From Candidatus Kuenenia stuttgartensis (lineage in GTDB: Bacteria > Planctomycetota > Planctomycetia > Pirellulales > UBA1268), in assembly GCA_945877135.1 (NCBI GenBank), contig CAMCQY010000002.1, positions 22,796 through 86,795 on the forward strand: a stretch of DNA of 64,000 nucleotides, in the 5' to 3' direction. Of this stretch, positions 1 to 64,000 are shown piece by piece (within the stretch, counting starts at the first letter, position 1; every line of letters begins with the position of its first letter). The notes below the pieces were generated by a model. That model searched no databases and had not been told where the DNA came from. It saw only the letters and a program-made list of their open reading frames with translations. Position numbers and translations under genes: made by a program.

Positions 1-25
1 CTCGCATCCCCGCGCGCGGCGGTTC

Positions 26-158
26 GGGGCTGCCCATGTCCCGTCGCCGGACGTTCGCTCAGGCCCTCCAGGCCTTCGCTCTCTCGGATGTTGACGGCGC
101 TTCGCCATCCTGGCTGCGCTTGTCAACATACGCCGGCTCTCGGGACATGGGCAGCCCC
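26..158. repeat. Structured intergenic repeat, family B, copy 1
   Basis: Perfect 18-bp terminal inverted repeat (GGGGCTGCCCATGTCCCG at 26-43, CGGGACATGGGCAGCCCC at 141-158). It encloses the core TCGCCGGACGTTCGCT...ACGCCGGCTCT, which is shared with the copies at 17351-17485 and 59767-59893. Internal hairpins are AGGCC-CTCCA-GGCCT, ATGTTGAC/GTCAACAT and GCCA-TCC-TGGC. Confidence 0.8.
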
Positions 159-356
159 TCACGGAACAGCGCCAGGCCCGGAGGGCCGGGTCAGCACCAG
201 CGGGCGGAGGCCCGCCAAGGGAAGGTCGGCAGGATGCCGAGCCTTGCCGTGAAACCGCGCAGCCCCTCACGTATGATTCCGAGCGCATACAAGCCCTGGG
301 CGCACTACCGGGAGCATCCAATAGTTGACACGAGAAACGTCGCCCCGTTGCCTTTT

Positions 357-445
357 CCATCCAAGCCCGACGCGCCAGCGAGGGAATCCGGGCCTGATTT
401 CTGGGTGATGGATCGCGCCCTTGCTTGCGCTGCGGGCTTGGATGG
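357..445. repeat. Family A hairpin repeat (REP/BIME-like), copy 1
   Basis: Left arm CCATCCAAGCCCGACGCGCCAGCGAGGGAAT (357-387). Right arm CCCTTGCTTGCGCTGCGGGCTTGGATGG (418-445). The arms form an imperfect long hairpin, and the same arms recur at five other loci in the window. Confidence 0.85.
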
Positions 446-521
446 AGCACTTCAAACGTTCATGAAGAACATTCAACTTCATAGTGCTCCCGGCAGCCCG
501 TGACGGGATGACCACCGTCCA

Positions 522-1490
522 TTACCGGCGGGGGTGGAACTTTTCGTGCACGCTTCGCAGGCGGCTGGCATCGACGTGGGTATACCGCTGCGTCGTCGCG
601 ATGCTCGCGTGGCCGAGCATTTCCTGCACGTGCCGCAGATCGACGCCGCCGGCCACCAGGTGGGTGGCGAAGCTGTGGCGGAGCGTGTGGGGGCCGATGT
701 CGGGCGGCACCCCCGCCTTGTCGGCGTGAAGCCGAACGATCTCCCAGATCCGCATGCGTGAGAGGCGGTTGCCCCGCGTGGAGAGGATCACCCAGGCGGG
801 GCTGGAGCCTGCACGGGCGGCGATGGCTTGCCGCGGACCTTCGATCCATGTCCGCAGGGCCGCGATCGCCCGTCTGCCGAGTGGCACGACCCGCTCCTTG
901 TCCCCCTTGCCGCGACAGGTGCAGAAGCTTTCCCCCAGATGCACATCAGTCAGCCGCAGCGCCGACACCTCCGATGCCCGGCAACCGGTGGCATAGAGCA
1001 ATTCCAACAGGGCCTTGTCCCTCCGGCCGGACGGAGTGACTGCGTCCGGGCTCTCGAGCAGACGGTCCACCTGATCGGGCGAGAGCGTGCCGGGGATGAC
1101 GTCGCCACGGCGACCGGCCGTGAGCAGTTCGGCGGGGCTCTCCCGCACGACTCCCTCGAGTTGGAGAAACGCATAGAAGGTGCGAAGTGTCGCCGCCTGG
1201 CGGGCCACGCTGGCCCGCGCCAGCCCGCGTCTGTCGAGGGCCGCCAAGTAGTCGCCCAGTTCCCGCACGGAGAGCCGGACTGGATTGCCGTCTGCCAACC
1301 AGGCGGAGAAATCCCGCAGATCGCGGCGGTAGGCCTCCTGGGTATTTTCGGAGAGTGCCCGTTCGTGGCGGACATATTCCAGAAACCGCCGCACGAGGAT
1401 GCCGGTCGATCCCCCCTCCTCTGTCGCAGCGGGGCCGGTGTCGAGAATGACCCGGCGGACTCGGCGGCCAGGCTTCTCGTTCGCGGTCAT
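522..1490 (-). CDS. Tyrosine site-specific recombinase, XerC/XerD family
   Basis: C-terminal catalytic region LRHSFATHLVAGGVDLRHVQEMLGHASIATTQRYTHV (R-H-R-Y type). N-terminal core-binding domain FLEYVRHERALSENTQEAYRRDL. Start placed at ATG 1490 (MTANEKPG), 25 nt after the metH stop. The ORF-track start at 1589 would overlap metH. Confidence 0.85.
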   Translation of the reverse strand: MTANEKPGRRVRRVILDTGPAATEEGGSTGILVRRFLEYVRHERALSENTQEAYRRDLRDFSAWLADGNPVRLSVRELGDYLAALDRRGLARASVARQAATLRTFYAFLQLEGVVRESPAELLTAGRRGDVIPGTLSPDQVDRLLESPDAVTPSGRRDKALLELLYATGCRASEVSALRLTDVHLGESFCTCRGKGDKERVVPLGRRAIAALRTWIEGPRQAIAARAGSSPAWVILSTRGNRLSRMRIWEIVRLHADKAGVPPDIGPHTLRHSFATHLVAGGVDLRHVQEMLGHASIATTQRYTHVDASRLRSVHEKFHPRR

Positions 1491-1515
1491 GGGTGCGTTC
1501 GGGGGCGTTCGCGGC

Positions 1516-4500
1516 TTACGCGTCGTAGCCAAGGTTGGGCGACAGCCACCGTTCGATCTCGGCCACCGCCATACCCTTGCGGGCCGCATATGACTCCACC
1601 TGATCGCGGGTGATGCGGTCCACTGCGAAGTATCGGCTGTCGGGGTGGCCGAAGTAGAGTCCGCTCACGCTGGCCGCGGGAAACATCGCAAAGCTCTCCG
1701 TCAGCGAAATGCCGGCGGCGTTGCCGGCGTCGAGCCACTGAAAGATCGCCTGCTTTTCCGTATGATCCGGGCATGCCGGATAGCCGGGGGCCGGCCGGAT
1801 GCCCCGGTATTTCTCCTCGATCAGGTCATCGGTCGAGAGGGACTCGTCGCGGCCGTAGTTCCATTCCCGGCGAACCTTCGCGTGCAGCCATTCGGCACAG
1901 GCCTCGGCCAGCCGATCGGCGATGGCCTTCACCAGAATCGACGAATAGTCGTCTTGGTCGCGTTCGTATCGCGCGCAGAGTTCGTCGCAGCCATGCCCTG
2001 TGGTGCAGGCGAACGCGCCGATGTAGTCCTTGCGGCCGCTCTCCACCGGTGCCACGAAGTCGGCGAGGGCGTGAAACACGTCCTGCCCCTTGCGTTCCCA
2101 CTGCTGGCGGAGCGTGTGAACGCGGCCAACTTCGGCCGAACGCGTGTCGTCGGTAAAGAGCACGATGTCGTCGCCGGCCGAATTGGCGGGAAAAAAGCCG
2201 TAGACAGCCTTCGAAACGAGGGCATCTTCTCGAATAATCATCTCGAGCAGGTGCTGGGCGTCATCAAAGAGCTTTTTGGCCTCCGTCCCCACGACCGGAT
2301 CGGTGAAGATCTGCGGATACTTCCCCTTCAGTTCCCACGACATGAAGAACGGCGACCAGTCGATGAAGGGCACCAGATCGGCCAGCGGCACGCGATCGAC
2401 CTGCCGCACGCCGACGAACTCGGGTGTGTCGATGGTGGTGGTCGCCCAGTCGGTTGTCCACCGCTTGGCGCAGGCCGTCTCGTAGGGAACGAGTTTCGTC
2501 TGCTGCCGCTGCTTGAAGTTCTCCACGTCGCGTTTCTGCGCCTCGCGGTTGGCCTGCGCGAAGGCCGTGCGCGAGTTCGGATTGAGCAGTTTCTCGACGA
2601 CACCGGCGGCCCTCGAGGCGTCGGTGACATGGATGACGTCGCCGGTGTATTTGGGGGCGATCTTTACCGCAGTATGCCGGGCCGAGGTGGTCGCGCCGCC
2701 GATCAGGAGAGGCAGTTTCAGCCCTTCGTGCTCGAACTCCTGAGCCACCTGCACCATTTCGTCGAGGCTCGGTGTGATCAGGCCACTGAGGCCGACGATA
2801 TCGACTTGCTGGGCCTTGGCCTCCTCGATGATCTTCGTGCAGGGCACCATCACTCCCAGGTCGATCACCTCGTAGCCGTTGCAGCCCAACACGACGCCGA
2901 CGATGTTCTTGCCGATGTCGTGCACGTCTCCCTTGACGGTGGCCATCAGGACGCGGCCGCGCTTTGCCGCCGCCGCTCCTTGCGCCTTCCGTTCCTCCTC
3001 CATGTAGGGCAGGAGATGGTTGACCGCCCGTTTCATGACACGGGCGCTCTTCACGACCTGTGGCAGGAACATCTTCCCTTCGCCGAACAGGTCGCCGACG
3101 GTCTGCATGCCGCGCATCAGCGGGCCTTCGATGATTTCCAGGCTCGTGGCATAGTGCTTCCGGGCGTCCTCGACGTCCTCCTCCACATGGTCGGCCATGC
3201 CCTTCACGAGAGCGTGTGCGAGCCGGGCCTCGACGTCGAGACTCCGCCAAGCGTCGGCCTTGGCCGTGTCGGCGGGATCCCGCTTCTTGACCGTCTCGGC
3301 GTATTCAATGAGCCGGTCGGTGGCTTCGGGGCGGCGGTCGAAGAGCACGTCCTCGATGCGTTCCAGAAGGTCCTTGTCGATGTCCTGATAGACCGCCAGT
3401 TGGCCCGCGTTGACGATGCCCATGTCCATGCCGGCTTGAATGGCGTGGTAGAGGAACGCCGAGTGCATCGCCTCGCGGACCGTCTCGTTGCCGCGGAAAG
3501 AAAAGGAGATGTTGCTGACACCCCCCGACACCTTCACCAGCGGCATCGCCTTCTTGATCAGGCGGGTCGCCTCGATGAAGTTGAGGGCATAGCGATTGTG
3601 TTCCTCGATGCCGGTGGCCACCGTGAGGATGTTGGGGTCGAAGATGATGTCTTCGGGAAGGAAGCCGGCCTGCTCGGTGAGGAGTTTGTAGGCCCGCTTG
3701 CAGATCGCGACGCGGCGTTCGACGTCGGTGGCCTGCCCCTCCTCGTCGAAGGCCATGACCACGACGGCGGCACCGTAGCGGCGGATCGTCCTCGCGTGTC
3801 TCAGGAATGTCTCCTCCCCCTCCTTGAGGCTGATGGAGTTGACAATGCCCTTGCCCTGGACGCACTTGAGCCCGGCTTCCAGAACCTCAAACCGCGAACT
3901 ATCCACCATCACGGGCACGCGGGCGACGTCGGGCTCGCTGGAAAGGAGCGTGAGAAACTTCGTCATCACGGCGGGGCCGTCGAGCATCCCCTCATCGACG
4001 TTGACGTCGATGATGTTGGCGCCGTTTTCGACCTGTTGCCGGGCGACGCTGAGGGCCTCCTCGTAGCGCTCCTCCTTGATGAGCCGGGCAAACGCCCGCG
4101 AACCGGTGACGTTGGTCCGTTCACCGATCACCGTGAAGCTGCTCTCCGGGCGGAGTTCGAGCATTTCGAGGCCGGAATAACGGCTTCGTCGCTCGGGCGC
4201 CGCGGGCTTTCTCGGTGGATACTTCGCGACCGCCTCGGCGATCGCCTTGATGTGGGCCGGCGTCGTGCCGCAGCAGCCGCCGATGATGTTGAGCCACCCC
4301 TCCTTCGCGAATTCGCCCAGCACGCTCGCCATCGCCTCGGGCGTTTCGTCGAAGCCGCCGAGGGCGTTGGGCAGACCGGCGTTGGGATAACAGCTGACCA
4401 GTCGCGGGGTGGCCCTCGACAGGTCGGCCAGATGCGTCCGCAGCTTTTCCGGGCCGAGCGCGCAGTTGACACCCACGCTCAGGAGGTCGACGTGGCTCAG

Positions 4501-5214
4501 GCTCGTCCAGCAAGCTTCCACCGTCTGGGCCGAGAGCGTGCGGCCGCCTTCAAACACAGTGAACGACGCCATCACCGGCAGGCGGACGCCGGTGTCGCTG
4601 AACACCTGTTCGATGGCGTAGAGGCAGCTCTTCAGCACGAGCGTGTCGAAGGCGGTTTCCGCCAGCAGGATATCGACGCCTCCCTCGATCAACGCCTCGA
4701 TCTGTTCGCGGTAGGTGGCCACCATCTGGTCGAAGGTGACATCGCGATGGCCGGGATCGGCGACGTTGCCGGCGATCGAGAGTTGTTTGTTGGTCGGCCC
4801 GATCGAGCCAGCCACGAAGCGGGGACGGTCGGGCGTCTTGGCGGTCGCAGCGTCGGCGGCCTCACGGGCAAGCCGGGCTGCAGCGAGGTTCATTTCGCGT
4901 GTGCGGTCGGCGAGACCGAAGTCGGCCAGGGCCAGGCTCGTGGCCCCGAAGGTGTTGGTCTCGACGATGTCGGCGCCCGCCTCCAGATAGGCTGCATGGA
5001 TGCCTCGGATCGCGTCCCCCTGCGAGAGCACGAGAACGTCGATGCAGTTCTTCAGATCCTTATGGTGATCGCGAAACGGGGCCCCGCGGAAGCCCTGTTC
5101 GTCGAGCCCAAGGGCGTGCACCATGGTGCCCATCGCCCCGTCGAGGACGGCAATTCGGCTGGCCAAGAGGGCGTGGAGGGAAGCTTCGCGGGCGGACTGA
5201 TTGGAAGGGGGCAT
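1516..5214 (-). CDS. metH: Cobalamin-dependent methionine synthase
   Basis: 1232-aa ORF with the full MetH module order: homocysteine-binding, pterin-binding, B12-binding ([10 protein letters not shown], the DxHxxG motif) and the C-terminal AdoMet reactivation domain. Confidence 0.95.
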
Positions 5215-5497
5215 CAGAGGTCTTTTGGCTCGGTGAAAACGAAATGGAATCTGGGCGTGGGCCGCGGGCTGGTCATGGAATCTGTCATGATCGGCAGATC
5301 CTGCCCAACCGAATGATACTTTGCCCTTGGATGATAGGCGATTGGGCGATTGGGGCGCGTTGCGCGGGGATGGGTGGACGTCAGCCCCGCCGACCTTGAC
5401 GCGGTGGGGGCCGCTTCCGCCGGCGAACTGCGGCGTTCAAGGGCCCCGCCGCGTGGTGACGATGCTCAGCCTGGGGTTCTGGTGAGGCGTGGGATGA

Positions 5498-5794
5498 GTG
5501 AAATTGATGGAGATTTTAGCCTGCATTCCGGAACTCCCTTGCCAGGCTTCCTCAGCGGCGACGGTGGTTTCCGAGTCGCCGCGGCCCTCGAAGGCGCCCG
5601 CGGCCAAGAGGAGTGCCCCCCGCCGATTCCCCTCCCCCTCCATTATCGCGTTGGTGGCCGTGGCGGCCGTCGTCTGGGCAGCTGCCTGGCGGAATGATCG
5701 GCTCCGGTTGGAGGAGGCCAGGCAACAGCGGCCCGAACGCCTGGCCCAGGAGTTGCCTGCGACCGCCGGCGCGGCGAGGAGTGTCACGCCATGA
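5498..5794 (+). CDS. Small single-pass membrane protein (hypothetical)
   Basis: High third-position GC. One hydrophobic segment (IIALVAVAAVVWAAAW) followed by a charged helix (NDRLRLEEARQQRPERLAQEL). Its stop overlaps the next ATG (ATGA at 5791-5794). Start uncertain (GTG 5498 or ATG 5507). Confidence 0.45.
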   Translation: MKLMEILACIPELPCQASSAATVVSESPRPSKAPAAKRSAPRRFPSPSIIALVAVAAVVWAAAWRNDRLRLEEARQQRPERLAQELPATAGAARSVTP

Positions 5795-6486
5795 CGCCCG
5801 CCACCCCCGTCCTCGATGTAGTCGATCGATCCTTTCTTTGGCATGCGGATCAGGCACGTCGTCATCCCTCACGATTGCCGCAGGGGCGTGACGCTGGCGC
5901 AGGGAAAACCGAGAAGGAGCCGGCCACCTCACGGTCGGCGGCGCCGGTCGCCAAGCCACTCGATGGAGAGCCAGTCGTCGCGGCATCGATCCATCCCGAA
6001 CCGGTTACCGATGATGGCATGGGCTCGCTCGTCGACAGGCTGCTGCGGGTCGTGCCCCACGCGTGGGCGCATCTGGCCACGCGGGTGGAGGATGCCCACC
6101 GCGAGGGTGCTGAGGTGGTCGCCATCACCGGCGCCCGCCGCGGTGAAGGCCGGACCACTTTGGTCGAGTGTCTGAAGCAAACGCTCGTCGCACGCGGCCG
6201 GCGTGTGGAGTGCCTCGACAGGGCTCCGCTGGAGCCGGTATCGAGAGGCCGGAATGGCGGCAGCATCGTGCTCGTCGATGCGGGAATCTGGTTTCCGACG
6301 GGGCCGCTTCGCCGGGCATGGCTCGAGCGGCAGAGCCTCGGCTACCACGCCGTCATACTTGTCCGCCGTGCCGATCAGCCGGCGTGCGAGGTCCGAGCCG
6401 CGGCACTCGAGGCGGTTGGGCTGAAGGTGCTCGGCGAAGTGCTCACCATGACGCAGCCGGTGACGAGTGGTGTTCGTGTCTCCTGA
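5791..6486 (+). CDS. ParA/MinD/BY-kinase-like P-loop protein with a degenerate Walker A
   Basis: VVAITGARRGEGRTTLVECL resembles the deviant Walker A of CpsD/Wzc-type ATPases, but with Arg in place of the signature Lys. IVLVDAG is a Walker-B-like strand. The N-terminal ~100 aa are low complexity. Translationally coupled on both sides. Confidence 0.5.
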   Translation: MTPATPVLDVVDRSFLWHADQARRHPSRLPQGRDAGAGKTEKEPATSRSAAPVAKPLDGEPVVAASIHPEPVTDDGMGSLVDRLLRVVPHAWAHLATRVEDAHREGAEVVAITGARRGEGRTTLVECLKQTLVARGRRVECLDRAPLEPVSRGRNGGSIVLVDAGIWFPTGPLRRAWLERQSLGYHAVILVRRADQPACEVRAAALEAVGLKVLGEVLTMTQPVTSGVRVS

Positions 6487-7213
6487 GGAGGTGCTGACCG
6501 TGTCTCGACAGAACCTCGCACGCCAGTGCCCGCCGGATCGTCCACCGCTCACCCGGCCTCAGGAAGCCGCAGTGGCGAAACTCGCCTACGCCGCCAGTCA
6601 GCCCGCCGCGATCACGGTTCTGTGCGGTCCCGCAGGCGTGGGCAAGACAACAGTTCTCCGCGTCGCTGGTGCCGATGGCCTTGCTCAGGGACAGACCAGC
6701 CACTTGGTCTCGTGGGCGGATGCGCGGGCCGATCGCGGGAATCTGGCTGCCGGCCTTGGCCAGCTGGCCGCGAGCGAGGATGCCACAGCACCCGATCTGC
6801 TTCTCATCGACGACGCGCATCGCGGCGTGGCTGCCGAACTGGTCGAGTGTGTGGAGCGGTGGCGCCGCCAGCACGCCGGAATCGCGATCGTGCTGGCCGG
6901 CGAAGGACGGCTGCTTTCGCTTGTCGCCAGCGATGCGAGGCTCGAACAATCTGTACGGTTGAGGGCAACGCTGCCCACGTTTACGCTGGCTGAGTCGCGG
7001 CGGCTGCTCGCACCGATGCTGGCGGTCGGCACCGCGGAGGGGAATGGAGACGCTGTGATTCGTACGATCCACGAGATCGCGGGCGGCGTGCCTGCGATCT
7101 CGGTCCGGCTGGCAGAGATCGCCGCCATGATCGCCGCCGCCGATCCGGGGCGTCGCATCACCCCTGACGACGTCGAGACAATCCACCGACGGCTTTCTCT
7201 CAGCGCCGCATGA
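6467..7213 (+). CDS. ExeA-like AAA ATPase (AAA_22 / general secretion protein A family)
   Basis: Walker A VLCGPAGVGKTTVL and Walker B LLLIDDAH. Size (~240 aa) and the C-terminal helical region are typical of ExeA-type ATPases. Overlaps the previous ORF by 20 nt. Confidence 0.65.
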   Translation: MVFVSPEEVLTVSRQNLARQCPPDRPPLTRPQEAAVAKLAYAASQPAAITVLCGPAGVGKTTVLRVAGADGLAQGQTSHLVSWADARADRGNLAAGLGQLAASEDATAPDLLLIDDAHRGVAAELVECVERWRRQHAGIAIVLAGEGRLLSLVASDARLEQSVRLRATLPTFTLAESRRLLAPMLAVGTAEGNGDAVIRTIHEIAGGVPAISVRLAEIAAMIAAADPGRRITPDDVETIHRRLSLSAA

Positions 7214-7252
7214 CGAAAAAGGCGACCGTCACCAGTTCGGCATGCCCGCTCG

Positions 7253-7380
7253 TCATCCAAGCCCGCAGCGCAAACAAGGGAATACGGTGGGCATGACGGG
7301 CTGGGACGCGGATTCCCTCGCTCGCGCGTCGGGCTTGCATGGGAGTGGGTTCATCCAAGCCCGCAGCGCAAGCAAGGGAG
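7253..7380. repeat. Family A repeat cluster with three arms (BIME-like)
   Basis: The three arms are TCATCCAAGCCCGCAGCGCAAACAAGGGAAT (7253-7283), inverted ATTCCCTCGCTCGCGCGTCGGGCTTGCATGGGA (7312-7344) and TCATCCAAGCCCGCAGCGCAAGCAAGGGAG (7351-7380). The cluster fills the convergent junction 7214-7411. Confidence 0.85.
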
Positions 7381-7411
7381 ATGGGAACGCCGACGGGCAC
7401 GGTTTCAGCCG

Positions 7412-8611
7412 TCAGGCAGATGCTTCGGCAGCCCTCGCGAGATAGGCCTGCACCGAATCTGGAGAGTTGGCCTCGGGCCGGCGATCTGGAGCAAAGGCCG
7501 CGAGATCGAGGGCTGGCGTGCGGCCGGTCATCAGGTCGGCAAGCAGCATGGCCGTGCCAGCCGATTGATGTAGCCCGGCGCGGAAATGTCCGGCGGCCAC
7601 GAAGGCGTTGCTGCAGGCCGGTGCGGCACCGATGAAGGGGCACCCATCGACGGAGCCCGGCCGCAGGCCCGCCCACGACTGCTCGAGCACGGCCCCAGGC
7701 AGCGGTCCCAGCAGTCGGTGTGAGAATGCGATCAGCCGATCGATCACCTGCGGCGTCGTGGCCTTGTCAAAGCCCGCATCCTCGATCGTCGAGCCCACCA
7801 GCAGCCGGCCGTCGCTCCGTGGCACGAGGTATTCGAGCCCGACGTTCACCACCCTGGTGAGCACCTGGCGGGGTAGTCGCAAGAGCGCGATCTGGCCACG
7901 GATCGGCCGCGTTTCGATGTGCAGGCCGAGCGCTCGTGCGAGGTCGCCCGACCAGGCGCCCGCCGCGAGGCAGTAGCGGTCGGCCCGCACTGTGTCGGTC
8001 GCTGCCCTCCCTTCGCCAGAGGCGATGCGAATTCCCTCGATGCGGCCGTCACGCACATCGATCGCTCGCACGTCGGCCGCCGGCACGATCTTCACGCCGC
8101 GCATCCGGCACGACTGCCCAACCGCCTCGAGATGCTGCGGAGGACGGATCCGCATCTCCTCGGGCAGCAGCAGACCGGCGAGGATCCGGCCCTGCTCGAC
8201 AGCCGCCCGCAGGGCCGGCTCCTGCCTGGCGAGATCGGGGCCGGTGAGCCAGTCGCAGCGGGCTCCTTTGGCGTGCCAGTCAAACTGTGCCTCGCGGAGG
8301 CGGGCGCTGCCCCGCTCGTCCGCTGCCAGATGCAGGCCGCCGCAGGGCTCGAGTTCGTTGTCGATGCCGGTCTCGGCGCGGAGCTCCTCGGACCAGATTC
8401 GGTGCAGTCGGTCGGAATAGGCCGTCAGCCGGTCGTTCGCCGAAGCAGCGGCAGAGTCAGGTGCCGGCGGAAAAATGCCTGCCGCCGCCCACGATGCGGT
8501 GTCGCGGCTGGCATCGCGGCTGAGCACGCGAACCGAGAGGCCGCGGCCGGCAAGTTCACGAGCGATCGACAGCCCGATAATGCCCCCGCCGATGATGCAG
8601 CAGTCGGTCAT
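7412..8611 (-). CDS. FAD-dependent oxidoreductase, DAO family (glycine oxidase ThiO-like)
   Basis: N-terminal Rossmann motif CCIIGGGIIGLSIARELAGRG. Length (399 aa) and overall pattern fit glycine/D-amino-acid oxidases. Substrate not determinable from sequence. Confidence 0.7.
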   Translation of the reverse strand: MTDCCIIGGGIIGLSIARELAGRGLSVRVLSRDASRDTASWAAAGIFPPAPDSAAASANDRLTAYSDRLHRIWSEELRAETGIDNELEPCGGLHLAADERGSARLREAQFDWHAKGARCDWLTGPDLARQEPALRAAVEQGRILAGLLLPEEMRIRPPQHLEAVGQSCRMRGVKIVPAADVRAIDVRDGRIEGIRIASGEGRAATDTVRADRYCLAAGAWSGDLARALGLHIETRPIRGQIALLRLPRQVLTRVVNVGLEYLVPRSDGRLLVGSTIEDAGFDKATTPQVIDRLIAFSHRLLGPLPGAVLEQSWAGLRPGSVDGCPFIGAAPACSNAFVAAGHFRAGLHQSAGTAMLLADLMTGRTPALDLAAFAPDRRPEANSPDSVQAYLARAAEASA

Positions 8612-8657
8612 GCCGGAGCTTTATCCCGTTCCAGGTTCCCGCGAATTGAAGGAGATG

Positions 8658-9686
8658 TCAGGCGTTGGTGGCGATGTCGGGCGTGTCGGCAATGTTCACC
8701 CAGACATGCACGTGGGGCGCCCCGCGGAAGTGCCAGACGAACGACGGGCCCTCCAGCCGCCAGCAGTCCCAGACGCCGTCGTTGCCCAGGTCACCCTGGC
8801 GATAGAAGGCGAGCCGACAGGCGTCGAGGCCACCCTGGGTGTCGAGACACTTCCTCGCTTCGGCCCGGTCGCTGGTACGGAACGGTTCGAGGAGCAGAGC
8901 GAGCACGCGATCCATTTCGGCCCGCTGGTCGGCGGAGAGCGCGGTGAGCGGAATGCCGGGCGCTGCCCCGCCGCGGCCCCGGAAGGCAACCGCATTCTCA
9001 CGGGGCAGCGTATCGACGAGGGCCTGCGACCGCTGGCGGCCGTCGAGCATTCCAAACACGCCGTTTGCCGCCACCGCCTGCGACCAAAAGACGTTGCCGG
9101 GATGATTCGGCTCTTCCGTGTCACCGGCAGCGTCGTGGCCGTAGAAGATCGGTCCGCCGAAGGCGACATGCTCGGCAGAGTCGCCGTCGCACCGCAGCGT
9201 CATGTGCCGGCCGGTGAGGAGAAACTGAAACTGTCCCGAACCGGGCTCTCCGATCAGGGCGATCGACTGGCCGTGCCCAAAGCCTCCGGTATCGTCCTCC
9301 AGTTGCTTGTCAAAGCGGGCGTGCCATTCGGGGGCGATCAGCTGCTCGAAGATGTCGCGGATGAGTCGCTTCTGGTCGCCAGTGAAAAAGCTGCCCGCCA
9401 CGTCGGGTTCGGTGGCGTTCCAGTTGTTGGCGACCCTGGTGCGGAGCAAACCGAATTTCGGGTGCACATGATCCCACGCAAAGCAGACTTTTTCTCGTTG
9501 CTGCGGCGACAGCGAGGCGTGCAGCAGTCCGGCGAGGGTCTCGGACGATTGCTGCGCGATTGCCGCGGCGGGTTCGTCGCCAAAGAGACGGCCGGAGCCA
9601 GCAGGAAGCGACATCGCGGCCGCGGCGGCACCCGCACTGCCGGCGAGGAAATGACGACGTGACAGGGAATGGATCGGCGTTCGCAT
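8658..9686 (-). CDS. Tat-signal secreted protein (DUF3500-like, hypothetical)
   Basis: Twin-arginine signal SRRHFLAGSAGAAAAAMSLPA. Good coding bias. The family assignment is from memory of similar planctomycete proteins. Confidence 0.55.
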   Translation of the reverse strand: MRTPIHSLSRRHFLAGSAGAAAAAMSLPAGSGRLFGDEPAAAIAQQSSETLAGLLHASLSPQQREKVCFAWDHVHPKFGLLRTRVANNWNATEPDVAGSFFTGDQKRLIRDIFEQLIAPEWHARFDKQLEDDTGGFGHGQSIALIGEPGSGQFQFLLTGRHMTLRCDGDSAEHVAFGGPIFYGHDAAGDTEEPNHPGNVFWSQAVAANGVFGMLDGRQRSQALVDTLPRENAVAFRGRGGAAPGIPLTALSADQRAEMDRVLALLLEPFRTSDRAEARKCLDTQGGLDACRLAFYRQGDLGNDGVWDCWRLEGPSFVWHFRGAPHVHVWVNIADTPDIATNA

Positions 9687-9713
9687 GACGAGAGCCTCCG
9701 GAGTGAAACAGCC

Positions 9714-10589
9714 TTAGGAGAGCCTACGGCATCGCCGCCGGTGGTGCCACTGACACTCGGGGCAGAAAAACGTCGATCGCTGCGTCTGAACGATCCGCAG
9801 GATGGCCGTTCCGCAATGGCGACATGGCTCTCCCTCGTGACCGTAGACACGGTGCTGCAACTGGAACTGCCCGGAGCGGTTGTCGGCGGTCTTGTACGTT
9901 TCGTCAGTGATCGTCGAGCCCTCCATGCGGACGGCCTCGGCGAGAATGCTCTGCGCGGCAGCCGCGATCTGCTCCCAGCGAGCGGCGCTCAGTCGGCGGC
10001 ATGGCACCCGCGGATCGATGCCCGCCGCGAAGAGAATCTCAGCGGCGTAGATGTTGCCGATGCCCGACACGGCCTGCTGGTCGAGCAGCGCCACTTTCAC
10101 CGCACGGCGAGACTGTCCCAGCCGCTCGCGAAGCTCGCCACCCGTGACAGCAAGCCCGTCTGGCCCGAGCCTCTCGGGGCCGCAGGCGGCGGAGAGGCCG
10201 CGTGCGTCGAGCAGCCGGATCGTACCCAGCCCTCGCCGGTCCCAGAACAGCAGGCGGGGGTGCTGCCGCGACTCGAGCCCGATTTCCATCCGCAGGTGGG
10301 CTTGAGTTGGCGGATCGGCCACGAGCAAGAGCCCCGTCATCCGCGGTTCGATCACCAGCCACTCGCGGCCCACCTGCTCCCGTTCGTCCAGTTCGATCGC
10401 CACCCGCTTGCCGAACCGGTGCACTGCCGCGATCCGCCGTCCCGTGAGCCGCTGTTGCATGCCCTCGGCCGCGGGCTGCATCGAGATCGGCCGCACCGTG
10501 CCGCGAGGAAACGTCGCACTTTTGATTCGCAGCCCGGCCAGATGCGCGATTCCTCGACGCATCGTTTCGACTTCAGGTAATTCAGGCAT
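9714..10589 (-). CDS. mutM: Formamidopyrimidine-DNA glycosylase
   Basis: N-terminus [14 protein letters not shown] (catalytic Pro2/Glu3). C-terminal zinc finger [25 protein letters not shown]. Confidence 0.93.
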
Positions 10590-10684
10590 ATTTCACCAGA
10601 TGTTCGATGGTAGCAATGCCGTGGCAGGCTACAATCGAAGACGACCGGTTTGTTCGACGTTCCCTCACCGCCACGGCCACGACC

Positions 10685-11932
10685 ATGACACCAGCACTCC
10701 CGTCCGCCGCGCCGCCGCTTTCGCAGGTGCCCGATACCTTGGGGAGATTCGGCCGGTTTGGCGGCCGGTATGTCCCGGAGACGCTCTCCGCGGCACTCGA
10801 GCAGCTCGAGCAGGCCTACAACGAGGCGATCGCCGATCCCGCGTTCGCGTCGGAACTCGACGGCCTGCTCTCGGCCTTCGTCGGCCGGCCCACCCCCCTG
10901 CTCTTCGCCAAGCGGCTCACCGAACTTGCCGGCGGCGCCCAGATCTACTTCAAGCGCGAGGACTTGAGCCACACCGGCGCTCACAAGATCAACAACACGC
11001 TCGGCCAAGGGCTGCTTGCCCTCCGCATGGGCAAACGGCGGATCATCGCCGAGACCGGAGCCGGCCAGCATGGCGTGGCCACGGCGACAGCCTGTGCCCG
11101 TTTCGGCCTCGACTGCGTCGTCTACATGGGGGCCGAGGACGTGCGGCGGCAGGCGCCCAACGTTCGCAACATGCGGTTCATGGGTGCCGAGGTGCGGCCG
11201 GTCGAAAGCGGCTCAAGGACGCTCCGCGATGCGATCAACGAGGCGATGCGGGACTGGATGGGGTCTGTTGAGACGACGCATTACATCATCGGTTCGGTCG
11301 TCGGCCCGCATCCCTTTCCGCGGATCGTTCGCGACTTCCAGTCGGTGATCGGCCGGGAGACGGTGGAGCAGTGCCAGCGTCAACTCGGCCGCCTGCCCGA
11401 TACCGTGGTGGCGTGCGTGGGGGGCGGCAGCAATGCGGCCGGAATGTTCTATCCCTTCGTCGATCACCACGATGTGCGGCTCGTCGGGGTCGAGGCGGGC
11501 GGCCGGTCTGGCAAGCCTGGCGACCACGCCGCCAGTCTTAGCTACGGCAGCCCCGGGATTCTCCACGGCAGTCTGAGCTACGTGCTGCAAGACGCCGACG
11601 GCCAGACGGCGGACGTCCACTCCGTTTCGGCGGGGCTCGACTATCCGGGCGTTGGTCCTGAGCACAGCTACTGGCGGGACGCCGGCCGGGTGGAATACAC
11701 GAGCGTGACCGACGCCGAGGCGCTCGATGCCTTCGACCTCGTGGCACAGCGGGAGGGTATCCTGCCGGCGCTCGAGACATCGCATGCCTTGGCCTGGGCC
11801 ATGGAGGAGGCGGGCCGGCGGCCGCCGCAGGAGATTCTCGTCGTCTGTATGTCGGGCCGCGGCGACAAGGACGCCGCAGAGATCGCCCGGCTTCGTGGGC
11901 TGTCGGCTGACGGCACAGTGGCCCCGGCATGA
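10685..11932 (+). CDS. trpB: Tryptophan synthase beta chain
   Basis: [15 protein letters not shown]-lysine motif HTGAHKINN and GGGSNAAG. Start placed at ATG 10685 (MTPALPS). Confidence 0.95.
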
Positions 11933-12012
11933 CGGGCGGGCGGGCTGCACCAGATCGTCAAAATTGAGTTCGTATTGATTGAGTCATCGAGTGAGTCATC
12001 AGGAATCGATTC

Positions 12013-12852
12013 ATGTCAGCCAGTGCCCCGGCAGCCAGTCCTTCGAAAGTCTCTGTGCTCGCGGACGTGTTCACGACGCTTCGTACACAGGGCCGCGCCG
12101 CGTTGGCGCCGTTTGTGACGGCTGGCGATCCGGAAATGGAGACAACGCTCGCCGTGCTCGAGTCGCTCGACCGGGCCGGGGCCTCACTCTGTGAACTCGG
12201 CGTGCCCTACAGCGACCCGATCGCCGACGGCCCGGTGATCCAGTCGTCCTACACGCGGGCTCTGGCCGCTGGTTTCACGCTCGAGCGGCTCTTCGAACTC
12301 TCCCGGCAGGCGACGCAGCGGGTAAAGATGCCGATCCTCGCCATGGCCAGCTACTCGCTGATTTATCGCCGTGGTATCGATCGCTTTGTGGCCGATGCGA
12401 AGGCGGCGGGGCTGACGGGATTCGTGGTGCCTGACCTGCCCATCGAAGAATCAGATCAGCTCGATGCGGCCTGTCGGCAGGCTGGCCTGGCCCTTGTACG
12501 ACTTGTCACGCCCACCACACCGCCGGAGCGGGCCGAGGCGATCGCCCGGAAATCCACCGGCTTCCTCTACTGCGTGTCGGTGGCCGGGGTGACCGGGGCC
12601 CGCACGGATCTGCCCGCCGGCCTGATCGAGCGGGTGCAGTGGCTGCGGACGAAGACCGACGTGCCAATCCTCGTGGGCTTCGGGATTTCGAGTCCGGAGC
12701 AGGCTCGGGCGGTGGCGGCGGTGGCCGACGGCGTGATCGTGGGTTCGGCGGTGGTCCGCCACCTGGCCGACGCGGCGAACCACCCCCGCGAAGCGTTTCT
12801 TCGCGGGCTCGAAGGCTATGTCGGCGACCTTGTCGCGGCCACGGCGCGGTAA
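12013..12852 (+). CDS. trpA: Tryptophan synthase alpha chain
   Basis: FVTAGDPE and ELGVPYSDPIADGPVIQ motifs. Lies immediately downstream of trpB. Confidence 0.93.
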   Translation: MSASAPAASPSKVSVLADVFTTLRTQGRAALAPFVTAGDPEMETTLAVLESLDRAGASLCELGVPYSDPIADGPVIQSSYTRALAAGFTLERLFELSRQATQRVKMPILAMASYSLIYRRGIDRFVADAKAAGLTGFVVPDLPIEESDQLDAACRQAGLALVRLVTPTTPPERAEAIARKSTGFLYCVSVAGVTGARTDLPAGLIERVQWLRTKTDVPILVGFGISSPEQARAVAAVADGVIVGSAVVRHLADAANHPREAFLRGLEGYVGDLVAATAR

Positions 12853-12869
12853 TCTTTCGGAGCGGCCCG

Positions 12870-13811
12870 CTAGACCGTCGGCTCGACCAACTGCTCGGTC
12901 CATTGAGGATGCAGGCCGGCCTCCTCGACGGCGATCCCTGCCCGGAGGAGCGCGGCGACGATCTCGGAGAGAGCCCGCTGCGGGGAGTCGATCGTGGCGG
13001 CCGGTGCGAACTCGAGCGTGCAGTCGAGGATCGTGGCATCGACAGCTTCGACGTGGTCCGCCAGCCGGCCGACAAGCCGACCGATCAGGGCAACAGCCGT
13101 CTCGGCCTGGCCTGGACAGTGGAGGCGATACCGCCACGCCCGACCCGCGGAGAAGGCCGCAAAGGTCGCGGGGCCGTCGTGCAGGAGCCGTCCCTCCGCG
13201 AGCACCGCCAGATGCGTGAAACAGTCGGGCACGCGGGCATCGTCGATCGTGGCCACGACCGTGCGACCACCGATCTGAAGGTCGCCGATCAGCCGCTCGA
13301 CCGACCGTCTCTGCCGCGGGTCGAGGCCATTGAACGGGTCGTCGAGCACGAGCAGATCGGGTGCGTGCAGAAGTGCCCGGCCGATCAGCAGCAGTTTCGC
13401 CTGTCCGGCAGACAGGCCGTCGATCAACGCGGCCTCCCTGCCCTTCAGCCCCGCCAGATCGAGGGCGCGGTTCACGGCGGCCTGCAGCCCTTGGCCGGTC
13501 AGGCCCGCCGCACCGCCGAAGAGCGCCAGAAACTCGTCGGCCCGCAAGGCCGGCCACTTGGCAAGCTGCGCGGGCGCGTAGCCGAGCCGGGCTCGCACGG
13601 CATCGGGATCCCGGCGGACGGAGTGGCCGGCGAGCAGGATGTCACCGCCCTGAATCGGCATGGCCGTGGCGAGGGCTTCCAGGAGCGTGCTCTTGCCGGC
13701 GCCGTCCCGGCCGATGACGGCCAGCGTGGCGCTTGGAGGGACTTCCAGCGAGAGGCGGTCGATCACCATCTGGCCACGGCGTTCCACGATAACGCGGTCG
13801 AAGCGGATCAT
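12870..13811 (-). CDS. ABC transporter ATP-binding protein (no adjacent permease)
   Basis: Walker A GRDGAGKST, signature LSAGQAKLL and Walker B LLVLDDPFNGLD, plus a ~90-aa C-terminal extension. Confidence 0.85.
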   Translation of the reverse strand: MIRFDRVIVERRGQMVIDRLSLEVPPSATLAVIGRDGAGKSTLLEALATAMPIQGGDILLAGHSVRRDPDAVRARLGYAPAQLAKWPALRADEFLALFGGAAGLTGQGLQAAVNRALDLAGLKGREAALIDGLSAGQAKLLLIGRALLHAPDLLVLDDPFNGLDPRQRRSVERLIGDLQIGGRTVVATIDDARVPDCFTHLAVLAEGRLLHDGPATFAAFSAGRAWRYRLHCPGQAETAVALIGRLVGRLADHVEAVDATILDCTLEFAPAATIDSPQRALSEIVAALLRAGIAVEEAGLHPQWTEQLVEPTV

Positions 13812-13857
13812 GGTGCCCTCGTCTCCCGGCCCGCGGGATGTCCAGCGTCGATCGTTG

Positions 13858-15393
13858 CTACCGCAACGGAGAGGTTCGCTTGCCCAGCCGCTCGGCGGTC
13901 ATTTCCAACGATATGAGCAGACCCTTTGCCTTATTGAGCGTCTCCTGGAATTCGCTCTCCGGCACGCTGTCGGCCACGATCCCGGCACCCGACTGCACGT
14001 AGGCCTTTCCACCGGTGATCACCACCGTTCGCAGGGCGATGCAGGTATCCATCGCGCCGCTGAAGTCGATGTAGCCGACCGCCCCGGCGTAGGGGCCGCG
14101 TTTCCGGGGCTCCAGTTCGTCGATAATCTCCATGGCCCGGATCTTGGGGGCCCCCGAGACCGTGCCGGCGGGCAGGCAGGCCCGTAGGGCATCGAAGGCC
14201 GTTGTGCCTGGAGTGAGTTGGCCGCTGACATTGCTCGTGATGTGCATCACGTGGCTGTACCGCTCGATCGACATCACGTCGCTGAGCACAACCGAGCCGA
14301 TGGTCGAGACGCGGCCGACGTCGTTGCGGCCCAGGTCGATGAGCATCACATGCTCTGCCCGCTCTTTGGGGTCGGCCAGCAGGCCGGCTGCCAGGCTCGC
14401 ATCCTCTTCTGGCGTTTTCCCACGCGGTCGGGTGCCAGCCAGAGGCCGCACCGTCACCTCACCGTCGACCACGCGGACCATAATCTCGGGCGAACTGCCC
14501 ACGAGCGTGGCGGAGGGGGTTCGCAGGTAGAACATGAAGGGGCTGGGATTCACCACCCGCAGCGTGCGGTAGAGTTCGAGGGGCGGCAGGTCGAAGGGTA
14601 TCTCCAGACGCCGGCTGAGCACCACCTGGAAGATGTCGCCGGCACGGATGTATTCGATGGCCTTCTCGGCAGCGGCCAGAAACTCTTCTCGCGTCGAGGC
14701 GGCCCGGGCCGTGCCCTCGGTGAGGCAGCGGGGCTCCCGTCGCGGGCCGATGTCGGCCGCCGACGGCCAGGGGCTCGGTTGAAACAGCTGCTCGATCGTC
14801 GCGTCGATACGGCGGCACGCCTCCGCATGGCCTCTCGCCGCGGCCCCAGGGGAATCGTTCTCGACGTGGGCCAGCACGACGATGTCGAGCGACTTGGTAA
14901 CGTTGTCGAAAACGAGCAGCCGATCGTAGAAGGCGAAGCTGAGGTCGGGGAGGTGGAGATCGTCGACCGGCGGATGGGGCAGCCGCTCCGCGTATCGGAC
15001 AGAGTCGTAGGCTGCGTATCCCACGGCGCCACTGGTGAACGGCGGAAGTTCCGGCAGGTGGGCCGGTCGATGGGGCGCCATCCGCCGCTCGAGATCGGAG
15101 AGCGGGTCGGACGACTCAAACTCCTCCACCTCGTCCGAGCCGGCCCGCGTGATCCGCACTCTCGCACCGAAGGCTTCAAACCGCAGGAAGGGCTCGGCAC
15201 CGAGAAAACTGTAGCGGCCGACCTTCTCGCCACCGACAACGCTCTCGAACAGACAGGCCGATTCTCCCGCGTCGATCCTGGCAAACGCCGACAGGGGCGT
15301 CAGGCCATCGGCGAACAGCCGGCGGTAGACCGGCACGAGCCGATGGGTCTGCGCCAGGACGTCGAAGCGGTGCCGGTCGGGAAGGTGCGGCAT
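13858..15393 (-). CDS. trpE: Anthranilate synthase component I
   Basis: Chorismate-binding motifs (GAVGYIDFSGAMDTCIALRT, GAGIVADS). N-terminus LVPVYRRLFADGLTPLSAF. Start placed at ATG 15393 (MPHLPD). The ORF-track start at 15498 adds an implausible extension. Confidence 0.93.
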   Translation of the reverse strand: MPHLPDRHRFDVLAQTHRLVPVYRRLFADGLTPLSAFARIDAGESACLFESVVGGEKVGRYSFLGAEPFLRFEAFGARVRITRAGSDEVEEFESSDPLSDLERRMAPHRPAHLPELPPFTSGAVGYAAYDSVRYAERLPHPPVDDLHLPDLSFAFYDRLLVFDNVTKSLDIVVLAHVENDSPGAAARGHAEACRRIDATIEQLFQPSPWPSAADIGPRREPRCLTEGTARAASTREEFLAAAEKAIEYIRAGDIFQVVLSRRLEIPFDLPPLELYRTLRVVNPSPFMFYLRTPSATLVGSSPEIMVRVVDGEVTVRPLAGTRPRGKTPEEDASLAAGLLADPKERAEHVMLIDLGRNDVGRVSTIGSVVLSDVMSIERYSHVMHITSNVSGQLTPGTTAFDALRACLPAGTVSGAPKIRAMEIIDELEPRKRGPYAGAVGYIDFSGAMDTCIALRTVVITGGKAYVQSGAGIVADSVPESEFQETLNKAKGLLISLEMTAERLGKRTSPLR

Positions 15394-15409
15394 GGATGGA
15401 TGGATGGAT
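15394..15409. repeat. Tetranucleotide microsatellite (GGAT)4, i.e. (ATCC)4 on the trpE strand
   Basis: Plus strand reads cat GGATGGATGGATGGAT cgatg. The repeat abuts the trpE ATG on its 5' side. Confidence 0.9.
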
Positions 15410-15633
15410 CGATGCGTGCTGGGGCGGCGTGTCGCCAGGAAAACAGCCCACAGTATCGTCAGTTCCCCGCGGGCAACAAGCCCGCAGAACAGCGACAAGG
15501 ATGTGGGTTTGCGGCTCGCCGCCGCACCGAAGGCGACCTTCAGCCTGCCGGCCGCTATGATTCAGTTGAGGTTTCAGGCGCGGCGAACGCATCGAGGCGG
15601 CAGCCTCGGGACCCCAGGCAGGACGTGACAGTC

Positions 15634-16206
15634 ATGAAGTGTCAGCAGTGCGACAAGCAGGCGGTGTTCCACATCACGGAACTCGAGACCGGTGCCGTCC
15701 GTGAACTTCACCTCTGCGAGGATCACGCCCGCGTCTACCTCAACCAGACCGAGGGCGGCGGGGGCTCCGCCGACGAGGCCGAGGATGCCGCCGCAGCGGG
15801 CGGTGCCGCCGGCCAACTCGGTGTTGGCCAGACGGCCGACGAACTGGCTGCGCTCGACCAGAAGGCCTGCGACATGTGTGGGATCACGTTTTTTGAGTTT
15901 CGCAACCAGGGAAGGCTGGGCTGTCCGCACGACTACGTGCAGTTTGCCAAGGAACTGGAGCCACTGATCGTGAACATCCACGGCGCAACCGAGCACACCG
16001 GCCGGCGGCCGTCACGGTCGCCGACAACGGTGGAAACTGCCGCCGCGTCGGGCACGGCCGAACTGACCGGCGTGATCGGGCTTCGCCGAGAGATGAAAGA
16101 CGCGATTGCCTGCGAAGATTACGAAAAGGCCAAGGAAAACCGCGACGCCATCCGGGCGATCGAGGACCGTTGGATCCCCCCCGCCCGTCCGGATTCACAG
16201 GAGTGA
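15634..16206 (+). CDS. mcsA: McsA-like protein (zinc-finger plus UVR domain, arginine kinase activator)
   Basis: CQQCDKQ...LCEDH and CDMCG...GCPHDY Cys pairs. C-terminal UVR-type motif ACEDYEKAKENRDAIRAIE. Directly precedes mcsB. Confidence 0.8.
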   Translation: MKCQQCDKQAVFHITELETGAVRELHLCEDHARVYLNQTEGGGGSADEAEDAAAAGGAAGQLGVGQTADELAALDQKACDMCGITFFEFRNQGRLGCPHDYVQFAKELEPLIVNIHGATEHTGRRPSRSPTTVETAAASGTAELTGVIGLRREMKDAIACEDYEKAKENRDAIRAIEDRWIPPARPDSQE

Positions 16207-16230
16207 CGGAATGCCGTAGGGTCTTTCCGC

Positions 16231-17307
16231 ATGCAGATCATGAAACTTGACACGCTCGCCCAATCGATCGGTGAATGGCTTCGAGGCACCGGGCCGGAGT
16301 CGGATATCGTCATGAGCAGCAGGGTGCGGCTGGCCCGCAACCTGCCGCAGTATCCGTTCGTGAGCCGGGCATCCGAGCAGGACCGCGCCGACATCGAGCG
16401 GTTTCTGCGGGAACGCATCGCGATGTCTTCGGCAGGCCCGGGACTCGAATCGATCGACGTGGGCGGGCTCGAGGAAATCGACCGCCAGTTTCTCGTCGAA
16501 CGGCAGTTGATCAGTCGGGAGCACGCCGATGCCCAGGGGGCCCGGAGTGTGGCGATCGACAAGCTCGAACAGGTCAGCCTGATGATCAACGAAGAGGACC
16601 ATCTCCGCATCCAGTGCATCCACAGCGGCCTCGACCTCCGCGGCGTCTGGGAGCAGATCAAGGTGGTCGATGAACAGATCGAGCAGTTCGTGCCGTATGC
16701 CTTTCATCCACGGTTTGGCTATCTCACCGCCTGCCCGACCAATGTGGGCACCGGGATCCGCGTGAGCGTGATGCTCCACCTGCCGGCGCTGGTGATCACC
16801 CGGCAGATTGACAAGGTGTTTCGCAGCCTCCACAAGATCTCGCTGGCGGTCCGCGGCCTCTATGGCGAGGGCTCACAGGCGATGGGCGACTTCTACCAGA
16901 TCTCCAACCAGACCACGCTCGGCAAGTCGGAGGAAGAACTGGTGGAGCAGGTCGGAGACGTGGTGCCGGTGTTGATCGATTACGAGCGGCGAGCCCGGGA
17001 ATTTCTCGTCCGCGAGACGGAACAAAACGTGCACGACCAGGTGAGCCGCGCCTATGGCATTCTGCGGACCGCTCAGACGATCAGCGCCGAGGAGACGATG
17101 CAGCTGCTGTCGCGGGTGAGGATGGGCGTGCTCCTCGGGCTGATCGGCGACGTGAAGATCGCCGACATCAACTCGCTCCTCGTCCGCACCCAGCCCGCCC
17201 ACCTGCAGAAGCTGCGGGGCATCGAACTCGATACGAAAGACCGCAACATCGAGCGGGCCCGTTACCTGCGGCAGCACTTCGAGGCCGGCGGGCAGAACGT
17301 CAACTGA
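16231..17307 (+). CDS. mcsB: Protein arginine kinase (ATP:guanido phosphotransferase)
   Basis: Phosphagen-kinase catalytic motifs EEDHLRIQ and CPTNVGTGIRVSVMLHLPAL. 358 aa. Confidence 0.9.
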   Translation: MQIMKLDTLAQSIGEWLRGTGPESDIVMSSRVRLARNLPQYPFVSRASEQDRADIERFLRERIAMSSAGPGLESIDVGGLEEIDRQFLVERQLISREHADAQGARSVAIDKLEQVSLMINEEDHLRIQCIHSGLDLRGVWEQIKVVDEQIEQFVPYAFHPRFGYLTACPTNVGTGIRVSVMLHLPALVITRQIDKVFRSLHKISLAVRGLYGEGSQAMGDFYQISNQTTLGKSEEELVEQVGDVVPVLIDYERRAREFLVRETEQNVHDQVSRAYGILRTAQTISAEETMQLLSRVRMGVLLGLIGDVKIADINSLLVRTQPAHLQKLRGIELDTKDRNIERARYLRQHFEAGGQNVN

Positions 17308-17350
17308 CTATCCTCTATTTGACACGTGCGCCTTGCGAGTTGGCCGCGGT

Positions 17351-17485
17351 GAGGGGCTGGCCGGACCCTGTCGCCGGACGTTCGCTACGGGCATCCTGCC
17401 CTTCGCTCACTCGATGCTGACTGCGCTCTGGCATCCTGCCTGCGCTTGTCAGCAACGCCGGCTCTCAGGGCCCGGCCAGCCCCTC
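17351..17485. repeat. Structured intergenic repeat, family B, copy 2
   Basis: 20-bp closing stem GAGGGGCTGGCCGGACCCTG / CAGGGCCCGGCCAGCCCCTC (1 mismatch) around the same core as copies 1 and 3. Internal hairpins are GGGCA-TCC-TGCCC, TGCTGAC/GTCAGCA and GGCA-TCC-TGCC. Confidence 0.85.
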
Positions 17486-17550
17486 ACGGATTCTGCTACC
17501 GAGCTGCGCGTGGCATCCTGCCATGCCGATCAACGAGGGCGGTCTCCGTC

Positions 17551-17644
17551 CCCATCCAAGCCCGCAGCGCAAGCAAGGGAATACGGATAGCCTTACGGGA
17601 TAGGCAGCGGATTTCCCTCGCTCGCGCGTCGGGCTTGCATGGGA
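17551..17644. repeat. Family A hairpin repeat, copy 3
   Basis: Arms CCCATCCAAGCCCGCAGCGCAAGCAAGGGAAT (17551-17582) and TTTCCCTCGCTCGCGCGTCGGGCTTGCATGGGA (17612-17644). Confidence 0.85.
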
Positions 17645-17745
17645 GTGTGACGAAGCAGTCTTGCGGGGGCCCGCCCGGCGCGTCATCCCTGCGAGTGACC
17701 CCCGCGAGTCAGCCCTGCGACATCCAGCCAGCCATCATGCCGGGA

Positions 17746-18258
17746 TTATGCCGGGCCGGAGAGCGTGCGGCGGAGCGGGGCTACCACTGGCGGCGGCACG
17801 AATTTGAGCAGCGCGTCGTCGTCGGCCAGCGGCGTGATCTGTTTGAGCAGCGACGATGAAATGTGCGAATACTGGGCGTCGGCCATCAGGAATACCGTCT
17901 CAACCGCCGGATCGAGCTTCCGATTGGCCAGCGTCATGGTGAACTCCGCATCGATGTCGGTCAGCGACCGCACGCCGCGCAGGAGCACGTGGGCCCCCTG
18001 CTCGCGCACGAAAGCCACTGACAGTCCGCTGAACAGTTCGACGCGGACGTTGGGCAGGCCGGCAACGGATTCGCGGACGAGTTGCACCCGTTCGGCCAGC
18101 GAGAAGATGGGCTGCTTCTCCGGGTTGATGCCAACGCCGACGACGATCGCATCGAAGATTCGGCTGGCCCGCTCGATGACGTCGAGATGACCGAGGGTGA
18201 TCGGGTCGAAAGATCCGGTGTAGACGGCGGTGCGGCGGTGGGGGGCGTGCTGGACCAC
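17746..18258 (-). CDS. coaD: Phosphopantetheine adenylyltransferase
   Basis: AVYTGSFDPITLGHLDVIERA nucleotidyltransferase motif. Size of ~160-170 aa fits. Confidence 0.92.
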   Translation of the reverse strand: MVQHAPHRRTAVYTGSFDPITLGHLDVIERASRIFDAIVVGVGINPEKQPIFSLAERVQLVRESVAGLPNVRVELFSGLSVAFVREQGAHVLLRGVRSLTDIDAEFTMTLANRKLDPAVETVFLMADAQYSHISSSLLKQITPLADDDALLKFVPPPVVAPLRRTLSGPA

Positions 18259-18466
18259 GGTGGCGAGGGCTCCGGGAGTCGTCGGGGTGGGCTGACAAGG
18301 CCGCGAATGGTGTTTCCGTCAGACGGGCGTCAAGGCCGTAAGGACGCCCTGAAGAACGTCCTGAAGAACGCCGTGGGTCGCAGGGCGATGGCATCCTCCG
18401 AGATAGCCGATATCGTAAGGGAACTGCCGGTGTTGCAAATGCCCGTGTGCTGGAGGTACGGACCCC

Positions 18467-18652
18467 GTGTCGAAATTGATGCCATTTGTCGGGATGATCA
18501 TGTCGGGGCTTGTCGCGATCCTGTTCCTCGCCGATCTGGCGGCTGGGTTTCCATTTCAGAGGGTCAGCATCCTGACCGACATCGGTTTTATTGTCAGCAG
18601 TGCGATTCTGGCCTACATGAGTTGGACGATCATGGAGAAGCCGCGCCGGTGA
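18467..18652 (+). CDS. Small two-TM membrane protein (hypothetical)
   Basis: 61 aa with two hydrophobic segments (FVGMIMSGLVAILFLADLAAGF, IGFIVSSAILAYMSW). Not antisense to any better gene. Confidence 0.4.
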   Translation: MSKLMPFVGMIMSGLVAILFLADLAAGFPFQRVSILTDIGFIVSSAILAYMSWTIMEKPRR

Positions 18653-18697
18653 ACCGGTAGGGGTGAGGGGCGGCCAGACCATCCGCCAGGCCGCCAG

Positions 18698-19423
18698 CTA
18701 GGCCGCCTTCAAGACTGAGCCACCTACGGGGAGCCGGCCGGCGCCCGCAATCAATGCCGGCAGTTCGGAGAGGGTGGCAAACACCACCTCGCCCGCCGCT
18801 TTTCGCCGCTCCGCCCAAGACCGCCACTGCTCCATCTGACTGCGAATCGACGAGGTGTCGGCGACCGGCCCCAGCCCCCCTCCAATATCGACGACGGCCA
18901 GCGAGCCAGCCTGAGGCCCAGACAGGGAAGCCCAGGGCAGCAGGCGACTGACGAGGCCCGGTGGGGTTGCGGGTGTCTGCGTCACCTCCCAGAGGCCCCA
19001 GAGCGTGCTGCGGCACGGCCAGCCATGCGGTGCCGGACGGCGGGAGCCGCGGGTGGTGTCGTCCAACTGGTCACGGCAGACGACCCTGATGCCGCAGTCG
19101 ACCAGCACCCGCCGATGATCCGCCGGCAATGATCCCCGAATCACGGCCGCATCAAGACCGGGAACGTCGGCCGCGGCGCGGGCGAGCAACTGTCGGAGTT
19201 CCTGCCGCGACTGGTTGGCGGGAATCGCCAGGGCGACATGCGGCGCCGCCACGGTGCGGCGGTCTCCCACGATCAGCGGCAGCCGTTCGATCCCCGCGAT
19301 CCATGTCACCGGCAGCGCGGCCCGGCGACCCGACTCCAGGCACGCCTCTGCAGTTGCCTGCGGCATGCCGGACGGGAGCGGACAGCAAATGACGAGCGTG
19401 GTTGGCAGCCCCGATCGGCCCAT
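18698..19423 (-). CDS. Hypothetical protein
   Basis: 241-aa ORF with good codon bias. No motif recognised. Confidence 0.45.
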   Translation of the reverse strand: MGRSGLPTTLVICCPLPSGMPQATAEACLESGRRAALPVTWIAGIERLPLIVGDRRTVAAPHVALAIPANQSRQELRQLLARAAADVPGLDAAVIRGSLPADHRRVLVDCGIRVVCRDQLDDTTRGSRRPAPHGWPCRSTLWGLWEVTQTPATPPGLVSRLLPWASLSGPQAGSLAVVDIGGGLGPVADTSSIRSQMEQWRSWAERRKAAGEVVFATLSELPALIAGAGRLPVGGSVLKAA

Positions 19424-19544
19424 GACGAATCCCCCGTCGTGCCTGTGTGGGCGCTAGGCCCTCCATGGCCTGCCTCCCCCAGACTCTCTATCGTCGTGGG
19501 TTTCCACTGTTCTGGAATTTCCTCGCCGCAGGCAGCCGGTCCGG

Positions 19545-21119
19545 TCAGGCAGGCGGGGGGGCGTGGGCAATTTCCCAGTCCGCCATGGCGGCGACCAGAC
19601 TCTCTGCGGCAGCGGCCGCTGCCTCGACCGTGGGCTCGATTCCATGCTGCCGAAGGGTTGCCGACGTGATCGGGCTCAGGCTGGCGACCCGCCACCGTCC
19701 GATCTGCGAACCAAACAGCCGGATGGCCGATTCGGCGATCAGGGAACTGGTGATGGTGATCCAGTCCACCGGCATCTGGTCGATCACTGCGACGGTGGCC
19801 GTGTCGAGCGACTCGACAGGCTCGCTCGAATAGGCCGTCACTTCGCGCACCACGTGCCCGCGGGCCTCGAGTTCCCGCCGCATCAGGTCGCGGCCGCGGT
19901 TCGCTCGCACCAGCAGGAACCGGCTGGGCGTGGGAGCGCGGGCGAGGGCGGCCGTGATCCCTTCGGAGCGAAACAGCGTGGGCGTGAGGTCGCAGGTGAA
20001 GCCGGCGTGTTCCAAGGCCTCGCGTGTGGCCGGGCCGATGGCGATCAGCCTTGCCGTGCCAAGCGACCGGCCGTCGAGACCGGCTCCCCGCAGCCGGTCT
20101 ACGAAGCTCCGCACGCCGTTCGCGCTGGCGAAGACGATCCAGTCAAACGTGTCGGCCTGCCGGATGGCGTCATCGAGCGGCTGCCACGACTCTGGCGGCT
20201 GGATGCGGATCACGGGCACGCGAAGGGAGCGGCCGCCCGCCGCGCGGACGAGGCTGTCGAGATCGTCGCGAGGCCCACGTGGCCGGGTATTGAGGACCCG
20301 CCGTCCTGCGAGAGGTCCGCGGTCTCGCCCTCGATCCAGCGCGATGGAAGCCCCAACGACCGGCTGTGCCACCTCCCCGACGATCACCACGGCTGGCGAC
20401 GGCCAGTTGTTCCGCTCGAAGTCGGCGGCGCAGCGGGCCAGTGTGCTGACGGCGATGCGCTGGTCGGACCAGGAGCAGTGGCTCACGATCGTGACCGGCG
20501 TATCGGCCGGCTTGCCTGCCGACAGAAGCTCGCTCGACCACCGCTCGACCTGTTCCACGCCCATGTAAATGGCCAATGTTCCAGGCAGTGAGGCGAGTTG
20601 CCGAAAGTCGATCCCCTCCGGCTTGTCGGCGGCTTCGTGGCCGGTGAGGATCGTGAGGCTCGAGGCCGACGCGCGGCTGGTCAATGGAATACCGGCCGCG
20701 GCTGCGGCCGCGGCCGCAGCCGTGACGCCAGGGATGATCTCGACCGGGATGCCGGCTTCCCACACTGGGCCCATCTCCTCGCTGAGCCTGCCGAATACCG
20801 CCGGATCGCCCCCCTTCAGTCGAACCACCGTGCGGCCCTCCGCCGCCAGACGAGCAAGCAGCCGGCCGGTCGCCTCGCCGGGGTCGCCGTTCCCTTCCCG
20901 TCCATCCCGCGGCACTGCCAGCCGCGCGGCAGCCGGGGCGGCCATGTCGAGCACGTCCGCGGGCACGAGCGTGTCGTACACCACCACATCGGCAAGCCGT
21001 AGGCAGTCCAAGGCCCGGACGGTGAGCAGCCCGGGATCGCCCGGCCCTGCGCCCACGAACAACACCTTGCCGTGGTGATCATGGTACGCGGATGGGGAAG
21101 CCGAACGGTCGCGAGGCAT
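19545..21119 (-). CDS. cobA: Fusion of uroporphyrinogen-III C-methyltransferase and uroporphyrinogen-III synthase
   Basis: The N-terminal half has the tetrapyrrole methylase motif VLFVGAGPGDPGLLTVRAL. The C-terminal ~250 aa look HemD-like (repeated flavodoxin-like halves). Confidence 0.8.
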   Translation of the reverse strand: MPRDRSASPSAYHDHHGKVLFVGAGPGDPGLLTVRALDCLRLADVVVYDTLVPADVLDMAAPAAARLAVPRDGREGNGDPGEATGRLLARLAAEGRTVVRLKGGDPAVFGRLSEEMGPVWEAGIPVEIIPGVTAAAAAAAAAGIPLTSRASASSLTILTGHEAADKPEGIDFRQLASLPGTLAIYMGVEQVERWSSELLSAGKPADTPVTIVSHCSWSDQRIAVSTLARCAADFERNNWPSPAVVIVGEVAQPVVGASIALDRGRDRGPLAGRRVLNTRPRGPRDDLDSLVRAAGGRSLRVPVIRIQPPESWQPLDDAIRQADTFDWIVFASANGVRSFVDRLRGAGLDGRSLGTARLIAIGPATREALEHAGFTCDLTPTLFRSEGITAALARAPTPSRFLLVRANRGRDLMRRELEARGHVVREVTAYSSEPVESLDTATVAVIDQMPVDWITITSSLIAESAIRLFGSQIGRWRVASLSPITSATLRQHGIEPTVEAAAAAAESLVAAMADWEIAHAPPPA

Positions 21120-21382
21120 CGGAAAAGTGGCGGTCTGGGTGGGGCCGCGGCTGGCGGCAGGCGGCGGAGACAGGGAATGGGGGGCGGTCGGTGTGGGGAT
21201 CGCTGCGTCAGGGCAGGCCTTTGAGGCTTATGGGGCCGGGGGCTACACTCTGGCTTCTCGCCACGACACAGCGGTGCATGCATCGCTTGGCCATGGCAGC
21301 ATACCGTGCCCGCGGGATTGCCGGATCTGTTCCTGCAGGATCACGCCGAGGCCCCGCGATTCCACTTTCGACCCAAACTTTC

Positions 21383-22810
21383 ATGGCGAATGAGTCTCCA
21401 GCGGCCGGAACGGGTTCTGCAGCCCCGCAGCCGGCGGCCTCGCTGTCGCCGGCGGAGAGGTCGCGGCTGGCCCAGTGCTTCCAGCATGCTACGCAGAGCG
21501 TCGCGAAAAACATCGATTATGCGATTGAGATGTTCTCCGTCTGCGTGGCGGGCGATCCGGCCAATGCCGTCTACCTCCAGAATCTGCTGGGAGCCTTGCG
21601 GATCAAGCACGGCGGCAAGAAGGGGGGCGGTTTGGCGGCACTCTGGTCGGCGGGGGGGCGGGGAGGCCTCAGAAAGCTGATCGCGGCTGGAAAATGTCGA
21701 GAAGCGATTGCCCAGGGTGTGGAGATCATCAAGGGCAATCCCGCCGAGTCTGGCAGCCTGCTCCTCATGGCGGAAGCCTGCGGGAAACTCGGATTCGGAG
21801 ACACGCAGCGGGTCTATCTCAAAGCGGCGCTCGACGCCGCGCCTGCGGACGTGGAAGTGAACCGCAAGTGTGCCGATTTCCTCTCCTCGTATGGCGAATA
21901 CGACCAGGCCATCGCCTGTTGGATGCGTATCGGCAATGCGAAGGGGATGTCCGATGAGGCCCAGCGGCAGGTCGCGAAGCTCCAAGTTGACAAAACCATC
22001 GCCGCCGGTGAGGGCCTGACCGGCAGGAAGCCGGCTGCTGCCGCCGGCCAGAAGGTGGAAGCAGCCGCCGAAGGAGAGAGTTCCCAGGACCGTCGCTCCG
22101 CCCTCTTGGCAGCCATCACGAAGAATCCGGCCACCATCGAGCCGTATCTCGAACTGGCTGATCTCGTGGAGCGGGACGGCACGGTTGAAGAGGCCCAGAA
22201 AGTGCTTTCTAAGGCGCTTGCCGCCTCGGGGAACGACCTCAAGGTTCGCGAGCATATCGAAGACCGTCAACTCCGCTGGACGCGTCACCGGCTGCAGTTG
22301 GCGGAGAAACGCCTGGCAGAGGAGGACACTCCCGGCAATCGCCAGGCCGTCGAGCAACTCCGTGCCGCACAGCTGAAGTATGAGATCGAGGTCTACTCCG
22401 CCCGCACCGTCCGCTATCCGGAAAACATCAGTTGGAAATACGAGTTGGCCATGCGGCTGAAGGCTGCCGGGAATCATACGGAGGCCATCCGCCAGTTTCA
22501 GGACGTGCTGCAGGACGCTCGCCGCAAGGGGGCGGTGGCGCTCGAACTTGGCGAATGTTTCCAGAAGATTCGGCAGTATCCTTTGGCAATGCGGAATTAC
22601 CAGACAGCCGTTGACTCGTTGACCGACCGAGAACAGGACCTCCGCAAACGGGCCCTCTACCGAGCGGGCGTGCTGGCGGCCGGTCTGGATGACATCGACT
22701 CTGCCCGGAAATACCTCTCCGCGCTCGCCGAACTCGACTTTGGCTACCGCGATGTGGCCCAACGTCTGGACAAGCTGACGCCGGCAAAGGATAAAGGGGC
22801 CGGAAACTAA
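21383..22810 (+). CDS. TPR-repeat protein
   Basis: Multiple TPR-like helical repeats (for example AIRQFQDVLQDARRKGAVALELGECFQKIRQYPLAMRNYQTA). Start placed at ATG 21383 (MANESP). Confidence 0.7.
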   Translation: MANESPAAGTGSAAPQPAASLSPAERSRLAQCFQHATQSVAKNIDYAIEMFSVCVAGDPANAVYLQNLLGALRIKHGGKKGGGLAALWSAGGRGGLRKLIAAGKCREAIAQGVEIIKGNPAESGSLLLMAEACGKLGFGDTQRVYLKAALDAAPADVEVNRKCADFLSSYGEYDQAIACWMRIGNAKGMSDEAQRQVAKLQVDKTIAAGEGLTGRKPAAAAGQKVEAAAEGESSQDRRSALLAAITKNPATIEPYLELADLVERDGTVEEAQKVLSKALAASGNDLKVREHIEDRQLRWTRHRLQLAEKRLAEEDTPGNRQAVEQLRAAQLKYEIEVYSARTVRYPENISWKYELAMRLKAAGNHTEAIRQFQDVLQDARRKGAVALELGECFQKIRQYPLAMRNYQTAVDSLTDREQDLRKRALYRAGVLAAGLDDIDSARKYLSALAELDFGYRDVAQRLDKLTPAKDKGAGN

Positions 22811-22876
22811 TCGTTGTCCACAGTCTGCCAGTCGATTGTCTGCGAGTGATCGCAGCGGGCCTCCGAAGGCCTCCAG

Positions 22877-22908
22877 CCCTATGGGTGAGCCCATGGGGTC
22901 GTGTTTTC
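22877..22908 (+). terminator. Putative intrinsic terminator after the TPR gene
   Basis: 9-bp stem CCCTATGGG / CCCATGGGG with loop TGAG, followed by TCGTGTTTTC. Confidence 0.45.
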
Positions 22909-22951
22909 AAACCGTTTTCGTTCCACCGATCTTGAGAGGGTAGTTACCGGC

Positions 22952-23332
22952 ATGCCACACTCGGCCAGCGCCAAGAAGCGACACAAGCAGAATCTCCGCA
23001 ACCGCGAGCGCAATCGCGCTGCTAAGTCGGAGCTGAAGTCCCACATTCGGAAGGTGCTCTCGGCGATCGAGGCCGGGGACGCCACCCAGGCCCGCGAAGC
23101 ACTGCGAGTTGTGGCCAGTTCGGCTGATAAGGCCGCCGCCTCGAAGAAGATTCATCGCAATAAGGCGGCGCGGATCAAGTCGCGGCTTTCAAAGCGGATG
23201 CTGGTGGCGTCGAAGGCCGGCACGGCGGCCACCCCCGCCAAGGGCAGTGGTGCCAAGGCGAGTGGGGCCAAGGGCAGTTCGACCAAGGCTGCTGGAAAGG
23301 GCAAGAAGGCGGCTGCCAAGCCAAAGGCCTGA
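22952..23332 (+). CDS. rpsT: 30S ribosomal protein S20 with a Lys/Ala-rich C-terminal extension
   Basis: MPHSASAKKRHKQNLRNRERNRAAKSELK...KKIHRNKAARIKSRLSKRM, followed by a ~40-aa AKGSGAKASGAKGS...KKAAAKPKA tail. Confidence 0.92.
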   Translation: MPHSASAKKRHKQNLRNRERNRAAKSELKSHIRKVLSAIEAGDATQAREALRVVASSADKAAASKKIHRNKAARIKSRLSKRMLVASKAGTAATPAKGSGAKASGAKGSSTKAAGKGKKAAAKPKA

Positions 23333-23390
23333 CGCCTTCGGCCTAACGCCTTCGGAAAGCGCAGCGGGAAAAGTTCGCCGGCCTCCCGCA

Positions 23391-24368
23391 TCACCAGGCA
23401 ATGCGAGTCGCGTCGAAGACGGGGCCCTCGATGCAGGTTCGCCGGTAGTCCCAACCCCCTGAGCCATCGCGGACGCGGGCCACGCACGTGAAGCAGATCC
23501 CGATGCCACAGGCCATCGGGGCCTCCAGTGACACGTCGCACGTGATGCTTCGGGCCGCCGACCAGCGGGCCACGGCGGCCATCATCGGATCGGGGCCGCA
23601 GCAGGCGACGTGGAGGCTGCGGGGCTGATCGGCCGCTGCGGAAACGTGCGGCGAGGTGTCGGCCGGATCGCAGCCCGCACCCGTCGGGCCGAACAGCGAA
23701 TCGAGCAGATCCACGACCGTCCCGCGGTGGCCGGCGGAGCCGTCGAGCGTGGCTTGGTGCACGTCGATACCGGCGGCTCGGTAGTCTTCGATGCCGCCGA
23801 AGAGTCCGGCGTGCCTGGCGCCCCAGCAACAGGTGACCCGGCGACACCGTGCCGGCGACGGCCGAGATGACGGTCCATAGGTCGTCTGGCCCAGTCGCTC
23901 GCGACCCAGACTCAACAGGGCCGTCTGGCCGATGCCCCCCGCGACGAGCACCAGATGGTCTACGGCCGGGATCTGAAACCCGTTGCCCAAAGGGCCCCAC
24001 GCGATTAGTTCCTGGCCAACCGTCATGTCCTGCAGTGCGGTCGTAAACCGGCCGTGCACGGCATAGATGAAGTCGGCGTAGCGGCGGGGCGATCCTCCGC
24101 CCTGCCCCGCGGCGTCGTCGCTGAAGGTGTCGTAGACGGCCAGCGGGCGGGCCAGCAGCGGATCGCTGCGGTGAGGAATGCGAACCATGGCGAACTGGCC
24201 TGGAACCGCGGCGGCGGCGATCGCAGGGCAGTCGAGCCGGAGCCGCCAGGTGTTGTCGGCGATCCGGCTGTGGGCCACGATCCGTGCCGAGGCGAAGGCC
24301 GCGGTGTCGGCGTAACAGGGCTGGCCGAGTGGCTGCTCGGCGATGGTGCTCGCAGTGCCTGAACTCAT
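23391..24368 (-). CDS. PyrK-like FAD/NAD(P)-binding oxidoreductase with a 2Fe-2S cluster
   Basis: FNR-like fold (VPGQFAMVRI, LVLVAGGIGQTAL) and a C-terminal Cys cluster CGIGICFTC. No pyrD is adjacent. Confidence 0.7.
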   Translation of the reverse strand: MSSGTASTIAEQPLGQPCYADTAAFASARIVAHSRIADNTWRLRLDCPAIAAAAVPGQFAMVRIPHRSDPLLARPLAVYDTFSDDAAGQGGGSPRRYADFIYAVHGRFTTALQDMTVGQELIAWGPLGNGFQIPAVDHLVLVAGGIGQTALLSLGRERLGQTTYGPSSRPSPARCRRVTCCWGARHAGLFGGIEDYRAAGIDVHQATLDGSAGHRGTVVDLLDSLFGPTGAGCDPADTSPHVSAAADQPRSLHVACCGPDPMMAAVARWSAARSITCDVSLEAPMACGIGICFTCVARVRDGSGGWDYRRTCIEGPVFDATRIAW

Positions 24369-24428
24369 CGGAATCCTTTCGCTTGCGTGGGGCTTATCGG
24401 GAGCGGCCGTCGGGGCAACGCGGGCTGG

Positions 24429-25781
24429 TCACTCGCCGCGGGGCTTCCGCCATGAGGAGGCTTTGCCGGGCTTTCGCGGCCGTCGCGGGGGCCGGCCCGC
24501 GGGCCTTCTGGGCTCCTGCTCCGCGCCCTGCCCGGCCGGACTCCGAGGCCTGACGCCCTTGCCGGCCGGCAGCCTGGAGCCCTGGCTCCCGTTTCCCTGG
24601 CTTCTGGTGCCTACGCTTCTCGTTCCCTGGCTTCTCGTTCCCTGGCTCCGCTGGCCTTGATCACGGTGCGTGCCGCGGGGTGCCCCCTGCCCTGCACGCG
24701 GGCGTGGTGGGCCTGCTGGCCTGCGTCCGGGGCCGCCGTCGCGACCAGGACCACCAGAACGGCCCGGCCTGCCCGGCCGTTCATCCCGGATCGGATCGTT
24801 CATGCGTTCGGCCTCGATCGGGCCGACAGCTGCGATGGCGTCGTGCCTGAGAGCCTCGATTTCGCTCCAGGCGAGCTGTCGCCACTGGCTGGGGAGCAGG
24901 TTGCCCAGCGAGAGTTTGCCAACACCGACCCGCTTGAGTTGGTGCACCTTGTGGCCGAGCCGTGCCAGCATCCGCCGGATTTCCCGATTCTTCCCCTCGT
25001 CGAGGATCATCTCAAGGACGGCGCTCTGCTTGTGTTGCGAGCGGATGTCCACCCGCTTGGCATGCACCTTCCCGTCGGCCAGCGTGATGCCGCGGCGGAT
25101 CTTATCGAGCAGTTCCTGGGACGGTACGCCCGCGACCTGCACGAGATATTTTTTTTCCACGCCATACCGCGGGTGGGAGAGCAGATTCGCGAGTGCACCG
25201 TCGTTGGTCACGAGGATCAGTCCCTCGCTCATGCGGTCGAGCCGGCCGATGGCGAACAGCCGCTGCTCGCCGGGCACCAGGTCCACCACGCGGGGCCTGC
25301 CGGAGGGGTCGAAGTTGGTGGTGACCACACCGACCGGCTTGTTGAGCATGTAGACGACACGCTTTGGATTCGGCAGTTTCTCGCCGTCCACCCGCACCTC
25401 GGACTTGAGCGGATCGATCCGCGTGCCGAGCAGGGTGACGACCTGCCGGTCAATTTCGACGCGACCGGATGTAATCAGCTCCTCGCAGGTTCTCCGGCTG
25501 CCGAGGCCGGCTGCAGCGAGCACTTTCTGGAGCCGCTCCAGGCCGTCATCGAGGGCCTCGAGCCGACGCTTGGCGGCACTGCGGGCATCGTCTTCGTCGG
25601 GGAGTTGCTGCCGCTGCGGGGGGCGACGCGACGTGATCCGCGAGGGCTCCACGCGGGGAGGACGTGGGGGACGGGATGGACGCGAGGGGCGGGCAGGCTT
25701 GGGGCCGCGTGGGGAGCGTGGGGGGCGGTCTGCGGGCACGGTGGAACAATCCATCGAAAAGTGGCTGGACTCAGGCGGCAT
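24429..25781 (-). CDS. rluB: 23S rRNA pseudouridine synthase, RluB/RsuA family, with Arg/Gly/Pro-rich tails
   Basis: S4 domain LQKVLAAAGLGSRRTCEELITSGRVEI. Catalytic motif FAIGRLDRMSEGLILVTNDG. Start uncertain (ATG 25781 or 25754). The ORF-track start at 25901 would overlap the upstream lipoprotein gene. Confidence 0.85.
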   Translation of the reverse strand: MPPESSHFSMDCSTVPADRPPRSPRGPKPARPSRPSRPPRPPRVEPSRITSRRPPQRQQLPDEDDARSAAKRRLEALDDGLERLQKVLAAAGLGSRRTCEELITSGRVEIDRQVVTLLGTRIDPLKSEVRVDGEKLPNPKRVVYMLNKPVGVVTTNFDPSGRPRVVDLVPGEQRLFAIGRLDRMSEGLILVTNDGALANLLSHPRYGVEKKYLVQVAGVPSQELLDKIRRGITLADGKVHAKRVDIRSQHKQSAVLEMILDEGKNREIRRMLARLGHKVHQLKRVGVGKLSLGNLLPSQWRQLAWSEIEALRHDAIAAVGPIEAERMNDPIRDERPGRPGRSGGPGRDGGPGRRPAGPPRPRAGQGAPRGTHRDQGQRSQGTRSQGTRSVGTRSQGNGSQGSRLPAGKGVRPRSPAGQGAEQEPRRPAGRPPRRPRKPGKASSWRKPRGE

Positions 25782-25882
25782 GCGACGATCGCTCCCGCGG
25801 CCACGATCATACACCCGCCAATGCTCCGCCGCGCACGCCGTGAACGACGGGGCAAAACGCGGTGCCTGCCGCTCGCTGGTGG

Positions 25883-26158
25883 CTACTGCACAGGCGACCA
25901 CCAGCGGGAGCGACGCACCTCCGGCACCGGCGTTGCAAAGTCGCGGGGCCGAGCGCCGTCCATCAGCGGGACGCGAAGGCTCGAGGGCGCGATGTCATCC
26001 TGCAGATAGGGGTCAAACCGCACGGCCCTCCGCCGCTGGAGTCGCTCCGGGCCCGGGTCGAGCCAGTCGGGCTTGCCCAGCGAGGCGCAGCCAGATGCTG
26101 TCGCCAGGGCTAGGCCCAGGGCCAGAATCGGCAGCAGCAGGGAACGGTACGCATGCAT
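25883..26158 (-). CDS. Small lipoprotein (hypothetical)
   Basis: MHAYRSLLLPILALGLALATASGC gives a signal peptide plus lipobox. Start placed at ATG 26158. Confidence 0.6.
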   Translation of the reverse strand: MHAYRSLLLPILALGLALATASGCASLGKPDWLDPGPERLQRRRAVRFDPYLQDDIAPSSLRVPLMDGARPRDFATPVPEVRRSRWWSPVQ

Positions 26159-26267
26159 GGGGAACCCACCGGGGCCTCGGGCTGTCGGGGGTCGGGAGTG
26201 TAGTGACCGCTCCCAGAGCTCCCCAAGGTCGGTTTTTGTGGGTTTTGCGAGGCAAAGGGCCTCGAGG

Positions 26268-26288
26268 AAAAGGGGCCCCGAGCCCCTT
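26268..26288 (-). terminator. Putative intrinsic terminator overlapping the manA stop codon
   Basis: Minus strand reads AAGGGGC-TCGGG-GCCCCTT followed by TT, so the T-run is short. Confidence 0.35.
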
Positions 26289-27288
26289 AAGGCAGCTGAA
26301 TGTGCAGCAGGGTCGTTGCAGCCGCGGCTGTGAGCACTTGGCGGCCGATCGATGCCGGCAGCAGCATGCACATGCCCTTCGTGAGCGGCGGCAGGTGCCA
26401 GCGGGGGTCGACGTGGACGTCTCCTGACAGCACGGCGAGAAAGTGACAGACGTCGTCGCCCCCCACGGCCCAGTCCCCGTGCGGTCGCACCTCGTCGAAG
26501 AGAAAGTAGTCGCAGGTTACGAGCCGACGGCTGACAGGGTCGGCGGTGGAGAGTGCGGCTGCTGACGGGATGGCCTGCGGCTGAACCGGCGCCACCGGGC
26601 CGAACTCGGTCACGGCTTCGAGTCCGGCTTCGATGTGGAGCGGTCTGGACTTGCCGTCGGCACCGGTGCGGTTCCAGTCGTAGAGCCGGTAGGTGACATC
26701 GCTCGACTCCTGGATTTCGGCGACGGCGAGGCCGGCCCCGATCGCGTGGACGGTGCCAGCCGGGATAAACACGCAGTCGCCGGCGCGCGGTTCAAACGAA
26801 TGCATCACCTCGTCGCAGCGGCCCGCCCGCAGGGCTGCTGCCAGCGACTCACGATCGACACCGGCATGGAGTCCGGCATAGATGCGGCTGCCCGGGGCGG
26901 CATCGATCACATACCAGGCCTCCGTCTTACCCAGATCGGGTGGGGAGAGTCTGGCGGCCCGCGCATCGTCAGGGTGGACCTGCACCGAAAGGTCGCGGCA
27001 GGCATCGAGAAACTTGAAGAGGAGCGGGAAAACAGCCCGAGGCGCGTGGCGGCCGAGTAGCTCGGGGCCCCGCTGCCGCACCAGTTCGCCGAGCGTCGTT
27101 CCCGCCAGCGGGCCGGCCGCCACGACGCTCTGGTCGGTGCCGCGGTCCACGAGTTCCCACGATTCGGCGAAGTCATCCCCGGGCGGCAGGAGCCTGTCGA
27201 GGTGCGTCGCAAAGCGGCGTCCTCCCCAGAGGTAGCGGCGGTAGAGGGGCGTGAGCAGGAGTGGGTGCATGGTGATTGCCTCAGACAT
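26287..27288 (-). CDS. manA: Mannose-6-phosphate isomerase, class I
   Basis: Type I PMI cupin motifs: YLWGG, ESWE, LLFKFLDACRDLSVQVHPDD and GTVHAIGAG. Confidence 0.8.
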   Translation of the reverse strand: MSEAITMHPLLLTPLYRRYLWGGRRFATHLDRLLPPGDDFAESWELVDRGTDQSVVAAGPLAGTTLGELVRQRGPELLGRHAPRAVFPLLFKFLDACRDLSVQVHPDDARAARLSPPDLGKTEAWYVIDAAPGSRIYAGLHAGVDRESLAAALRAGRCDEVMHSFEPRAGDCVFIPAGTVHAIGAGLAVAEIQESSDVTYRLYDWNRTGADGKSRPLHIEAGLEAVTEFGPVAPVQPQAIPSAAALSTADPVSRRLVTCDYFLFDEVRPHGDWAVGGDDVCHFLAVLSGDVHVDPRWHLPPLTKGMCMLLPASIGRQVLTAAAATTLLHIQLP

Positions 27289-27544
27289 TGCGGAAGTAGC
27301 CCTCCACGATTCGGCCGATCCAGAAGCAACAGATCGCGGCGACCAGCATCACCAGCATCTGCCCGAGCGAGATCACGTGGTTGAGTTCGAGGAGGATGGC
27401 GACCGCAGGGATCGCGAGGCCGAGAAACTGGCCAAGCCGACCAAGTGCTGCCATCGAATCAGTCTCCGACGAGGAGGTTGGGGGAGGGAATCGGGCGGTC
27501 ACACGACCGGGCAGATCGTAGAACGTCGCGGCGGTTTCTGCCAT
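27281..27544 (-). CDS. Small membrane protein (hypothetical)
   Basis: Two hydrophobic segments (FLGLAIPAVAILL, MLVMLVAAICCFWIG). Its stop overlaps the manA start by 8 nt. The start may instead be ATG 27454. Confidence 0.45.
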   Translation of the reverse strand: MAETAATFYDLPGRVTARFPPPTSSSETDSMAALGRLGQFLGLAIPAVAILLELNHVISLGQMLVMLVAAICCFWIGRIVEGYFRNV

Positions 27545-27680
27545 GCGAACCCCACCGCCCGACCCCCTTTTTGCTCGCTATCCAGCGGCAGAGGCTTGTC
27601 GCCGCCGATTTCCCGGCGATACTTCCGCCATCGCATTGAAGGTTCACCGCTTCCATTTTTCCCGTCAGGAGATACGCACC

Positions 27681-28205
27681 ATGGGTCGGCACGGCGCAGT
27701 CACGTTTAAGGGTAATCCGCTCACGCTGGTGGGTGACGAGGTGAAGGTCGGCTCGCCCGCCCCCGATTTCGATCTGATGAATTACGGCGCCGGTGGCATG
27801 ACGCACATCCGTAAGGCCGACCTGCTCGGCAAGCCGGCGTTCATCAGCGTGGTGCCCTCGCTCGACACGCCGGTCTGCCAGGTGCAGACGAAAACGTTCA
27901 ACACGCGGCTGGCCGCCCTCGGAGACAAGGTGTCGGCTCTTACCGTCAGCCTCGACCTGCCGTTTGCAATGACCCGGTTCTGCGGCGCCGAGGACATCAA
28001 GTCGATGCAGACGGGCAGCGACTACATGGACCGCAACTTCGGCACACACTGGGGCGTGCTGATCGACGAGTTGAAGATCCTCGCGCGGGCGGTTTTCGTG
28101 CTCGACTCCAAGGGCGTCGTGCAATACGCACAGGTCGTCACGGAAGTAGCCAGCGAGCCCGATTACGACGCCGCCCTCGCCGCGTTGCAGAAGCTCGTCG
28201 GGTAA
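27681..28205 (+). CDS. tpx: Thiol peroxidase (atypical 2-Cys peroxiredoxin)
   Basis: VVPSLDTPVCQVQTKTFN (peroxidatic Cys) and MTRFCGAE (resolving Cys). AGGAGA lies 8 nt upstream of ATG 27681. Confidence 0.9.
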   Translation: MGRHGAVTFKGNPLTLVGDEVKVGSPAPDFDLMNYGAGGMTHIRKADLLGKPAFISVVPSLDTPVCQVQTKTFNTRLAALGDKVSALTVSLDLPFAMTRFCGAEDIKSMQTGSDYMDRNFGTHWGVLIDELKILARAVFVLDSKGVVQYAQVVTEVASEPDYDAALAALQKLVG

Positions 28206-28245
28206 GCTCGTCGGGTTATTCAGCTCCGGGCAATCCCCCAGCAGT

Positions 28246-28340
28246 TCCCATACGAGCCCGCGACGCGCGAGCGAGGGAATGGCGTAGCCATTGTCGGAAG
28301 GCCGACCGTATTCCCTTGCTTGCGCTGCGGGCTTGGATGG
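28246..28340. repeat. Family A hairpin repeat, copy 4
   Basis: Arms TCCCATACGAGCCCGCGACGCGCGAGCGAGGGAAT (28246-28280) and ATTCCCTTGCTTGCGCTGCGGGCTTGGATGG (28310-28340). Confidence 0.85.
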
Positions 28341-28476
28341 ACGGTTCACGCCGATTGATCGCCGGGCACGATGCCCGGCTCTCGCCAGCCGGGCGGAGGC
28401 CCTCCAAGAGGCGTGTTGAGGACAGGCATTCGCCTGTCTTGGCAGCACGATGCGATGTTTTTCGTGACCACAGCCG

Positions 28477-31089
28477 TCAGGCTCTCAGCATCGCTTCGAT
28501 CGAGGTGCGGGCCGCTGCCAGCGCATCGGGGAGCTTGTCGGTGAGCTTGCCACCGGCCTGCGCGAGGTCGGCACGGCCGCCCCCCTTCCCTCCCACGATC
28601 GTCGCCGCATCCTTGATCCAGTTGCCCGCTGACAAGCCACGCTCCTCGAGTTCGCGGCTGATCCCGGCGACGAGCGTCACCTTGTCGCCCTCGCTCGAGC
28701 CGAGCAGGACGGCGATAGGGCTCGCCTTGCGGCGGAGCTGATCGATGCACTGCCGCATGGCAGCGGCATCGCCACCACGGGCGTCGGCCACAACGATTCG
28801 CGTGCCGGCGACCTCGGCGGCTCCGGCCAGCAGTTCATCGACCGAAACCGCGGCGCCGCCCGTTGCCGGTTTGCTCTTTTTGAGATCCTTCAGCTCCTTG
28901 GCGATGGCCGCCAGCCGGTGCGGCAGTTCGGCGACCGGAACCTTCAGTCCGCCGGCAGCCTCCGCAAGCACACCCTCCATCTGCCGGCAACGATCCACGG
29001 CGCGGAGGCCGGTGACGGCGGTGATCCGCCGCGTGCCGGCCGACACGCTCTCCTCGGCAGTGATCCGCACCATGCCGATCTGCCCGGTGCTCGACACGTG
29101 CGTGCCTCCGCAGAGCTCGCGGCTCACGCCGTCCATCGTCACCATCCGCACGATGTCGGGGTACTTCTCACCGAACAGCATCATCGCGCCGGCGTGGCGG
29201 GCTTCCGCCAGGGGGAGGAGTTGGGCCGCCACTGGTACGGCGGCCAACGTGTGTTCGTTGACCATGGTCTCGATCTGGTCGAGCGTGTCGCGGCCAACGC
29301 TGCTTGTGTGTGTGAAGTCGAATCGCAACAGGTCGGCATCGACCTTCGATCCCTGCTGCACCGCGTGGCTGCCCAGATAGTGCTGCAGCGCCGCATGGAG
29401 GAGGTGGGTGGCGGAATGGGCACGGCGGATCGCCGCGCGGCGGCCTGCATCGACCTTCGCACGGACCGTCTGGCCGAGGTCGAGCGAGCCCTGTCGCAGG
29501 TGGCCGGCGTGGAGCATGAAGCCACCCTCACGCTGCGTGTCGCTGACCTCGAAGCTGCCCCCCTGCCATGCGAGTGTGCCGGTGTCGCCCACCTGGCCGC
29601 CCGATTCGCCGTAGAAGCTCGTGCGGTCGAGCACGACGGTGATTGGCGACGCATGGCCGACCTCGCGGAGCGAGTCGCAGAGTTGCCCCTGCGCGATGAT
29701 GCCAATCACCTTGCCGTCGGTCTCGAGCGTGTCATAGCCGACGAACTCGGAGCCGTGCATGGTCTTTTTGAGCGCGTCGAGCGGCCCAGACGTGAACACT
29801 TCCACACGGGTGCCGGCGCCCGACCGCTGGCCATGCGCATCCATCGCCTCCCGGAAACCGTTCCAGTCGAAGCTGCAGTTTCGCTCGGCGGCGAGCGTCT
29901 CGAGCAGTTCCGGTGGGAAGCCGTAGGTGGTGTAGAGTTCGGCGGCCTCGCCGCCGCCGACCATGCCGGTGCCGGAGCGGTCGATCGTCGCGAAGAGCTT
30001 TTCGATGCGGTCAAGTCCACCGTCGATCGTCGCGAGGAACGACTCCTCTTCGCGCTTGATCACGCCGGCCACCCGTTCGACCGTCTCAGCCAGTTCCGGG
30101 TAGGGCTTCCGCATCATCGCGGCCACCGTCGTCGGGAGGAGGTGAAGGAACGGTTCCTTCATGCCCATTTGCCTGCCGTCAAGCACGGCTCGACGCAGGA
30201 GACGCTTGACGACATATTTCTCCTCGTTGTTGCCCGGCAGCACGTTCTCGTGAATGGCAAATGTGCAGGCGCGGACGTGGTCGGCGATCCGCCGCATCCG
30301 GCGGCCGTCGTCATTCGCCGCGACGTAGGGACGGTGGCAGACCTCCGCCACCGCTTCGACGATCGGCCTGAGGATGTCGATGTGGAAGTTGCTGTCGACG
30401 CCCTGCAGCATCGCTGCCGTCCGCTCCAGGCCCATACCCGTGTCGATGTTGCGGCTGGGGAGCGGGTGAAGATTGTCCGGTGGTGAACCGATGCGGTTGA
30501 ACTGCGTGAAGACGAGGTTCCAGATCTCGACGTCGCTGCCATCGGGCATGCGGTAAAAAATCTCGCTGCACGGGCCGCAGACGCCGTCGGGGCCTTGGGA
30601 GGGCGAGCTGGCTGGCCAGAAGTTGTCGTCCTCGCCCATGCGCGTGATCCGGGCCGCGGGCACGCCCACCTCGTTGGCCCAGATCGCATAGGCCTCGTGG
30701 TCGTCTTGGTAGACGGTGATCGAGAGTTTTTCCGGCGCGATGTTCAGCCAGTTGCGGTCGGTGAGGAATTCCCATGCCCAGAGGATCGCCTCGCGCTTGA
30801 AATAATCACCGAAGCTGAAGTTGCCCAGCATTTCGAAGAACGTGTGGTGTCGCGGAGTCCGTCCGACATTGTCGATGTCGCCGGTTCGAAGGCACTTCTG
30901 GCAGGTTGTGGCCCGGGTGAATTCGAGCTTGCACTTGCCGAGGAAGTGGTCCTTGAACTGGTTCATGCCCGCGGGCGTGAAGAGCACGGACGGGTCCCAG
31001 CGAGGCACGAGCACGTCGCTGGGGCGGCGGACGCATCCCTTCGATTCAAAGAACGCCAGATACGCTTCGCGGAGTTCGTCGGCCTTCAT
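28477..31089 (-). CDS. alaS: Alanine-tRNA ligase
   Basis: FTPAGMNQFKD, HHTFFEMLGNFSFGDYFK, editing-domain HSATHLLH...CGGTHV and a C-terminal DHHA1-like region. Start placed at ATG 31089 (MKADELREAYL). Confidence 0.95.
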   Translation of the reverse strand: MKADELREAYLAFFESKGCVRRPSDVLVPRWDPSVLFTPAGMNQFKDHFLGKCKLEFTRATTCQKCLRTGDIDNVGRTPRHHTFFEMLGNFSFGDYFKREAILWAWEFLTDRNWLNIAPEKLSITVYQDDHEAYAIWANEVGVPAARITRMGEDDNFWPASSPSQGPDGVCGPCSEIFYRMPDGSDVEIWNLVFTQFNRIGSPPDNLHPLPSRNIDTGMGLERTAAMLQGVDSNFHIDILRPIVEAVAEVCHRPYVAANDDGRRMRRIADHVRACTFAIHENVLPGNNEEKYVVKRLLRRAVLDGRQMGMKEPFLHLLPTTVAAMMRKPYPELAETVERVAGVIKREEESFLATIDGGLDRIEKLFATIDRSGTGMVGGGEAAELYTTYGFPPELLETLAAERNCSFDWNGFREAMDAHGQRSGAGTRVEVFTSGPLDALKKTMHGSEFVGYDTLETDGKVIGIIAQGQLCDSLREVGHASPITVVLDRTSFYGESGGQVGDTGTLAWQGGSFEVSDTQREGGFMLHAGHLRQGSLDLGQTVRAKVDAGRRAAIRRAHSATHLLHAALQHYLGSHAVQQGSKVDADLLRFDFTHTSSVGRDTLDQIETMVNEHTLAAVPVAAQLLPLAEARHAGAMMLFGEKYPDIVRMVTMDGVSRELCGGTHVSSTGQIGMVRITAEESVSAGTRRITAVTGLRAVDRCRQMEGVLAEAAGGLKVPVAELPHRLAAIAKELKDLKKSKPATGGAAVSVDELLAGAAEVAGTRIVVADARGGDAAAMRQCIDQLRRKASPIAVLLGSSEGDKVTLVAGISRELEERGLSAGNWIKDAATIVGGKGGGRADLAQAGGKLTDKLPDALAAARTSIEAMLRA

Positions 31090-31360
31090 GTCGTCATCAG
31101 CTCCCGGGGAAAACGCTCGTTTCGAGCCGCTGTAAGTCTCTTCCAGACCGCATCCGTCTTCGGTGTAGCGCCGGCTTCGGGGCGGCAAAAGTCTCGTCGC
31201 GTGGGCAGGATAGCCCAAAGCTCCTCGAGCTTTCGCCGACCCCTTCGCCTCCGGCTCCTGGTTTGCCAGGGCACGGTTCCAGATATCTCTGGTCGGCTCT
31301 AGGGCGAACACTATACACGCCCCCAGTCACGGCGGGCGATGCGAACTCCATTCGCGCCGC

Positions 31361-31407
31361 AAAAAAACCGCCCGCGAGCACTGCTTGGGTCAGTTGCTCG
31401 CGGGCGG
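31361..31407 (-). terminator. Intrinsic terminator downstream of recA
   Basis: Minus strand has a 13-bp stem CCGCCCGCGAGCA / TGCTCGCGGGCGG with a 14-nt loop, followed by TTTTTTT. Confidence 0.8.
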
Positions 31408-31476
31408 TGAGGGGACTGAATTGTCAGGTGGAGCGAATCATGCCGGTCAGCCGGCTTTTCCCTTCGGCTGAGGCGG

Positions 31477-32619
31477 TCAGTCGTCGCTGCCACCACCACC
31501 AGAGGCTTCGCTCGCCACCGCGATCACGGCATCCTTGCTGGCGAGAACCTTCTCACGGAGTTCCTGCGCCACATGTGGGTTCTCCTTGAGGAAGAGCCGG
31601 GCCTTCTCCCTGCCCTGTCCCAGGTGCACGTCGCCATACCGTAGCCACGTGCCCGTCTTGTCAACGAGCTTGGCCAGAACCGCCAGATCGAGGATGTCGC
31701 CCTCCACGCTGATGCCGTCGGCATGCATCATGTCGAACTCGGCCACGCGGAAAGGCGGTGCCACCTTGTTCTTGACCACCTTCACCTTCACCCGCTGGCC
31801 CACGACGTCCTCGCCGTCTTTGAGCTGGCCGATCCGGCGCACATCGACACGGCACGACGAATAAAACTTAAGCGCCCGGCCGCCCGGTGTCGTTTCGGGG
31901 CTGCCGAACATCACGCCGATCTTCTCACGGATCTGGTTGATGAAAATCACGGTCGTTTTGCTCTTGGCGATAGCGCCCGTGAGCTTTCGCATGGCCTGAC
32001 TCATGAGCCGGGCCTGGAGGCCAACAAAGGAATCGCCGATTTCACCGTCGAGTTCCTTCTGCGGCACAAGCGCCGCCACCGAGTCGACGACGATGATGTC
32101 AACCGCGTTCGACTTGATCAGCAGTTCGGCGATCTGCATCGCCTCTTCGCCGCTCGTCGGCTGGCTCACAAGCAGGCTCTCCAGCGAGATGCCGAGCTTC
32201 TTGGCCCAACTGGGGTCGAGCGCGTGCTCGGCGTCGATGAAGGCTGCAATGCCGCCGGCCCGCTGGGCGGCCGCTACGGCATGGAGGGCAAGCGTTGTTT
32301 TGCCGCTCGACTCCGGCCCGAACACCTCAACGATGCGGCCACGCGGGAACCCCTTGCCGCCGAGGGCGAGGTCTACCGAGAGGCTGCCGCTCGAGATGCC
32401 CTCGATCGGGGCCTGGGCATCGCTGCCCAGTGGCATGATCGAGCCCGTGCCGAATTCCTTCTCGATCTGGGCGAGGGTGTTTCTCAGCAACGGGTTGTTG
32501 TCGAGGAACGACGCCACCGTTTTGCCGGCCCGACCCTTCCCTTCAGCCTTGCTCTCGCTCGTCTTTGCCGCGGACTTCGCCGCTTCGGCTTTGTCGGTTT
32601 TCTGTGATGCTTTTGCCAT
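31477..32619 (-). CDS. recA: Recombinase A
   Basis: Walker [14 protein letters not shown], plus IDAEHALD and [15 protein letters not shown] lies upstream of ATG 32619. Carries a ~35-aa Lys/Ala-rich N-terminal extension. Confidence 0.95.
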
Positions 32620-32803
32620 CCGACCATTCTCTCCTACTGCCAAGACCATGACGTATGCCTCCCGCGTCTCCCGGCACGTCGTCGGGGTGGTTGCATCGCC
32701 ACCATAAATCGAGCGAGTTGCCGGCAAACCGAACACTGAACGTGGGTATAGTATCGGTTTGGGTAGCGGCAGGCAAGAGGGAATTTTGAACGCCCGTTCA
32801 GGC

Positions 32804-33706
32804 CTAAAAGCTGAGCATCTTGCGATATTCGGCCAGCCGGCGGTCGAGGTCGTGGCGGTTGAGCAGGGCCAGGCGGTCGAGGCTGAAATCCTCGACGGTG
32901 AAGCTGGCCGTCACCACGCCGTAGGCCAAGGCCTCCTTGAGGGCCTGGGCGTCGAAACGGCCGAGGGCCGCCAGATGGCCCATCATGCCGCCCGCGAAGC
33001 TGTCGCCGGCTCCCGTGGGGTCCACCACGGTGGCGGTTGGAAACGCGGGCATCACATACATCTCGTGCTCGCTGAAGAACATCGCCCCATGCTCGCCCTT
33101 CTTGATCACCACGAACTTCGGACCCATCGCCAGAACCGCCTCTCCGGCCCGGACGAGATTCTCATCGTCGGCCAGCAGTTTGGCTTCGGAGTCGTTGAGC
33201 ACGAGGCCGTCGATGCGCTTCATGAGCTGGCCCAGTTCATCCCGCTGGATGTTGATCCAGAGGTCCATGGTGTCGGCAACGGTCAGTTCCGCCCCCTTGG
33301 CCTGGTCGAGCACGCTCAACTGCACCACCGGCGAGGCGTTGCCGAGAAACAGAAAGCGGCAGTCGCGGTGGGTGTTATTGAGCTTGGGCTGAAAATCCCC
33401 GAGGACGTTGAGGTGCACCTCGAGCGTCTCCCGGTCGTTCATGTTGGGGAGGTAGCGGCCCCGCCAGCGGAATGTGCGGCCGCCGGGAATCGCCTGCAGG
33501 CCCGACGTGTCGATGCCGCGGGTCTCGAGCAGCTGGGTGTGTTGCGATGGCCAGTCTTCCCCGACGGCGCCGATCATACGCACCGGTGAGAAGAAGCTGG
33601 CGGCGTAGGAGAAGAAGACGGCCGATCCTCCCAGGACATCGTCGCGTTTGGCGGTGGGGGTTTCGATGCAATCGAGGGCGATGCTTCCAACGACGAGCAG
33701 CGGCAT
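32804..33706 (-). CDS. PfkB-family carbohydrate kinase
   Basis: C-terminal PfkB signature [14 protein letters not shown] and N-terminal GG dipeptide region VLGGSAVFF. Confidence 0.8.
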
Positions 33707-33791
33707 GATGCGGGAGGCTCCAGGAAAAAGGGTGTAGGACTCGGAAAGAATGTAGCTTCGATCGACGTGAGCGGCAAAAGTGTCGGGCGAT

Positions 33792-34616
33792 TCACCACCG
33801 CCAGCCGAAGCCCGCGTCGGAGAAGAAGGGGGCCGCTGCCTCGGTGACCCCCCAGCCGACCCGGAGGCCGATTTCGAAGTTCTTCGTCAGCAGGTAGTGG
33901 GTGCCGGGGCTGAAGAACGCCCGATTCACGTCGACGACGTTTCGCTTGGTGAACGTGTCGAAGTATTCGGCGTGCACCTCCCAGCGGTCCGTGAGCGGCA
34001 CGCGGAGAACGACCGACGGAGTCCAGCGGTCGAACCAGTTGACCACGCCCTCGGAATAGGCGTAGCGGATGGCGGCGTCGAGCTTGCACCCGGCGGGCAG
34101 TTCATAGCCTGCCACGTAGGTGGCCACCGGCACCGTGCCGAACGCCTCGCCATAGGTGGGTGTCGAGCCCTCCATGATGAAGCAGCTCTCCGGCAGGAGC
34201 CCGTCCTGATCGGAGACATCCGCCTTGAAGCCGTAGAGCACGCTCGACTCATAGAGCGATCGTCGCTTCAGCGGGCCTTCCCCCACCTCCACGCTGGTGA
34301 CGATATTGCCCTGCGAACCAACGCCGTAGTTGACGCCGAACCGCCATTCGAACCAGTCGTTGCCGCCGACGCGGACCAGCAGCTCCGGATAGTTGTTGGT
34401 GGGCAGGCCGACGGGATTGTCGATGAACACATACGAGCCCTCGGAGAGGACGGTGCCCGGATCGACCGTGTGGGTGGACGGCGTGAACGCGTCGCGGTCG
34501 GTGCCCAAGTCGCCGGCCTCGCGGGCCGCGGCGCGATTGAAGGCGACCGCGGCCCAGATGCCTACGGCCCAGATGCCTACGGACCACATGCACACGAGGG
34601 TGGCGACGAGCTTCAA
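33792..34616 (-). CDS. Outer-membrane beta-barrel protein (MetA-pathway/phenol-degradation-like transporter family)
   Basis: Alternating beta-strand pattern with a C-terminal aromatic end FGWRW. Signal-like N-terminus KLVATLVCMWSVGIWAVGIWAAVA. Start uncertain (TTG 34616, ATG 34589 or the ORF-track 34712). Confidence 0.55.
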   Translation of the reverse strand: MKLVATLVCMWSVGIWAVGIWAAVAFNRAAAREAGDLGTDRDAFTPSTHTVDPGTVLSEGSYVFIDNPVGLPTNNYPELLVRVGGNDWFEWRFGVNYGVGSQGNIVTSVEVGEGPLKRRSLYESSVLYGFKADVSDQDGLLPESCFIMEGSTPTYGEAFGTVPVATYVAGYELPAGCKLDAAIRYAYSEGVVNWFDRWTPSVVLRVPLTDRWEVHAEYFDTFTKRNVVDVNRAFFSPGTHYLLTKNFEIGLRVGWGVTEAAAPFFSDAGFGWRW

Positions 34617-34620
34617 GGCC

Positions 34621-34701
34621 CCTGCGGCCTGTCGGCCGCTCCTCAAACCTGCGGCCTGTCGGCCGCTCCTCAGAACTGCGGCCTGTCGGCCGCCCCTCAG
34701 A
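34621..34701. repeat. Tandem repeat, 3 x 27 bp
   Basis: Units CCTGCGGCCTGTCGGCCGCTCCTCAAA, CCTGCGGCCTGTCGGCCGCTCCTCAGA and ACTGCGGCCTGTCGGCCGCCCCTCAGA. Each contains the hairpin GCGGCC-TGTC-GGCCGC. The array starts 1 nt after the gltX stop codon. Confidence 0.9.
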
Positions 34702-34702
34702 A

Positions 34703-36262
34703 CTACCCGCACAGTGGCAGGGCTTTTTCCAGCCGGGCGAGCGACCGCTCCCGGCCCAGGATCGCCAGGCAGTCATAGAGTCCCGGGCCGACCGTCTTGC
34801 CCGTCACGGCCACGCGGACCGCATGCACGAGGTCACCCACCTTCACCCCCGCCTCTTCCACGACCCGCTTGAGCGCCGCTTCGAGCGGGGCCGGCTCGAA
34901 CGGCTCGACGCTCCTGATCGCGACGGCAAACTTCGCCACGAGGTCGCCGACTCCCGGCTTCGCGAGCCGCTGCTTCACGGCCGCCTCGTCGAGCGGCGGC
35001 TCATCGAGCAGGAAGAAGTCGGCATAGGCTAGGATGTCGCCCCCCACCTTGAGCCGGTCGCCCGAGGCTTCGATCACCCGCCGCACCGTCGCGGCCGCCG
35101 CCGGGGGGACCGGATCGGCCACGAGCTTCGCCTTGATGAGAAACGGCAGCATGAACGCCAGCCTTTCGTCCACCGAGAGCCCGTGCATGTAGTGATCCTG
35201 CACGGCCCAGAGCTTTTTGGGATCGAAGCTGGCCGGCGAAGAGTTGATCCGCTCGAGCGTGAAGTGGCCGATGAGTTCGTCGCGGGAAAAGAACTCCGTC
35301 TTGTCGTCAAACGACCAGCCGAGCAGCGCGAGATAGTTGTCGATCGCCCAGGGGAGGTAGCCCACTTCCCGGTAGAAGTCGACGATCACGGGATTGAAGG
35401 TGTCGGCATCGGCGGTGAGGCCGATTCGTTCGGCGATCCGCGTACCATGCTCGGCCACCTGCTTGAAGTCCGGGTTTTTCAGATACTGCGCGAGCTTCCG
35501 CTTGCTGAGCTTCGTGCGGCTGCCCGGCTCGGCCACCAGCGGCAGATGCGCATAGGCGGGAAGTTGGTAGCCCAGCGACAATGCGATGAAGGCCTGCCTG
35601 GGCGTATTGGAAAGGTGTTCCTCGGCGCGGATCACGTGGGTGATCTCAAGGTCGTGATCGTCCACCACGCTGGCGAGATGGTAAAGACAGGAGCCGTCGG
35701 CCCGCTGGATCACATGATCCTGCTCCCGCTCCCAGGCAAACTCCACCCGCCCGCGAACGGCATCGTCGATCACGAGCGCCGACTCCCGCGGCATCTTGAG
35801 ACGAACCACGCTCTGCCGACCCTCGGCGATAAATCGGGCTGCGTCGGCCTCCTGGAAGGCGGCGAATTGCCGGCTGTAGAGGAAGGGCTTGCCTGCCGCC
35901 TGTGCGGCCTTCCGTTCCTCGTCGAGTTCGGCGGTGGTGGCGAAGTCGCGGTAGGCGTGGCCCGAGGCGAGCAGCCTGTCAACCGCGGCGCGGTGGCGGT
36001 CGGCCCGCTGCGACTGAAAATAGGGGGCGTGCGGCCCGCCCACGCCGGGGCCCTCGTCCCAGTCGATGCCCAGCCACTTGAGGCCAGACAGAATCGGTTC
36101 GAGGGCCTCATCGACGTTGCGGGCCACGTCGGTGTCGTCAATGCGCAGGATGAACTGCCCGCCCCGCTGCCGGGCGAAGAGCCAGTTGAAGAGGGCCGTC
36201 CTCACGCCGCCGATGTGCAGGTAGCCGGTGGGACTCGGCGCGAAACGGGTGCGGACTGTCAT
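34703..36262 (-). CDS. gltX: Glutamate-tRNA ligase
   Basis: FAPSPTGYLHIGGVRTAL (HIGH-type motif) and TKLSKRK (KMSKS-type motif). Confidence 0.94.
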   Translation of the reverse strand: MTVRTRFAPSPTGYLHIGGVRTALFNWLFARQRGGQFILRIDDTDVARNVDEALEPILSGLKWLGIDWDEGPGVGGPHAPYFQSQRADRHRAAVDRLLASGHAYRDFATTAELDEERKAAQAAGKPFLYSRQFAAFQEADAARFIAEGRQSVVRLKMPRESALVIDDAVRGRVEFAWEREQDHVIQRADGSCLYHLASVVDDHDLEITHVIRAEEHLSNTPRQAFIALSLGYQLPAYAHLPLVAEPGSRTKLSKRKLAQYLKNPDFKQVAEHGTRIAERIGLTADADTFNPVIVDFYREVGYLPWAIDNYLALLGWSFDDKTEFFSRDELIGHFTLERINSSPASFDPKKLWAVQDHYMHGLSVDERLAFMLPFLIKAKLVADPVPPAAAATVRRVIEASGDRLKVGGDILAYADFFLLDEPPLDEAAVKQRLAKPGVGDLVAKFAVAIRSVEPFEPAPLEAALKRVVEEAGVKVGDLVHAVRVAVTGKTVGPGLYDCLAILGRERSLARLEKALPLCG

Positions 36263-36319
36263 GGGGAAACTCCGGTGCTGGCAGCACTATCGGGCACAGC
36301 CCCGCCGCCGTCAAAGCGG

Positions 36320-37474
36320 TCAGGCGGCCTGGCTCATGCGAGACAGCTTTCTGAGGCGTTTTCGCTCCGCTTTTGAAAGATGCCGCCCCGACTGCTCGAG
36401 ATCGTCGTCGGCTTCAGAGGCCTCAGCCGTATCGACGAACACGGTAGGCCCCTGCCGCTGGCGACGGGTGTCGTCGACTTCGTCGCGGCGGGCCTCAACG
36501 GGAGTTGCTCGGTCGTCATCAGCCTCGACCGCCGCCGCCTTACGTGCGTTCTGTGCGGTATCGGCCGCCACCGCTGGCTTGCCGGCAGACGAACGGGCCG
36601 GCAGGTTCCGAACCTCGCGGAGGACCGACCGCGCGGCTGCCAGCATCGCGATCGCCGCCAGAACCGCGCCCGCTATCCAGCAGCTGTTGCCGACGGCCGC
36701 CTGGAACGCCTGTTCCTGAACCGCCTGGCCTTGCCCGACCCACGCGCAGGCGGCCGCTGCGGCCCAGGCCGCAAAGCAGAGCGACAGCCAGATGCCCGTT
36801 GCGGCCCGCTCGTGCAATGGCAGGACGCACCAGAGCCCGACGGCCCCGTAGAGCATTCCGGCCGTCAGCACCCACCAGCCCATGCCGTCCGGACCGAGCG
36901 AGATGCCCGTTGCATCGGAGACGAATGCGGCGAACAGATCTCCCAGCGGCACCTGACCCGCGCAGGCCGTGAGTGCGAAGAGGCCCGCCAGCCAGCCCCA
37001 GGCCCGGTAGCGGCCCTGATAGTCGTCCCGTCGGTGGCGACGCATCAGCCGCACGATGAGCGCCGTTGCGGTGGCCACGATCAGGCAGATTTGTGCCAGC
37101 CAGCCGCCCAACGACAAGAGCGATTGCACGTCAAGGCAACGGCGGGCTGAGGCCAGCGTGGCAGCAAATCGCGTCGCGTTACGGCCAAAGACAGACCCTC
37201 CGGTCACCGCCTCCCAGAGGCCCACACCCACGGCCGCGGCGAGGAGGGCGAGCAGGCAGGCCGCCGTCAGGGCAAAGCCGCCGAGCCCCGCGGGCAGCAG
37301 CGTGGCCAGACTTGGCTGATGCTCCGGCAACGCCTCCGGCGAGTAGTCGGCCAGGCGGCGTGTCTCGGGCTGGGACGAAGAGGGCGTGGCCGCGGAGCGG
37401 TTCCACGAGACGACCAACCGCCGGCGTTGATCCCGGCGCTGGCTGGTAGCGAGTGACATGGGGGCAGATTCCAT
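36320..37474 (-). CDS. Multi-pass membrane protein with a charged C-terminal tail (hypothetical)
   Basis: At least 6 hydrophobic segments between aa ~60 and 290 of the trimmed ORF. The C-terminus is rich in D/E, then KAERKRLRKLSR. Start placed at ATG 37474 (MESAPMSL). The upstream part of the ORF-track entry is antisense to the SOD gene. Confidence 0.55.
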   Translation of the reverse strand: MESAPMSLATSQRRDQRRRLVVSWNRSAATPSSSQPETRRLADYSPEALPEHQPSLATLLPAGLGGFALTAACLLALLAAAVGVGLWEAVTGGSVFGRNATRFAATLASARRCLDVQSLLSLGGWLAQICLIVATATALIVRLMRRHRRDDYQGRYRAWGWLAGLFALTACAGQVPLGDLFAAFVSDATGISLGPDGMGWWVLTAGMLYGAVGLWCVLPLHERAATGIWLSLCFAAWAAAAACAWVGQGQAVQEQAFQAAVGNSCWIAGAVLAAIAMLAAARSVLREVRNLPARSSAGKPAVAADTAQNARKAAAVEADDDRATPVEARRDEVDDTRRQRQGPTVFVDTAEASEADDDLEQSGRHLSKAERKRLRKLSRMSQAA

Positions 37475-37717
37475 CCAAGGGGCCGCGGGGCCATTGGGGC
37501 TCCGCGCGGTCCGCGGCCGGCATCCTGCCGCACCTGATTCGAACCACTGAAGGGCAATTCGACCGATTGCAGCCGACGGATTCACTGCCGGTGCGAGAGG
37601 CAGATTATGAGGCACGCCCCGCAGGGTCGGCAGAGTCGGCGTCGAACCATTTGCCGGTCTCGCCGCTCTGCGGTACCATCCCGCGAACATCGTCCGTACA
37701 CCTGGAGATTGATCGCC

Positions 37718-38332
37718 ATGGCCTACACGCTCCCCCCCCTGCCCTACGCCTTTGACGCCCTCGAGCCCTCCATCGACGCCCGCACGATGGAGATCCACCA
37801 CGACAAGCACCACGCCGCCTACGTCGCCAACCTCAACAAGGCCCTCGAGGGACATGCCGATCTGGCCGAGCTGCCGATCGAAAAGCTGATCGCCAGCCTC
37901 GACAAGGTGCCCGAGGCCGTTCGGACCGTCGTCCGCAACAACGGCGGCGGCCACGCCAACCACTCGATGTTCTGGGAGACGATTGGCAAGGGCAAGGGCG
38001 GCGAGCCCGCCGGTCACCTGGGTGAGGCGGTGAGGAGCGTGTTCGGTGGATTCGACACGTTTAAAGAGACGTTCACGAAGGCCGCCATGGGCCGGTTCGG
38101 TAGCGGCTGGGCCTGGCTCTCCGCTGATCCGCAGGGCAAACTGCTCGTCGAGAGCACAGCCAATCAGGACAGCCCCATCATGCAGGGAAACACGCCGCTG
38201 CTGGGCATCGACGTCTGGGAGCACGCCTACTATCTGCTCTATCAGAATCGCCGGGCCGATTACGTCAACGCGTTTTACAACGTGATCGATTGGGATGCCG
38301 TCGGCAAGCGGTTCGCAGCGGTCAAGAAATAG
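37718..38332 (+). CDS. Fe/Mn superoxide dismutase
   Basis: [32 protein letters not shown], and [11 protein letters not shown] containing metal ligands. Confidence 0.94.
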
Positions 38333-38511
38333 GGCCCAAGAAGGAGACCCTTGTCTTTCCCATCCTCCCGGGTCGTTTGCGGCCTGGGGCGATGGGGGGC
38401 ATGGGCTGTTGTAGTTTTGCTGCCGTTGACATTTCTTCGTGCAAATCCTTATTCCCCCCCCAGCCGGCGAACCGATACTTTCGGCAACGTTTCACGGCTG
38501 GAGGCATTTGC

Positions 38512-39666
38512 ATGACTGCGCAGAACGGACCCGCGACGACATCCCAGGCCATCCGGATCGGGGCATCACGCCGCGGGCGGAAAGCGGCCACTACGGCCTT
38601 ATTCGCCGCGACCCTGATGGGCTGCGTCGTGCCGGCAGTCGGCTGTAAGACGGGCACGTCATTTACCAAGCCTTCCTGGTGGACAATCGGTGGAGCACCG
38701 AAGGCCGATGCCGACGTGCTCGCCTCGGCGCCACCATACGGTGGTGACATCAAGAAGCCATCGGAGTCGGCCAAACAATACCCGACCACTTCCACGCCCA
38801 GCGGCTACGTGATCACCGGCACGGCCAGTCCATCTGATGCGGTCGCGCAGCAGGTTCAGGCGGCTCAGCAGCAGGCCCCGGTGGTCTATGGAACCACGCC
38901 ACCGCCGTCGTTGCCGGCAACCGCCGCGGTTGCTGCAACGCCGTCCTCGGCGATTCCCCAGCAGCCCACGCCTACGTCGATCGCACCGCAGGTGGGACCC
39001 TATGCTGCCCTCGCCGGCGACTCGATCCCGCCGCCGGGCCAGCCCCTGCCCCCCATCTCTCCGTCCACCACTCCCAGCATGCCGGGCACTCCCAGCATGG
39101 CGGGGGCGGGCATGGCGAGCATGACCGCGACGCCTGCGGAAACCGCGCTGCCAAATACTGGCTATTCGAACTTCTCGGCTCCGACAGCCAGTCCGATCGC
39201 AACCGCATCTCCCGCACCCCGGATGGCCGATGCCCGCGCCGCCGATCCGGCTGCCGCCATCCCGGCCGCCGCCCTGCCCGTTGAGCAGCCCGCCTACGGT
39301 GGTTCGCGGTATCCGACAAGCACAGGGAGCCGGTTCGGCTCGGCTGAAGCGGCATCGTTCTCGCCGGCGGCGGGAATTCCGCCGGCCTCCTCTGCCGCTC
39401 CGACGGAAGCGGGATTTCCGCCGCCGACAACGGCTGCGCCGTTCGGCGGCCCAGCGACGGTCGCTCCGCCCGCATCACCCGCATCATCGGCGGCCCCTGG
39501 TCTGCTCCAGCCGTCGGCACAGCCGGTGCGGCGGCCGGACCCTGGCTACCGACCGGGCGGCACGTCCAGCTACCGGACCAGCCGCACGATCCTCGCCGAC
39601 GACTCCGCGCCGGAGGCCGTGCGTATGGCTTCCTACGAAGAGTCGCCGGTCACCGTTCAGCGGTGA
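38512..39666 (+). CDS. Pro/Ala/Ser/Thr-rich lipoprotein (hypothetical)
   Basis: Signal peptide plus lipobox RRGRKAATTALFAATLMGC. The remainder is low-complexity PAST-rich sequence. Confidence 0.55.
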   Translation: MTAQNGPATTSQAIRIGASRRGRKAATTALFAATLMGCVVPAVGCKTGTSFTKPSWWTIGGAPKADADVLASAPPYGGDIKKPSESAKQYPTTSTPSGYVITGTASPSDAVAQQVQAAQQQAPVVYGTTPPPSLPATAAVAATPSSAIPQQPTPTSIAPQVGPYAALAGDSIPPPGQPLPPISPSTTPSMPGTPSMAGAGMASMTATPAETALPNTGYSNFSAPTASPIATASPAPRMADARAADPAAAIPAAALPVEQPAYGGSRYPTSTGSRFGSAEAASFSPAAGIPPASSAAPTEAGFPPPTTAAPFGGPATVAPPASPASSAAPGLLQPSAQPVRRPDPGYRPGGTSSYRTSRTILADDSAPEAVRMASYEESPVTVQR

Positions 39667-39765
39667 CAATGCGGGTGTGGTACAAGACCGTGCATGGAAG
39701 TTTGCATGGTCCTATCCCGCTGCCGCCGCCTCGTCGTCCTGGCTTCTCGTGTTCTGATTTCCGGG

Positions 39766-40983
39766 ATGGACCGCCGTGTGTTCGCGGTGCTGATGCTGGT
39801 CGCAGCGACGGCGGGCTGGCCTGAGGTCGGGTACGCCGCCGAAACCGACCCGGCGGTGGTATTCCAAGGGGCGATCCCGCTGCCAAACCGAGCCGACGAT
39901 GCCGAAGGCAACGCGGTCGAGATCACCGGACTGAGCGGCGTCGCCTGGCTGGGTGACGACCGATATGTCGCCGTGATGGACAACAGCGAGCACCTGCTGG
40001 TGTTTCGGCTGTCGCTCACGCAGACGGGAAAGCCGATCGCCGTCGAATCGCTTCGGGTCGTGAAACTGTCGCAGCGGCATGACTATGAGGACGTTGTGCC
40101 CTGCCCCGGGCCGGTAGCCCACGCCATGCAGCAGAAACGCGTCGACACGATCGGTGAACGCCACGACGCGAGCGAATCATGCGTGCTGGTCTGCGAGGAG
40201 GACACACCAGCCGTGCGAGCGTTTTCCCTTGCCGATGGCCGCATGCTTGGCACGGTGTCGCTGCCGAGGAATTTGCTGACGCGGCGTCCCAATCGCGGTT
40301 TGGAGTCGTTGGCGATCGAGCCGAACGGCCGCTCCGTCTGGACGGCCAACGAAGAGGCCCTCGCCAACGACGGTCCTCCGGCCACCGTGGGAGGCGGCAC
40401 CGTGGTGCGGCTGACGAGGCTGCCGCTGCCCGTTGCGGAGCAGCCATTGCCCTACGAACGCCTGCGTTCCCGTCGCGAACAGCCCGCAGCCGCAGCCTTT
40501 CAGGTGGCCTACCGTGTCGAGCCGCCACACGCCTTCCTCAGGGTGTTTGCGGGGCAGCCGCTCTCGGGGCTCGCGGCGCTGGTGGCCTTGGGCAAGGGGC
40601 GGCTTCTGACGCTTGAGCGGAGCGGTGCCCCTGGCCTGCCACCGTTTGCCAGCCGGATCTACCTTGTCAACACAGCCGGCGCTGTCGACGTCTCGGCAGT
40701 GGAACGCGACCTCGCCGGCCGCACCGAGGCCGTTGTCGAGAAGCAGCTTCTCTGGTCAGACTCGCTCGGCGTCAACCTGGAGGGCTTGTGCCTGGGGCCG
40801 GTGCTGGCCGATGGCAACCGGAGCTTGGTCGCCATCGCCGACAACGGCGGCATCGGCACACCGAACCAACTCGTCGGCTTGGCCTTGGTCTCCCCGGCGC
40901 CCGCCGTCAGGCCGGGTGTGCTGGGGGCCGTGGCTGCGCTCGTAGCAATCGCGGTGGTCGTGGGCCGGCTCACCAACCCATGA
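39766..40983 (+). CDS. Secreted phytase-like esterase-family (beta-propeller-like) protein with a C-terminal hydrophobic anchor
   Basis: Signal peptide MDRRVFAVLMLVAATAGWPEVGYA. Motifs GLSGVAW...DRYVAVMDN, NRGLESLAI, GLCLGP and AIADNGG recall the esterase-like phytase family. The C-terminus GVLGAVAALVAIAVVVGRLTNP is a TM segment followed by a basic end. Confidence 0.5.
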   Translation: MDRRVFAVLMLVAATAGWPEVGYAAETDPAVVFQGAIPLPNRADDAEGNAVEITGLSGVAWLGDDRYVAVMDNSEHLLVFRLSLTQTGKPIAVESLRVVKLSQRHDYEDVVPCPGPVAHAMQQKRVDTIGERHDASESCVLVCEEDTPAVRAFSLADGRMLGTVSLPRNLLTRRPNRGLESLAIEPNGRSVWTANEEALANDGPPATVGGGTVVRLTRLPLPVAEQPLPYERLRSRREQPAAAAFQVAYRVEPPHAFLRVFAGQPLSGLAALVALGKGRLLTLERSGAPGLPPFASRIYLVNTAGAVDVSAVERDLAGRTEAVVEKQLLWSDSLGVNLEGLCLGPVLADGNRSLVAIADNGGIGTPNQLVGLALVSPAPAVRPGVLGAVAALVAIAVVVGRLTNP

Positions 40984-41308
40984 CCATGTTCGATTCGATC
41001 ACCCGGCGGGCCCGATCGAGGTCGTCTCCGGTCTCTTGCATGTAGAGCCGAATGGCATGAAGTTTGTCGCCCTGTGCCTTGGAGAGACATTCGCGGGCGG
41101 TGTTGCAGGGGTCGATGCGGGAGTCGTTGGGCCCAGACCCAAGGCCGATGGCCGACTTCGAGATCACCCAGGTATCGCGGGGCCGGCGGGTCAGGCGGAC
41201 GATCCGTTCGCCGGGATAGGCCTCCTCAACGACGGCCGCGGCCGCCTGTTCGTCGGCCGCCCACGAGATGATGATGTGGCCGACGGTTTCGATCTCGAAG
41301 AGCGGCAT
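40970..41308 (-). CDS. Small hypothetical protein with an L7/L12-C-terminal-like segment
   Basis: 112 aa. GDKLHAIRLYMQETGDDLDRARRVIE resembles the helix-turn-helix of the ribosomal L7/L12 C-terminal domain. Its 3' end overlaps the convergent gene by 14 nt. Confidence 0.45.
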   Translation of the reverse strand: MPLFEIETVGHIIISWAADEQAAAAVVEEAYPGERIVRLTRRPRDTWVISKSAIGLGSGPNDSRIDPCNTARECLSKAQGDKLHAIRLYMQETGDDLDRARRVIESNMVMGW

Positions 41309-41495
41309 GGCTGGGCTCCCGGGGACATCCGAACGCTCCGTGAGACCTTACGCCAGGGCTGTCATACCCGTCAATTGTTCGCGGCGACGGGTTCTGGCTA
41401 CGATTGAGACAACATGAACGTTTTGCCGCTCCCGGCCGTGAGCGTAGGCTGGCCTGGGAGCCCTGCCCTGAGCAGCACCCCCGAGGCGTGAAGCG

Positions 41496-42500
41496 ATGCG
41501 GTACGACCGTCACGGTTTTCCGATCCCCACGGAGTTTGAACGGCCCGCCGCCTCCCGCGACGCGGCCGATTTCGGTCGCGTAGGCCCGCAGATGGCGACC
41601 TTGGATAGGAACGACGGTGTTCGGGATGAAGGCTTTGACGTCGGCCGTTCAGCGACTGTTCCAGCCGGTCGCCAGCGGCCGGGAGCCTGGAAACGATGGC
41701 TGCTGCTCGCCGTCATTTTCGGTGGCGTCGTGCCGGCGATCGTGGTGCCGCAGGTGCTCCCCGTTCTCCGGGAGGTGGTCGTGCAGTGGTCGCTCGAGCG
41801 GGCGGCCGAGTGTGAGGCACGCAGCGACATCGCGGGCGCGGTAGCCGATGTCAGCCGTGCGGTCCGCTGGTTTGGTGACGATGCCGATTTGCTCTGCATG
41901 CGGGCGATGCTCAGGCTCGAGGAACGCGACGCCACCGGCTGCCTTCAGGATGCCGTGCGGGCCAGCGAGATCGCCCCCACGGCCGTGCAGCCGTGGCGGG
42001 TGAGGGCGTTGGTCAATGTCGTGCTGGACGACGCCGATGCGGCCCTCGCAGCCGCCGACATGGTGGTCAACCTGTCGGCTCCCGGCGATCCCGACGCTCT
42101 CAATCACCGTGCTTACATCCGCGGACTGGTCGGACGCGATCTGCCAGCCGCCCTCGCGGATATCGATCGGGCCATCGGGGCCACGGAGGAATCGTCACCG
42201 GAAATGCTCGACACCCGGGGTTTCCTCATGCACCTGGCGGGCCGCCATGAGGAGGCCGTGGACCAGCTCAACCTCGCCATTACGGGCATGCAGCAGAATC
42301 GCCGCAAGCTGGGGCTGTTGGCGGGGCGGGTAGACCCGGTGCAGCTCGCCTGCCGCGTGCGCGGACTCGAGCACGGTATGGCCGTGATGTTGCACCATCG
42401 GGCCATGGCCTGTCGCGCGGTGGGGCTCGAGGAGCAGGCCAAGCAGGATTTCGAGATGGCTGAACGCAAGGGCTTTGACCCCGCCCGGGGCATTTTCTGA
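41496..42500 (+). CDS. Membrane-anchored TPR-repeat protein
   Basis: One TM segment (WLLLAVIFGGVVPAIVVPQVL) followed by TPR-like repeats. Confidence 0.6.
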   Translation: MRYDRHGFPIPTEFERPAASRDAADFGRVGPQMATLDRNDGVRDEGFDVGRSATVPAGRQRPGAWKRWLLLAVIFGGVVPAIVVPQVLPVLREVVVQWSLERAAECEARSDIAGAVADVSRAVRWFGDDADLLCMRAMLRLEERDATGCLQDAVRASEIAPTAVQPWRVRALVNVVLDDADAALAAADMVVNLSAPGDPDALNHRAYIRGLVGRDLPAALADIDRAIGATEESSPEMLDTRGFLMHLAGRHEEAVDQLNLAITGMQQNRRKLGLLAGRVDPVQLACRVRGLEHGMAVMLHHRAMACRAVGLEEQAKQDFEMAERKGFDPARGIF

Positions 42501-42598
42501 CGCAAAACAGCCTCTTTTGATGTGGCGGGAAAACCGATACACTGGGGGCTTACGGCGAAGGCCCGTTGTGACCGATGGAATGGCCATCAGTTACGCAC

Positions 42599-42672
42599 GG
42601 GGGTGTAGCTCAGTTGGTTAGAGCGCCAGCCTGTCACGTTGGAGGCCGCGGGTTCGAGTCCCGTCACCCTCG
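42599..42672 (+). tRNA. tRNA-Asp (anticodon GTC)
   Basis: Folded by hand as a cloverleaf: acceptor GGGGGTG/CACCCTC, D-arm GCTC-AGTTGGTTA-GAGC, anticodon arm CCAGC-CTGTCAC-GTTGG, T-arm GCGGG-TTCGAGT-CCCGT, discriminator G. CCA is not encoded. Confidence 0.95.
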
Positions 42673-42823
42673 CTGTTTTCTTGTCTGACCGGCGAAAGAG
42701 CCGCGCGATCGGGCGGCCTGCTGGTAGTCGCTGGGTTGTAGTTGCTGGGTCGTAGTCGGTTGGCAACAGCCGGTTGCCCGTCCGGGATGTCCCGGGAAAT
42801 GCTTCAGCAGGCAGCGTGCGAAT

Positions 42824-43951
42824 ATGAGCAGCGGTTCCGCAGTTCCTGCAGAGAATGCTCCCGCGGCGGCCGCCGGGGCGGCGGCTGGCAGCACGTATGC
42901 CAGCGACATGGCCACCCCGGAGCACATTGCGCAACTGACGCAGCAGCTTTCGACCCTGCTCAACGACACCGTCGAGCACATCGCCGGCCTCAATCGGGAG
43001 GCCCGCATTCTCGCGCTGAACGCCGAAATCGAATCGGCGCGGGCAGGCGACGCGGGCGTGGCGTTCGGTGTGGTCGCCAAGGCGATGTCGCAGCTCTCTG
43101 AAAAAACCGGCGACTCCGCCAAGGAACTGGCCCGCGGGTCGCGGGGATTGATCCGCGAAATGCAGCAGGTGACCGAAGTGCTGCAGACGAAGATGCGCGG
43201 CGAACGGCTCTCAGATCTCGCGCTGACGAACATCGATCTCGTGGACCGCAATCTCTACGAGCGTTCATGCGACGTGCGGTGGTGGGCCACCGATGGCAGC
43301 GTCGTCGCGGCCCTGGCAGCGCCGACCGAGGAAAACCGCCGCTTCGCCAGCCAGCGTCTGGGCGTGATCCTCAACGCCTACACGGTCTACTTCGATCTCG
43401 TGCTCTGTGATCTCACAGGCAAGGTCGTGGCCAACGGTCGGCCCTCCCAGCATGCGGTCACTGGCATGATGCAGGACCAGGCCCCCTGGTTTCAGGCCGC
43501 CATGAAAACCCGGAGTGGCGACGAGTTCGGTTTCCAGTCGGTGCATCACTCGCCACTCGTCAACCACCAGCGGTCGCTGGTCTACTCCTGCGGCGTGCGG
43601 GCCGGAGGCGAATCGCATGGGGGACTGCTCGGGGTTCTTGGCATCGTGTTCAACTGGGACGCTCTCGGCCAGACCATCCTCGACCGCATGCCGCTGACGG
43701 CCCACGAAAAGCAGCGTGCCATCGCTGGTTTTGTGGATTCGGAGGGAAAAGTCTTGGCCGACTTTCCAGCCGGCTCTTTGCGAGACACGTTTGACACCTC
43801 CCTGTTTCATGGCCTCCGTCAGGGTCAGAAGGGATATGGAGTGCATCAGTTCTGCGGCCGCGAGTATTGTGCCGGGTTCGCCATCTCGCCCGGGTTCGAG
43901 ACCTACGCCACGGGCTGGTCGTCGCTTGTGATGGTGTCGCCCGATCTGTGA
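42824..43951 (+). CDS. Soluble protein with an MCP-tip-like N-terminal domain and a Cache/PAS-like C-terminal domain
   Basis: aa ~55-100 NREARILALNAEIESARAGDAGVAFGVVAKAMSQLSEKT resembles the conserved MCP hairpin tip. No TM segment or HAMP domain. The C-terminal ~230 aa (NLYERSCDVRWWATDGS...) look like a ligand-binding alpha/beta sensor fold. Confidence 0.55.
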   Translation: MSSGSAVPAENAPAAAAGAAAGSTYASDMATPEHIAQLTQQLSTLLNDTVEHIAGLNREARILALNAEIESARAGDAGVAFGVVAKAMSQLSEKTGDSAKELARGSRGLIREMQQVTEVLQTKMRGERLSDLALTNIDLVDRNLYERSCDVRWWATDGSVVAALAAPTEENRRFASQRLGVILNAYTVYFDLVLCDLTGKVVANGRPSQHAVTGMMQDQAPWFQAAMKTRSGDEFGFQSVHHSPLVNHQRSLVYSCGVRAGGESHGGLLGVLGIVFNWDALGQTILDRMPLTAHEKQRAIAGFVDSEGKVLADFPAGSLRDTFDTSLFHGLRQGQKGYGVHQFCGREYCAGFAISPGFETYATGWSSLVMVSPDL

Positions 43952-43994
43952 TCCTCCCGGTTCGCCACGGGCGGCTGGAAGGCCCGACGGAAGG

Positions 43995-45293
43995 CTATGC
44001 CGGCGAGGCCGCGGCGTTCCGGAACTGTTCACGGGCTTCGTGAAACCGGGCGTTGGGCGTCAGTCCGGCCGGATCGGCGCTGAATTCGGGACGCAGCCGT
44101 TCCAGGAAATACATCTCGACCGCGGTGCGGTTCTTCACGGCAATGCTGCCCCGCGGCGTGCACTCAAAGAAAGGCTCCACCCACCTGTGGGTAGCTGCGG
44201 AAATATTGATCCGTCCGGCCTCGCCGCCGCTCTCCATGCGGCTGGCCGTGTTCACGGTGTCGCCCCACAGGTCGTAGGTGAACCGCTGTTCGCCGATCAC
44301 GCCGGCCACGAGCGGCCCGGTATGGAGCCCGATCCTGATCGCAAAAGTCGGCATGCCGGTTCCCCCCCACTCCCTGGCCGCTTCCGCCACGCACTCGCGG
44401 ATCGCCATCGCCAGCAGCGCGGCGTCGAGGGGGTGGGTGGCATTCGCGGTGGGAACGCCACCGGCTGCCACATAGGCGTCACCGATCGTCTTGAGCTTTT
44501 CCATCTGGCATCGTGCCGTCAGCGCGTCGAACCGTCGGAAGTATTCCTCCAGACCGTTGATCAGCTGTTTGGGCTCCATCGTCTCGGCCACCCGCGTGAA
44601 GCCGACGAAATCGGTGAACAGGACCGTGACAGCGTCGAAGTGCCGTGGCTGGCTCTGCCCTCCGCTTGAGAGTTCGTCGGCAATCTCTCGGGGAAACACG
44701 CGGTAGAGCAACTCCTGGGTCTTTTGCAGGCTCTCTCCGAGTTGCTGGCTGGCGACCTGGAGTTTGGAGTGCATCTCCTCCAGCTTCGTGTTTTGACGAA
44801 GAATGTTTTCGTAGGTTGAGAGGAGCAGGTTCAAGAGTTGCCGCCGGCTGACGTTGAGTTGCATCGTCTCGCCGGCGTACTCGAGCGGCAGTGGTTCACC
44901 GGGCGTATCCGGGGCGGACAGGTGGCGGAGCAGGTGGTCGATGCGCTCGAGCACGTGAGGCGGGTCGTAGGGCTTGGTGACGTAGGCGGCAGCCCCTTCA
45001 CGCAGTCCCATGAGAATGTCGGACGTGGCGGCCAGCGCCGTGAGCATGAGCACCGGAATGTGCCGCAGGTCAGGATCGGCCTTGAGAGTCCGACAGAGTT
45101 CATGGCCGTCCATTTCGGGCATCTCGACATCGGAGACGACGAGGGCCGGCCGGTGAAGGCGGGTCAAGGCCAGGGCCTCAGTGCCGTTCGCACCCCAATG
45201 GACCAGATAACCGGCCGCTTCCAGCGCCGTCTTGAGGATCCGCCCCTGCAGGCGGCTGTCCTCCGCGATCACGATCGTCAGTGGTGCATCCAT
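43995..45293 (-). CDS. Response-regulator receiver fused to a class III adenylate cyclase
   Basis: REC domain: IAEDS...VVSDVEMPEMDG...LTA...K. Coiled-coil linker with the transducer-like element LLYRVFPREIADEL. Cyclase domain: VLFTDFVGFT, KLKTIGDAYV and YDLWGDTVNTASRME (metal Asp residues, Lys/Asp adenine-specifying pair, Asn/Arg). Start placed at ATG 45293; TTG 45356 is possible. Confidence 0.85.
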   Translation of the reverse strand: MDAPLTIVIAEDSRLQGRILKTALEAAGYLVHWGANGTEALALTRLHRPALVVSDVEMPEMDGHELCRTLKADPDLRHIPVLMLTALAATSDILMGLREGAAAYVTKPYDPPHVLERIDHLLRHLSAPDTPGEPLPLEYAGETMQLNVSRRQLLNLLLSTYENILRQNTKLEEMHSKLQVASQQLGESLQKTQELLYRVFPREIADELSSGGQSQPRHFDAVTVLFTDFVGFTRVAETMEPKQLINGLEEYFRRFDALTARCQMEKLKTIGDAYVAAGGVPTANATHPLDAALLAMAIRECVAEAAREWGGTGMPTFAIRIGLHTGPLVAGVIGEQRFTYDLWGDTVNTASRMESGGEAGRINISAATHRWVEPFFECTPRGSIAVKNRTAVEMYFLERLRPEFSADPAGLTPNARFHEAREQFRNAAASPA

Positions 45294-45359
45294 GGTCCCA
45301 AGGATACCCGCCCTGCTCAAATGTGGGATGAGATTCTCCCACCCCACGGAGATCAACTG

Positions 45360-45815
45360 TCAGCCGTTTCCCGGTTGATGGGGCCGGAGACTCGCGTCTG
45401 TCTGGCCTGCGGCGGCCGTGTCGCGGATCACCGCTGCATACTTGGCAAAGAGCGAGATCAACCGCTCCTTGTCGAACGGTTTGACCACGAAGTCGAGAGC
45501 CCCCAGAGCGAAGCACTCCCGAAGCTTGGCCCGTTGGTCCACGGCGCTGACCATCACCACGCGTGCGCTAGGGTCTGCGGCCCGAAGTTCGCGGAGCGTC
45601 TCCACCCCGTCGAGTTCCGGCATGACGATGTCGAGCGTGACGAGATCGGGCCGGTGTTCGGCGTAGCGGTCGAGGCCTTCACGGCCGTTGGTGGCCTCGG
45701 CTACGACATCCCACCCGGCCTCGCGGGCAATCCCGGCGATCCGCATTCGCATGATGGTCGCATCATCGACGACCAGCAGCCGAGGGGCACGTGCCCCCAC
45801 CAGGTTCGCATTCAT
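45360..45815 (-). CDS. cheY: CheY-like single-domain response regulator
   Basis: LLVVDD...LVTLDIVMPELDG...VSA...KP. AAGGGAGA lies 6 nt upstream of ATG 45815. Confidence 0.88.
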   Translation of the reverse strand: MNANLVGARAPRLLVVDDATIMRMRIAGIAREAGWDVVAEATNGREGLDRYAEHRPDLVTLDIVMPELDGVETLRELRAADPSARVVMVSAVDQRAKLRECFALGALDFVVKPFDKERLISLFAKYAAVIRDTAAAGQTDASLRPHQPGNG

Positions 45816-45841
45816 CGTAGTCTCCCTTGCCATTGCGCCCA

Positions 45842-46330
45842 TTACGCCAAGATTTCCGTGCCTTGACCGGCGGTCTCGACCGTCACCACGCCGGTGACGA
45901 CGTCGACGGTCAGCCGCCGGCCATGCCGGCCGCCGCAGAGACGGCCGGTGATCGGTATGCCGAAATCCAACAGGATCTTCTCGATCGCCAGAACGTTCTG
46001 CTCGCCGATCGGCAGGCCCGACTGGAAAGCGAACATCGCCGCACCCCCCACGAGTTTTGCGGTCACCGCGAGCGTCGGCTCCCCAGCCGCCTCGCGCACG
46101 AGCCGGAGCGTCTCGGCCACGGCCGTGTCTGCATATTTCCCGGGCGGCGAACCGCGGCCATTCGACGACGGCAGCATCACGTGTGCGAGCCCGGCCGCAC
46201 GGTGGTGGCGATTGTGGAGCACCAGACCCACGCAGGACCCGACGAAGGTCCTGAGCACGCCGCCACCCTGGGCGACGCCGATATGGCCGATGGCGACGGA
46301 ATCCCCAGGACGGCCTGGAGGCGGTGGCAT
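45842..46330 (-). CDS. cheD: Chemoreceptor glutamine deamidase CheD
   Basis: GSCVGLVLHNRHHRAAGLAHVMLP...AKLVGGAAMF...GRLCGGRHGRRL. Start placed at ATG 46330. Confidence 0.85.
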   Translation of the reverse strand: MPPPPGRPGDSVAIGHIGVAQGGGVLRTFVGSCVGLVLHNRHHRAAGLAHVMLPSSNGRGSPPGKYADTAVAETLRLVREAAGEPTLAVTAKLVGGAAMFAFQSGLPIGEQNVLAIEKILLDFGIPITGRLCGGRHGRRLTVDVVTGVVTVETAGQGTEILA

Positions 46331-46341
46331 GTCAGCCGGAA

Positions 46342-46959
46342 TCACGTGCCAGCCCCCGGATCGACGGCCGATGGCATGAGTGCCGCGAGACCGGCGGCGT
46401 CGGGCAGAAAGACGAGACCACAGCTGACGGGCGTGCCGTCGATGCGGAACTCGGTCCGCGCGAGCAGCACGATGTCGGACAGGAGCGGCTGCTCCATCAG
46501 CACCGCTCCCATGACCGCCTCGGGATAGTCGCGAAGAAAGACCGGTGGAGAGGGGAGGATGCCGGCGGCTCCGGCCGGACCGAGCGCCGCGCAGATGGCG
46601 TTGAGGTAGGCACAGCCGACGATGTTGGCCGTCTCGACGACGGCCGACCGCTCGAGGTCGCCCCACGCCGTGGACGTGCCGGCCGGCCGCTCGAGCAACG
46701 TGTCGGCCAGAGACAGGCCGGCGTCGTCATCGGACGCGAGCAGGAGCAGGCCGCCGATCGCCCCGTCGATCCGCATGGCACAGCCGCAGATCAACGCGTC
46801 GCTCGATCCCATGACCGCCGCGGCTTCCTCGATCGGGAGCGTGTCCAGCCGTTGCACCGAGAGGGTGGCGGGCCGGCCGAGCCACTTGGCCAACGCGTGA
46901 GAAGCATCGTCCGCGCCATGGTGGAAGAGGGCGGCCAGTCGGCCGTTGTCGGGCGTCAT
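46342..46959 (-). CDS. cheC: CheC/CheX-family CheY-P phosphatase
   Basis: Size and pattern fit, including ERSAVVETANIVGCAYLNAI (CheC-type E..N motif). Its ATG overlaps the cheA stop (ATGA). Confidence 0.75.
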   Translation of the reverse strand: MTPDNGRLAALFHHGADDASHALAKWLGRPATLSVQRLDTLPIEEAAAVMGSSDALICGCAMRIDGAIGGLLLLASDDDAGLSLADTLLERPAGTSTAWGDLERSAVVETANIVGCAYLNAICAALGPAGAAGILPSPPVFLRDYPEAVMGAVLMEQPLLSDIVLLARTEFRIDGTPVSCGLVFLPDAAGLAALMPSAVDPGAGT

Positions 46960-49172
46960 GGGTGCACCTCCGTCATGGCATGCGACCGCATGACGATGTC
47001 CACGACCGCCGAGGCATCGAGCAACAGGCAGACTTCGCCATCGCCCAAGATGCTCGCCCCGCCGAGGCCGCGAATCCGCATGAAGTTTTCGTCGAGCGAC
47101 TTGACGACGAGGTCTTGGGTGCCGAGCAGGCTCGATACGCATACGGCGACGGCCCGCGAACCGGAGTGAATGACGAGCACGGCCCCACGCGGCGCCGGCT
47201 CCGCAGCCGTGGATGGCCAGGAGAAGATTTCGTCCATCTCAACCAACGGCAGAAATTCACCCCGGATGTCGCACACCCTGCGGCCCCCGATCGACAGGAT
47301 GCAGTCATCGGTGACCGTGACGAGTTCCCGGACGTTTTCCACCGGCACGGCAACGGCTGCCTGTTCCATCCGGAAGAGCATGCACCGGGCGATGGCCAGC
47401 GTCAGTGGAAGACGGATGACAAATGTCGTTCCCACGCCAAGCGTCGAGTCGATGTCGATCGATCCACTCAAGGCCTCGATTCTGGTTCGGACGATGTCCA
47501 TGCCGACGCCCCGTCCCGAGATGTTGGAGACCTCCTTCGCGGTGCTGAAACCTGGCTGCCAGATGAAGTCGGTCAGTTCACGGGGGCTGAGGCTGGCCGC
47601 TTGGTCGGCCGAGACGAGCCCGCGGGCAACGGCACGGTCGCGAACCCCTTCGAGGTCGATGCCGCCGCCGTCGTCGCTGATCGAGATGATGACGCTGTTG
47701 CCCCGCTGCGAGGCGGCGAGTCGCACCGTGGCCATCTCCGGCTTGCCTCGTCGCAGCCGAACGTCGGCAGGCTCGATCCCGTGGTCGATGGCATTACGGA
47801 CAAGGTGGACAAGAGGGTCGCCGAGTTCGTCGATCATCCGCTTGTCGAGTTCGGTCTTTTCTCCCGCCAGCTCGAGCGTCACGTTTTTGCCGAGCTCATT
47901 CGCGATGTCGCGGACCGACCGCTTGAACCGGTTCAGCAGCGGGCCAACCGGCACCATCCGCGTGCTGAGAACACCGCGCTGCAGGCTGTCGGCCACGCGG
48001 GTGAGGTGATCGACCGACTCCACGAGTTCGGCGTACCGGCGGTGCCCCTCCTCCCACAAGCGGCCCTGCTCTTCGAGCTTTTCGAGCTGAGATTCACAGG
48101 CGGCGGCGGCCCGATCGATCGGGCCAGACGCCGATCGTATGATCGCCTCCACCGCCTCGCGAAGGGAGTGGGTCGTGCCACCCGATCTGCCGCCGACGGC
48201 TGCCTTCCGAAAGAGTGGGGCCATGTCGGCGACGAGTTGCACAAAGCGGGCGCGACTGACGACCAGTTCACCGACAAGGTTGAGCAGCACGTCGAGACGC
48301 TCGACGCCAACCCGCATCGTCTCGACAACCGCGCCGGCTTCCGTCGGCGCGGGGGGGGCAGCGGGCTCGGCCGGTGGCTCGACATCGAGCTCGACGCCGA
48401 CGACCCCATCGACATCGGCGGCGATCGTGATCGCGCTGCCGGTGGCGGCGGTGCGGAGCATGATATCCAGCGTCCGCAGTTCGGTGCTCGTGGCGAACTC
48501 TGCCGCCTCCGGAGAGGACTCCACGACGACGCCGAGGCCGCCGAGCCGCGCGAGCACCAATTCGGCCTTCAGGTCGGCCATGGCAAGCCCAGGGGCGAAC
48601 TGAACGCGGATCCGGCGGACCCGCGCGTTGCCCACGGGCGGCGGCGTTGGGACGGCTGGCGTCGCCGGCGGCGACGCTACGGCCGGCTCAACGGCCGGTG
48701 TCGGCGGCGCCGAAGGTAAGGTTGGCGCCGTTGCTGCAGTGGGCCCTGCGGCCGGTGTGGTCTGCCCCAGCTTCTTGACGGCCTCGAGCAGTTCATCAAC
48801 CGGTTCGAGTTTCTCCCCCTGCCGCAGCCGATCGTTGCAATGCCGGAAGTAGTCGATGCACCGCAGGGCCGCCTCGATCGTCGGGCCATCGAGCAGCAGG
48901 CTGCCCGACCGGAGTCGCTCGAAGTGGCTTTCGAGGTGATGGGCCAGCCCCGTGATCCTGTCGAGCCCAAGCATGGCCGCCGAGCCCTTGATCGAATGAA
49001 TGAGCCGGAAGGCCTCGGCGATCCGGCGGGCGTCGCGGGGCTCCGATTCAAGCGCCAGCAACAGCTGCACGAGCTGGTCGCACTGCTCACCCGTCTCGTC
49101 GATATAGACGCTGAGGAATTCCGCCATGTCGTCGGCGGGCATATCCTGGTTGCGGCGGCTGCTGTCGGCCAT
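46956..49172 (-). CDS. cheA: Chemotaxis histidine kinase CheA
   Basis: Hpt motif HSIKGSAAMLGL. HATPase boxes HLVRNAIDHG, DDGGGID and GRGVGMD. C-terminal CheW-like domain. A long Pro/Ala-rich linker follows P1. Confidence 0.95.
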   Translation of the reverse strand: MADSSRRNQDMPADDMAEFLSVYIDETGEQCDQLVQLLLALESEPRDARRIAEAFRLIHSIKGSAAMLGLDRITGLAHHLESHFERLRSGSLLLDGPTIEAALRCIDYFRHCNDRLRQGEKLEPVDELLEAVKKLGQTTPAAGPTAATAPTLPSAPPTPAVEPAVASPPATPAVPTPPPVGNARVRRIRVQFAPGLAMADLKAELVLARLGGLGVVVESSPEAAEFATSTELRTLDIMLRTAATGSAITIAADVDGVVGVELDVEPPAEPAAPPAPTEAGAVVETMRVGVERLDVLLNLVGELVVSRARFVQLVADMAPLFRKAAVGGRSGGTTHSLREAVEAIIRSASGPIDRAAAACESQLEKLEEQGRLWEEGHRRYAELVESVDHLTRVADSLQRGVLSTRMVPVGPLLNRFKRSVRDIANELGKNVTLELAGEKTELDKRMIDELGDPLVHLVRNAIDHGIEPADVRLRRGKPEMATVRLAASQRGNSVIISISDDGGGIDLEGVRDRAVARGLVSADQAASLSPRELTDFIWQPGFSTAKEVSNISGRGVGMDIVRTRIEALSGSIDIDSTLGVGTTFVIRLPLTLAIARCMLFRMEQAAVAVPVENVRELVTVTDDCILSIGGRRVCDIRGEFLPLVEMDEIFSWPSTAAEPAPRGAVLVIHSGSRAVAVCVSSLLGTQDLVVKSLDENFMRIRGLGGASILGDGEVCLLLDASAVVDIVMRSHAMTEVHP

Positions 49173-49184
49173 GGCGGCGATCTT

Positions 49185-50015
49185 TCAGGGTTTCTGGTAG
49201 GCGAAGGTCGAGCGCCGCTCGAGGCGCTCGAGGAAATCGTGTGCGCCATCGGTCGAACCAGCCACGAGGAAACCGCCGCTGTTGAGCGCATTGACAAGAT
49301 GCCGCAGGGCGACCGGTTTCGAGCCGCGGTCGAAGTAGATCAGCACGTTCCGGATGAAGATGCAATCGAATTTCGGCCCCGGCATCGGGTCGAGGAGGTT
49401 GTGCCGGCGGAATTCGCACAGCTCTGCAACCGTGGGCTTAAGCCGCCATGCGTCTCCGGCGCGGTCGGCGATGAAGTGACGGGCGAGGCGTTCCGGACTG
49501 ACCAGCTCGACCGCCTTTTGTCCGTAGGTCGCGGCGCGTGCCGTCTGCAGGGCCGCCTCGCAGATGTCGGTGCCCACGATCTGCAGTGTCCAGCCCGCCA
49601 GGCGCGGGGCATTCTCCGCCAGGCAGATGGCGAGCGAATACGGCTCTTCCCCGCTGCTGCATGCTGCCGACCAGACCCGCAGCGACCGTTCCCGGCGCCC
49701 GGCCGCCGCCCGCGCGATCACATCGTCGAGGAACGGGCCCGCGAACCATTCGAAGTGATCGTTGGTGCGGAAGAAGTGGGTCTCGTTGGTGGTGATGGCG
49801 TCGATGAACGCCTCCAACTCACCAGCCACGGTCCCGGCCGTGAGGAGCTTGTAATAGTCGTCGAACGACTCAAGCCCGCGGTCGCGGAGCCGGCGCCGGA
49901 TCCGGTTGCTCAGGAGGGCGGTCTTGCCGTCGAGCGTCCAGATTCCCGTGTGTTCGTAGATGAACTTTTGGAACATCGTGAACTGTTCGGGTGTCAGCGA
50001 GATCAATCCGTTCAC
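49185..50015 (-). CDS. cheR: Chemotaxis protein methyltransferase CheR
   Basis: FFRTNDHFEW and RVWSAACSSGEEPYSLAI (SAM-binding). Confidence 0.93.
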   Translation of the reverse strand: MNGLISLTPEQFTMFQKFIYEHTGIWTLDGKTALLSNRIRRRLRDRGLESFDDYYKLLTAGTVAGELEAFIDAITTNETHFFRTNDHFEWFAGPFLDDVIARAAAGRRERSLRVWSAACSSGEEPYSLAICLAENAPRLAGWTLQIVGTDICEAALQTARAATYGQKAVELVSPERLARHFIADRAGDAWRLKPTVAELCEFRRHNLLDPMPGPKFDCIFIRNVLIYFDRGSKPVALRHLVNALNSGGFLVAGSTDGAHDFLERLERRSTFAYQKP

Positions 50016-50059
50016 GGCAGCTCCTTCTCCGCACGCCGCGATGACGCCGGCGGGTAGCG

Positions 50060-52663
50060 TTATACCCGGAAGCGCTTCACGAGGTCACGCAGGCCCTGTG
50101 CCTGGGCGCCGAGTTCCTCGGCGCTGGCGGCCATCTCCTCGGCGGCGGCGGCGTTCGACTCGGTGGTCTGCGACACCGAACGGATCGCCTGTTTCACCTC
50201 GCCGGCATTGGCCGACTGCGACTCCGACGAGGCCGCGATGCTGGCGATCCCAGCTGCCGTTGACTCGACGGCGGTGACGATCGCCGCCAGCGACTGCCCG
50301 ACCTTCTCGGAGAGATCGGCCCCCTCCTGCACCCGCTGGGTCGACTGGTTGATCAGCTGGGTGATCTCCTTGGCGGCCTCGCTCGCCCGTTCGGCGAGCT
50401 TTCGCACCTCGTCGGCGACCACCGCAAACCCGAGCCCGTGCTCTCCCGCCCGGGCCGCTTCGATGGCGGCGTTGAGCGCGAGCAGGTTGGTCTGGGCTGC
50501 GATCTCGCTGATCACCTGGATGATGTCGTTGATCTGCTCCGACGACCTGCGGATGGTCCGCATCGAGTCGATGGCATCGTGGACGGCCTGACTGCCGGCC
50601 TGCGCCAGTTGCGTGGTGCGGCTCGCCTGGGCCCGTGATTCGACGGCGCTCTTCGAGATCACCGCGATCGATGAGGCCAGCTGTTCCACGGCCGCCGTCA
50701 TCTGTTCGACGCTGGCGGCCTGCGACTGCGCTCCGTCGCTGAGGCTGCCGGCACTCTCGGCGATCATCCGCGCACCGTCGTTCTGCTGTTCCGCAGCTTC
50801 GGAGATCTGGCGGATAACGTCCCGCAGATCGCCGAGCATGCGGCCGGCGTTGCCGGCGAGGGCCGCCATATCGTCATCCCCGTCAGCATCGACGGAGATG
50901 CTCAGGTCTCCCTTGGCTGCCGCCCCGAAGACACCCGACAGGACGCCCACCTTCGTCTCGAGGCTCTGCTTGTCGGACGCCATCTGTTTCTGCAGCTCTT
51001 TCTCCCGTTCCTCGCTGCGGACGCGGTCGGTGATCACGTCCCAGGTGATCAGCGGGCCGATGTAGCGGCCGCTCGAGTCGTTGAGGGCCGAAATGTTGAG
51101 GTCGAGCACTTCCGTCCCGAGTGTTACCTGCTCGCGGCGGGGCAGGCTGTCGGGAGTGACCAGAAGCTTCCAGGGGAGCTGCGGCGGGGCCGGAAGGATG
51201 TCGAGTGAACCGCCCACGATTTTATCCACTGGACGGGGCAAGAAGTTCTGCAACAGCCGCAGCGACTTCTCCGACGCCGGATTCATGTAGCGGATCGTGC
51301 CGGTGGTGTCTGCCTGGATCAGCCGCACCGACGTGTTGCCGACCATTTCGGAGAGCTGTTGCTGTGTCTCCTGATCGCGGGTCAGACGACGGGCGATGAA
51401 GAAGGACGACAGCCCGATGCCGGTAGCGGTCAACCCGAAGAGAAGGAGGCCAAACCGACGCAGCCGCAGCACCGGGGCCATCACCTCAGACTCGTCGATT
51501 TCAGAAATCAGCGCCCAGCGGACTGCTCCGTTGCCGGCGGTGTCGCCCTTGAAGACCGTGACCGGCGTCCAAGAGGAGAGTACGGGTTGCTGGCGGTAGT
51601 CGCGGCCCAGGGCCGTGCCCGACTCGCCGGCGTCGAGGGCGCTGCGGACCGGGATGGTGTCAACCTTGAACTTTGGATCGATAATCGTCGATTCGACGCC
51701 AAGATCCTTCGCGAAACGGGAGTTGGAGCGGAACATCCGGTCCGGACCGATGGCGTAGGTCTCGCCGGTCTCGCCCAGGCCCGTCGTCTCTCCGATGATC
51801 TCGTTCGTCTTATCGAGCGGCAACTGGAACGCCAGCACGCCAACGACCGTGTCGCCGTCGAGGAGTGGCGTCGCGATGAAACTCGCCGGCGCCATCAAGG
51901 AGGGCAGATAGCGGCTGTACTGTCCGTAGGCGATGGTTCCGGGACGGCCCATCGCGACCGCCTCGCGGAACGCCTTGGCCAGGTTGCTCGAGGCGAGCGG
52001 ACCGGTTGTCAGTGATGCCCCGAAATCGATCTCCTTGAACACCGTGTAGAGGATCGTGCCCGAGGTGGCGTCGATGAGGAAGATGTCATAGACGCCATAA
52101 CGTTCGAGCATTTCACGGAAGATCGGGTGCACCGTGGCGTGTGCGCGGGAGTAGGCGGAGCCGTCGTCTGCGGCGTCGAGCCGTTGTTTCGAACCGACCG
52201 GATTGGGATTTCCCCGCAAGTAGCCGTCCTGCAGCATCGTCCCGCGTGCGCCGAGGGCGTCGATGTAGGGCCGCACGTCGAACTCGTCGCCATTATTCTT
52301 GTTGCGGTAGAGCGGCGCGAACTCGGCGGCATAGTAGGCGGTGAGGTCCTGCCGCATTGCCGTCAGCGACGTGGGGTTTGCCGGCAGTTCCTGCCAGGCC
52401 TTCCGAAAGGCAGCAAGAGCCTCCCGGGGCAGCGGCCCGCTGGCGGCGACGAGGAGTTCCTCGCGCATGGTCGAGAAATACCGTTCGACCGCCTGGGCGG
52501 TGATCGTCCGGACCGCCTCCAGCCTCGCGAACGCCTGCTGGCGGAGGGAATCGGCCGCCGAGCGGTACATCGCCAGGCCCAGCAGGGCCAGCGGCACGAG
52601 CGACATCGTCAGCAGCGCCGCGAGCACCAGGTTGCGGAGTGATCGGTCGGAAGACATCTTCAT
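50060..52663 (-). CDS. Methyl-accepting chemotaxis protein (TM, double-Cache-like periplasmic domain, TM, PAS-like domain, MCP signalling domain)
   Basis: Canonical tip [41 protein letters not shown]. Two TM segments flank a ~330-aa extracytoplasmic region. Start placed at ATG 52663 (MKMSSD). Confidence 0.92.
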
Positions 52664-52664
52664 C

Positions 52665-53183
52665 TCATGAAGCCTTGTCGGGGGGTGTGACGCCGGGAAC
52701 GCCGGCGCGGTGGACGCCGGCGAGGCCGGCCGGATCGAGGAGGCTGGTGGCGTCGAGCAGAATGAACAGATCGTCGCCGGCACGGGCGAATCCCTCGACC
52801 GACCGCTGCCCGTCGGCCACGACCGAGTCGGGAGCGGAGTGGATCTGGTCTACGGGGATGCGAATCACCTGCGATACGGCGTCAACCATGCAGCCCATGG
52901 TGCGACTGCCGACGTTGACGACGATCGTGCGGGTGTTGGCGTCCGACTCACGCGCCGGCAGCCCAAACAAGAGCCGCAGGTCGATGACGGGAATGATCGT
53001 GCCACGAAGGTTGCTCACACCGACGACATAGGCGGGCACGTCGGGTACCCTGGTCACGCTGCCGGACGTGATGATTTCCTGGATTCGCTCGATGCGAAAC
53101 AGGTACTTTTGGCCGGCAATTTCAAAGCCGACGAACTGCGCCGAAGCGGCCTGTCTGACCTCTGGGGGGCGGACCGAATCCAT
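52665..53183 (-). CDS. cheW: Chemotaxis coupling protein CheW
   Basis: [21 protein letters not shown]...[22 protein letters not shown]. Only the 3' 519 nt of the 510-aa ORF-track entry are credible. Confidence 0.9.
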
Positions 53184-53390
53184 GCCGGTGATACCTGTGC
53201 TGAGGCGACGTGCGGGCCGCGAGACGATGTCGCCCGGATCGACGGGCGACTCTCCGAGATATAGCTCGGGAATTGGGGCGATACAAATTTGTGTCGATCC
53301 TGACGGATGGGGGAGGTGCCTTTCGGCGGCAGCATCGTTACGATATGCGCAAGCCCACCTCGCGTCAGCCCACCCGCTCCGTGTCGCACC

Positions 53391-54455
53391 ATGTTCACCG
53401 GCGTTCTCAAGGTTGTCGTGGTCGACGATTCCGGGCTCTACCGGCAGATGCTTCTCACGGTCCTCGGCCGGATTGCGGGGGTGGAGGTCGTCGGAACTGC
53501 TGCCGATGGCGATGCGGCGGTGGATCTCATTGCACGGGTCAGACCCGACGTGGTCACGCTCGACGTGCAGATGCCGGGACGGGACGGGATCGAGGTGCTG
53601 CGGGCCCTCAAACAACACGGACTGTCGCCGCGGTCGATCATGGTGAGCAGCCTCACCGCCCAGGGAGCACCGACGACGGTCGCGGCCCTGATGGAGGGGG
53701 CCTTCGACTTCATCCTCAAGCCCATCGGCCTCGATCTCCACGTCACCCGCGACATGATCCAGCGAGAACTCACCGAGAAGTTGGCCGCCGTACGGGAGAG
53801 CATGGGGGCTCCGGCTGTGGCCGCGACGCTGCCGCCGCCAACGCGGTGGCCCGTGCCCTCCGGAGGAGCTCGCTTCGATGCCATCGTGATCGGTGCGTCC
53901 ACCGGGGGCCCCCAGGCCCTGCGGTCTGTGATCCCACTCTTGCCCGCCGATCTTCCGGTACCGGTCTTCATCGTGCAGCACATTCCGCCCCAGTTCACGG
54001 CCAGCCTGGCCGAACGGCTTGCCGGGATGTCGCGAATGCGGGTCGTGGAGGCGGCCGACGGCATGGTTGTCGGGCCGGGCCGGGTCTTCGTGGCACCGGG
54101 GGGCAGGCATCTTGGCGTGGGGCGTCGCGGCGAGCAGGTCGTGTGTGTGCTCGACGACGGTCCGCGGCGTCGTGGCTGTCGGCCTTCGGTCGATCATCTT
54201 CTGGAGTCTGCAGGGCGACTCTACGACGGGAGGGTGCTGGCGGCGGTGCTCACCGGGATGGGCTGCGACGGTCTCGACGGATGCCGCGAACTGAAGAAAC
54301 GAGGCGGCGCGGTGCTCGCGCAGTCGGCCTCAGGATGCGTCGTCTACGGGATGCCGAAAGCGGTCAGCGATGCCGGATTGGTGGACGAGATGGTGCCCCT
54401 TGAGCAGATGGCGGCCCGGCTCTCAGCCTGGCTGCAGGGTGCCGCTGCGGAGTGA
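53391..54455 (+). CDS. cheB: Protein-glutamate methylesterase/deamidase CheB
   Basis: REC domain (VVVVDDS...VTLDVQMPGRDG) plus methylesterase domain (VIGASTGGPQAL, ...GMGCDG...). Confidence 0.93.
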   Translation: MFTGVLKVVVVDDSGLYRQMLLTVLGRIAGVEVVGTAADGDAAVDLIARVRPDVVTLDVQMPGRDGIEVLRALKQHGLSPRSIMVSSLTAQGAPTTVAALMEGAFDFILKPIGLDLHVTRDMIQRELTEKLAAVRESMGAPAVAATLPPPTRWPVPSGGARFDAIVIGASTGGPQALRSVIPLLPADLPVPVFIVQHIPPQFTASLAERLAGMSRMRVVEAADGMVVGPGRVFVAPGGRHLGVGRRGEQVVCVLDDGPRRRGCRPSVDHLLESAGRLYDGRVLAAVLTGMGCDGLDGCRELKKRGGAVLAQSASGCVVYGMPKAVSDAGLVDEMVPLEQMAARLSAWLQGAAAE

Positions 54456-54460
54456 AAACG

Positions 54461-54650
54461 GATTCCCTCGCTCGCGCGTCGGGCTTGCATGGGAATCGGT
54501 CGATCCACGCCCACAAAGGCGGTTCACCGTCCATCCAAGCTCGTGACGGCGGTTCACCGTCCATCCACGCCCGTGACGGCGGTTCACCGTCCATCCAAGC
54601 CCGTGACGGCGGTTCACCGTCCATCCAAGCCCGCAGCGCAAGCAAGGGAA
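54461..54650. repeat. Family A repeat, copy 5, with an internal 30-bp tandem expansion
   Basis: Arm ATTCCCTCGCTCGCGCGTCGGGCTTGCATGGGA (54461-54493). Three full 30-bp units GGCGGTTCACCGTCCATCCAAGCCCGTGAC follow (54517-54546, 54547-54576, 54577-54606). A fourth copy runs into the arm CCATCCAAGCCCGCAGCGCAAGCAAGGGAAT (54620-54650). Confidence 0.9.
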
Positions 54651-54696
54651 TATGCGCCGCCCGCACATCCCGCGCTGACGTTCCCTCCCGCGGCTG

Positions 54697-55839
54697 CTAT
54701 TCCAGCAGTTCCAGCCAGGCGCGAATCTCGTTGTCATATTCGCTTGCCAGGCCGCCGACGATCAGCTGACGGTGAAAGCTCGCGGCGCCCTCCTTCACGA
54801 GGTCGGCATCCTCGGCGCTCGGAAACCGCCGCGCCGGGTCGGAGGCGATCATGCCCCGGATGAAGTTCATCAGCAATTCGTTGCAGGTGACGTCGGCCGG
54901 CAGGATCTGCGGGAGCCGATGGGCGAGCGACCGCTTGGCCTCGAGCAGATCGCGATAGGACTGCAGCCCCGCGAATGGCGGCTGTCCCGAGAGCATCTCG
55001 ATGAGCACGTAGCCGAGACTGGCCAGATCGGAACGGGGCGTGTTTTCGCGGCCCTCGAGCACCTCGGGGGCCGCGTACGACGGCGTGCAGGTGCGGTTGG
55101 GGGGCATGTCGTCGAGTGCGAGGGCCGAACCGATGTCGATGATCTTCGCGTTGCCCGTCCGCTTCACCATGATGTTGGAGCTCTTGATGTCGCCATGCAC
55201 GATCTCCTCCCGGTGCAGGGCGGCCAATGCTGCCAGGCACTCGCGAACGATCGCGATCGCCACGCCGGGCTTGAGCCGCGATTGCTGGGGGCCCGCCGTC
55301 ACGATCACGTTGTTCAAGTGCCGCCAGCGGTCGTCGCCCACGCTCGCCCGGGTCTGGGCGAGTAGTTCCGGAGCCAGCAGCCGCGAGAGGTCGTAGCCAT
55401 CGATCCACTCCATCTCCATGATGCGGATCCGCCGCTGCTCGACGAAGTTGTGCACGTCGAGCAGGTTGTCCTGCTGGATCTGGGCGACTCGGGAGGCCAC
55501 CTTGGCGATGCGGTTCATCCCCTCGTCGTAGATGGCCTCCGACTCGTATCGCTCTGGGGAGAAGATCTTGAGGGCCACCGGCAGGCTGAAATTGTCTGTG
55601 CCACGCCGTTCGGTGAGAAACACCACCCCCTGCCCTCCCGCACCGAGTCGGCGGGTGAGCGCATGGTAGTCGGTCCAGGTGAGTCGCCCCGCGTCGAGGA
55701 TTTCCCCGTAACGGGAGAGCAGTTCCTCAGGACAACGGCTGCCCACGTCGCCGCTGACAGAAATCGTTGGCCGACCGTCCTGCGCCGGGCGGCCCTCCTG
55801 GTACATCGTGGTGTTCATCGTGTCTGGCCGGCTGGTCAT
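54697..55839 (-). CDS. Hanks-type serine/threonine protein kinase (soluble)
   Basis: GAGGQGVVF, VALKIF, HGDIKSSNIMV, DIGSA and SYAAPEV. No TM segment. Confidence 0.88.
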   Translation of the reverse strand: MTSRPDTMNTTMYQEGRPAQDGRPTISVSGDVGSRCPEELLSRYGEILDAGRLTWTDYHALTRRLGAGGQGVVFLTERRGTDNFSLPVALKIFSPERYESEAIYDEGMNRIAKVASRVAQIQQDNLLDVHNFVEQRRIRIMEMEWIDGYDLSRLLAPELLAQTRASVGDDRWRHLNNVIVTAGPQQSRLKPGVAIAIVRECLAALAALHREEIVHGDIKSSNIMVKRTGNAKIIDIGSALALDDMPPNRTCTPSYAAPEVLEGRENTPRSDLASLGYVLIEMLSGQPPFAGLQSYRDLLEAKRSLAHRLPQILPADVTCNELLMNFIRGMIASDPARRFPSAEDADLVKEGAASFHRQLIVGGLASEYDNEIRAWLELLE

Positions 55840-56840
55840 GGTGTTCCGTGGTGTGCTTCAGCGTTGGGCGGTTCCGGGAAACCATCCGGCTCGGGAAAAC
55901 CAAGCCGCTTGTCGACCAGATTCCGCAGACTTCCGCCAGCCAGATACCTACGGAGATTGTCGCAGAAAAAATCGGTCATCGCATCAATTCGGCGGGCCGA
56001 TTGGCCGGCGACGTGGGGCGTGATCAGAAGTCTGGGCGCCCGCCAGAGGCGGCTATCCGGGGGCGGCGGTTCGACGGGCGTGACATCGACGGCGGCGGAG
56101 TCGAGGTGGCCGCTCTCGAGGGCGTCCACCAACGCGTTTTCGTCCACCAGTCTGCCGCGGGCCATATTGACGAGGATCGCGCCGCGTTTCATCCGCGCGA
56201 TCGCGGCGGCATCGATCATGCCGCGGGTCTCGGGGGTAAGCGGCGCGCAGAGAAAGAGGATGTCGGCCTCCTCCAGCACGGAGGGAAGCGTTTCGGGGCC
56301 GCCGAGGCGTTCGACAGCCGCCGGCTTGCGGACCGGGAAGTAATCGGTGGCGAGAATTCTGACGCGGAAGGGCGCAAGCACCTCTACCAGTCGCCGGCCT
56401 ACACCCCCCAATCCCACGATGCCGACCGTCGCGTCGGTGAGGTCGCGGGTGGGCCGTCGGACAAACTCCTGCCGCTGTTGTTGCGTCATGAAGAGGGGAA
56501 GCCGCCGGGTGCAGGCGATCGCCAGTCCGAGGCCATGCTCGGCGACCTGGTCGGCGAGCACTCCGGAGGCGCTTGTGACGATGATGTCGGAGCCGACCAC
56601 CACCGGCACCAGACAGTGGTCGAGCCCGGCAGCCGACGACTGGATCCAGCGGAGCCGGCCACAAGCAACGACAGCTTCCCAGGGGACCGGCACCTTGGGA
56701 TGACCGCAGAAGATGTCGGCGGCGGGCAGTTCGGCCGCCACCCGCTCCTGGCCGGCGTCAACCAGTTCGGCGTGCGGGGCCACCACCTGAATCTGGGCGA
56801 TGTGGTGGGGCTCGACGGGATAGCAGAGGACGATGCGCAT
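55836..56840 (-). CDS. D-isomer-specific 2-hydroxyacid dehydrogenase family protein
   Basis: NAD-binding VGIVGLGGVGRRL. Catalytic region LVNMARGRLVDE...LITPHVAGQS. Start placed at ATG 56840. Its stop overlaps the kinase ATG (ATGA). Confidence 0.85.
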   Translation of the reverse strand: MRIVLCYPVEPHHIAQIQVVAPHAELVDAGQERVAAELPAADIFCGHPKVPVPWEAVVACGRLRWIQSSAAGLDHCLVPVVVGSDIIVTSASGVLADQVAEHGLGLAIACTRRLPLFMTQQQRQEFVRRPTRDLTDATVGIVGLGGVGRRLVEVLAPFRVRILATDYFPVRKPAAVERLGGPETLPSVLEEADILFLCAPLTPETRGMIDAAAIARMKRGAILVNMARGRLVDENALVDALESGHLDSAAVDVTPVEPPPPDSRLWRAPRLLITPHVAGQSARRIDAMTDFFCDNLRRYLAGGSLRNLVDKRLGFPEPDGFPEPPNAEAHHGTP

Positions 56841-57112
56841 GGCCACGGTTTTCACCCGAAAGGGATGAAATTGGCAAGTCGAGGAATGGAAAACGGGGGC
56901 CAGCGGCGAGCCCGCGGCTTGCCCAGACCGGTTTTCGTGGTTCAATATGAGCAAGTGGGCGAAACGATTCGCTCGTGCATGCCGATAGTTAAAGGTCGGA
57001 CTGTGCGGGCGTTTCCGCCGGGTTGTGCCGGTCGCCCACTGCACGTGGCGATTCCAGGCATGCTGCTCGCCCCCCTGTCTTGACGTTCACTGTGTCTTCG
57101 CGGGTGACTTTC

Positions 57113-58048
57113 ATGCGTTCTACGCTGCTGGCCGTCGCGGCCCTCGCCTTTCTGAGGATCGTCGTCGGGATGCATTTTTTCCTGGAGGGACTGAGCCACC
57201 TGCGGGATCCAGATTGGTCGAGTGCCGGGTTCCGCAAGGCGGCCGTCGGCCCGCTGGCCGATTTCTTTCGCGCGTCGCTACCGGAGACGGGTAACTGGTC
57301 GAACACGCTGGGCAAGGCGGACGGTCTGCCTGTGGCCGAGGCCGCGGCCGCCTGGAAGGCGAACGTGGTCGCCGGTTGGCGCAGGCAGTTGGCCGATCGG
57401 GAAAAAATCGTGCCACTCGATGCGGCGGCCAAGACCGCCGCCGAGCAGCGGCTCACTGCAGCCGCATCTGAACTGGATGATCTGGTCGGCGGGATCAACG
57501 ATGAACTGGTTGACTACCGGCTGCAGGTGGATCGCCTCGTGTCGATGGAGCGTGTGCCGGCTTCGTCGCAAATTCCCTTCGCGCGGGACCGCATAGCCAA
57601 GAAGCGGCGGGAACTCGGTGGTCAGGCCGCCGGCTGGATGAAGGACGCTGCAGCAATCGGCACCAGGCTCGTTGCCGAGTGGGATGAGCCGCTGCCCGTC
57701 GCCGACCGCCGCCGTCTGGACGCGGCCGTCGAACGGAGCTCGCTGTGGAGGGCAGACCGGTTTGTGAGCTGGTCGCTGACCACGATCGGGGCCTGCCTTG
57801 TGCTGGGCGTCCTCGTGAAGTTCAACGCCATGGGTGGCGTCTGCTTCCTCGCCAGCATCATCGCCTCGCAGCCATTCTGGGTGCCTGGTGCGCAGGCCAC
57901 GTATGACCAGTGGGTGGAACTCGCCGCCCTGCTGGCGATTGCCAGCCTACCGACTGGCGGCTGGAGCGGCCTCGATTTTTTCTTCGGAAAATGGCTTGGA
58001 AATTTCTGTCCTCTGGCCGGCTGCTGCCGGACGGAAGCCCACGATTGA
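57113..58048 (+). CDS. DoxX-like membrane protein with a large soluble insert (hypothetical)
   Basis: The N-terminal TM helix LLAVAALAFLRIVVGMHFFLEG is DoxX-like. A ~190-aa hydrophilic helical insert follows, then three C-terminal TM helices. Confidence 0.5.
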   Translation: MRSTLLAVAALAFLRIVVGMHFFLEGLSHLRDPDWSSAGFRKAAVGPLADFFRASLPETGNWSNTLGKADGLPVAEAAAAWKANVVAGWRRQLADREKIVPLDAAAKTAAEQRLTAAASELDDLVGGINDELVDYRLQVDRLVSMERVPASSQIPFARDRIAKKRRELGGQAAGWMKDAAAIGTRLVAEWDEPLPVADRRRLDAAVERSSLWRADRFVSWSLTTIGACLVLGVLVKFNAMGGVCFLASIIASQPFWVPGAQATYDQWVELAALLAIASLPTGGWSGLDFFFGKWLGNFCPLAGCCRTEAHD

Positions 58049-58071
58049 CCACGTTTTTGTGAGGTGATGCG

Positions 58072-59760
58072 ATGAACCTGACGGAATCCCAGAAGACGAT
58101 CGGCAAGGAAAATTTCACCGACGTCGTGAATATCACGCGGCGGGATTTCCTCACCGGCACGCTCGCGGCTGGCCTCGCCACCGGTGCGGGCCTGGGATCG
58201 ATCTACTTCGGCTACGGCAAGAGCGTCGGCGACCCGCTCCGTGTGGGCTTTATTGGCACGGGCGACGAGGGTAGCGTGCTCCTGGGGGCCCACAATCCAG
58301 ACTATCTCAACGTTGTCGCAATCGCCGACATCCGTCCCTACAACGTCTTCCGCGCGTTCCACGGCGACGCCTCCAGCCCCACGGCCATGACGGCCCGCCC
58401 GGGACTGATGGCGAAGTACAAGTGGTCGAGCGAGGACGAGGCCCGCAAGAAGGTGAAGGTCTACGGTGCCTACGAAGACCTGCTGGCCGACGACGACATC
58501 GAAGCCGTGGTCATTTCTCTGCCCCTCCACCTGCACGCAGAGGCCGCGATCAAGGCGATGCGGGCCGGCAAGCACGTGCTCACCGAGAAGCTGATGGGCC
58601 ACTCGATCCACGAGTGCAAGGAAATGAGCCGCGTGTCGCGGGAGACGGGCAAGATTCTCGCCACTGGCCACCAGCGGCATTACAGCGTGCTCTACGACAA
58701 CGCCGTTCACACCATCGGCAAGGCCCGTCTGCTCGGCGATCTGCATGCGATCCGGGCCCAGTGGCACCGTGGGAATCTGCCCGGCAACGACAGTTGGAAG
58801 CCGCCGATGCCGGACGACGCGTCGCTCGCCAAGAAACTGGCCGGCTGGAAGAAGGATCTCGACTCGGCAAAGCCCGGCGACATCGCTGGCCTGACGAAGC
58901 GGATCGCGCAGTTGGAGGCCCAGATCTCCGACACGGTTGTCGATGCCACGAAGTATGGCTACGCGCCCATGACGCTTGGCGATGGGAGCACCCGGACGCC
59001 GATGGAAGAACTCATCCGCTGGCGGCTCTGGAACCGCACCGGCGGCGGCCTGATGGCGGAGCTCGGCAGCCACCAACTCGACGCGGCTGGCATCTTCGTT
59101 TCGGCGATGCACGGCGAGGGGAAGAAGGTGAAGCCTCTCACGGTGACGGCGGTCGGCAATCGCAGCATCTTCCCGGCCGATCGCGAGGTCGATGACCACG
59201 TCTACTGCATGTACGAGTATCCGGCCCCTGGCTACGAAGAGGACAAGAACAAGAAGGTGGTCGTCACCTACTCGTCAATCAACGGCAACGGTTTCGGCGA
59301 TTACGGCGAGGTGGTGATGGGCACGAAGGGCACGCTCGTGCTCGAACGCGAGCAGGACGTCATGCTCTATAAGGGTTCGGCGAAGGACACCCGCGTGACG
59401 GTCGCCAAGGGCAAGGATGGGGCACCGACGCTCGACACCACCGAGAGCGGTGGTGGTGGCGGCGGGTCGGCGGCTAGCGGCAAGCCGGGTGGCGATGGGG
59501 CCCCGCCCTCCCGCGGCTACACGGAGGAGATGGAGCACTGGGCGTGGTGCATCCGCAACCCGTCGCCGGAGAACCAGCCGCGGTGCAAGCCCGAGGTGGC
59601 GATCGCCGACGCGGTGATCGCGCTGGTGAGCAACATCGCCCTGGCGAACCCCGAGACGCAGGCTCGCATTCACTTTAAGCCGGAGTGGTTTGATATCGCG
59701 AGCGACGAGACCCCTGAGGGCGTGAAGCCCGATACGGGCCGCGACAACTACAAGATCTGA
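58072..59760 (+). CDS. Tat-exported Gfo/Idh/MocA-family oxidoreductase
   Basis: Twin-arginine motif RRDFLTGTLAAGLATGAG. Rossmann motif VGFIGTGDEG, and EKLM with the catalytic Lys. Contains a Gly-rich insert SGGGGGGSAASGKPGG. Confidence 0.85.
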   Translation: MNLTESQKTIGKENFTDVVNITRRDFLTGTLAAGLATGAGLGSIYFGYGKSVGDPLRVGFIGTGDEGSVLLGAHNPDYLNVVAIADIRPYNVFRAFHGDASSPTAMTARPGLMAKYKWSSEDEARKKVKVYGAYEDLLADDDIEAVVISLPLHLHAEAAIKAMRAGKHVLTEKLMGHSIHECKEMSRVSRETGKILATGHQRHYSVLYDNAVHTIGKARLLGDLHAIRAQWHRGNLPGNDSWKPPMPDDASLAKKLAGWKKDLDSAKPGDIAGLTKRIAQLEAQISDTVVDATKYGYAPMTLGDGSTRTPMEELIRWRLWNRTGGGLMAELGSHQLDAAGIFVSAMHGEGKKVKPLTVTAVGNRSIFPADREVDDHVYCMYEYPAPGYEEDKNKKVVVTYSSINGNGFGDYGEVVMGTKGTLVLEREQDVMLYKGSAKDTRVTVAKGKDGAPTLDTTESGGGGGGSAASGKPGGDGAPPSRGYTEEMEHWAWCIRNPSPENQPRCKPEVAIADAVIALVSNIALANPETQARIHFKPEWFDIASDETPEGVKPDTGRDNYKI

Positions 59761-59766
59761 ACGGGT

Positions 59767-59893
59767 GGGTAGCCCGTGCCCCATCGCTGGACGTTCGCTT
59801 CGGCATCCTGCCTTCGCTCGCTCGATGCTGACTGCGCGTCGCCATCCTACCTGCGCTGGTCAGCAACGCCGGCTCTTCGGGCACGGGCAACCC
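59767..59893. repeat. Structured intergenic repeat, family B, copy 3
   Basis: 15-bp closing stem GGGTAGCCCGTGCCC / GGGCACGGGCAACCC (1 mismatch) around the conserved core. Internal hairpins are GGCA-TCC-TGCC and GCTGAC/GTCAGC. The third hairpin is degenerate (GCCA-TCC-TACC). Confidence 0.85.
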
Positions 59894-59898
59894 GCCCT

Positions 59899-59990
59899 CC
59901 CATTCAAGCCCGAAGCGCAAGCGAGAGGAATCCGCGGCCCAGCCCGTCAGGCCACCCGCATACCCTTGCCTGCGCTGCGGACTTGGATGG
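59899..59990. repeat. Family A hairpin repeat, copy 6 (diverged)
   Basis: Arms CCCATTCAAGCCCGAAGCGCAAGCGAGAGGAAT (59899-59931) and ACCCTTGCCTGCGCTGCGGACTTGGATGG (59962-59990). Confidence 0.8.
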
Positions 59991-60080
59991 AGAAAGCGAG
60001 AATCCAGAGCAGCGGGATGCCACGCATTCATGGACGAGCCGTCCCGGCGGTGCGATTGTGCGGGCTCGAATGCCGGCCAG

Positions 60081-62966
60081 TCACTCCGCCCAGGCTGACA
60101 CCGGCACGCAGCTGCAGAACAGATTGCGGTCGCCGTGGACGTTGTCCACGCGGGCGACCGACGGCCAGTATTTGCCACGCTTGAGTGACGCAACCGGAAA
60201 CACGGCAATCTCACGGGCATAGGGCCGGTCCCAATCCTCTGCCGAGATCGCGGCGGCGGTATGCGGAGCGTGCTTGAGCGGGTTGTTGTCCTGGGGCCAG
60301 ATCCCCTCCTCCACCTGCCGAATCTCCTCGCGGATGGCGATCATCGCCGCGATGAACCGGTCGAGTTCGGCCAAGGGCTCGCTCTCGGTCGGCTCCACCA
60401 TCAGCGTGCCTGGCACCGGGAAACTCAGCGTCGGGGCATGAAAGCCGTAGTCGACCAGCCGCTTGGCGACGTCTTCGGCCGTGACGCCGCTGGACTCTTT
60501 CAGCGGACGCAGGTCGAGGATGCACTCATGGGCCACGCGACCGTTCACGCTGGAGTAGAGCGTCGGGTAGTGGCCGTGGAGCCTGGTGCTGACGTAGTTG
60601 GCGGCGAGGATCGCGGCCTCGGTGGCGTGCTTGAGCCCTTCAGGACCCATCATACGGCAGTACATCCAGCTGATCGGCAGCACCGCGGCATTGCCCAGCG
60701 GCGCGGCCGAGACAGCGCCCACGTCGCCGACGGGCAGGCCTCCGGTGGCATGGCCCGGCAGGTACGGCACCAGATCGGCGACCACGCAGACCGGGCCGAC
60801 GCCGGGGCCGCCGCCGCCGTGCGGGATGCAGAACGTCTTGTGGAGGTTCAGGTGGCTGACATCGCCGCCGAACGCGCCCGGGGCCGTGACGCCGACCAAC
60901 GCGTTCATGTTGGCGCCATCGACATACACGCGGCCACCGTGGCGGTGGACGATCTCACAGAGTTCCCTGATCTGTGTTTCGAAGACGCCGTGGGTGCTCG
61001 GGTAGGTGATCATCACGGCTGACAGCCGGTCGCTGTACTGCTCGCACTTGGCCTGAAGTTCCGTCAAATCGACGTTGCCGTGTGCGTCGCAGCCGGTGAC
61101 GACGACCTCCATGCCGGCCATCTGGGCGCTGGCGGGATTCGTGCCGTGGGCAGAGGATGGAATCAGGCAGATCGTACGATGGCCCTGACCGCGGGCCCGC
61201 TGCCAGGCCTGGATCACGAGCAGGCCGGCATACTCCCCCTGGCTGCCAGCATTGGGCTGCAGGCTGATGCCGGCATAGCCGGTGGCCTCGCAGAGCCATT
61301 CGCGGAGCTGCCGTTCCAGGATCCAATAGCCTTCCAACTGGTCGGCAGGCGCGAAGGGGTGGAGGTTCGCGAACTCAGCCCAGGTGATCGGGATCATCTC
61401 ACTGGTGGCATTGAGCTTCATCGTGCAGCTGCCCAGCGGGATCATGCTGCGGTCGAGCGCCAGATCCTTGTCGCTCAGGCTACGGATGTAGCGGAGCATT
61501 GAAGTTTCGCTGTGGTGTGTATTGAACACCGGGTGCGTCAGGAAGTCGGTGGTCCGCCGCAGGCCGGCCGGGATCAGCGGCTCGATGCCCTGCTCGTAGG
61601 CGGCAAACTCCGGGAGCGGCTTCCCCGGCGCCGCAAAGACCTGCAGGAGCCGCACGAGATCGTCGCGGGTGGTGGTCTCGTCGAGTGAGATCGAGAGCGT
61701 CGTCGCATCGAGCGTTCGCAGGTTCATGCCGAGTTCGCGGGCCCGCGCTGCCATTCCCGCGGTCTGGTCGCCTGTCTCGAGGCAGAGCGTGTCGAACGCG
61801 TGGGCATTCCTGATCCGCACGCCGAGTCGCTTGAGCGAGTCAGCGAGCACCGCCGTGTAGGCCGCAATGCGTTGGGCGATCCGGGTGAGGCCGGCTGGAC
61901 CGTGGTAGACGGCGAACATGCTCGCCACCACCGCGGGCAGCACCTGGGCCGTGCAGATGTTGGAGGTGGCCTTTTCGCGGCGGATGTGCTGTTCGCGGGT
62001 CTGCAGGGCGAGCCGATAGGCGGGCCGTCCTTCCGCATCGATGCTCACGCCGACGAGGCGGCCCGGCAACGACCGTTTGAAGGCGTCGCGACAGGCGAAA
62101 AATGCGGCGTGTGGGCCACCGCAGCCCATCGGCATGCCAAACCGCTGGGTGGAGCCGACCACGATGTCGGCGGCCCATTCTCCTGGGGGCACGAGCAGGG
62201 TGAGGGCAAGCAGATCGGTTGCCACGCAGAGTACGGCCTGCTTGGCGTGGACCCTCTCCGCGAGGCCTCGCCAATCGTCCACGGTGCCGTCGGTCGCGGG
62301 ATATTGGACGAGTACACCGAAGCAGTCGTGCCGGCTGAGCAGATCGTCGATGCCGCCGACCCGGACCTCGATACCGAGCGGTCGGGCCCGGGTCTGGAGG
62401 ACTTCCAGCGTCTGCGGGTGGCAGCGGTCATCAGCCAGAAAGATCTGGCTGGCGCTGGCGGAGGTCCGGCGTGCCAGCGTCATCGCCTCGGCCGCGGCGG
62501 TAGCCTCGTCGAGCATCGATGCATTCGCGATCGGCATGCCGGTCAACTCGCAGACCATCGTCTGAAAATTGACGAGGGCCTCCATGCGACCCTGGCTGAT
62601 CTCGGCCTGATAAGGTGTGTAGGCGGTATACCAGGCCGGATTTTCGAGAATGTTCCGCAGGATCACACCGGGCGTGTGGGCGCCGTGGTAGCCCTGGCCG
62701 ATGAAGCTCTTCAGGAGCCGGTTCCGGGAAGCGATGGCCTTCAGTTCCGCGAGAGCGTTGGCCTCGGAGAGCGGCGACGGCAGTTTCATCGCGTCACGGC
62801 GGACGATACTGGCTGGCACGATTCCTTCGACGAGCGACTGGCATGAGGCCTCGCCAATCGCATCGAGCATGTGCCGTTCGTCGGCGGCATCGAGTCCGAT
62901 GTGCCGGGCCCGGAATTCGGTGGCGTTTTCCAGGAATGCGAGTGGGATCGTCGACGAGGCAGACAT
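60081..62966 (-). CDS. gcvP: Glycine dehydrogenase (decarboxylating), single-chain P protein
   Basis: 961-aa fused alpha/beta form with [16 protein letters not shown] and [18 protein letters not shown] (PLP lysine). Start placed at ATG 62966 (MSASSTIP), with GGAG 8 nt upstream. Confidence 0.95.
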
Positions 62967-63024
62967 GACAGGGCTCCAAGGTCGGTGGTCTTGGCCAATG
63001 GAGCGACGGGCCTCCACGGGAACC

Positions 63025-63185
63025 CTGTTGTCCTTGGACCTGAGAGATTCGCCGTAGGCCGCGCCCACGGTTTGCCCCTTCGGTGGACTCTCAGCCCCGC
63101 GGGGCCTGAGTCGCTCTCCAACAGTGCGGTAGTCAGTACTTTTGCCTGAGCGTTCGGCCTTCGGCGGTCTTGCGACTCTCTCCTG
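63025..63185 (-). promoter_or_regulatory. Tandem glycine riboswitch (two aptamers) in the gcvP leader
   Basis: Read on the minus strand. Aptamer 1 is GUCAG-GAGAG-(GUC GCAA GAC)-CGCCGAAGG...CUCAGGCAAAAGUA-CUGAC. Aptamer 2 is CUGUU-GGAGAG-...-CACCGAAGGGGCAA-...-CUCAGGUCCAAGGAC-AACAG. These match the conserved GGAGAG / ACCGAAGGGGCAA / CUCAGG...AAGGAC cores. Confidence 0.85.
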
Positions 63186-63328
63186 ACGCACGAATTCTAG
63201 TATCGAGGCCGGAAACCGGCAACAAAGTCGTCAGGCCCGCTGCCGGCAGTCCTGACAGATGGCGGTGAGCTCGCAAGACTGCGCGATCCCCGGCGGAAGC
63301 CGGGGGACTCCGGGTACGAGCCCGGCAA

Positions 63329-64000
63329 TCACCCGATGTCGAGAAATCTCGGGAGCGGAGCGTCGGCTGGGAGGTCGAGGATCGTGCGGAGTTCGGCGAG
63401 GTCGGCGTCGGAGAGCGGCACGAAGACTACAGGATCCTGGCAGAGCGTCGGGTCGATGAGCCGGTAGCCGGTCACCTGCGTGCCCTGCACGATCGGTGCC
63501 CGACCGTAGCCATACATCATGTTGTCGATTTTTTCGAAGAAGTCGCCAAGCGTGACCGTATCGGGCCGCGGCCGTCGCACGTAGAACAGTTCGATGACGT
63601 CTTTCCAGAAGTGTGGCACGAACTTCTCGCCGAAGTCGGCGTGGCCGACACGATCGCGGTTGGTGCCGGCTATCATGATCGGGAGTGAGTGGAGCGAGAG
63701 ACCGCGGTCTCGGCACCGCGTCTCGATCGTGGTGCCCAGATTGATCAGGAAGTCGGCGCTGTAGCAGTCGTCGCAGATCAGGACGAGTGGAGCGAGATCC
63801 ACCGGTTTTTGAGCTCCGGTGGCGGTCCCGTCAATGAGCGCGTCGGCCAGCCTGCCGAAGGGAATCGAATAGCTCTGGATCTCCTCGGGGGAGCCGTGTC
63901 CAAGGACGACGACCGTGGTGGGGGAGCCTTTCGACGCGGCCTTGCCGACGGCCGCAAGAAAATCGTCGGCGACCTGGCGGATCGACCCGGTGGCGGTGTC
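63329..64000 (-). CDS. Hypothetical protein, 5'-truncated by the window edge; possible clan CD (caspase/legumain-like) cysteine peptidase fold
   Basis: The reading frame stays open from 64000 through the ORF-track start (GTG 63802). VVVLGHGSPEE (His-Gly) and, ~45 aa later, LVLICDDCYSADF (Cys after a hydrophobic strand) recall the His/Cys dyad arrangement. Confidence 0.4.
   Translation of the reverse strand, partial: DTATGSIRQVADDFLAAVGKAASKGSPTTVVVLGHGSPEEIQSYSIPFGRLADALIDGTATGAQKPVDLAPLVLICDDCYSADFLINLGTTIETRCRDRGLSLHSLPIMIAGTNRDRVGHADFGEKFVPHFWKDVIELFYVRRPRPDTVTLGDFFEKIDNMMYGYGRAPIVQGTQVTGYRLIDPTLCQDPVVFVPLSDADLAELRTILDLPADAPLPRFLDIG

Follow-up and report, generated by a model that had tools for sequence, protein, structure and literature searches.

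In the 64-kb window, the whole stretch of 64,000 nucleotides that was analysed, a structured non-coding element occupies positions 17346..17492 of the + strand, in a convergent mcsB/coaD setting (neighbouring genes assigned with Pfam) and 39 nt past the mcsB stop codon (17307). The element is built on a basal helix, P0/P1, whose 5' arm GAGGGGCTGGCCGGACCCTG (17351..17370, +) pairs with the 3' arm CAGGGCCCGGCCAGCCCCTC (17466..17485, +), and the latter runs into the conserved tail CACGGATTCTGC, which is kept 3' of the basal helix in many copies of the family. Nineteen of the 20 pairs of this helix form on the + strand, and its lone A.C mismatch becomes G.U on the minus strand. Further inside, GCCGG (17373..17377, +) pairs with CCGGC (17458-17462) to form helix P2, which closes a three-way junction. 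One branch is the mini-hairpin H1, GGGCA-TCC-TGCCC (17389..17401, +), with TTCGCT boxes on both flanks; the other is the arm P3 (17412..17457, +), in which CGATGCTGAC pairs with GTCAGCAACG and encloses GCGC boxes together with a second mini-hairpin, H2, GGCA-TCC-TGCC (17430..17440, +). H2, flanked by TGCGCT boxes, repeats the H1 unit in direct orientation. A solo mini-hairpin unit, TGGCA-TCC-TGCCA, follows at 17511..17523 (+), 26 nt past the basal helix; it has a TGCGC box on its 5' side and contains an exact GGCATCCTGCC at 17512-17522.

This element is the second of three copies in the window. A covariance model, R1, built from an alignment of 68 full copies from relatives (A2) and run with its filters off, recovers exactly three, all on the + strand: copy 1 at 19..167 (148.6 bits, model positions 1-146), copy 2 as above (153.6 bits) and copy 3 at 59759..59903 (119.9 bits), as against 15 bits for the next, unrelated match in the window. 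A preliminary description of this DNA had placed the copies at 26-158, 17351-17485 and 59767-59893, and all of them are real; the complementarity that it counted in their closing stems (18/18, 19/20 and 14/15) is also correct on recount. The core that it took to be common to the three is shared only in part, as the 16-mer TCGCCGGACGTTCGCT is exact in copies 1 and 2 but has one mismatch in copy 3, and GTCAGCAACGCCGGCTCT is present in copies 2 and 3 but absent from copy 1. In copy 1 the arms of the basal helix lie at 26-43 and 141-158, H1 (AGGCC-CTCCA-GGCCT) at 61-75 and H2 (GCCA-TCC-TGGC) at 104-114, all on the + strand. Copy 3, which is in a convergent arrangement with gcvP (Pfam), starts within the final nucleotides of a GFO/IDH/MocA oxidoreductase gene (stop at 59760), with its basal helix beginning at 59767, H1 at 59802-59812 and a degraded H2, GCCATCCTACC, at 59841-59851, likewise on the + strand. 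The three copies have a mean column identity of 82% when aligned, and the fold of each beats dinucleotide shuffles on either strand, with z values from -4.8 to -10.4 (-8.8 on + and -9.8 on - for copy 2; -5.1 for copy 3). The folding energy of copy 1 is -87.3 kcal/mol on the + strand and -89.0 on the minus strand.

Across the 68 aligned copies the structure comprises 44 pairs over ~146 model positions, with one branch point, and RNAalifold and separate pair counts give the same fold; the basal helix, the GCCGG/CCGGC helix and the three-way junction are supported by a 109-copy alignment as well. The basal helix measures ~20 bp as a whole, its foot takes one of two forms (a 2x2 TC/TC internal loop or a perfect extension), and 16 of the 17 pairs that make up P1 show compensated changes. 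P2 is paired in 97.4% of cells, and it is mostly invariant, so that covariation evidence is weak in this short helix. In the 9-pair helix P3, which is capped by H2, all nine pairs show compensated changes. H1 and H2 are direct repeats of a ~27-nt unit that consists of a CGCT box, a 4-5 bp stem with TCC in its loop and another CGCT box, the boxes reading (T/G)CGCT before the stem and T(T/G)CGCT after it. The mini-hairpin stems swap G-C for C-G or A-T (one pair of the H1 stem is CG in 30 copies, GC in 25 and AU in 11; one pair of the H2 stem is GC in 33 and CG in 31), while TCC in the loops, GGA on the other strand, persists in 90% of copies or more, with the middle C of the H2 loop never varying. 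The loop triplets are thus near-invariant.

Covariation had been proposed from the three window copies, and the larger alignment bears it out. Standard pairs fill 94.0% of cells, compared with 79.9% when partners are shuffled and 35-47% when they are slid; compensated double changes are found in 361 cells, against ~100 and 45-71, respectively; and 34 of the 44 pairs show such changes, against 19.0 and 18-26. None of 500 shuffles reached the observed pairing or covariation values. The selection on a folded single strand that the preliminary description had deduced is therefore real and strong. The element behaves as a DNA repeat that is gained and lost.

The ends of the element fall into two classes. 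In class I, P1 ends in the 2x2 TC/TC internal loop, beyond which come at least two more pairs that covary (T-A versus C-G), and the conserved tails are ..CGGTTC and TCACGGAT(T)..; class II termini have the perfect extension GGCTC/GAGCC, with CAACTCGCCCAACCCGGC and GCCTCC as flanks. Conservation of the flanks extends only ~14 nt. Some variants harbor internal insertions (loci L020, L095, L075 and L111). The closing stems, which had been regarded as unrelated in sequence, turn out to vary around a single consensus, GGGGCTGCCCGTGCCCCG, that is seen in over 100 copies, and the outer stems are accordingly homologous parts of the element. For this reason the idea of a mobile core inserted into the loops of pre-existing terminator hairpins is rejected.

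Of three free-standing mini-hairpins that had been attributed to the family, the one at 17511-17523 is a family unit, and the other two are not: that at 226-240 belongs to a different three-hairpin repeat, and that in the metH leader (5293-5305) reads GGCAG-GAT-CTGCC on the gene strand and is a different hairpin.

The family extends well beyond the window. A pattern scan over one genome per species (GGACGTTCGCT, 8-25 bases, then TTCGCTC) returned at least 115 loci, of which about three quarters are true copies, and in the fetched loci R1 gives at least 109 strong matches from at least 59 species-level genomes. Among the matches listed, the carriers are almost all Planctomycetota metagenome-assembled genomes (MAGs) with Pirellulales, Planctomycetia or Planctomycetaceae labels, many of them from lakes, and a few are labelled otherwise ('Kuenenia', 'Chitinophagaceae', 'Chromatiaceae' and 'Actinomycetota'). 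Applied to viral contigs, the pattern produced ten hits by chance, and the covariance model upheld none of them. One metagenome contig matches the window, and 80 metagenome contigs hold close relatives of the window's mcsB locus. Many contigs break off within the element, as is expected of a repeat that breaks short-read assemblies. No Rfam 15 family matches at its gathering score and only meaningless ~20-bit matches appear at E<=10, in agreement with the initial remark that this is no described RNA family, and a literature search found no paper on this repeat in Planctomycetes. The repeat family is thus previously undescribed and specific to a mostly freshwater, Pirellulales-type group of Planctomycetota. 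It is also old, with modest lineage-specific clustering: copies are on average 78% identical within a genome and 74% between genomes, and the nearest relative of a copy lies in its own genome in 19 of 76 cases. Interspersed repeats have hardly been described in this phylum, which now gains a defined, widespread family for which alignment, structure and covariance model are available. The element accounts for recurrent contig breaks and variable intergenic regions in MAGs of freshwater Planctomycetes. It can also serve as a lineage marker, and copies in MAGs labelled 'Kuenenia', 'Chitinophagaceae' or 'Chromatiaceae' suggest wrong labels or binning.

The surroundings of the copies bear on what the element does. 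With genes in all loci called by a self-trained codon-usage caller, the 68 classified copies distribute over 22 convergent, 19 and 13 tandem, and 14 divergent contexts; in the tandem ones, the messenger would carry the + (TCC) version in 19 cases and the minus (GGA) version in 13. The sole positional habit is nearness to an upstream stop codon, at a median of ~29 nt where upstream gene and element share a strand. In enterobacteria, REP/BIME and ERIC sequences stop 3'-to-5' exonucleases, end transcription or set processing sites, and the element could likewise be a cis-acting RNA structure that benefits the host on its messengers, in either orientation, as an exonuclease barrier, a U-tract-free terminator or a processing site. 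The distance to the stop codon fits such a role, as do the two copies between the cistrons of an ABC-transporter operon (L115), the presence of an element 3' of the same oxidoreductase gene in two species (copy 3 and the ortholog in L040), the stable folds of both strands (~ -86 to -94 kcal/mol) and the retention of structure at 78% sequence identity. The 14 copies between divergent gene starts, however, do not, and a simple barrier hairpin would need neither near-invariant TCC/GGA loops nor CGCT boxes. The conserved tails of the element contain no T run, there is no U-tract terminator, and a promoter and terminator scan revealed no conserved promoter and no terminator-like site within 17250-17800.

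Comparison of orthologous sites shows that the element comes and goes. Among 80 orthologous mcsB-coaD loci, about a dozen carry it, in one or two copies and in either orientation, and its presence differs among relatives whose McsB proteins are 96-98% identical, which also speaks against a beneficial RNA structure acting in cis on messengers. Two loci with 96% identical McsB (L121 and L123) have an intergenic gap of ~40 nt without the repeat, and in two others (L120 and L122) a deletion has left the remnant ...GTCGCCGG|CGGATTCTGCTAC, from which the stretch between two CGG triplets is gone. A tandem duplication of the 3' part of the element distinguishes L149 from the near-identical L158. Between the window and L119, which share their flanks, the elements differ by ~7 compensated pair changes, whereas the number expected from independent hits at ~20% divergence is estimated at far below one; these differences need either selection in place or replacement by other family members.

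Adjacent copies follow a fixed polarity. Among 15 pairs with gaps of 0-95 nt, 14 are arranged as '+ then -', none as '- then +' and one in tandem, and some of the doublets are bracketed by the extra inverted repeat CAACTCGCCCAACCCGGC. Where inverted copies enclose genes (L084, L113 and L009), these are ordinary ones, with no transposase among them. It could be argued that the family is an ordinary MITE that stems from a DDE-type insertion sequence, with the arms of the basal helix as its terminal inverted repeats, and the size of ~150 nt, the inverted termini, the many copies, the intergenic location and the presence/absence polymorphism would all agree with this. No target-site duplications surround the copies, though, a sign that had been named beforehand as the mark of such an element: direct repeats between the two flanks are no longer than those between flanks of different copies. 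Moreover, the would-be terminal repeats differ between copies in a compensated manner, whereas a binding site for a transposase would stay constant, the entire interior is structured and conserved, and no related insertion sequence is seen in the carrier loci, so that this origin appears very improbable.

The two strands of the element are not equivalent. Read on the + strand, the non-standard pairs comprise 130 A.C/C.A against 33 G.U, with A.C exceeding G.U at 23 positions and the reverse at 5; read on the minus strand, A.C turns into a G.U or G.T wobble and the TC/TC loop into tandem G.A. Of 99 copies, 93 fold more stably as the minus strand under RNA parameters and 96 under DNA parameters. 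Folding is thus protected on the strand that displays GGA loops. The wobble bias is the same in every gene context (21:8 where the messenger carries the + version, 14:1 where it carries the minus version, 30:6 in convergent and 22:5 in divergent contexts), from which it follows that the polarity belongs to the element and not to host transcription. The bias, in addition, opposes the usual C-to-T pressure on the G-rich strand, which points to selection rather than mutation as its source. An earlier suggestion that plus-strand transcripts would expose CU-rich, anti-Shine-Dalgarno-like loops finds no support here, given that the asymmetry is independent of the transcription of the neighbours and that messengers carry TCC in 19 cases and GGA in 13. 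As the asymmetry favours one and the same strand of the element, whichever strand the messenger carries, a beneficial RNA structure in cis is also unlikely, if still worth keeping in mind.

The GGA loops raise the question of CsrA/RsmA, which hundreds of copies could titrate or which could be given control over the flanking genes. CAGGAUG is the consensus of the CsrB repeats. A minus-strand RNA of the element would present two CAGGAUG hairpins ~40 nt apart with GGA in the loop, GGCAGGAUGCC appearing twice per element on the better-folding strand, and GGA persists whether the loop has 3, 4 or 5 nt, even as the stems covary. Other intergenic hairpins, including those of the neighbouring three-hairpin module, are also enriched in GGA/TCC loops (14% vs 5% in coding DNA), and CsrA is widespread in Planctomycetota (PMC13443453). 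Messengers, on the other hand, do not favour the GGA sense: minus versions of the element are outnumbered as given above (13 vs 19), and so are stand-alone GGA hairpins in messenger sense (13 vs 15 with TCC). The element also lacks a conserved promoter or terminator that would make it a gene of its own, and Rfam yields no CsrB, RsmY, RsmZ or TwoAYGGAY match even at E<=10. No csrA was found in ~1 Mb of carrier loci, a sample that is uninformative for the carrier genomes. The CsrA-titrating transcripts that had been imagined for the minus strand are consequently improbable.

Orientation is linked to base composition. Of 48 loci, 35 have the + version on the G-rich strand (p = 0.002), although GC skew, taken over 8 kb, is only a proxy for replication direction. 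The link holds after 200 nt on each side are masked and gene strand is controlled for (t = 3.7), while orientation shows no link to gene strand itself (25 vs 22). The better-folding strand is therefore mostly on the C-rich strand. Under the IS608 rule, the active strand is on the lagging-strand template. The placement seen here is the opposite, so the skew link may reflect survival and not insertion; it would follow if copies whose folding strand is less frequently single-stranded survived preferentially.

Gain and loss between relatives, indifference to gene orientation, absence of duplications, fixed-polarity doublets, a fixed folding strand and the link to GC skew together point to an interspersed repeat at the DNA level. 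The element, here termed family B, is best read as a REP/ERIC-like repeat gained and lost between strains, a regulatory RNA gene being the poorer reading. More specifically, it may be a non-coding REP/BIME/ERIC-like repeat kept as strand-specific folded single-stranded DNA through an enzyme acting in trans, a proposal to which we assign a probability of about 0.5. The model proposes that folded single-stranded DNA of one strand, namely the window's minus strand with its GGA loops, G.T wobbles and tandem G.A pairs, would be the form that is propagated and kept intact, in a replication-linked process run in trans by a structure-specific single-strand DNA enzyme, for which a Y1 HUH (RAYT/IS200-like) transposase is the candidate kind. 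Copies would insert in permissive intergenic DNA in either orientation, would pair up as inverted doublets and would later decay by deletion, and any influence on messengers, for instance as a 3' barrier hairpin, would be incidental. Two observations suit this model less well: the location of the better-folding strand mostly on the C-rich strand, and the combination of ~78% identity within a genome with 94% pairing, which resembles a long-term constraint on resident copies more closely than recent bursts.

As regards the enzyme, neither a Y1/HUH nor any other transposase was detected adjoining the copies or in ~1 Mb of carrier loci by motif regular expressions, tblastn and phmmer (the query being an IS608 TnpA sequence), a sample too small to exclude a single-copy gene, and no full-length related insertion sequence was seen in these loci. 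Rhodopirellula baltica is reported to have many tyrosine-transposase genes with flanking repeats of their own (PMC3733652), and one survey describes a Y1 class found mainly in Planctomycetes, with 'atypical secondary structures' on its flanks in high copy number (PMC6006769). REP/REPIN sequences and IS200/IS605 ends are handled as single strands by Y1 HUH transposases (PMC3116915, PMC6006769). It is further conceivable, albeit rather doubtful, that the element and the other GGA/TCC-loop modules are together the substrate of a planctomycetal factor that reads GGA in hairpin loops on one strand, either a new kind of single-strand DNA recombinase (for example among the poorly known 'class 3' Y1 HUH proteins) or CsrA acting on hundreds of genomic decoys. 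If there were such a GGA-loop-reading factor, these repeats would be a genome-wide, strand-aware system and not junk. The family is a good test case for whether REP/ERIC-type palindromes are kept folded by a single-strand DNA enzyme or by an RNA function, as it combines fixed strand polarity with independence from host transcription and a link to GC skew.

Among known systems, REP/BIME/REPIN sequences, which are served by RAYT (Y1 HUH) transposases, and the related TIR repeats of TIRYTs resemble the element in being extragenic, present in many copies and of compensated structure (PMC3116915, PMC3733652, PMC6006769). With this group it further shares the absence of target-site duplications, strand-specific folding, mosaics with other hairpin modules and fixed-polarity inverted doublets, the latter being a REPIN/BIME habit (PMC3116915), and its host phylum has reported transposases and flanking repeats of this type (PMC3733652, PMC6006769). 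In contrast to a REP, which is a hairpin of 20-40 nt, the element is four times longer (~150 nt) and contains a three-way junction, only its inner ~27-nt mini-hairpin units being REP-sized. Nor does it have the GT[AG]G foot, as neither GTAG nor GTGG occurs in its flanks (..GGTTC|GGGG on the + strand; ..CCGTGA|GGGG or ..GCGA|GGGG on the minus strand). Its two inner mini-hairpins are direct and not inverted repeats, no linked transposase gene was found in the ~1 Mb of loci, and copies within a genome are much more diverged. In view of its length and the missing foot, the element is not classed as a REP proper; it works like that class.

ERIC/IRU sequences are imperfect palindromes of ~127 bp from enterobacteria, located in intergenic or intercistronic DNA in either orientation, in many species and with internal-insertion variants; they have no known transposase and no duplications. 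The element matches them in size, in its long imperfect palindrome, in its intergenic and intercistronic location in either orientation, in many host species and in variants with internal insertions, as well as in having no duplications and no transposase that could be found. There is, however, no sequence relationship, the phylum is a different one, and the branched core, the invariant loop triplets, the strand asymmetry and the GC-skew link set the element apart.

Transposase-less derivatives of IS200/IS605 have left and right end hairpins with boxes beside them and follow a single-strand logic. Two near-identical direct hairpins on one strand, short repeated boxes adjoining them, the absence of duplications and the single-strand logic are common to them and the element, whose hairpins are nonetheless nested in a long conserved palindrome, with no tnpA/tnpB partner seen and an orientation to GC skew that is the reverse of the IS608 rule. 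The CsrB/RsmY/RsmZ decoys share the GGA (CAGGAUG) hairpins of the better-folding strand, but the element has just two GGA sites per unit, lacks its own promoter and terminator, is oriented at random to transcription, has no Rfam match and is dispersed in many copies. The attC sites of integrons are imperfect palindromes whose structure is conserved, which fold on one strand and which are biased in orientation relative to replication. An imperfect palindrome conserved in structure rather than sequence, with a polar folding strand and an orientation bias, is also what is found here, although the termini lack RYYYAAC/GTTRRRY core sites and the copies lie among housekeeping genes and form no cassette arrays. 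The closest kinds are thus REP/BIME/REPIN and ERIC elements, and the element is more elaborate than most such repeats in its branched core, its invariant loop triplets and its strand polarity.

The family B repeat, the folded palindromic element of ~150 nt, is a place of local rearrangement, since tandem duplications of its 3' part (GCGTCCGGCGAGATGGCATGGGCAGCCCCGAGCCTGCGTCACCC...) in the mcsB-coaD spacer distinguish the near-identical strains represented by L149 and L158 (numbered loci fetched from other genomes and metagenome contigs). In L027, L053, L057, L075, L102, L111, L131, L159 and others, an additional inverted repeat of ~19 nt, TCAACTCGCCCAACCCGGC ... GCCGGGTTGGGCGAGTTGA, encloses many inverted doublets (two adjacent copies, plus then minus) and many class II copies, those with a perfect GGCTC/GAGCC extension at the foot of the basal helix, which suggests that the bracketed copies and doublets form a larger composite unit of ~350-400 nt. 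A recurrent mini-hairpin, GGACAGGCTTCAGCCTGTCC, with a TTCA/TGAA loop, adjoins many family B copies and is found in the flanks of the class II copies of L013, L029, L108, L075 and L107; such loops were counted 12 times in intergenic DNA versus once in coding DNA.

Within the window, a second repeat family occupies 17554-17640 and 59902-59990, a short way 3' of copy 2 and copy 3, respectively, and is also present in the 3' flank of the L020 copy. It consists of a long hairpin of ~90 nt, CAAGCCCG(A/C)AGCGCAAGCGAGGGAA ... TTCCCT(C/T)GC..GCGC..CGGGCTTG, whose predicted folding energy is -54 to -64 kcal/mol. A third repeat, located at 173-250, 3' of copy 1, and again in the 3' flank of the L050 copy, is composed of three hairpins (GGCCCGGAGGGCC, GGGCGGAGGCCC and TCGGCAGGATGCCGA) that display GGA(G) in every loop on the plus strand, and the L050 version shows compensated changes (GCGGGC/GCCCGC versus GCCGAC/GTCGGC). 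The mini-hairpin at 226-240, taken as free-standing in the preliminary description, is the last stem of this repeat. The gene nearest to copy 1 and the three-hairpin module encodes a XerC/XerD-type tyrosine recombinase (522-1490, minus strand), with Phage_integrase and SAM-like N-terminal domains.

In the metH leader, the minus-strand hairpin GGCAG-GAT-CTGCC (5293-5305) precedes the start of metH by ~75 nt, and no cobalamin riboswitch was detected in that leader with Rfam. The glycine riboswitch aptamer (63018-63131, minus strand), immediately upstream of gcvP (60081-62966, minus strand), and the single tRNA gene (42599-42672, plus strand) are ordinary.

Typical family B copies, at 65-75% G+C, also occur in MAGs labelled other than Pirellulales, namely 'Chitinophagaceae' (L001/L073), 'Candidatus Kuenenia' (L016, L019, L020, L023 and others), 'Chromatiaceae' (L055) and 'Actinomycetota' (L068). 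These carriers have probably been mislabelled or wrongly binned, and therefore the family B repeat could be used as a lineage marker.

Follow-up and report, generated by a model that had tools for sequence, protein, structure and literature searches.

The question raised by this locus is whether a receiver-linked nucleotide cyclase encoded directly behind cheY is an output of the chemosensory pathway beside it and, if so, whether it belongs to the operon proper. The locus lies in a window (the whole stretch of DNA that was analysed) of 64,000 nucleotides from a freshwater lake Pirellulales MAG of 3.9 Mb, 94% complete. The initial annotation had described nine genes here, with tight or overlapping junctions, and its gene calls, order and junctions were all borne out when coordinates, Pfam/NCBIfam profiles and the junction sequences were inspected. 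The cheB gene (53307 or 53391 to 54455; receiver plus methylesterase; Pfam Response_reg and CheB_methylest, E 3e-63) is divergent as described, on the plus strand versus the minus strand for the remaining eight genes. Its orthologue alignments start at residues 15-34, and translation probably begins at the internal ATG at 53391. On the minus strand cheW (52665-53183; Pfam CheW, E 1e-35) is joined through TGAgATG to mcp (50060-52663; 867 aa; MCPsignal, E 4e-45), which is followed after 44 nt by cheR with a GTG start (49185-50015; Pfam CheR_N and CheR, E 6e-49) and after a further 12 nt gap by cheA (46956-49172; 738 aa; Pfam Hpt, H-kinase_dim, HATPase_c and CheW domains). The start of cheC (46342-46959; CheY-P phosphatase family) overlaps the cheA stop as ATGA; its product gave no match with Pfam and was identified by NCBIfam CheC_Thtogales (E 6e-13). 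After 11 nt follows cheD (45842-46330; receptor deamidase family; Pfam CheD, E 1e-19; NCBIfam CheD, E 3e-26), which meets cheY (45360-45842; single-domain receiver; Response_reg, E 1e-28) at TAATG. The cyclase gene (43995-45293; 432 aa) lies on the same strand, its ATG separated from the cheY stop by a 66-nt spacer (45294-45359).

The core proteins CheA, CheW, MCP, CheR and CheB are thus encoded together with CheC, CheD and CheY, and the profile matches to CheB, CheR, CheC and CheD confirmed that both adaptation modules are present. CheA carries a single Hpt domain and no C-terminal receiver by Pfam; NCBIfam CheA models scored 344-377 bits on it (CheA_Halo 377 versus E. coli CheA 344), scores which do not discriminate its class. 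The CheY receiver is intact (D17, D18, D62, S90 and K112, counted with the ATG at 45815 as residue 1).

The cyclase protein is composed of a receiver (residues 7-118; Response_reg, E 1.5e-23), a helical linker with an HNOBA/transducer-like stretch at 165-208, and a cyclase homology domain (Pfam Guanylate_cyc, E 3e-52, residues 217-398). Its receiver is intact, with E11, D12, D55 (in VSDVEMPEMDG), T85 and K107. The catalytic set of class III enzymes is complete at its six canonical positions, namely the two metal-binding Asp, the ATP-specifying Lys/Asp pair and the transition-state Asn and Arg (D228 in FTDFVGFT; K268 and D272 in KTIGD; D341, N348 and R352 in YDLWGDTVNTASRME). These motifs align with those of AC9 C1 and C2, and the best solved relatives are of class IIIa: mammalian membrane adenylate cyclases, receptor guanylate cyclases and mycobacterial Cya/Rv1625c-type chains. 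The last gene is accordingly predicted from its residues to encode an adenylate cyclase, class IIIa-like and specific for ATP, that is controlled by phosphorylation.

At the input end, the window MCP is a transmembrane protein whose sensor is large and periplasmic; a PAS-like segment lies on the cytoplasmic side, and there is a signalling domain. It had been described as a dCache-PAS receptor, a detail that Pfam did not directly bear out: it gave no call for either dCache or PAS (PAS_10 only at E 0.05), but residues 20-441 are homologous to the sensors of Pfam-called dCache_1 MCPs (E 1e-53, 29-32% identity). The same sensor is 55% identical to that of the MCP in the C20 che cluster. Facing the cyclase gene on the plus strand is a convergent gene (42824-43951; MCPsignal, E 6e-13; dCache_1, E 6e-7) for a soluble protein of 375 aa, with an MCP hairpin-tip fragment in its N-terminal part and a dCache-like domain in its C-terminal part. 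This gene adjoins the che cluster in every genome examined, whether the cyclase is present or not. It belongs to a widespread family whose members elsewhere are che-linked or flagellar-linked.

The initial annotation had proposed that the cyclase gene closes the operon as an integral part of it and that CheA flux is split between a classical CheY acting on the flagellum and a cAMP-making cyclase. The shared strand, the 66-nt gap, the lack of a terminator-like hairpin in the cheY-cyclase spacer and the intact receivers of both CheY and the cyclase are in keeping with this model, as is the presence in the genome of FlhA, FliP/Q/R, the N-terminal part of FlhB, a FliA-like sigma factor and a FlgM-like gene. 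Against it, a domain search of the 94% complete genome did not find FliM, FliN (FliMN_C), FliG_C, Flagellin_N/C or Flg_bbr_C, that is, no switch, flagellin or rod/hook domain, and all 16 genomes of the genus that were searched gave no FliM, which was found in nine of ten other families of the order. The role in motility ascribed to CheY could not be sustained on these results.

The integral status of the cyclase was addressed by comparison of relatives. The gene stands behind cheY in eight species, with protein identities as low as 87% and a diverged spacer; it is absent at the same site from two nested sister clusters (G019 and G024) which are otherwise intact, and from a paralogous cluster that is 55% identical. 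A tree grouping together the six cyclase-bearing clusters included in the test was rejected (p-AU 0.0115). The distribution indicates that the cyclase has been lost in two lineages, where the operon would work without it.

The spacer itself carries a TATCCT (45301-45306) which ends 7 nt before the cyclase ATG and could serve as the -10 element of a leaderless transcript; no sigma-70 consensus was found there. Among seven genomes the spacer has diverged, yet CGG.TAT(C/T)CT is invariant. The same TATCCT-N7-ATG box precedes the stand-alone homologues L130, L132 and L134 in unrelated contexts, and it is missing where a homologous gene overlaps the gene upstream. This conserved element argues for independent transcription, and the cyclase gene likely has its own promoter.

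Homologues outside the window clade gave two different pictures. The nearest, at 66-78% identity, were orphans in all five cases sampled, with housekeeping neighbours and no che gene within 10 kb, and in the family tree the window clade nests among them. These orphans, together with the losses and the promoter-like box, speak in silico largely against the cyclase being integral to the operon, and the model in which it shares CheA with a flagellar CheY is in our view very unlikely. The cyclase would instead be an accessory branch. In contrast to the orphans, each of the five homologues at 43-60% identity closes a Wsp-like operon (CheR-TPR, CheW, dCache-MCP, CheA::REC, CheB), directly after cheB, with overlapping junctions or gaps of 1-17 nt; the hybrid kinase CheA::REC was present in all four of these loci whose contigs reach far enough. 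Judged from these contexts and the tree, the family appears to have been ancestrally the terminal output gene of Wsp-like che operons, in the position of WspR, and to have become a stand-alone gene in Pirellulales; its placement behind cheY in the window clade would be a secondary capture.

This ancestry also suggests another kinase for the cyclase. The genome has a Wsp-like cluster of its own on contig C51, in the order MCP-CheW-CheR(TPR)-CheW-CheA::REC-CheB followed by a convergent FHA gene, which ends at cheB and lacks an output regulator. Its hybrid CheA would be an equally natural kinase for a family whose deeper members sit behind cheB in such operons and are presumably phosphorylated by the hybrid kinase there, and the place of the cyclase behind cheY would then be incidental, leaving only CheY and CheB as acceptors in the window operon. 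Consistent with such wiring, the cyclase gene retains its promoter-like box, its clade falls among orphans, and the orphan-bearing genome G041 encodes only a Wsp-like cluster (CheA::REC 72% identical) and a C20-type cluster. The lack of a CheC/CheD-type cluster in G041 implies that the cyclase family functions without that type of operon. However, at least 11 genomes of the same genus were found by a CheA search to carry a Wsp-like CheA and none of these has a cyclase of the window family, so the Wsp-like system does not depend on the cyclase; moreover, the tie to the CheC/CheD operon has lasted through eight species, and REC-cyclases occur in three che cluster types of the genus, for which chance insertion is hard to invoke. 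We regard service by the C51 kinase as a real possibility, well short of probable.

Recurrence of this kind was not confined to one family. A different REC-cyclase paralogue in the same genus precedes cheA in G004 and closes the C20-type che cluster of G019. In an unrelated REC-cyclase clade spread over three phyla, 16 of the 18 members are che-linked, and REC-cyclases adjoining che genes were encountered in Betaproteobacteria, Verrucomicrobiota, Planctomycetaceae, at the locus of a Leptospira idonii protein and on three metagenome/MAG contigs. Such an arrangement had been considered unusual, a view which these occurrences contradict, together with one case in a 2012 survey (PMC3447774). That survey lists a "REC - CHD mononucleotidyl cyclase" regulator in a cheR-TPR cluster of delta proteobacterium NaphS2; it has the same domain architecture as the window cyclase and is encoded in an ACF-type che cluster, but was catalogued without analysis or experiment, and its context is Wsp-like with CheR-TPR as opposed to the CheC/CheD/CheY context of the window (PMC3447774). 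No experiments on any Che-to-REC-cyclase system were found in the literature searched.

The cyclase might also be served by a non-Che kinase or small-molecule phosphodonors, or be constitutive, having landed in a permissive gap with no effect on chemosensing. It does lie between convergent genes, whose stops are about 5 nt apart in the cyclase-less G019, the promoter-like box belongs to the cyclase gene, and its closest outside relatives are orphans. The deeper family members are nevertheless embedded in che operons, and the juxtaposition of che genes and cyclases recurs within the genus. In addition, the closest paralogue of the receiver in this genome, at 50% identity (next best 38%), belongs to a REC-SpoIIE/PP2C protein whose gene is conserved next to a different che cluster. 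We consider this explanation unlikely.

The reading we prefer, tentatively and without calling it probable, is that of a complete chemosensory pathway with no detected flagellar switch which has captured a REC-adenylate cyclase as an accessory output of the adjacent CheA. Of the cyclic-nucleotide output proposed initially, integral membership was largely not upheld; the intact receiver and catalytic residues, the position of the gene, the spacer free of a terminator-like hairpin and the che-operon ancestry still point to an output. As a later add-on with a promoter-like box, the cyclase is only plausibly linked to the window operon. Were the captured cyclase served by this CheA, a ligand bound by the dCache-like MCP would alter CheA autophosphorylation, and CheA~P would pass phosphoryl groups to CheB, CheY and D55 of the cyclase receiver. 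The phosphorylated receiver would act through the helical linker of about 90 residues on the cyclase dimer, presumably by activation, to yield more cAMP, which may be read by the three cNMP-binding proteins that the genome encodes. CheY, with the phosphatase CheC, would form a competing phosphate sink or have a non-flagellar target; the motor switch would not be its target. In evolutionary terms this may amount to an exchange of outputs, in which a Wsp-like output became detached and was recaptured by a CheC/CheD/CheY pathway, so that one CheA feeds a sink and a cAMP generator, a scenario we put forward as conjecture that could well be wrong. If true, former taxis machinery would, in a genus whose flagellar switch has been lost, serve as a second-messenger sensor whose adaptation is built in.

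With respect to known systems, chemotaxis of the F1-like CheC/CheD/CheY type is found in Bacillus subtilis and Thermotoga maritima, and the window operon resembles these in bringing together CheA, CheW, CheR, CheB, CheC, CheD and CheY with both methylation and CheC/CheD modules; it differs in that the FliM/FliN/FliG target and filament genes were not found in its genome. The Pil-Chp system of Pseudomonas aeruginosa, tied to type IV pili, is indirectly coupled through PilG to CyaB, which has no receiver domain. Here too a chemosensory pathway would end in a class III cyclase that makes cAMP, but the window cyclase bears its own receiver, and the window CheA has a single Hpt where ChpA has several. 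The cyanobacterial CyaC of Spirulina and Anabaena is likewise a class III cyclase under control of fused-receiver phosphorylation; CyaC combines two receivers with a histidine kinase domain of its own, whereas the window protein, with its one receiver, depends on a separate kinase. Wsp of Pseudomonas (WspA-F and WspR, REC-GGDEF) is the prototype ACF chemosensory pathway. As in Wsp, a Che-type core would drive a receiver-fused nucleotide cyclase encoded at the end of the operon, and the homologues at 43-60% identity hold the very position of WspR, after CheA::REC and CheB. The window output is in contrast a class III adenylate cyclase rather than a GGDEF protein. The combination of a WspE-like hybrid CheA with no stand-alone CheY is seen in the C51 cluster, whereas the window operon has a CheA with no fused receiver and carries a stand-alone CheY, CheC and CheD, and the cyclase was added to it secondarily and is dispensable.

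The gene set and order proposed in the initial annotation for 43995-54455 were borne out by Pfam and NCBIfam models, which backed every call, for CheC the sole match being that to NCBIfam's Thermotogales model (E 6e-13). On the minus strand lie, in order, cheW, a transmembrane MCP gene, cheR, cheA, cheC, cheD, cheY and the gene for the receiver-cyclase; cheB is read divergently from the plus strand. The quoted junctions were present in the sequence (TGAgATG between cheW and mcp, ATGA between cheA and cheC, and 66 nt between the cheY stop codon and the cyclase ATG), and the genes are further joined by gaps of 44 nt (mcp-cheR), 12 nt (cheR-cheA) and 11 nt (cheC-cheD) and by a TAATG junction between cheD and cheY. 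With respect to the MCP, described earlier as a dCache-PAS receptor, Pfam called neither domain, but the periplasmic part was homologous (E 1e-53) to MCPs carrying Pfam dCache_1. The genome holding the window (G000) is a 3.92 Mb MAG of 240 contigs, 93.8% complete, with close relatives among Pirellulales MAGs from a freshwater lake time series, and it encodes four CheA genes, on contigs C2 (the window contig), C20, C51 and C129.

The last gene of the operon, 43995-45293 (-), encodes a protein of 432 residues in which a receiver (E11, D12, D55, T85, K107) is joined by a linker of about 90 residues to a class III cyclase domain. This domain retains both metal-binding Asp, the ATP-specifying Lys/Asp and the transition-state Asn and Arg (D228, K268, D272, D341, N348, R352), and the nearest solved structures are class IIIa enzymes. 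The linker gave a weak HNOBA-like match (E 1.7e-4) and is presumably a signalling helix or transducer element. Since receiver and catalytic residues are intact, we predict an active adenylate cyclase controlled by phosphorylation. Two further class III cyclases and three cNMP-binding proteins are encoded in the genome, which therefore contains a cAMP network. The third class III cyclase (C9:30314-33851, about 720 aa) has an N-terminal sensor resembling that of the window MCP (30% identity) and lies about 1.3 kb upstream of a gene for a cNMP-binding-domain protein, with which it possibly forms a sensor-cyclase/receptor pair.

The initial annotation had treated the cyclase as an integral operon member, a view not borne out by its distribution among relatives. 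Full-length orthologues (87-95% identity) were found in seven other species-level genomes of the genus, in all seven between cheY and a convergent MCP-tip/Cache gene, so that the position is kept in eight species. The cluster also occurs without the cyclase, cheY abutting the convergent gene, in two genomes: G019, a member of the genus, and G024, which is assigned to a different one. A paralogous cluster, at about 55% identity and carried by other members of the genus, has no cyclase either. In a nine-gene tree (3,344 columns), which included six cyclase-bearing clusters, the G019 and G024 clusters were sister to cyclase-bearing G010 with support 99/99, and a tree holding the six as one group was rejected (p-AU 0.0115), the tested group having been named after an earlier tree had been seen. 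A four-gene tree did not decide between the alternatives (p-AU 0.17-0.31). Recent insertion of the cyclase, our first reading since these two clusters lack it, is opposed by the nine-gene result, which rejects a single gain; because that tree nests the cyclase-less pair beside G010, absence is now read as loss. The simplest reading would be one gain before the cluster lineage radiated, followed by one loss. A search for a deletion scar in G024 and G019 gave at best a 12-of-13-nt match, which was not significant (E 4.4). On either account, the che operon remains whole in the clusters that have no cyclase.

Several features of the surroundings were recorded alongside. The cluster of G024, a genome assigned to a different genus, is the sister of the G019 cluster, which points to either movement of the cassette between genomes or misbinning of contigs. 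In G008 (locus L037), genes for a Ser/Thr kinase and a 2-hydroxyacid dehydrogenase, which adjoin cheB in the window (54697-57044), adjoin the MCP-tip gene, and it looks as if the whole cassette had been inverted relative to its flanks. The MCP-tip gene of the window (42824-43951, +) encodes a soluble 375-aa protein with an N-terminal MCP hairpin-tip fragment and a C-terminal dCache-like domain, an order opposite to the one usual for receptors; no transmembrane segment was seen by eye. More than 3,000 proteins belong to its family, most of them labelled hypothetical; elsewhere, member genes open a che operon (L143), adjoin flagellar genes (L142) or, in a Chthoniobacteraceae MAG (L080), flank a cluster of che and cyclase genes.

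The spacer between cheY and the cyclase is 66-75 nt long and strongly diverged among the eight genomes, yet CGG.TAT(C/T)CT is invariant 7-8 nt before the ATG. TATCCT also stands 6 or 7 nt before the ATG of homologues that are stand-alone genes and whose genomic contexts are unrelated (L130, L132, L134), and the box is missing in L136-L139, where homologues overlap the upstream gene. TATCCT is thus read as a candidate -10 element of a leaderless transcript. Across the genome, 3.2% of TATCCT occurrences precede an ORF-opening ATG, compared with 1.3% (maximum 3.1%) for permuted hexamers, a weak enrichment. A scan of the gap found neither promoter nor terminator, using an E. coli-type consensus only, so the scan leaves room for a promoter there; the predicted RNA fold was no stabler than shuffled sequence (z = -0.5). 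The initial annotation had named a separate cyclase promoter among the findings that would speak against its model. Read-through from cheY may occur, but the TATCCT-ATG element travels with the gene as a candidate promoter, and the cyclase probably has a promoter of its own.

A search of a large protein collection returned about 4,000 relatives of the cyclase, with full-length proteins of about 430 residues at 86-92%, 66-78%, 57-60% and 43-47% identity. All five sampled at 66-78% were orphans: their neighbours were housekeeping genes, and within 10 kb there was no che gene. All five sampled at 43-60%, including that of Leptospira idonii, were the last gene of Wsp-like operons, ordered CheR-TPR, long CheW, dCache MCP, CheA::REC (a hybrid CheA with a fused C-terminal receiver), CheB and cyclase, the junction between cheB and the cyclase gene being an overlap or a gap of 1-17 nt. 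Phylogenetic analysis of the family placed the Wsp-linked proteins at the base, with the orphans filling a clade of 58 members and the window clade nested among the orphans. Given this nesting, the window arrangement is best read as secondary: a che operon of another kind captured what had been a Wsp-type output. A chimera unique to the clade, combining the receiver of a REC-PP2C protein with a local cyclase domain, was also considered and was rejected on the full-length homologues at 43-78% identity.

Receiver-cyclases have come to lie beside che genes more than once. A second type, represented in the window genome by C8:30056-31183, is otherwise an orphan conserved across the family, and 70% identical copies are che-linked in other species of the genus: in G004 (L126) the copy lies directly upstream of cheA-cheW-mcp-cheR-cheB, and in G019 (L127), where the window-type cyclase has been lost, the copy follows REC-PP2C at the end of a C20-type cluster. 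In this one genus, REC-cyclases have become attached to che clusters of three different types. In an unrelated REC-cyclase clade, 16 of 18 members, from Betaproteobacteria, Verrucomicrobiota and Planctomycetaceae, were che-linked. Che clusters make up about 1% of the genome, so chance is an unlikely cause of such repeated juxtaposition, by argument and not by a computed probability. One regulator of the type 'REC - CHD mononucleotidyl cyclase' appears in a survey of cheR-TPR clusters published in 2012 (PMC3447774), and a full-text literature search found no experimental study of a Che-to-REC-cyclase pathway. Taken across genomes, a direct route from CheA through a receiver-cyclase to cAMP appears to be widespread.

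Four readings were weighed as to which kinase serves the window cyclase. The adjacent CheA is tentatively put forward, at somewhat less than even chances, on the linkage in eight species, the che-linked C8-type copies in G004 and G019 and the mostly che-linked clade. The Wsp-like CheA::REC on C51 is a less likely but serious candidate, as its cluster (C51:1844-9917, MCP-CheW-CheR(TPR)-CheW-CheA::REC-CheB) ends at cheB followed by a convergent FHA-domain gene and so has no output regulator gene; moreover, G041, which bears an orphan cyclase, has C51-type and C20-type clusters and no CheC/CheD-type cluster. Che proteins of C51 and of the window were both about 30% identical to those of the distant Wsp-like operons, a comparison which did not discriminate the cognate kinase, and our estimates are therefore spread over all four. 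The alpha-1 residues of the receivers, compared by eye, did not settle the specificity either. The cyclase receiver was 50% identical to that of the REC-SpoIIE/PP2C protein beside the C20 cluster, which speaks for some kinase other than the adjacent CheA; a non-Che kinase, or none at all, is considered improbable.

The second che cluster (C20:5939-14757) is ordered CheA-CheW-MCP-CheY-CheB-CheR and is convergent with the REC-SpoIIE/PP2C gene, whose product has about 480 residues (492-codon open frame). This gene shares a contig with CheA in most genus members checked and lies beside cheR in three of three loci (G000, G002, G019). The C20 MCP sensor was 55% identical to that of the window MCP, which suggests that both pathways may respond to related ligands.

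The fourth reading, the flagellar model of the initial annotation in which CheA serves both a classical motility CheY and the cyclase, is very improbable. Flagellin_N, Flagellin_C, FliM, FliMN_C, FliG_C and Flg_bbr_C were not found in the 93.8% complete genome, and a search for FliM gave no hit in any of 16 genus genomes, as against hits in 9 of 10 other families of the order. Export-gate remnants comprise FlhA, a FliA-like sigma factor and a FlgM-like gene (C137:2690-6649) and FliP, FliQ, FliR and the N-terminal part of FlhB, ending before the C-terminal autocleavage domain (C16:31550-37038). With switch, rod/hook and flagellin genes not found and only this remnant present, a classical CheY is thus unsupported as regards flagellar motility.

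These data confirm the observation of a che operon followed by a receiver-cyclase gene and partly support its interpretation as a chemosensory pathway with a nucleotide-cyclase output. The window is not the cleanest example of such wiring, given a probable promoter belonging to the cyclase gene itself and another candidate kinase encoded elsewhere in the genome. What makes the locus interesting is not so much rarity as the traceable history of one cyclase family, which was operon-embedded, orphaned, re-attached to a different che operon type and lost again, together with its setting in a genus that carries four che clusters and in which no flagellar switch was found. The genus should be a good comparative system for the rewiring of pathway specificity and for the role of Che systems in bacteria without flagella. 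Non-motility chemosensory outputs are known mainly through c-di-GMP (Wsp) and indirect control of cAMP (Pil-Chp). The window operon has the gene set of the CheC/CheD-type flagellar systems, although its genome yielded no flagellar switch. Functionally, Wsp is the closest system, with an adenylate cyclase here in place of its diguanylate cyclase, but the window operon differs in having no hybrid CheA and in carrying CheY, CheC and CheD.
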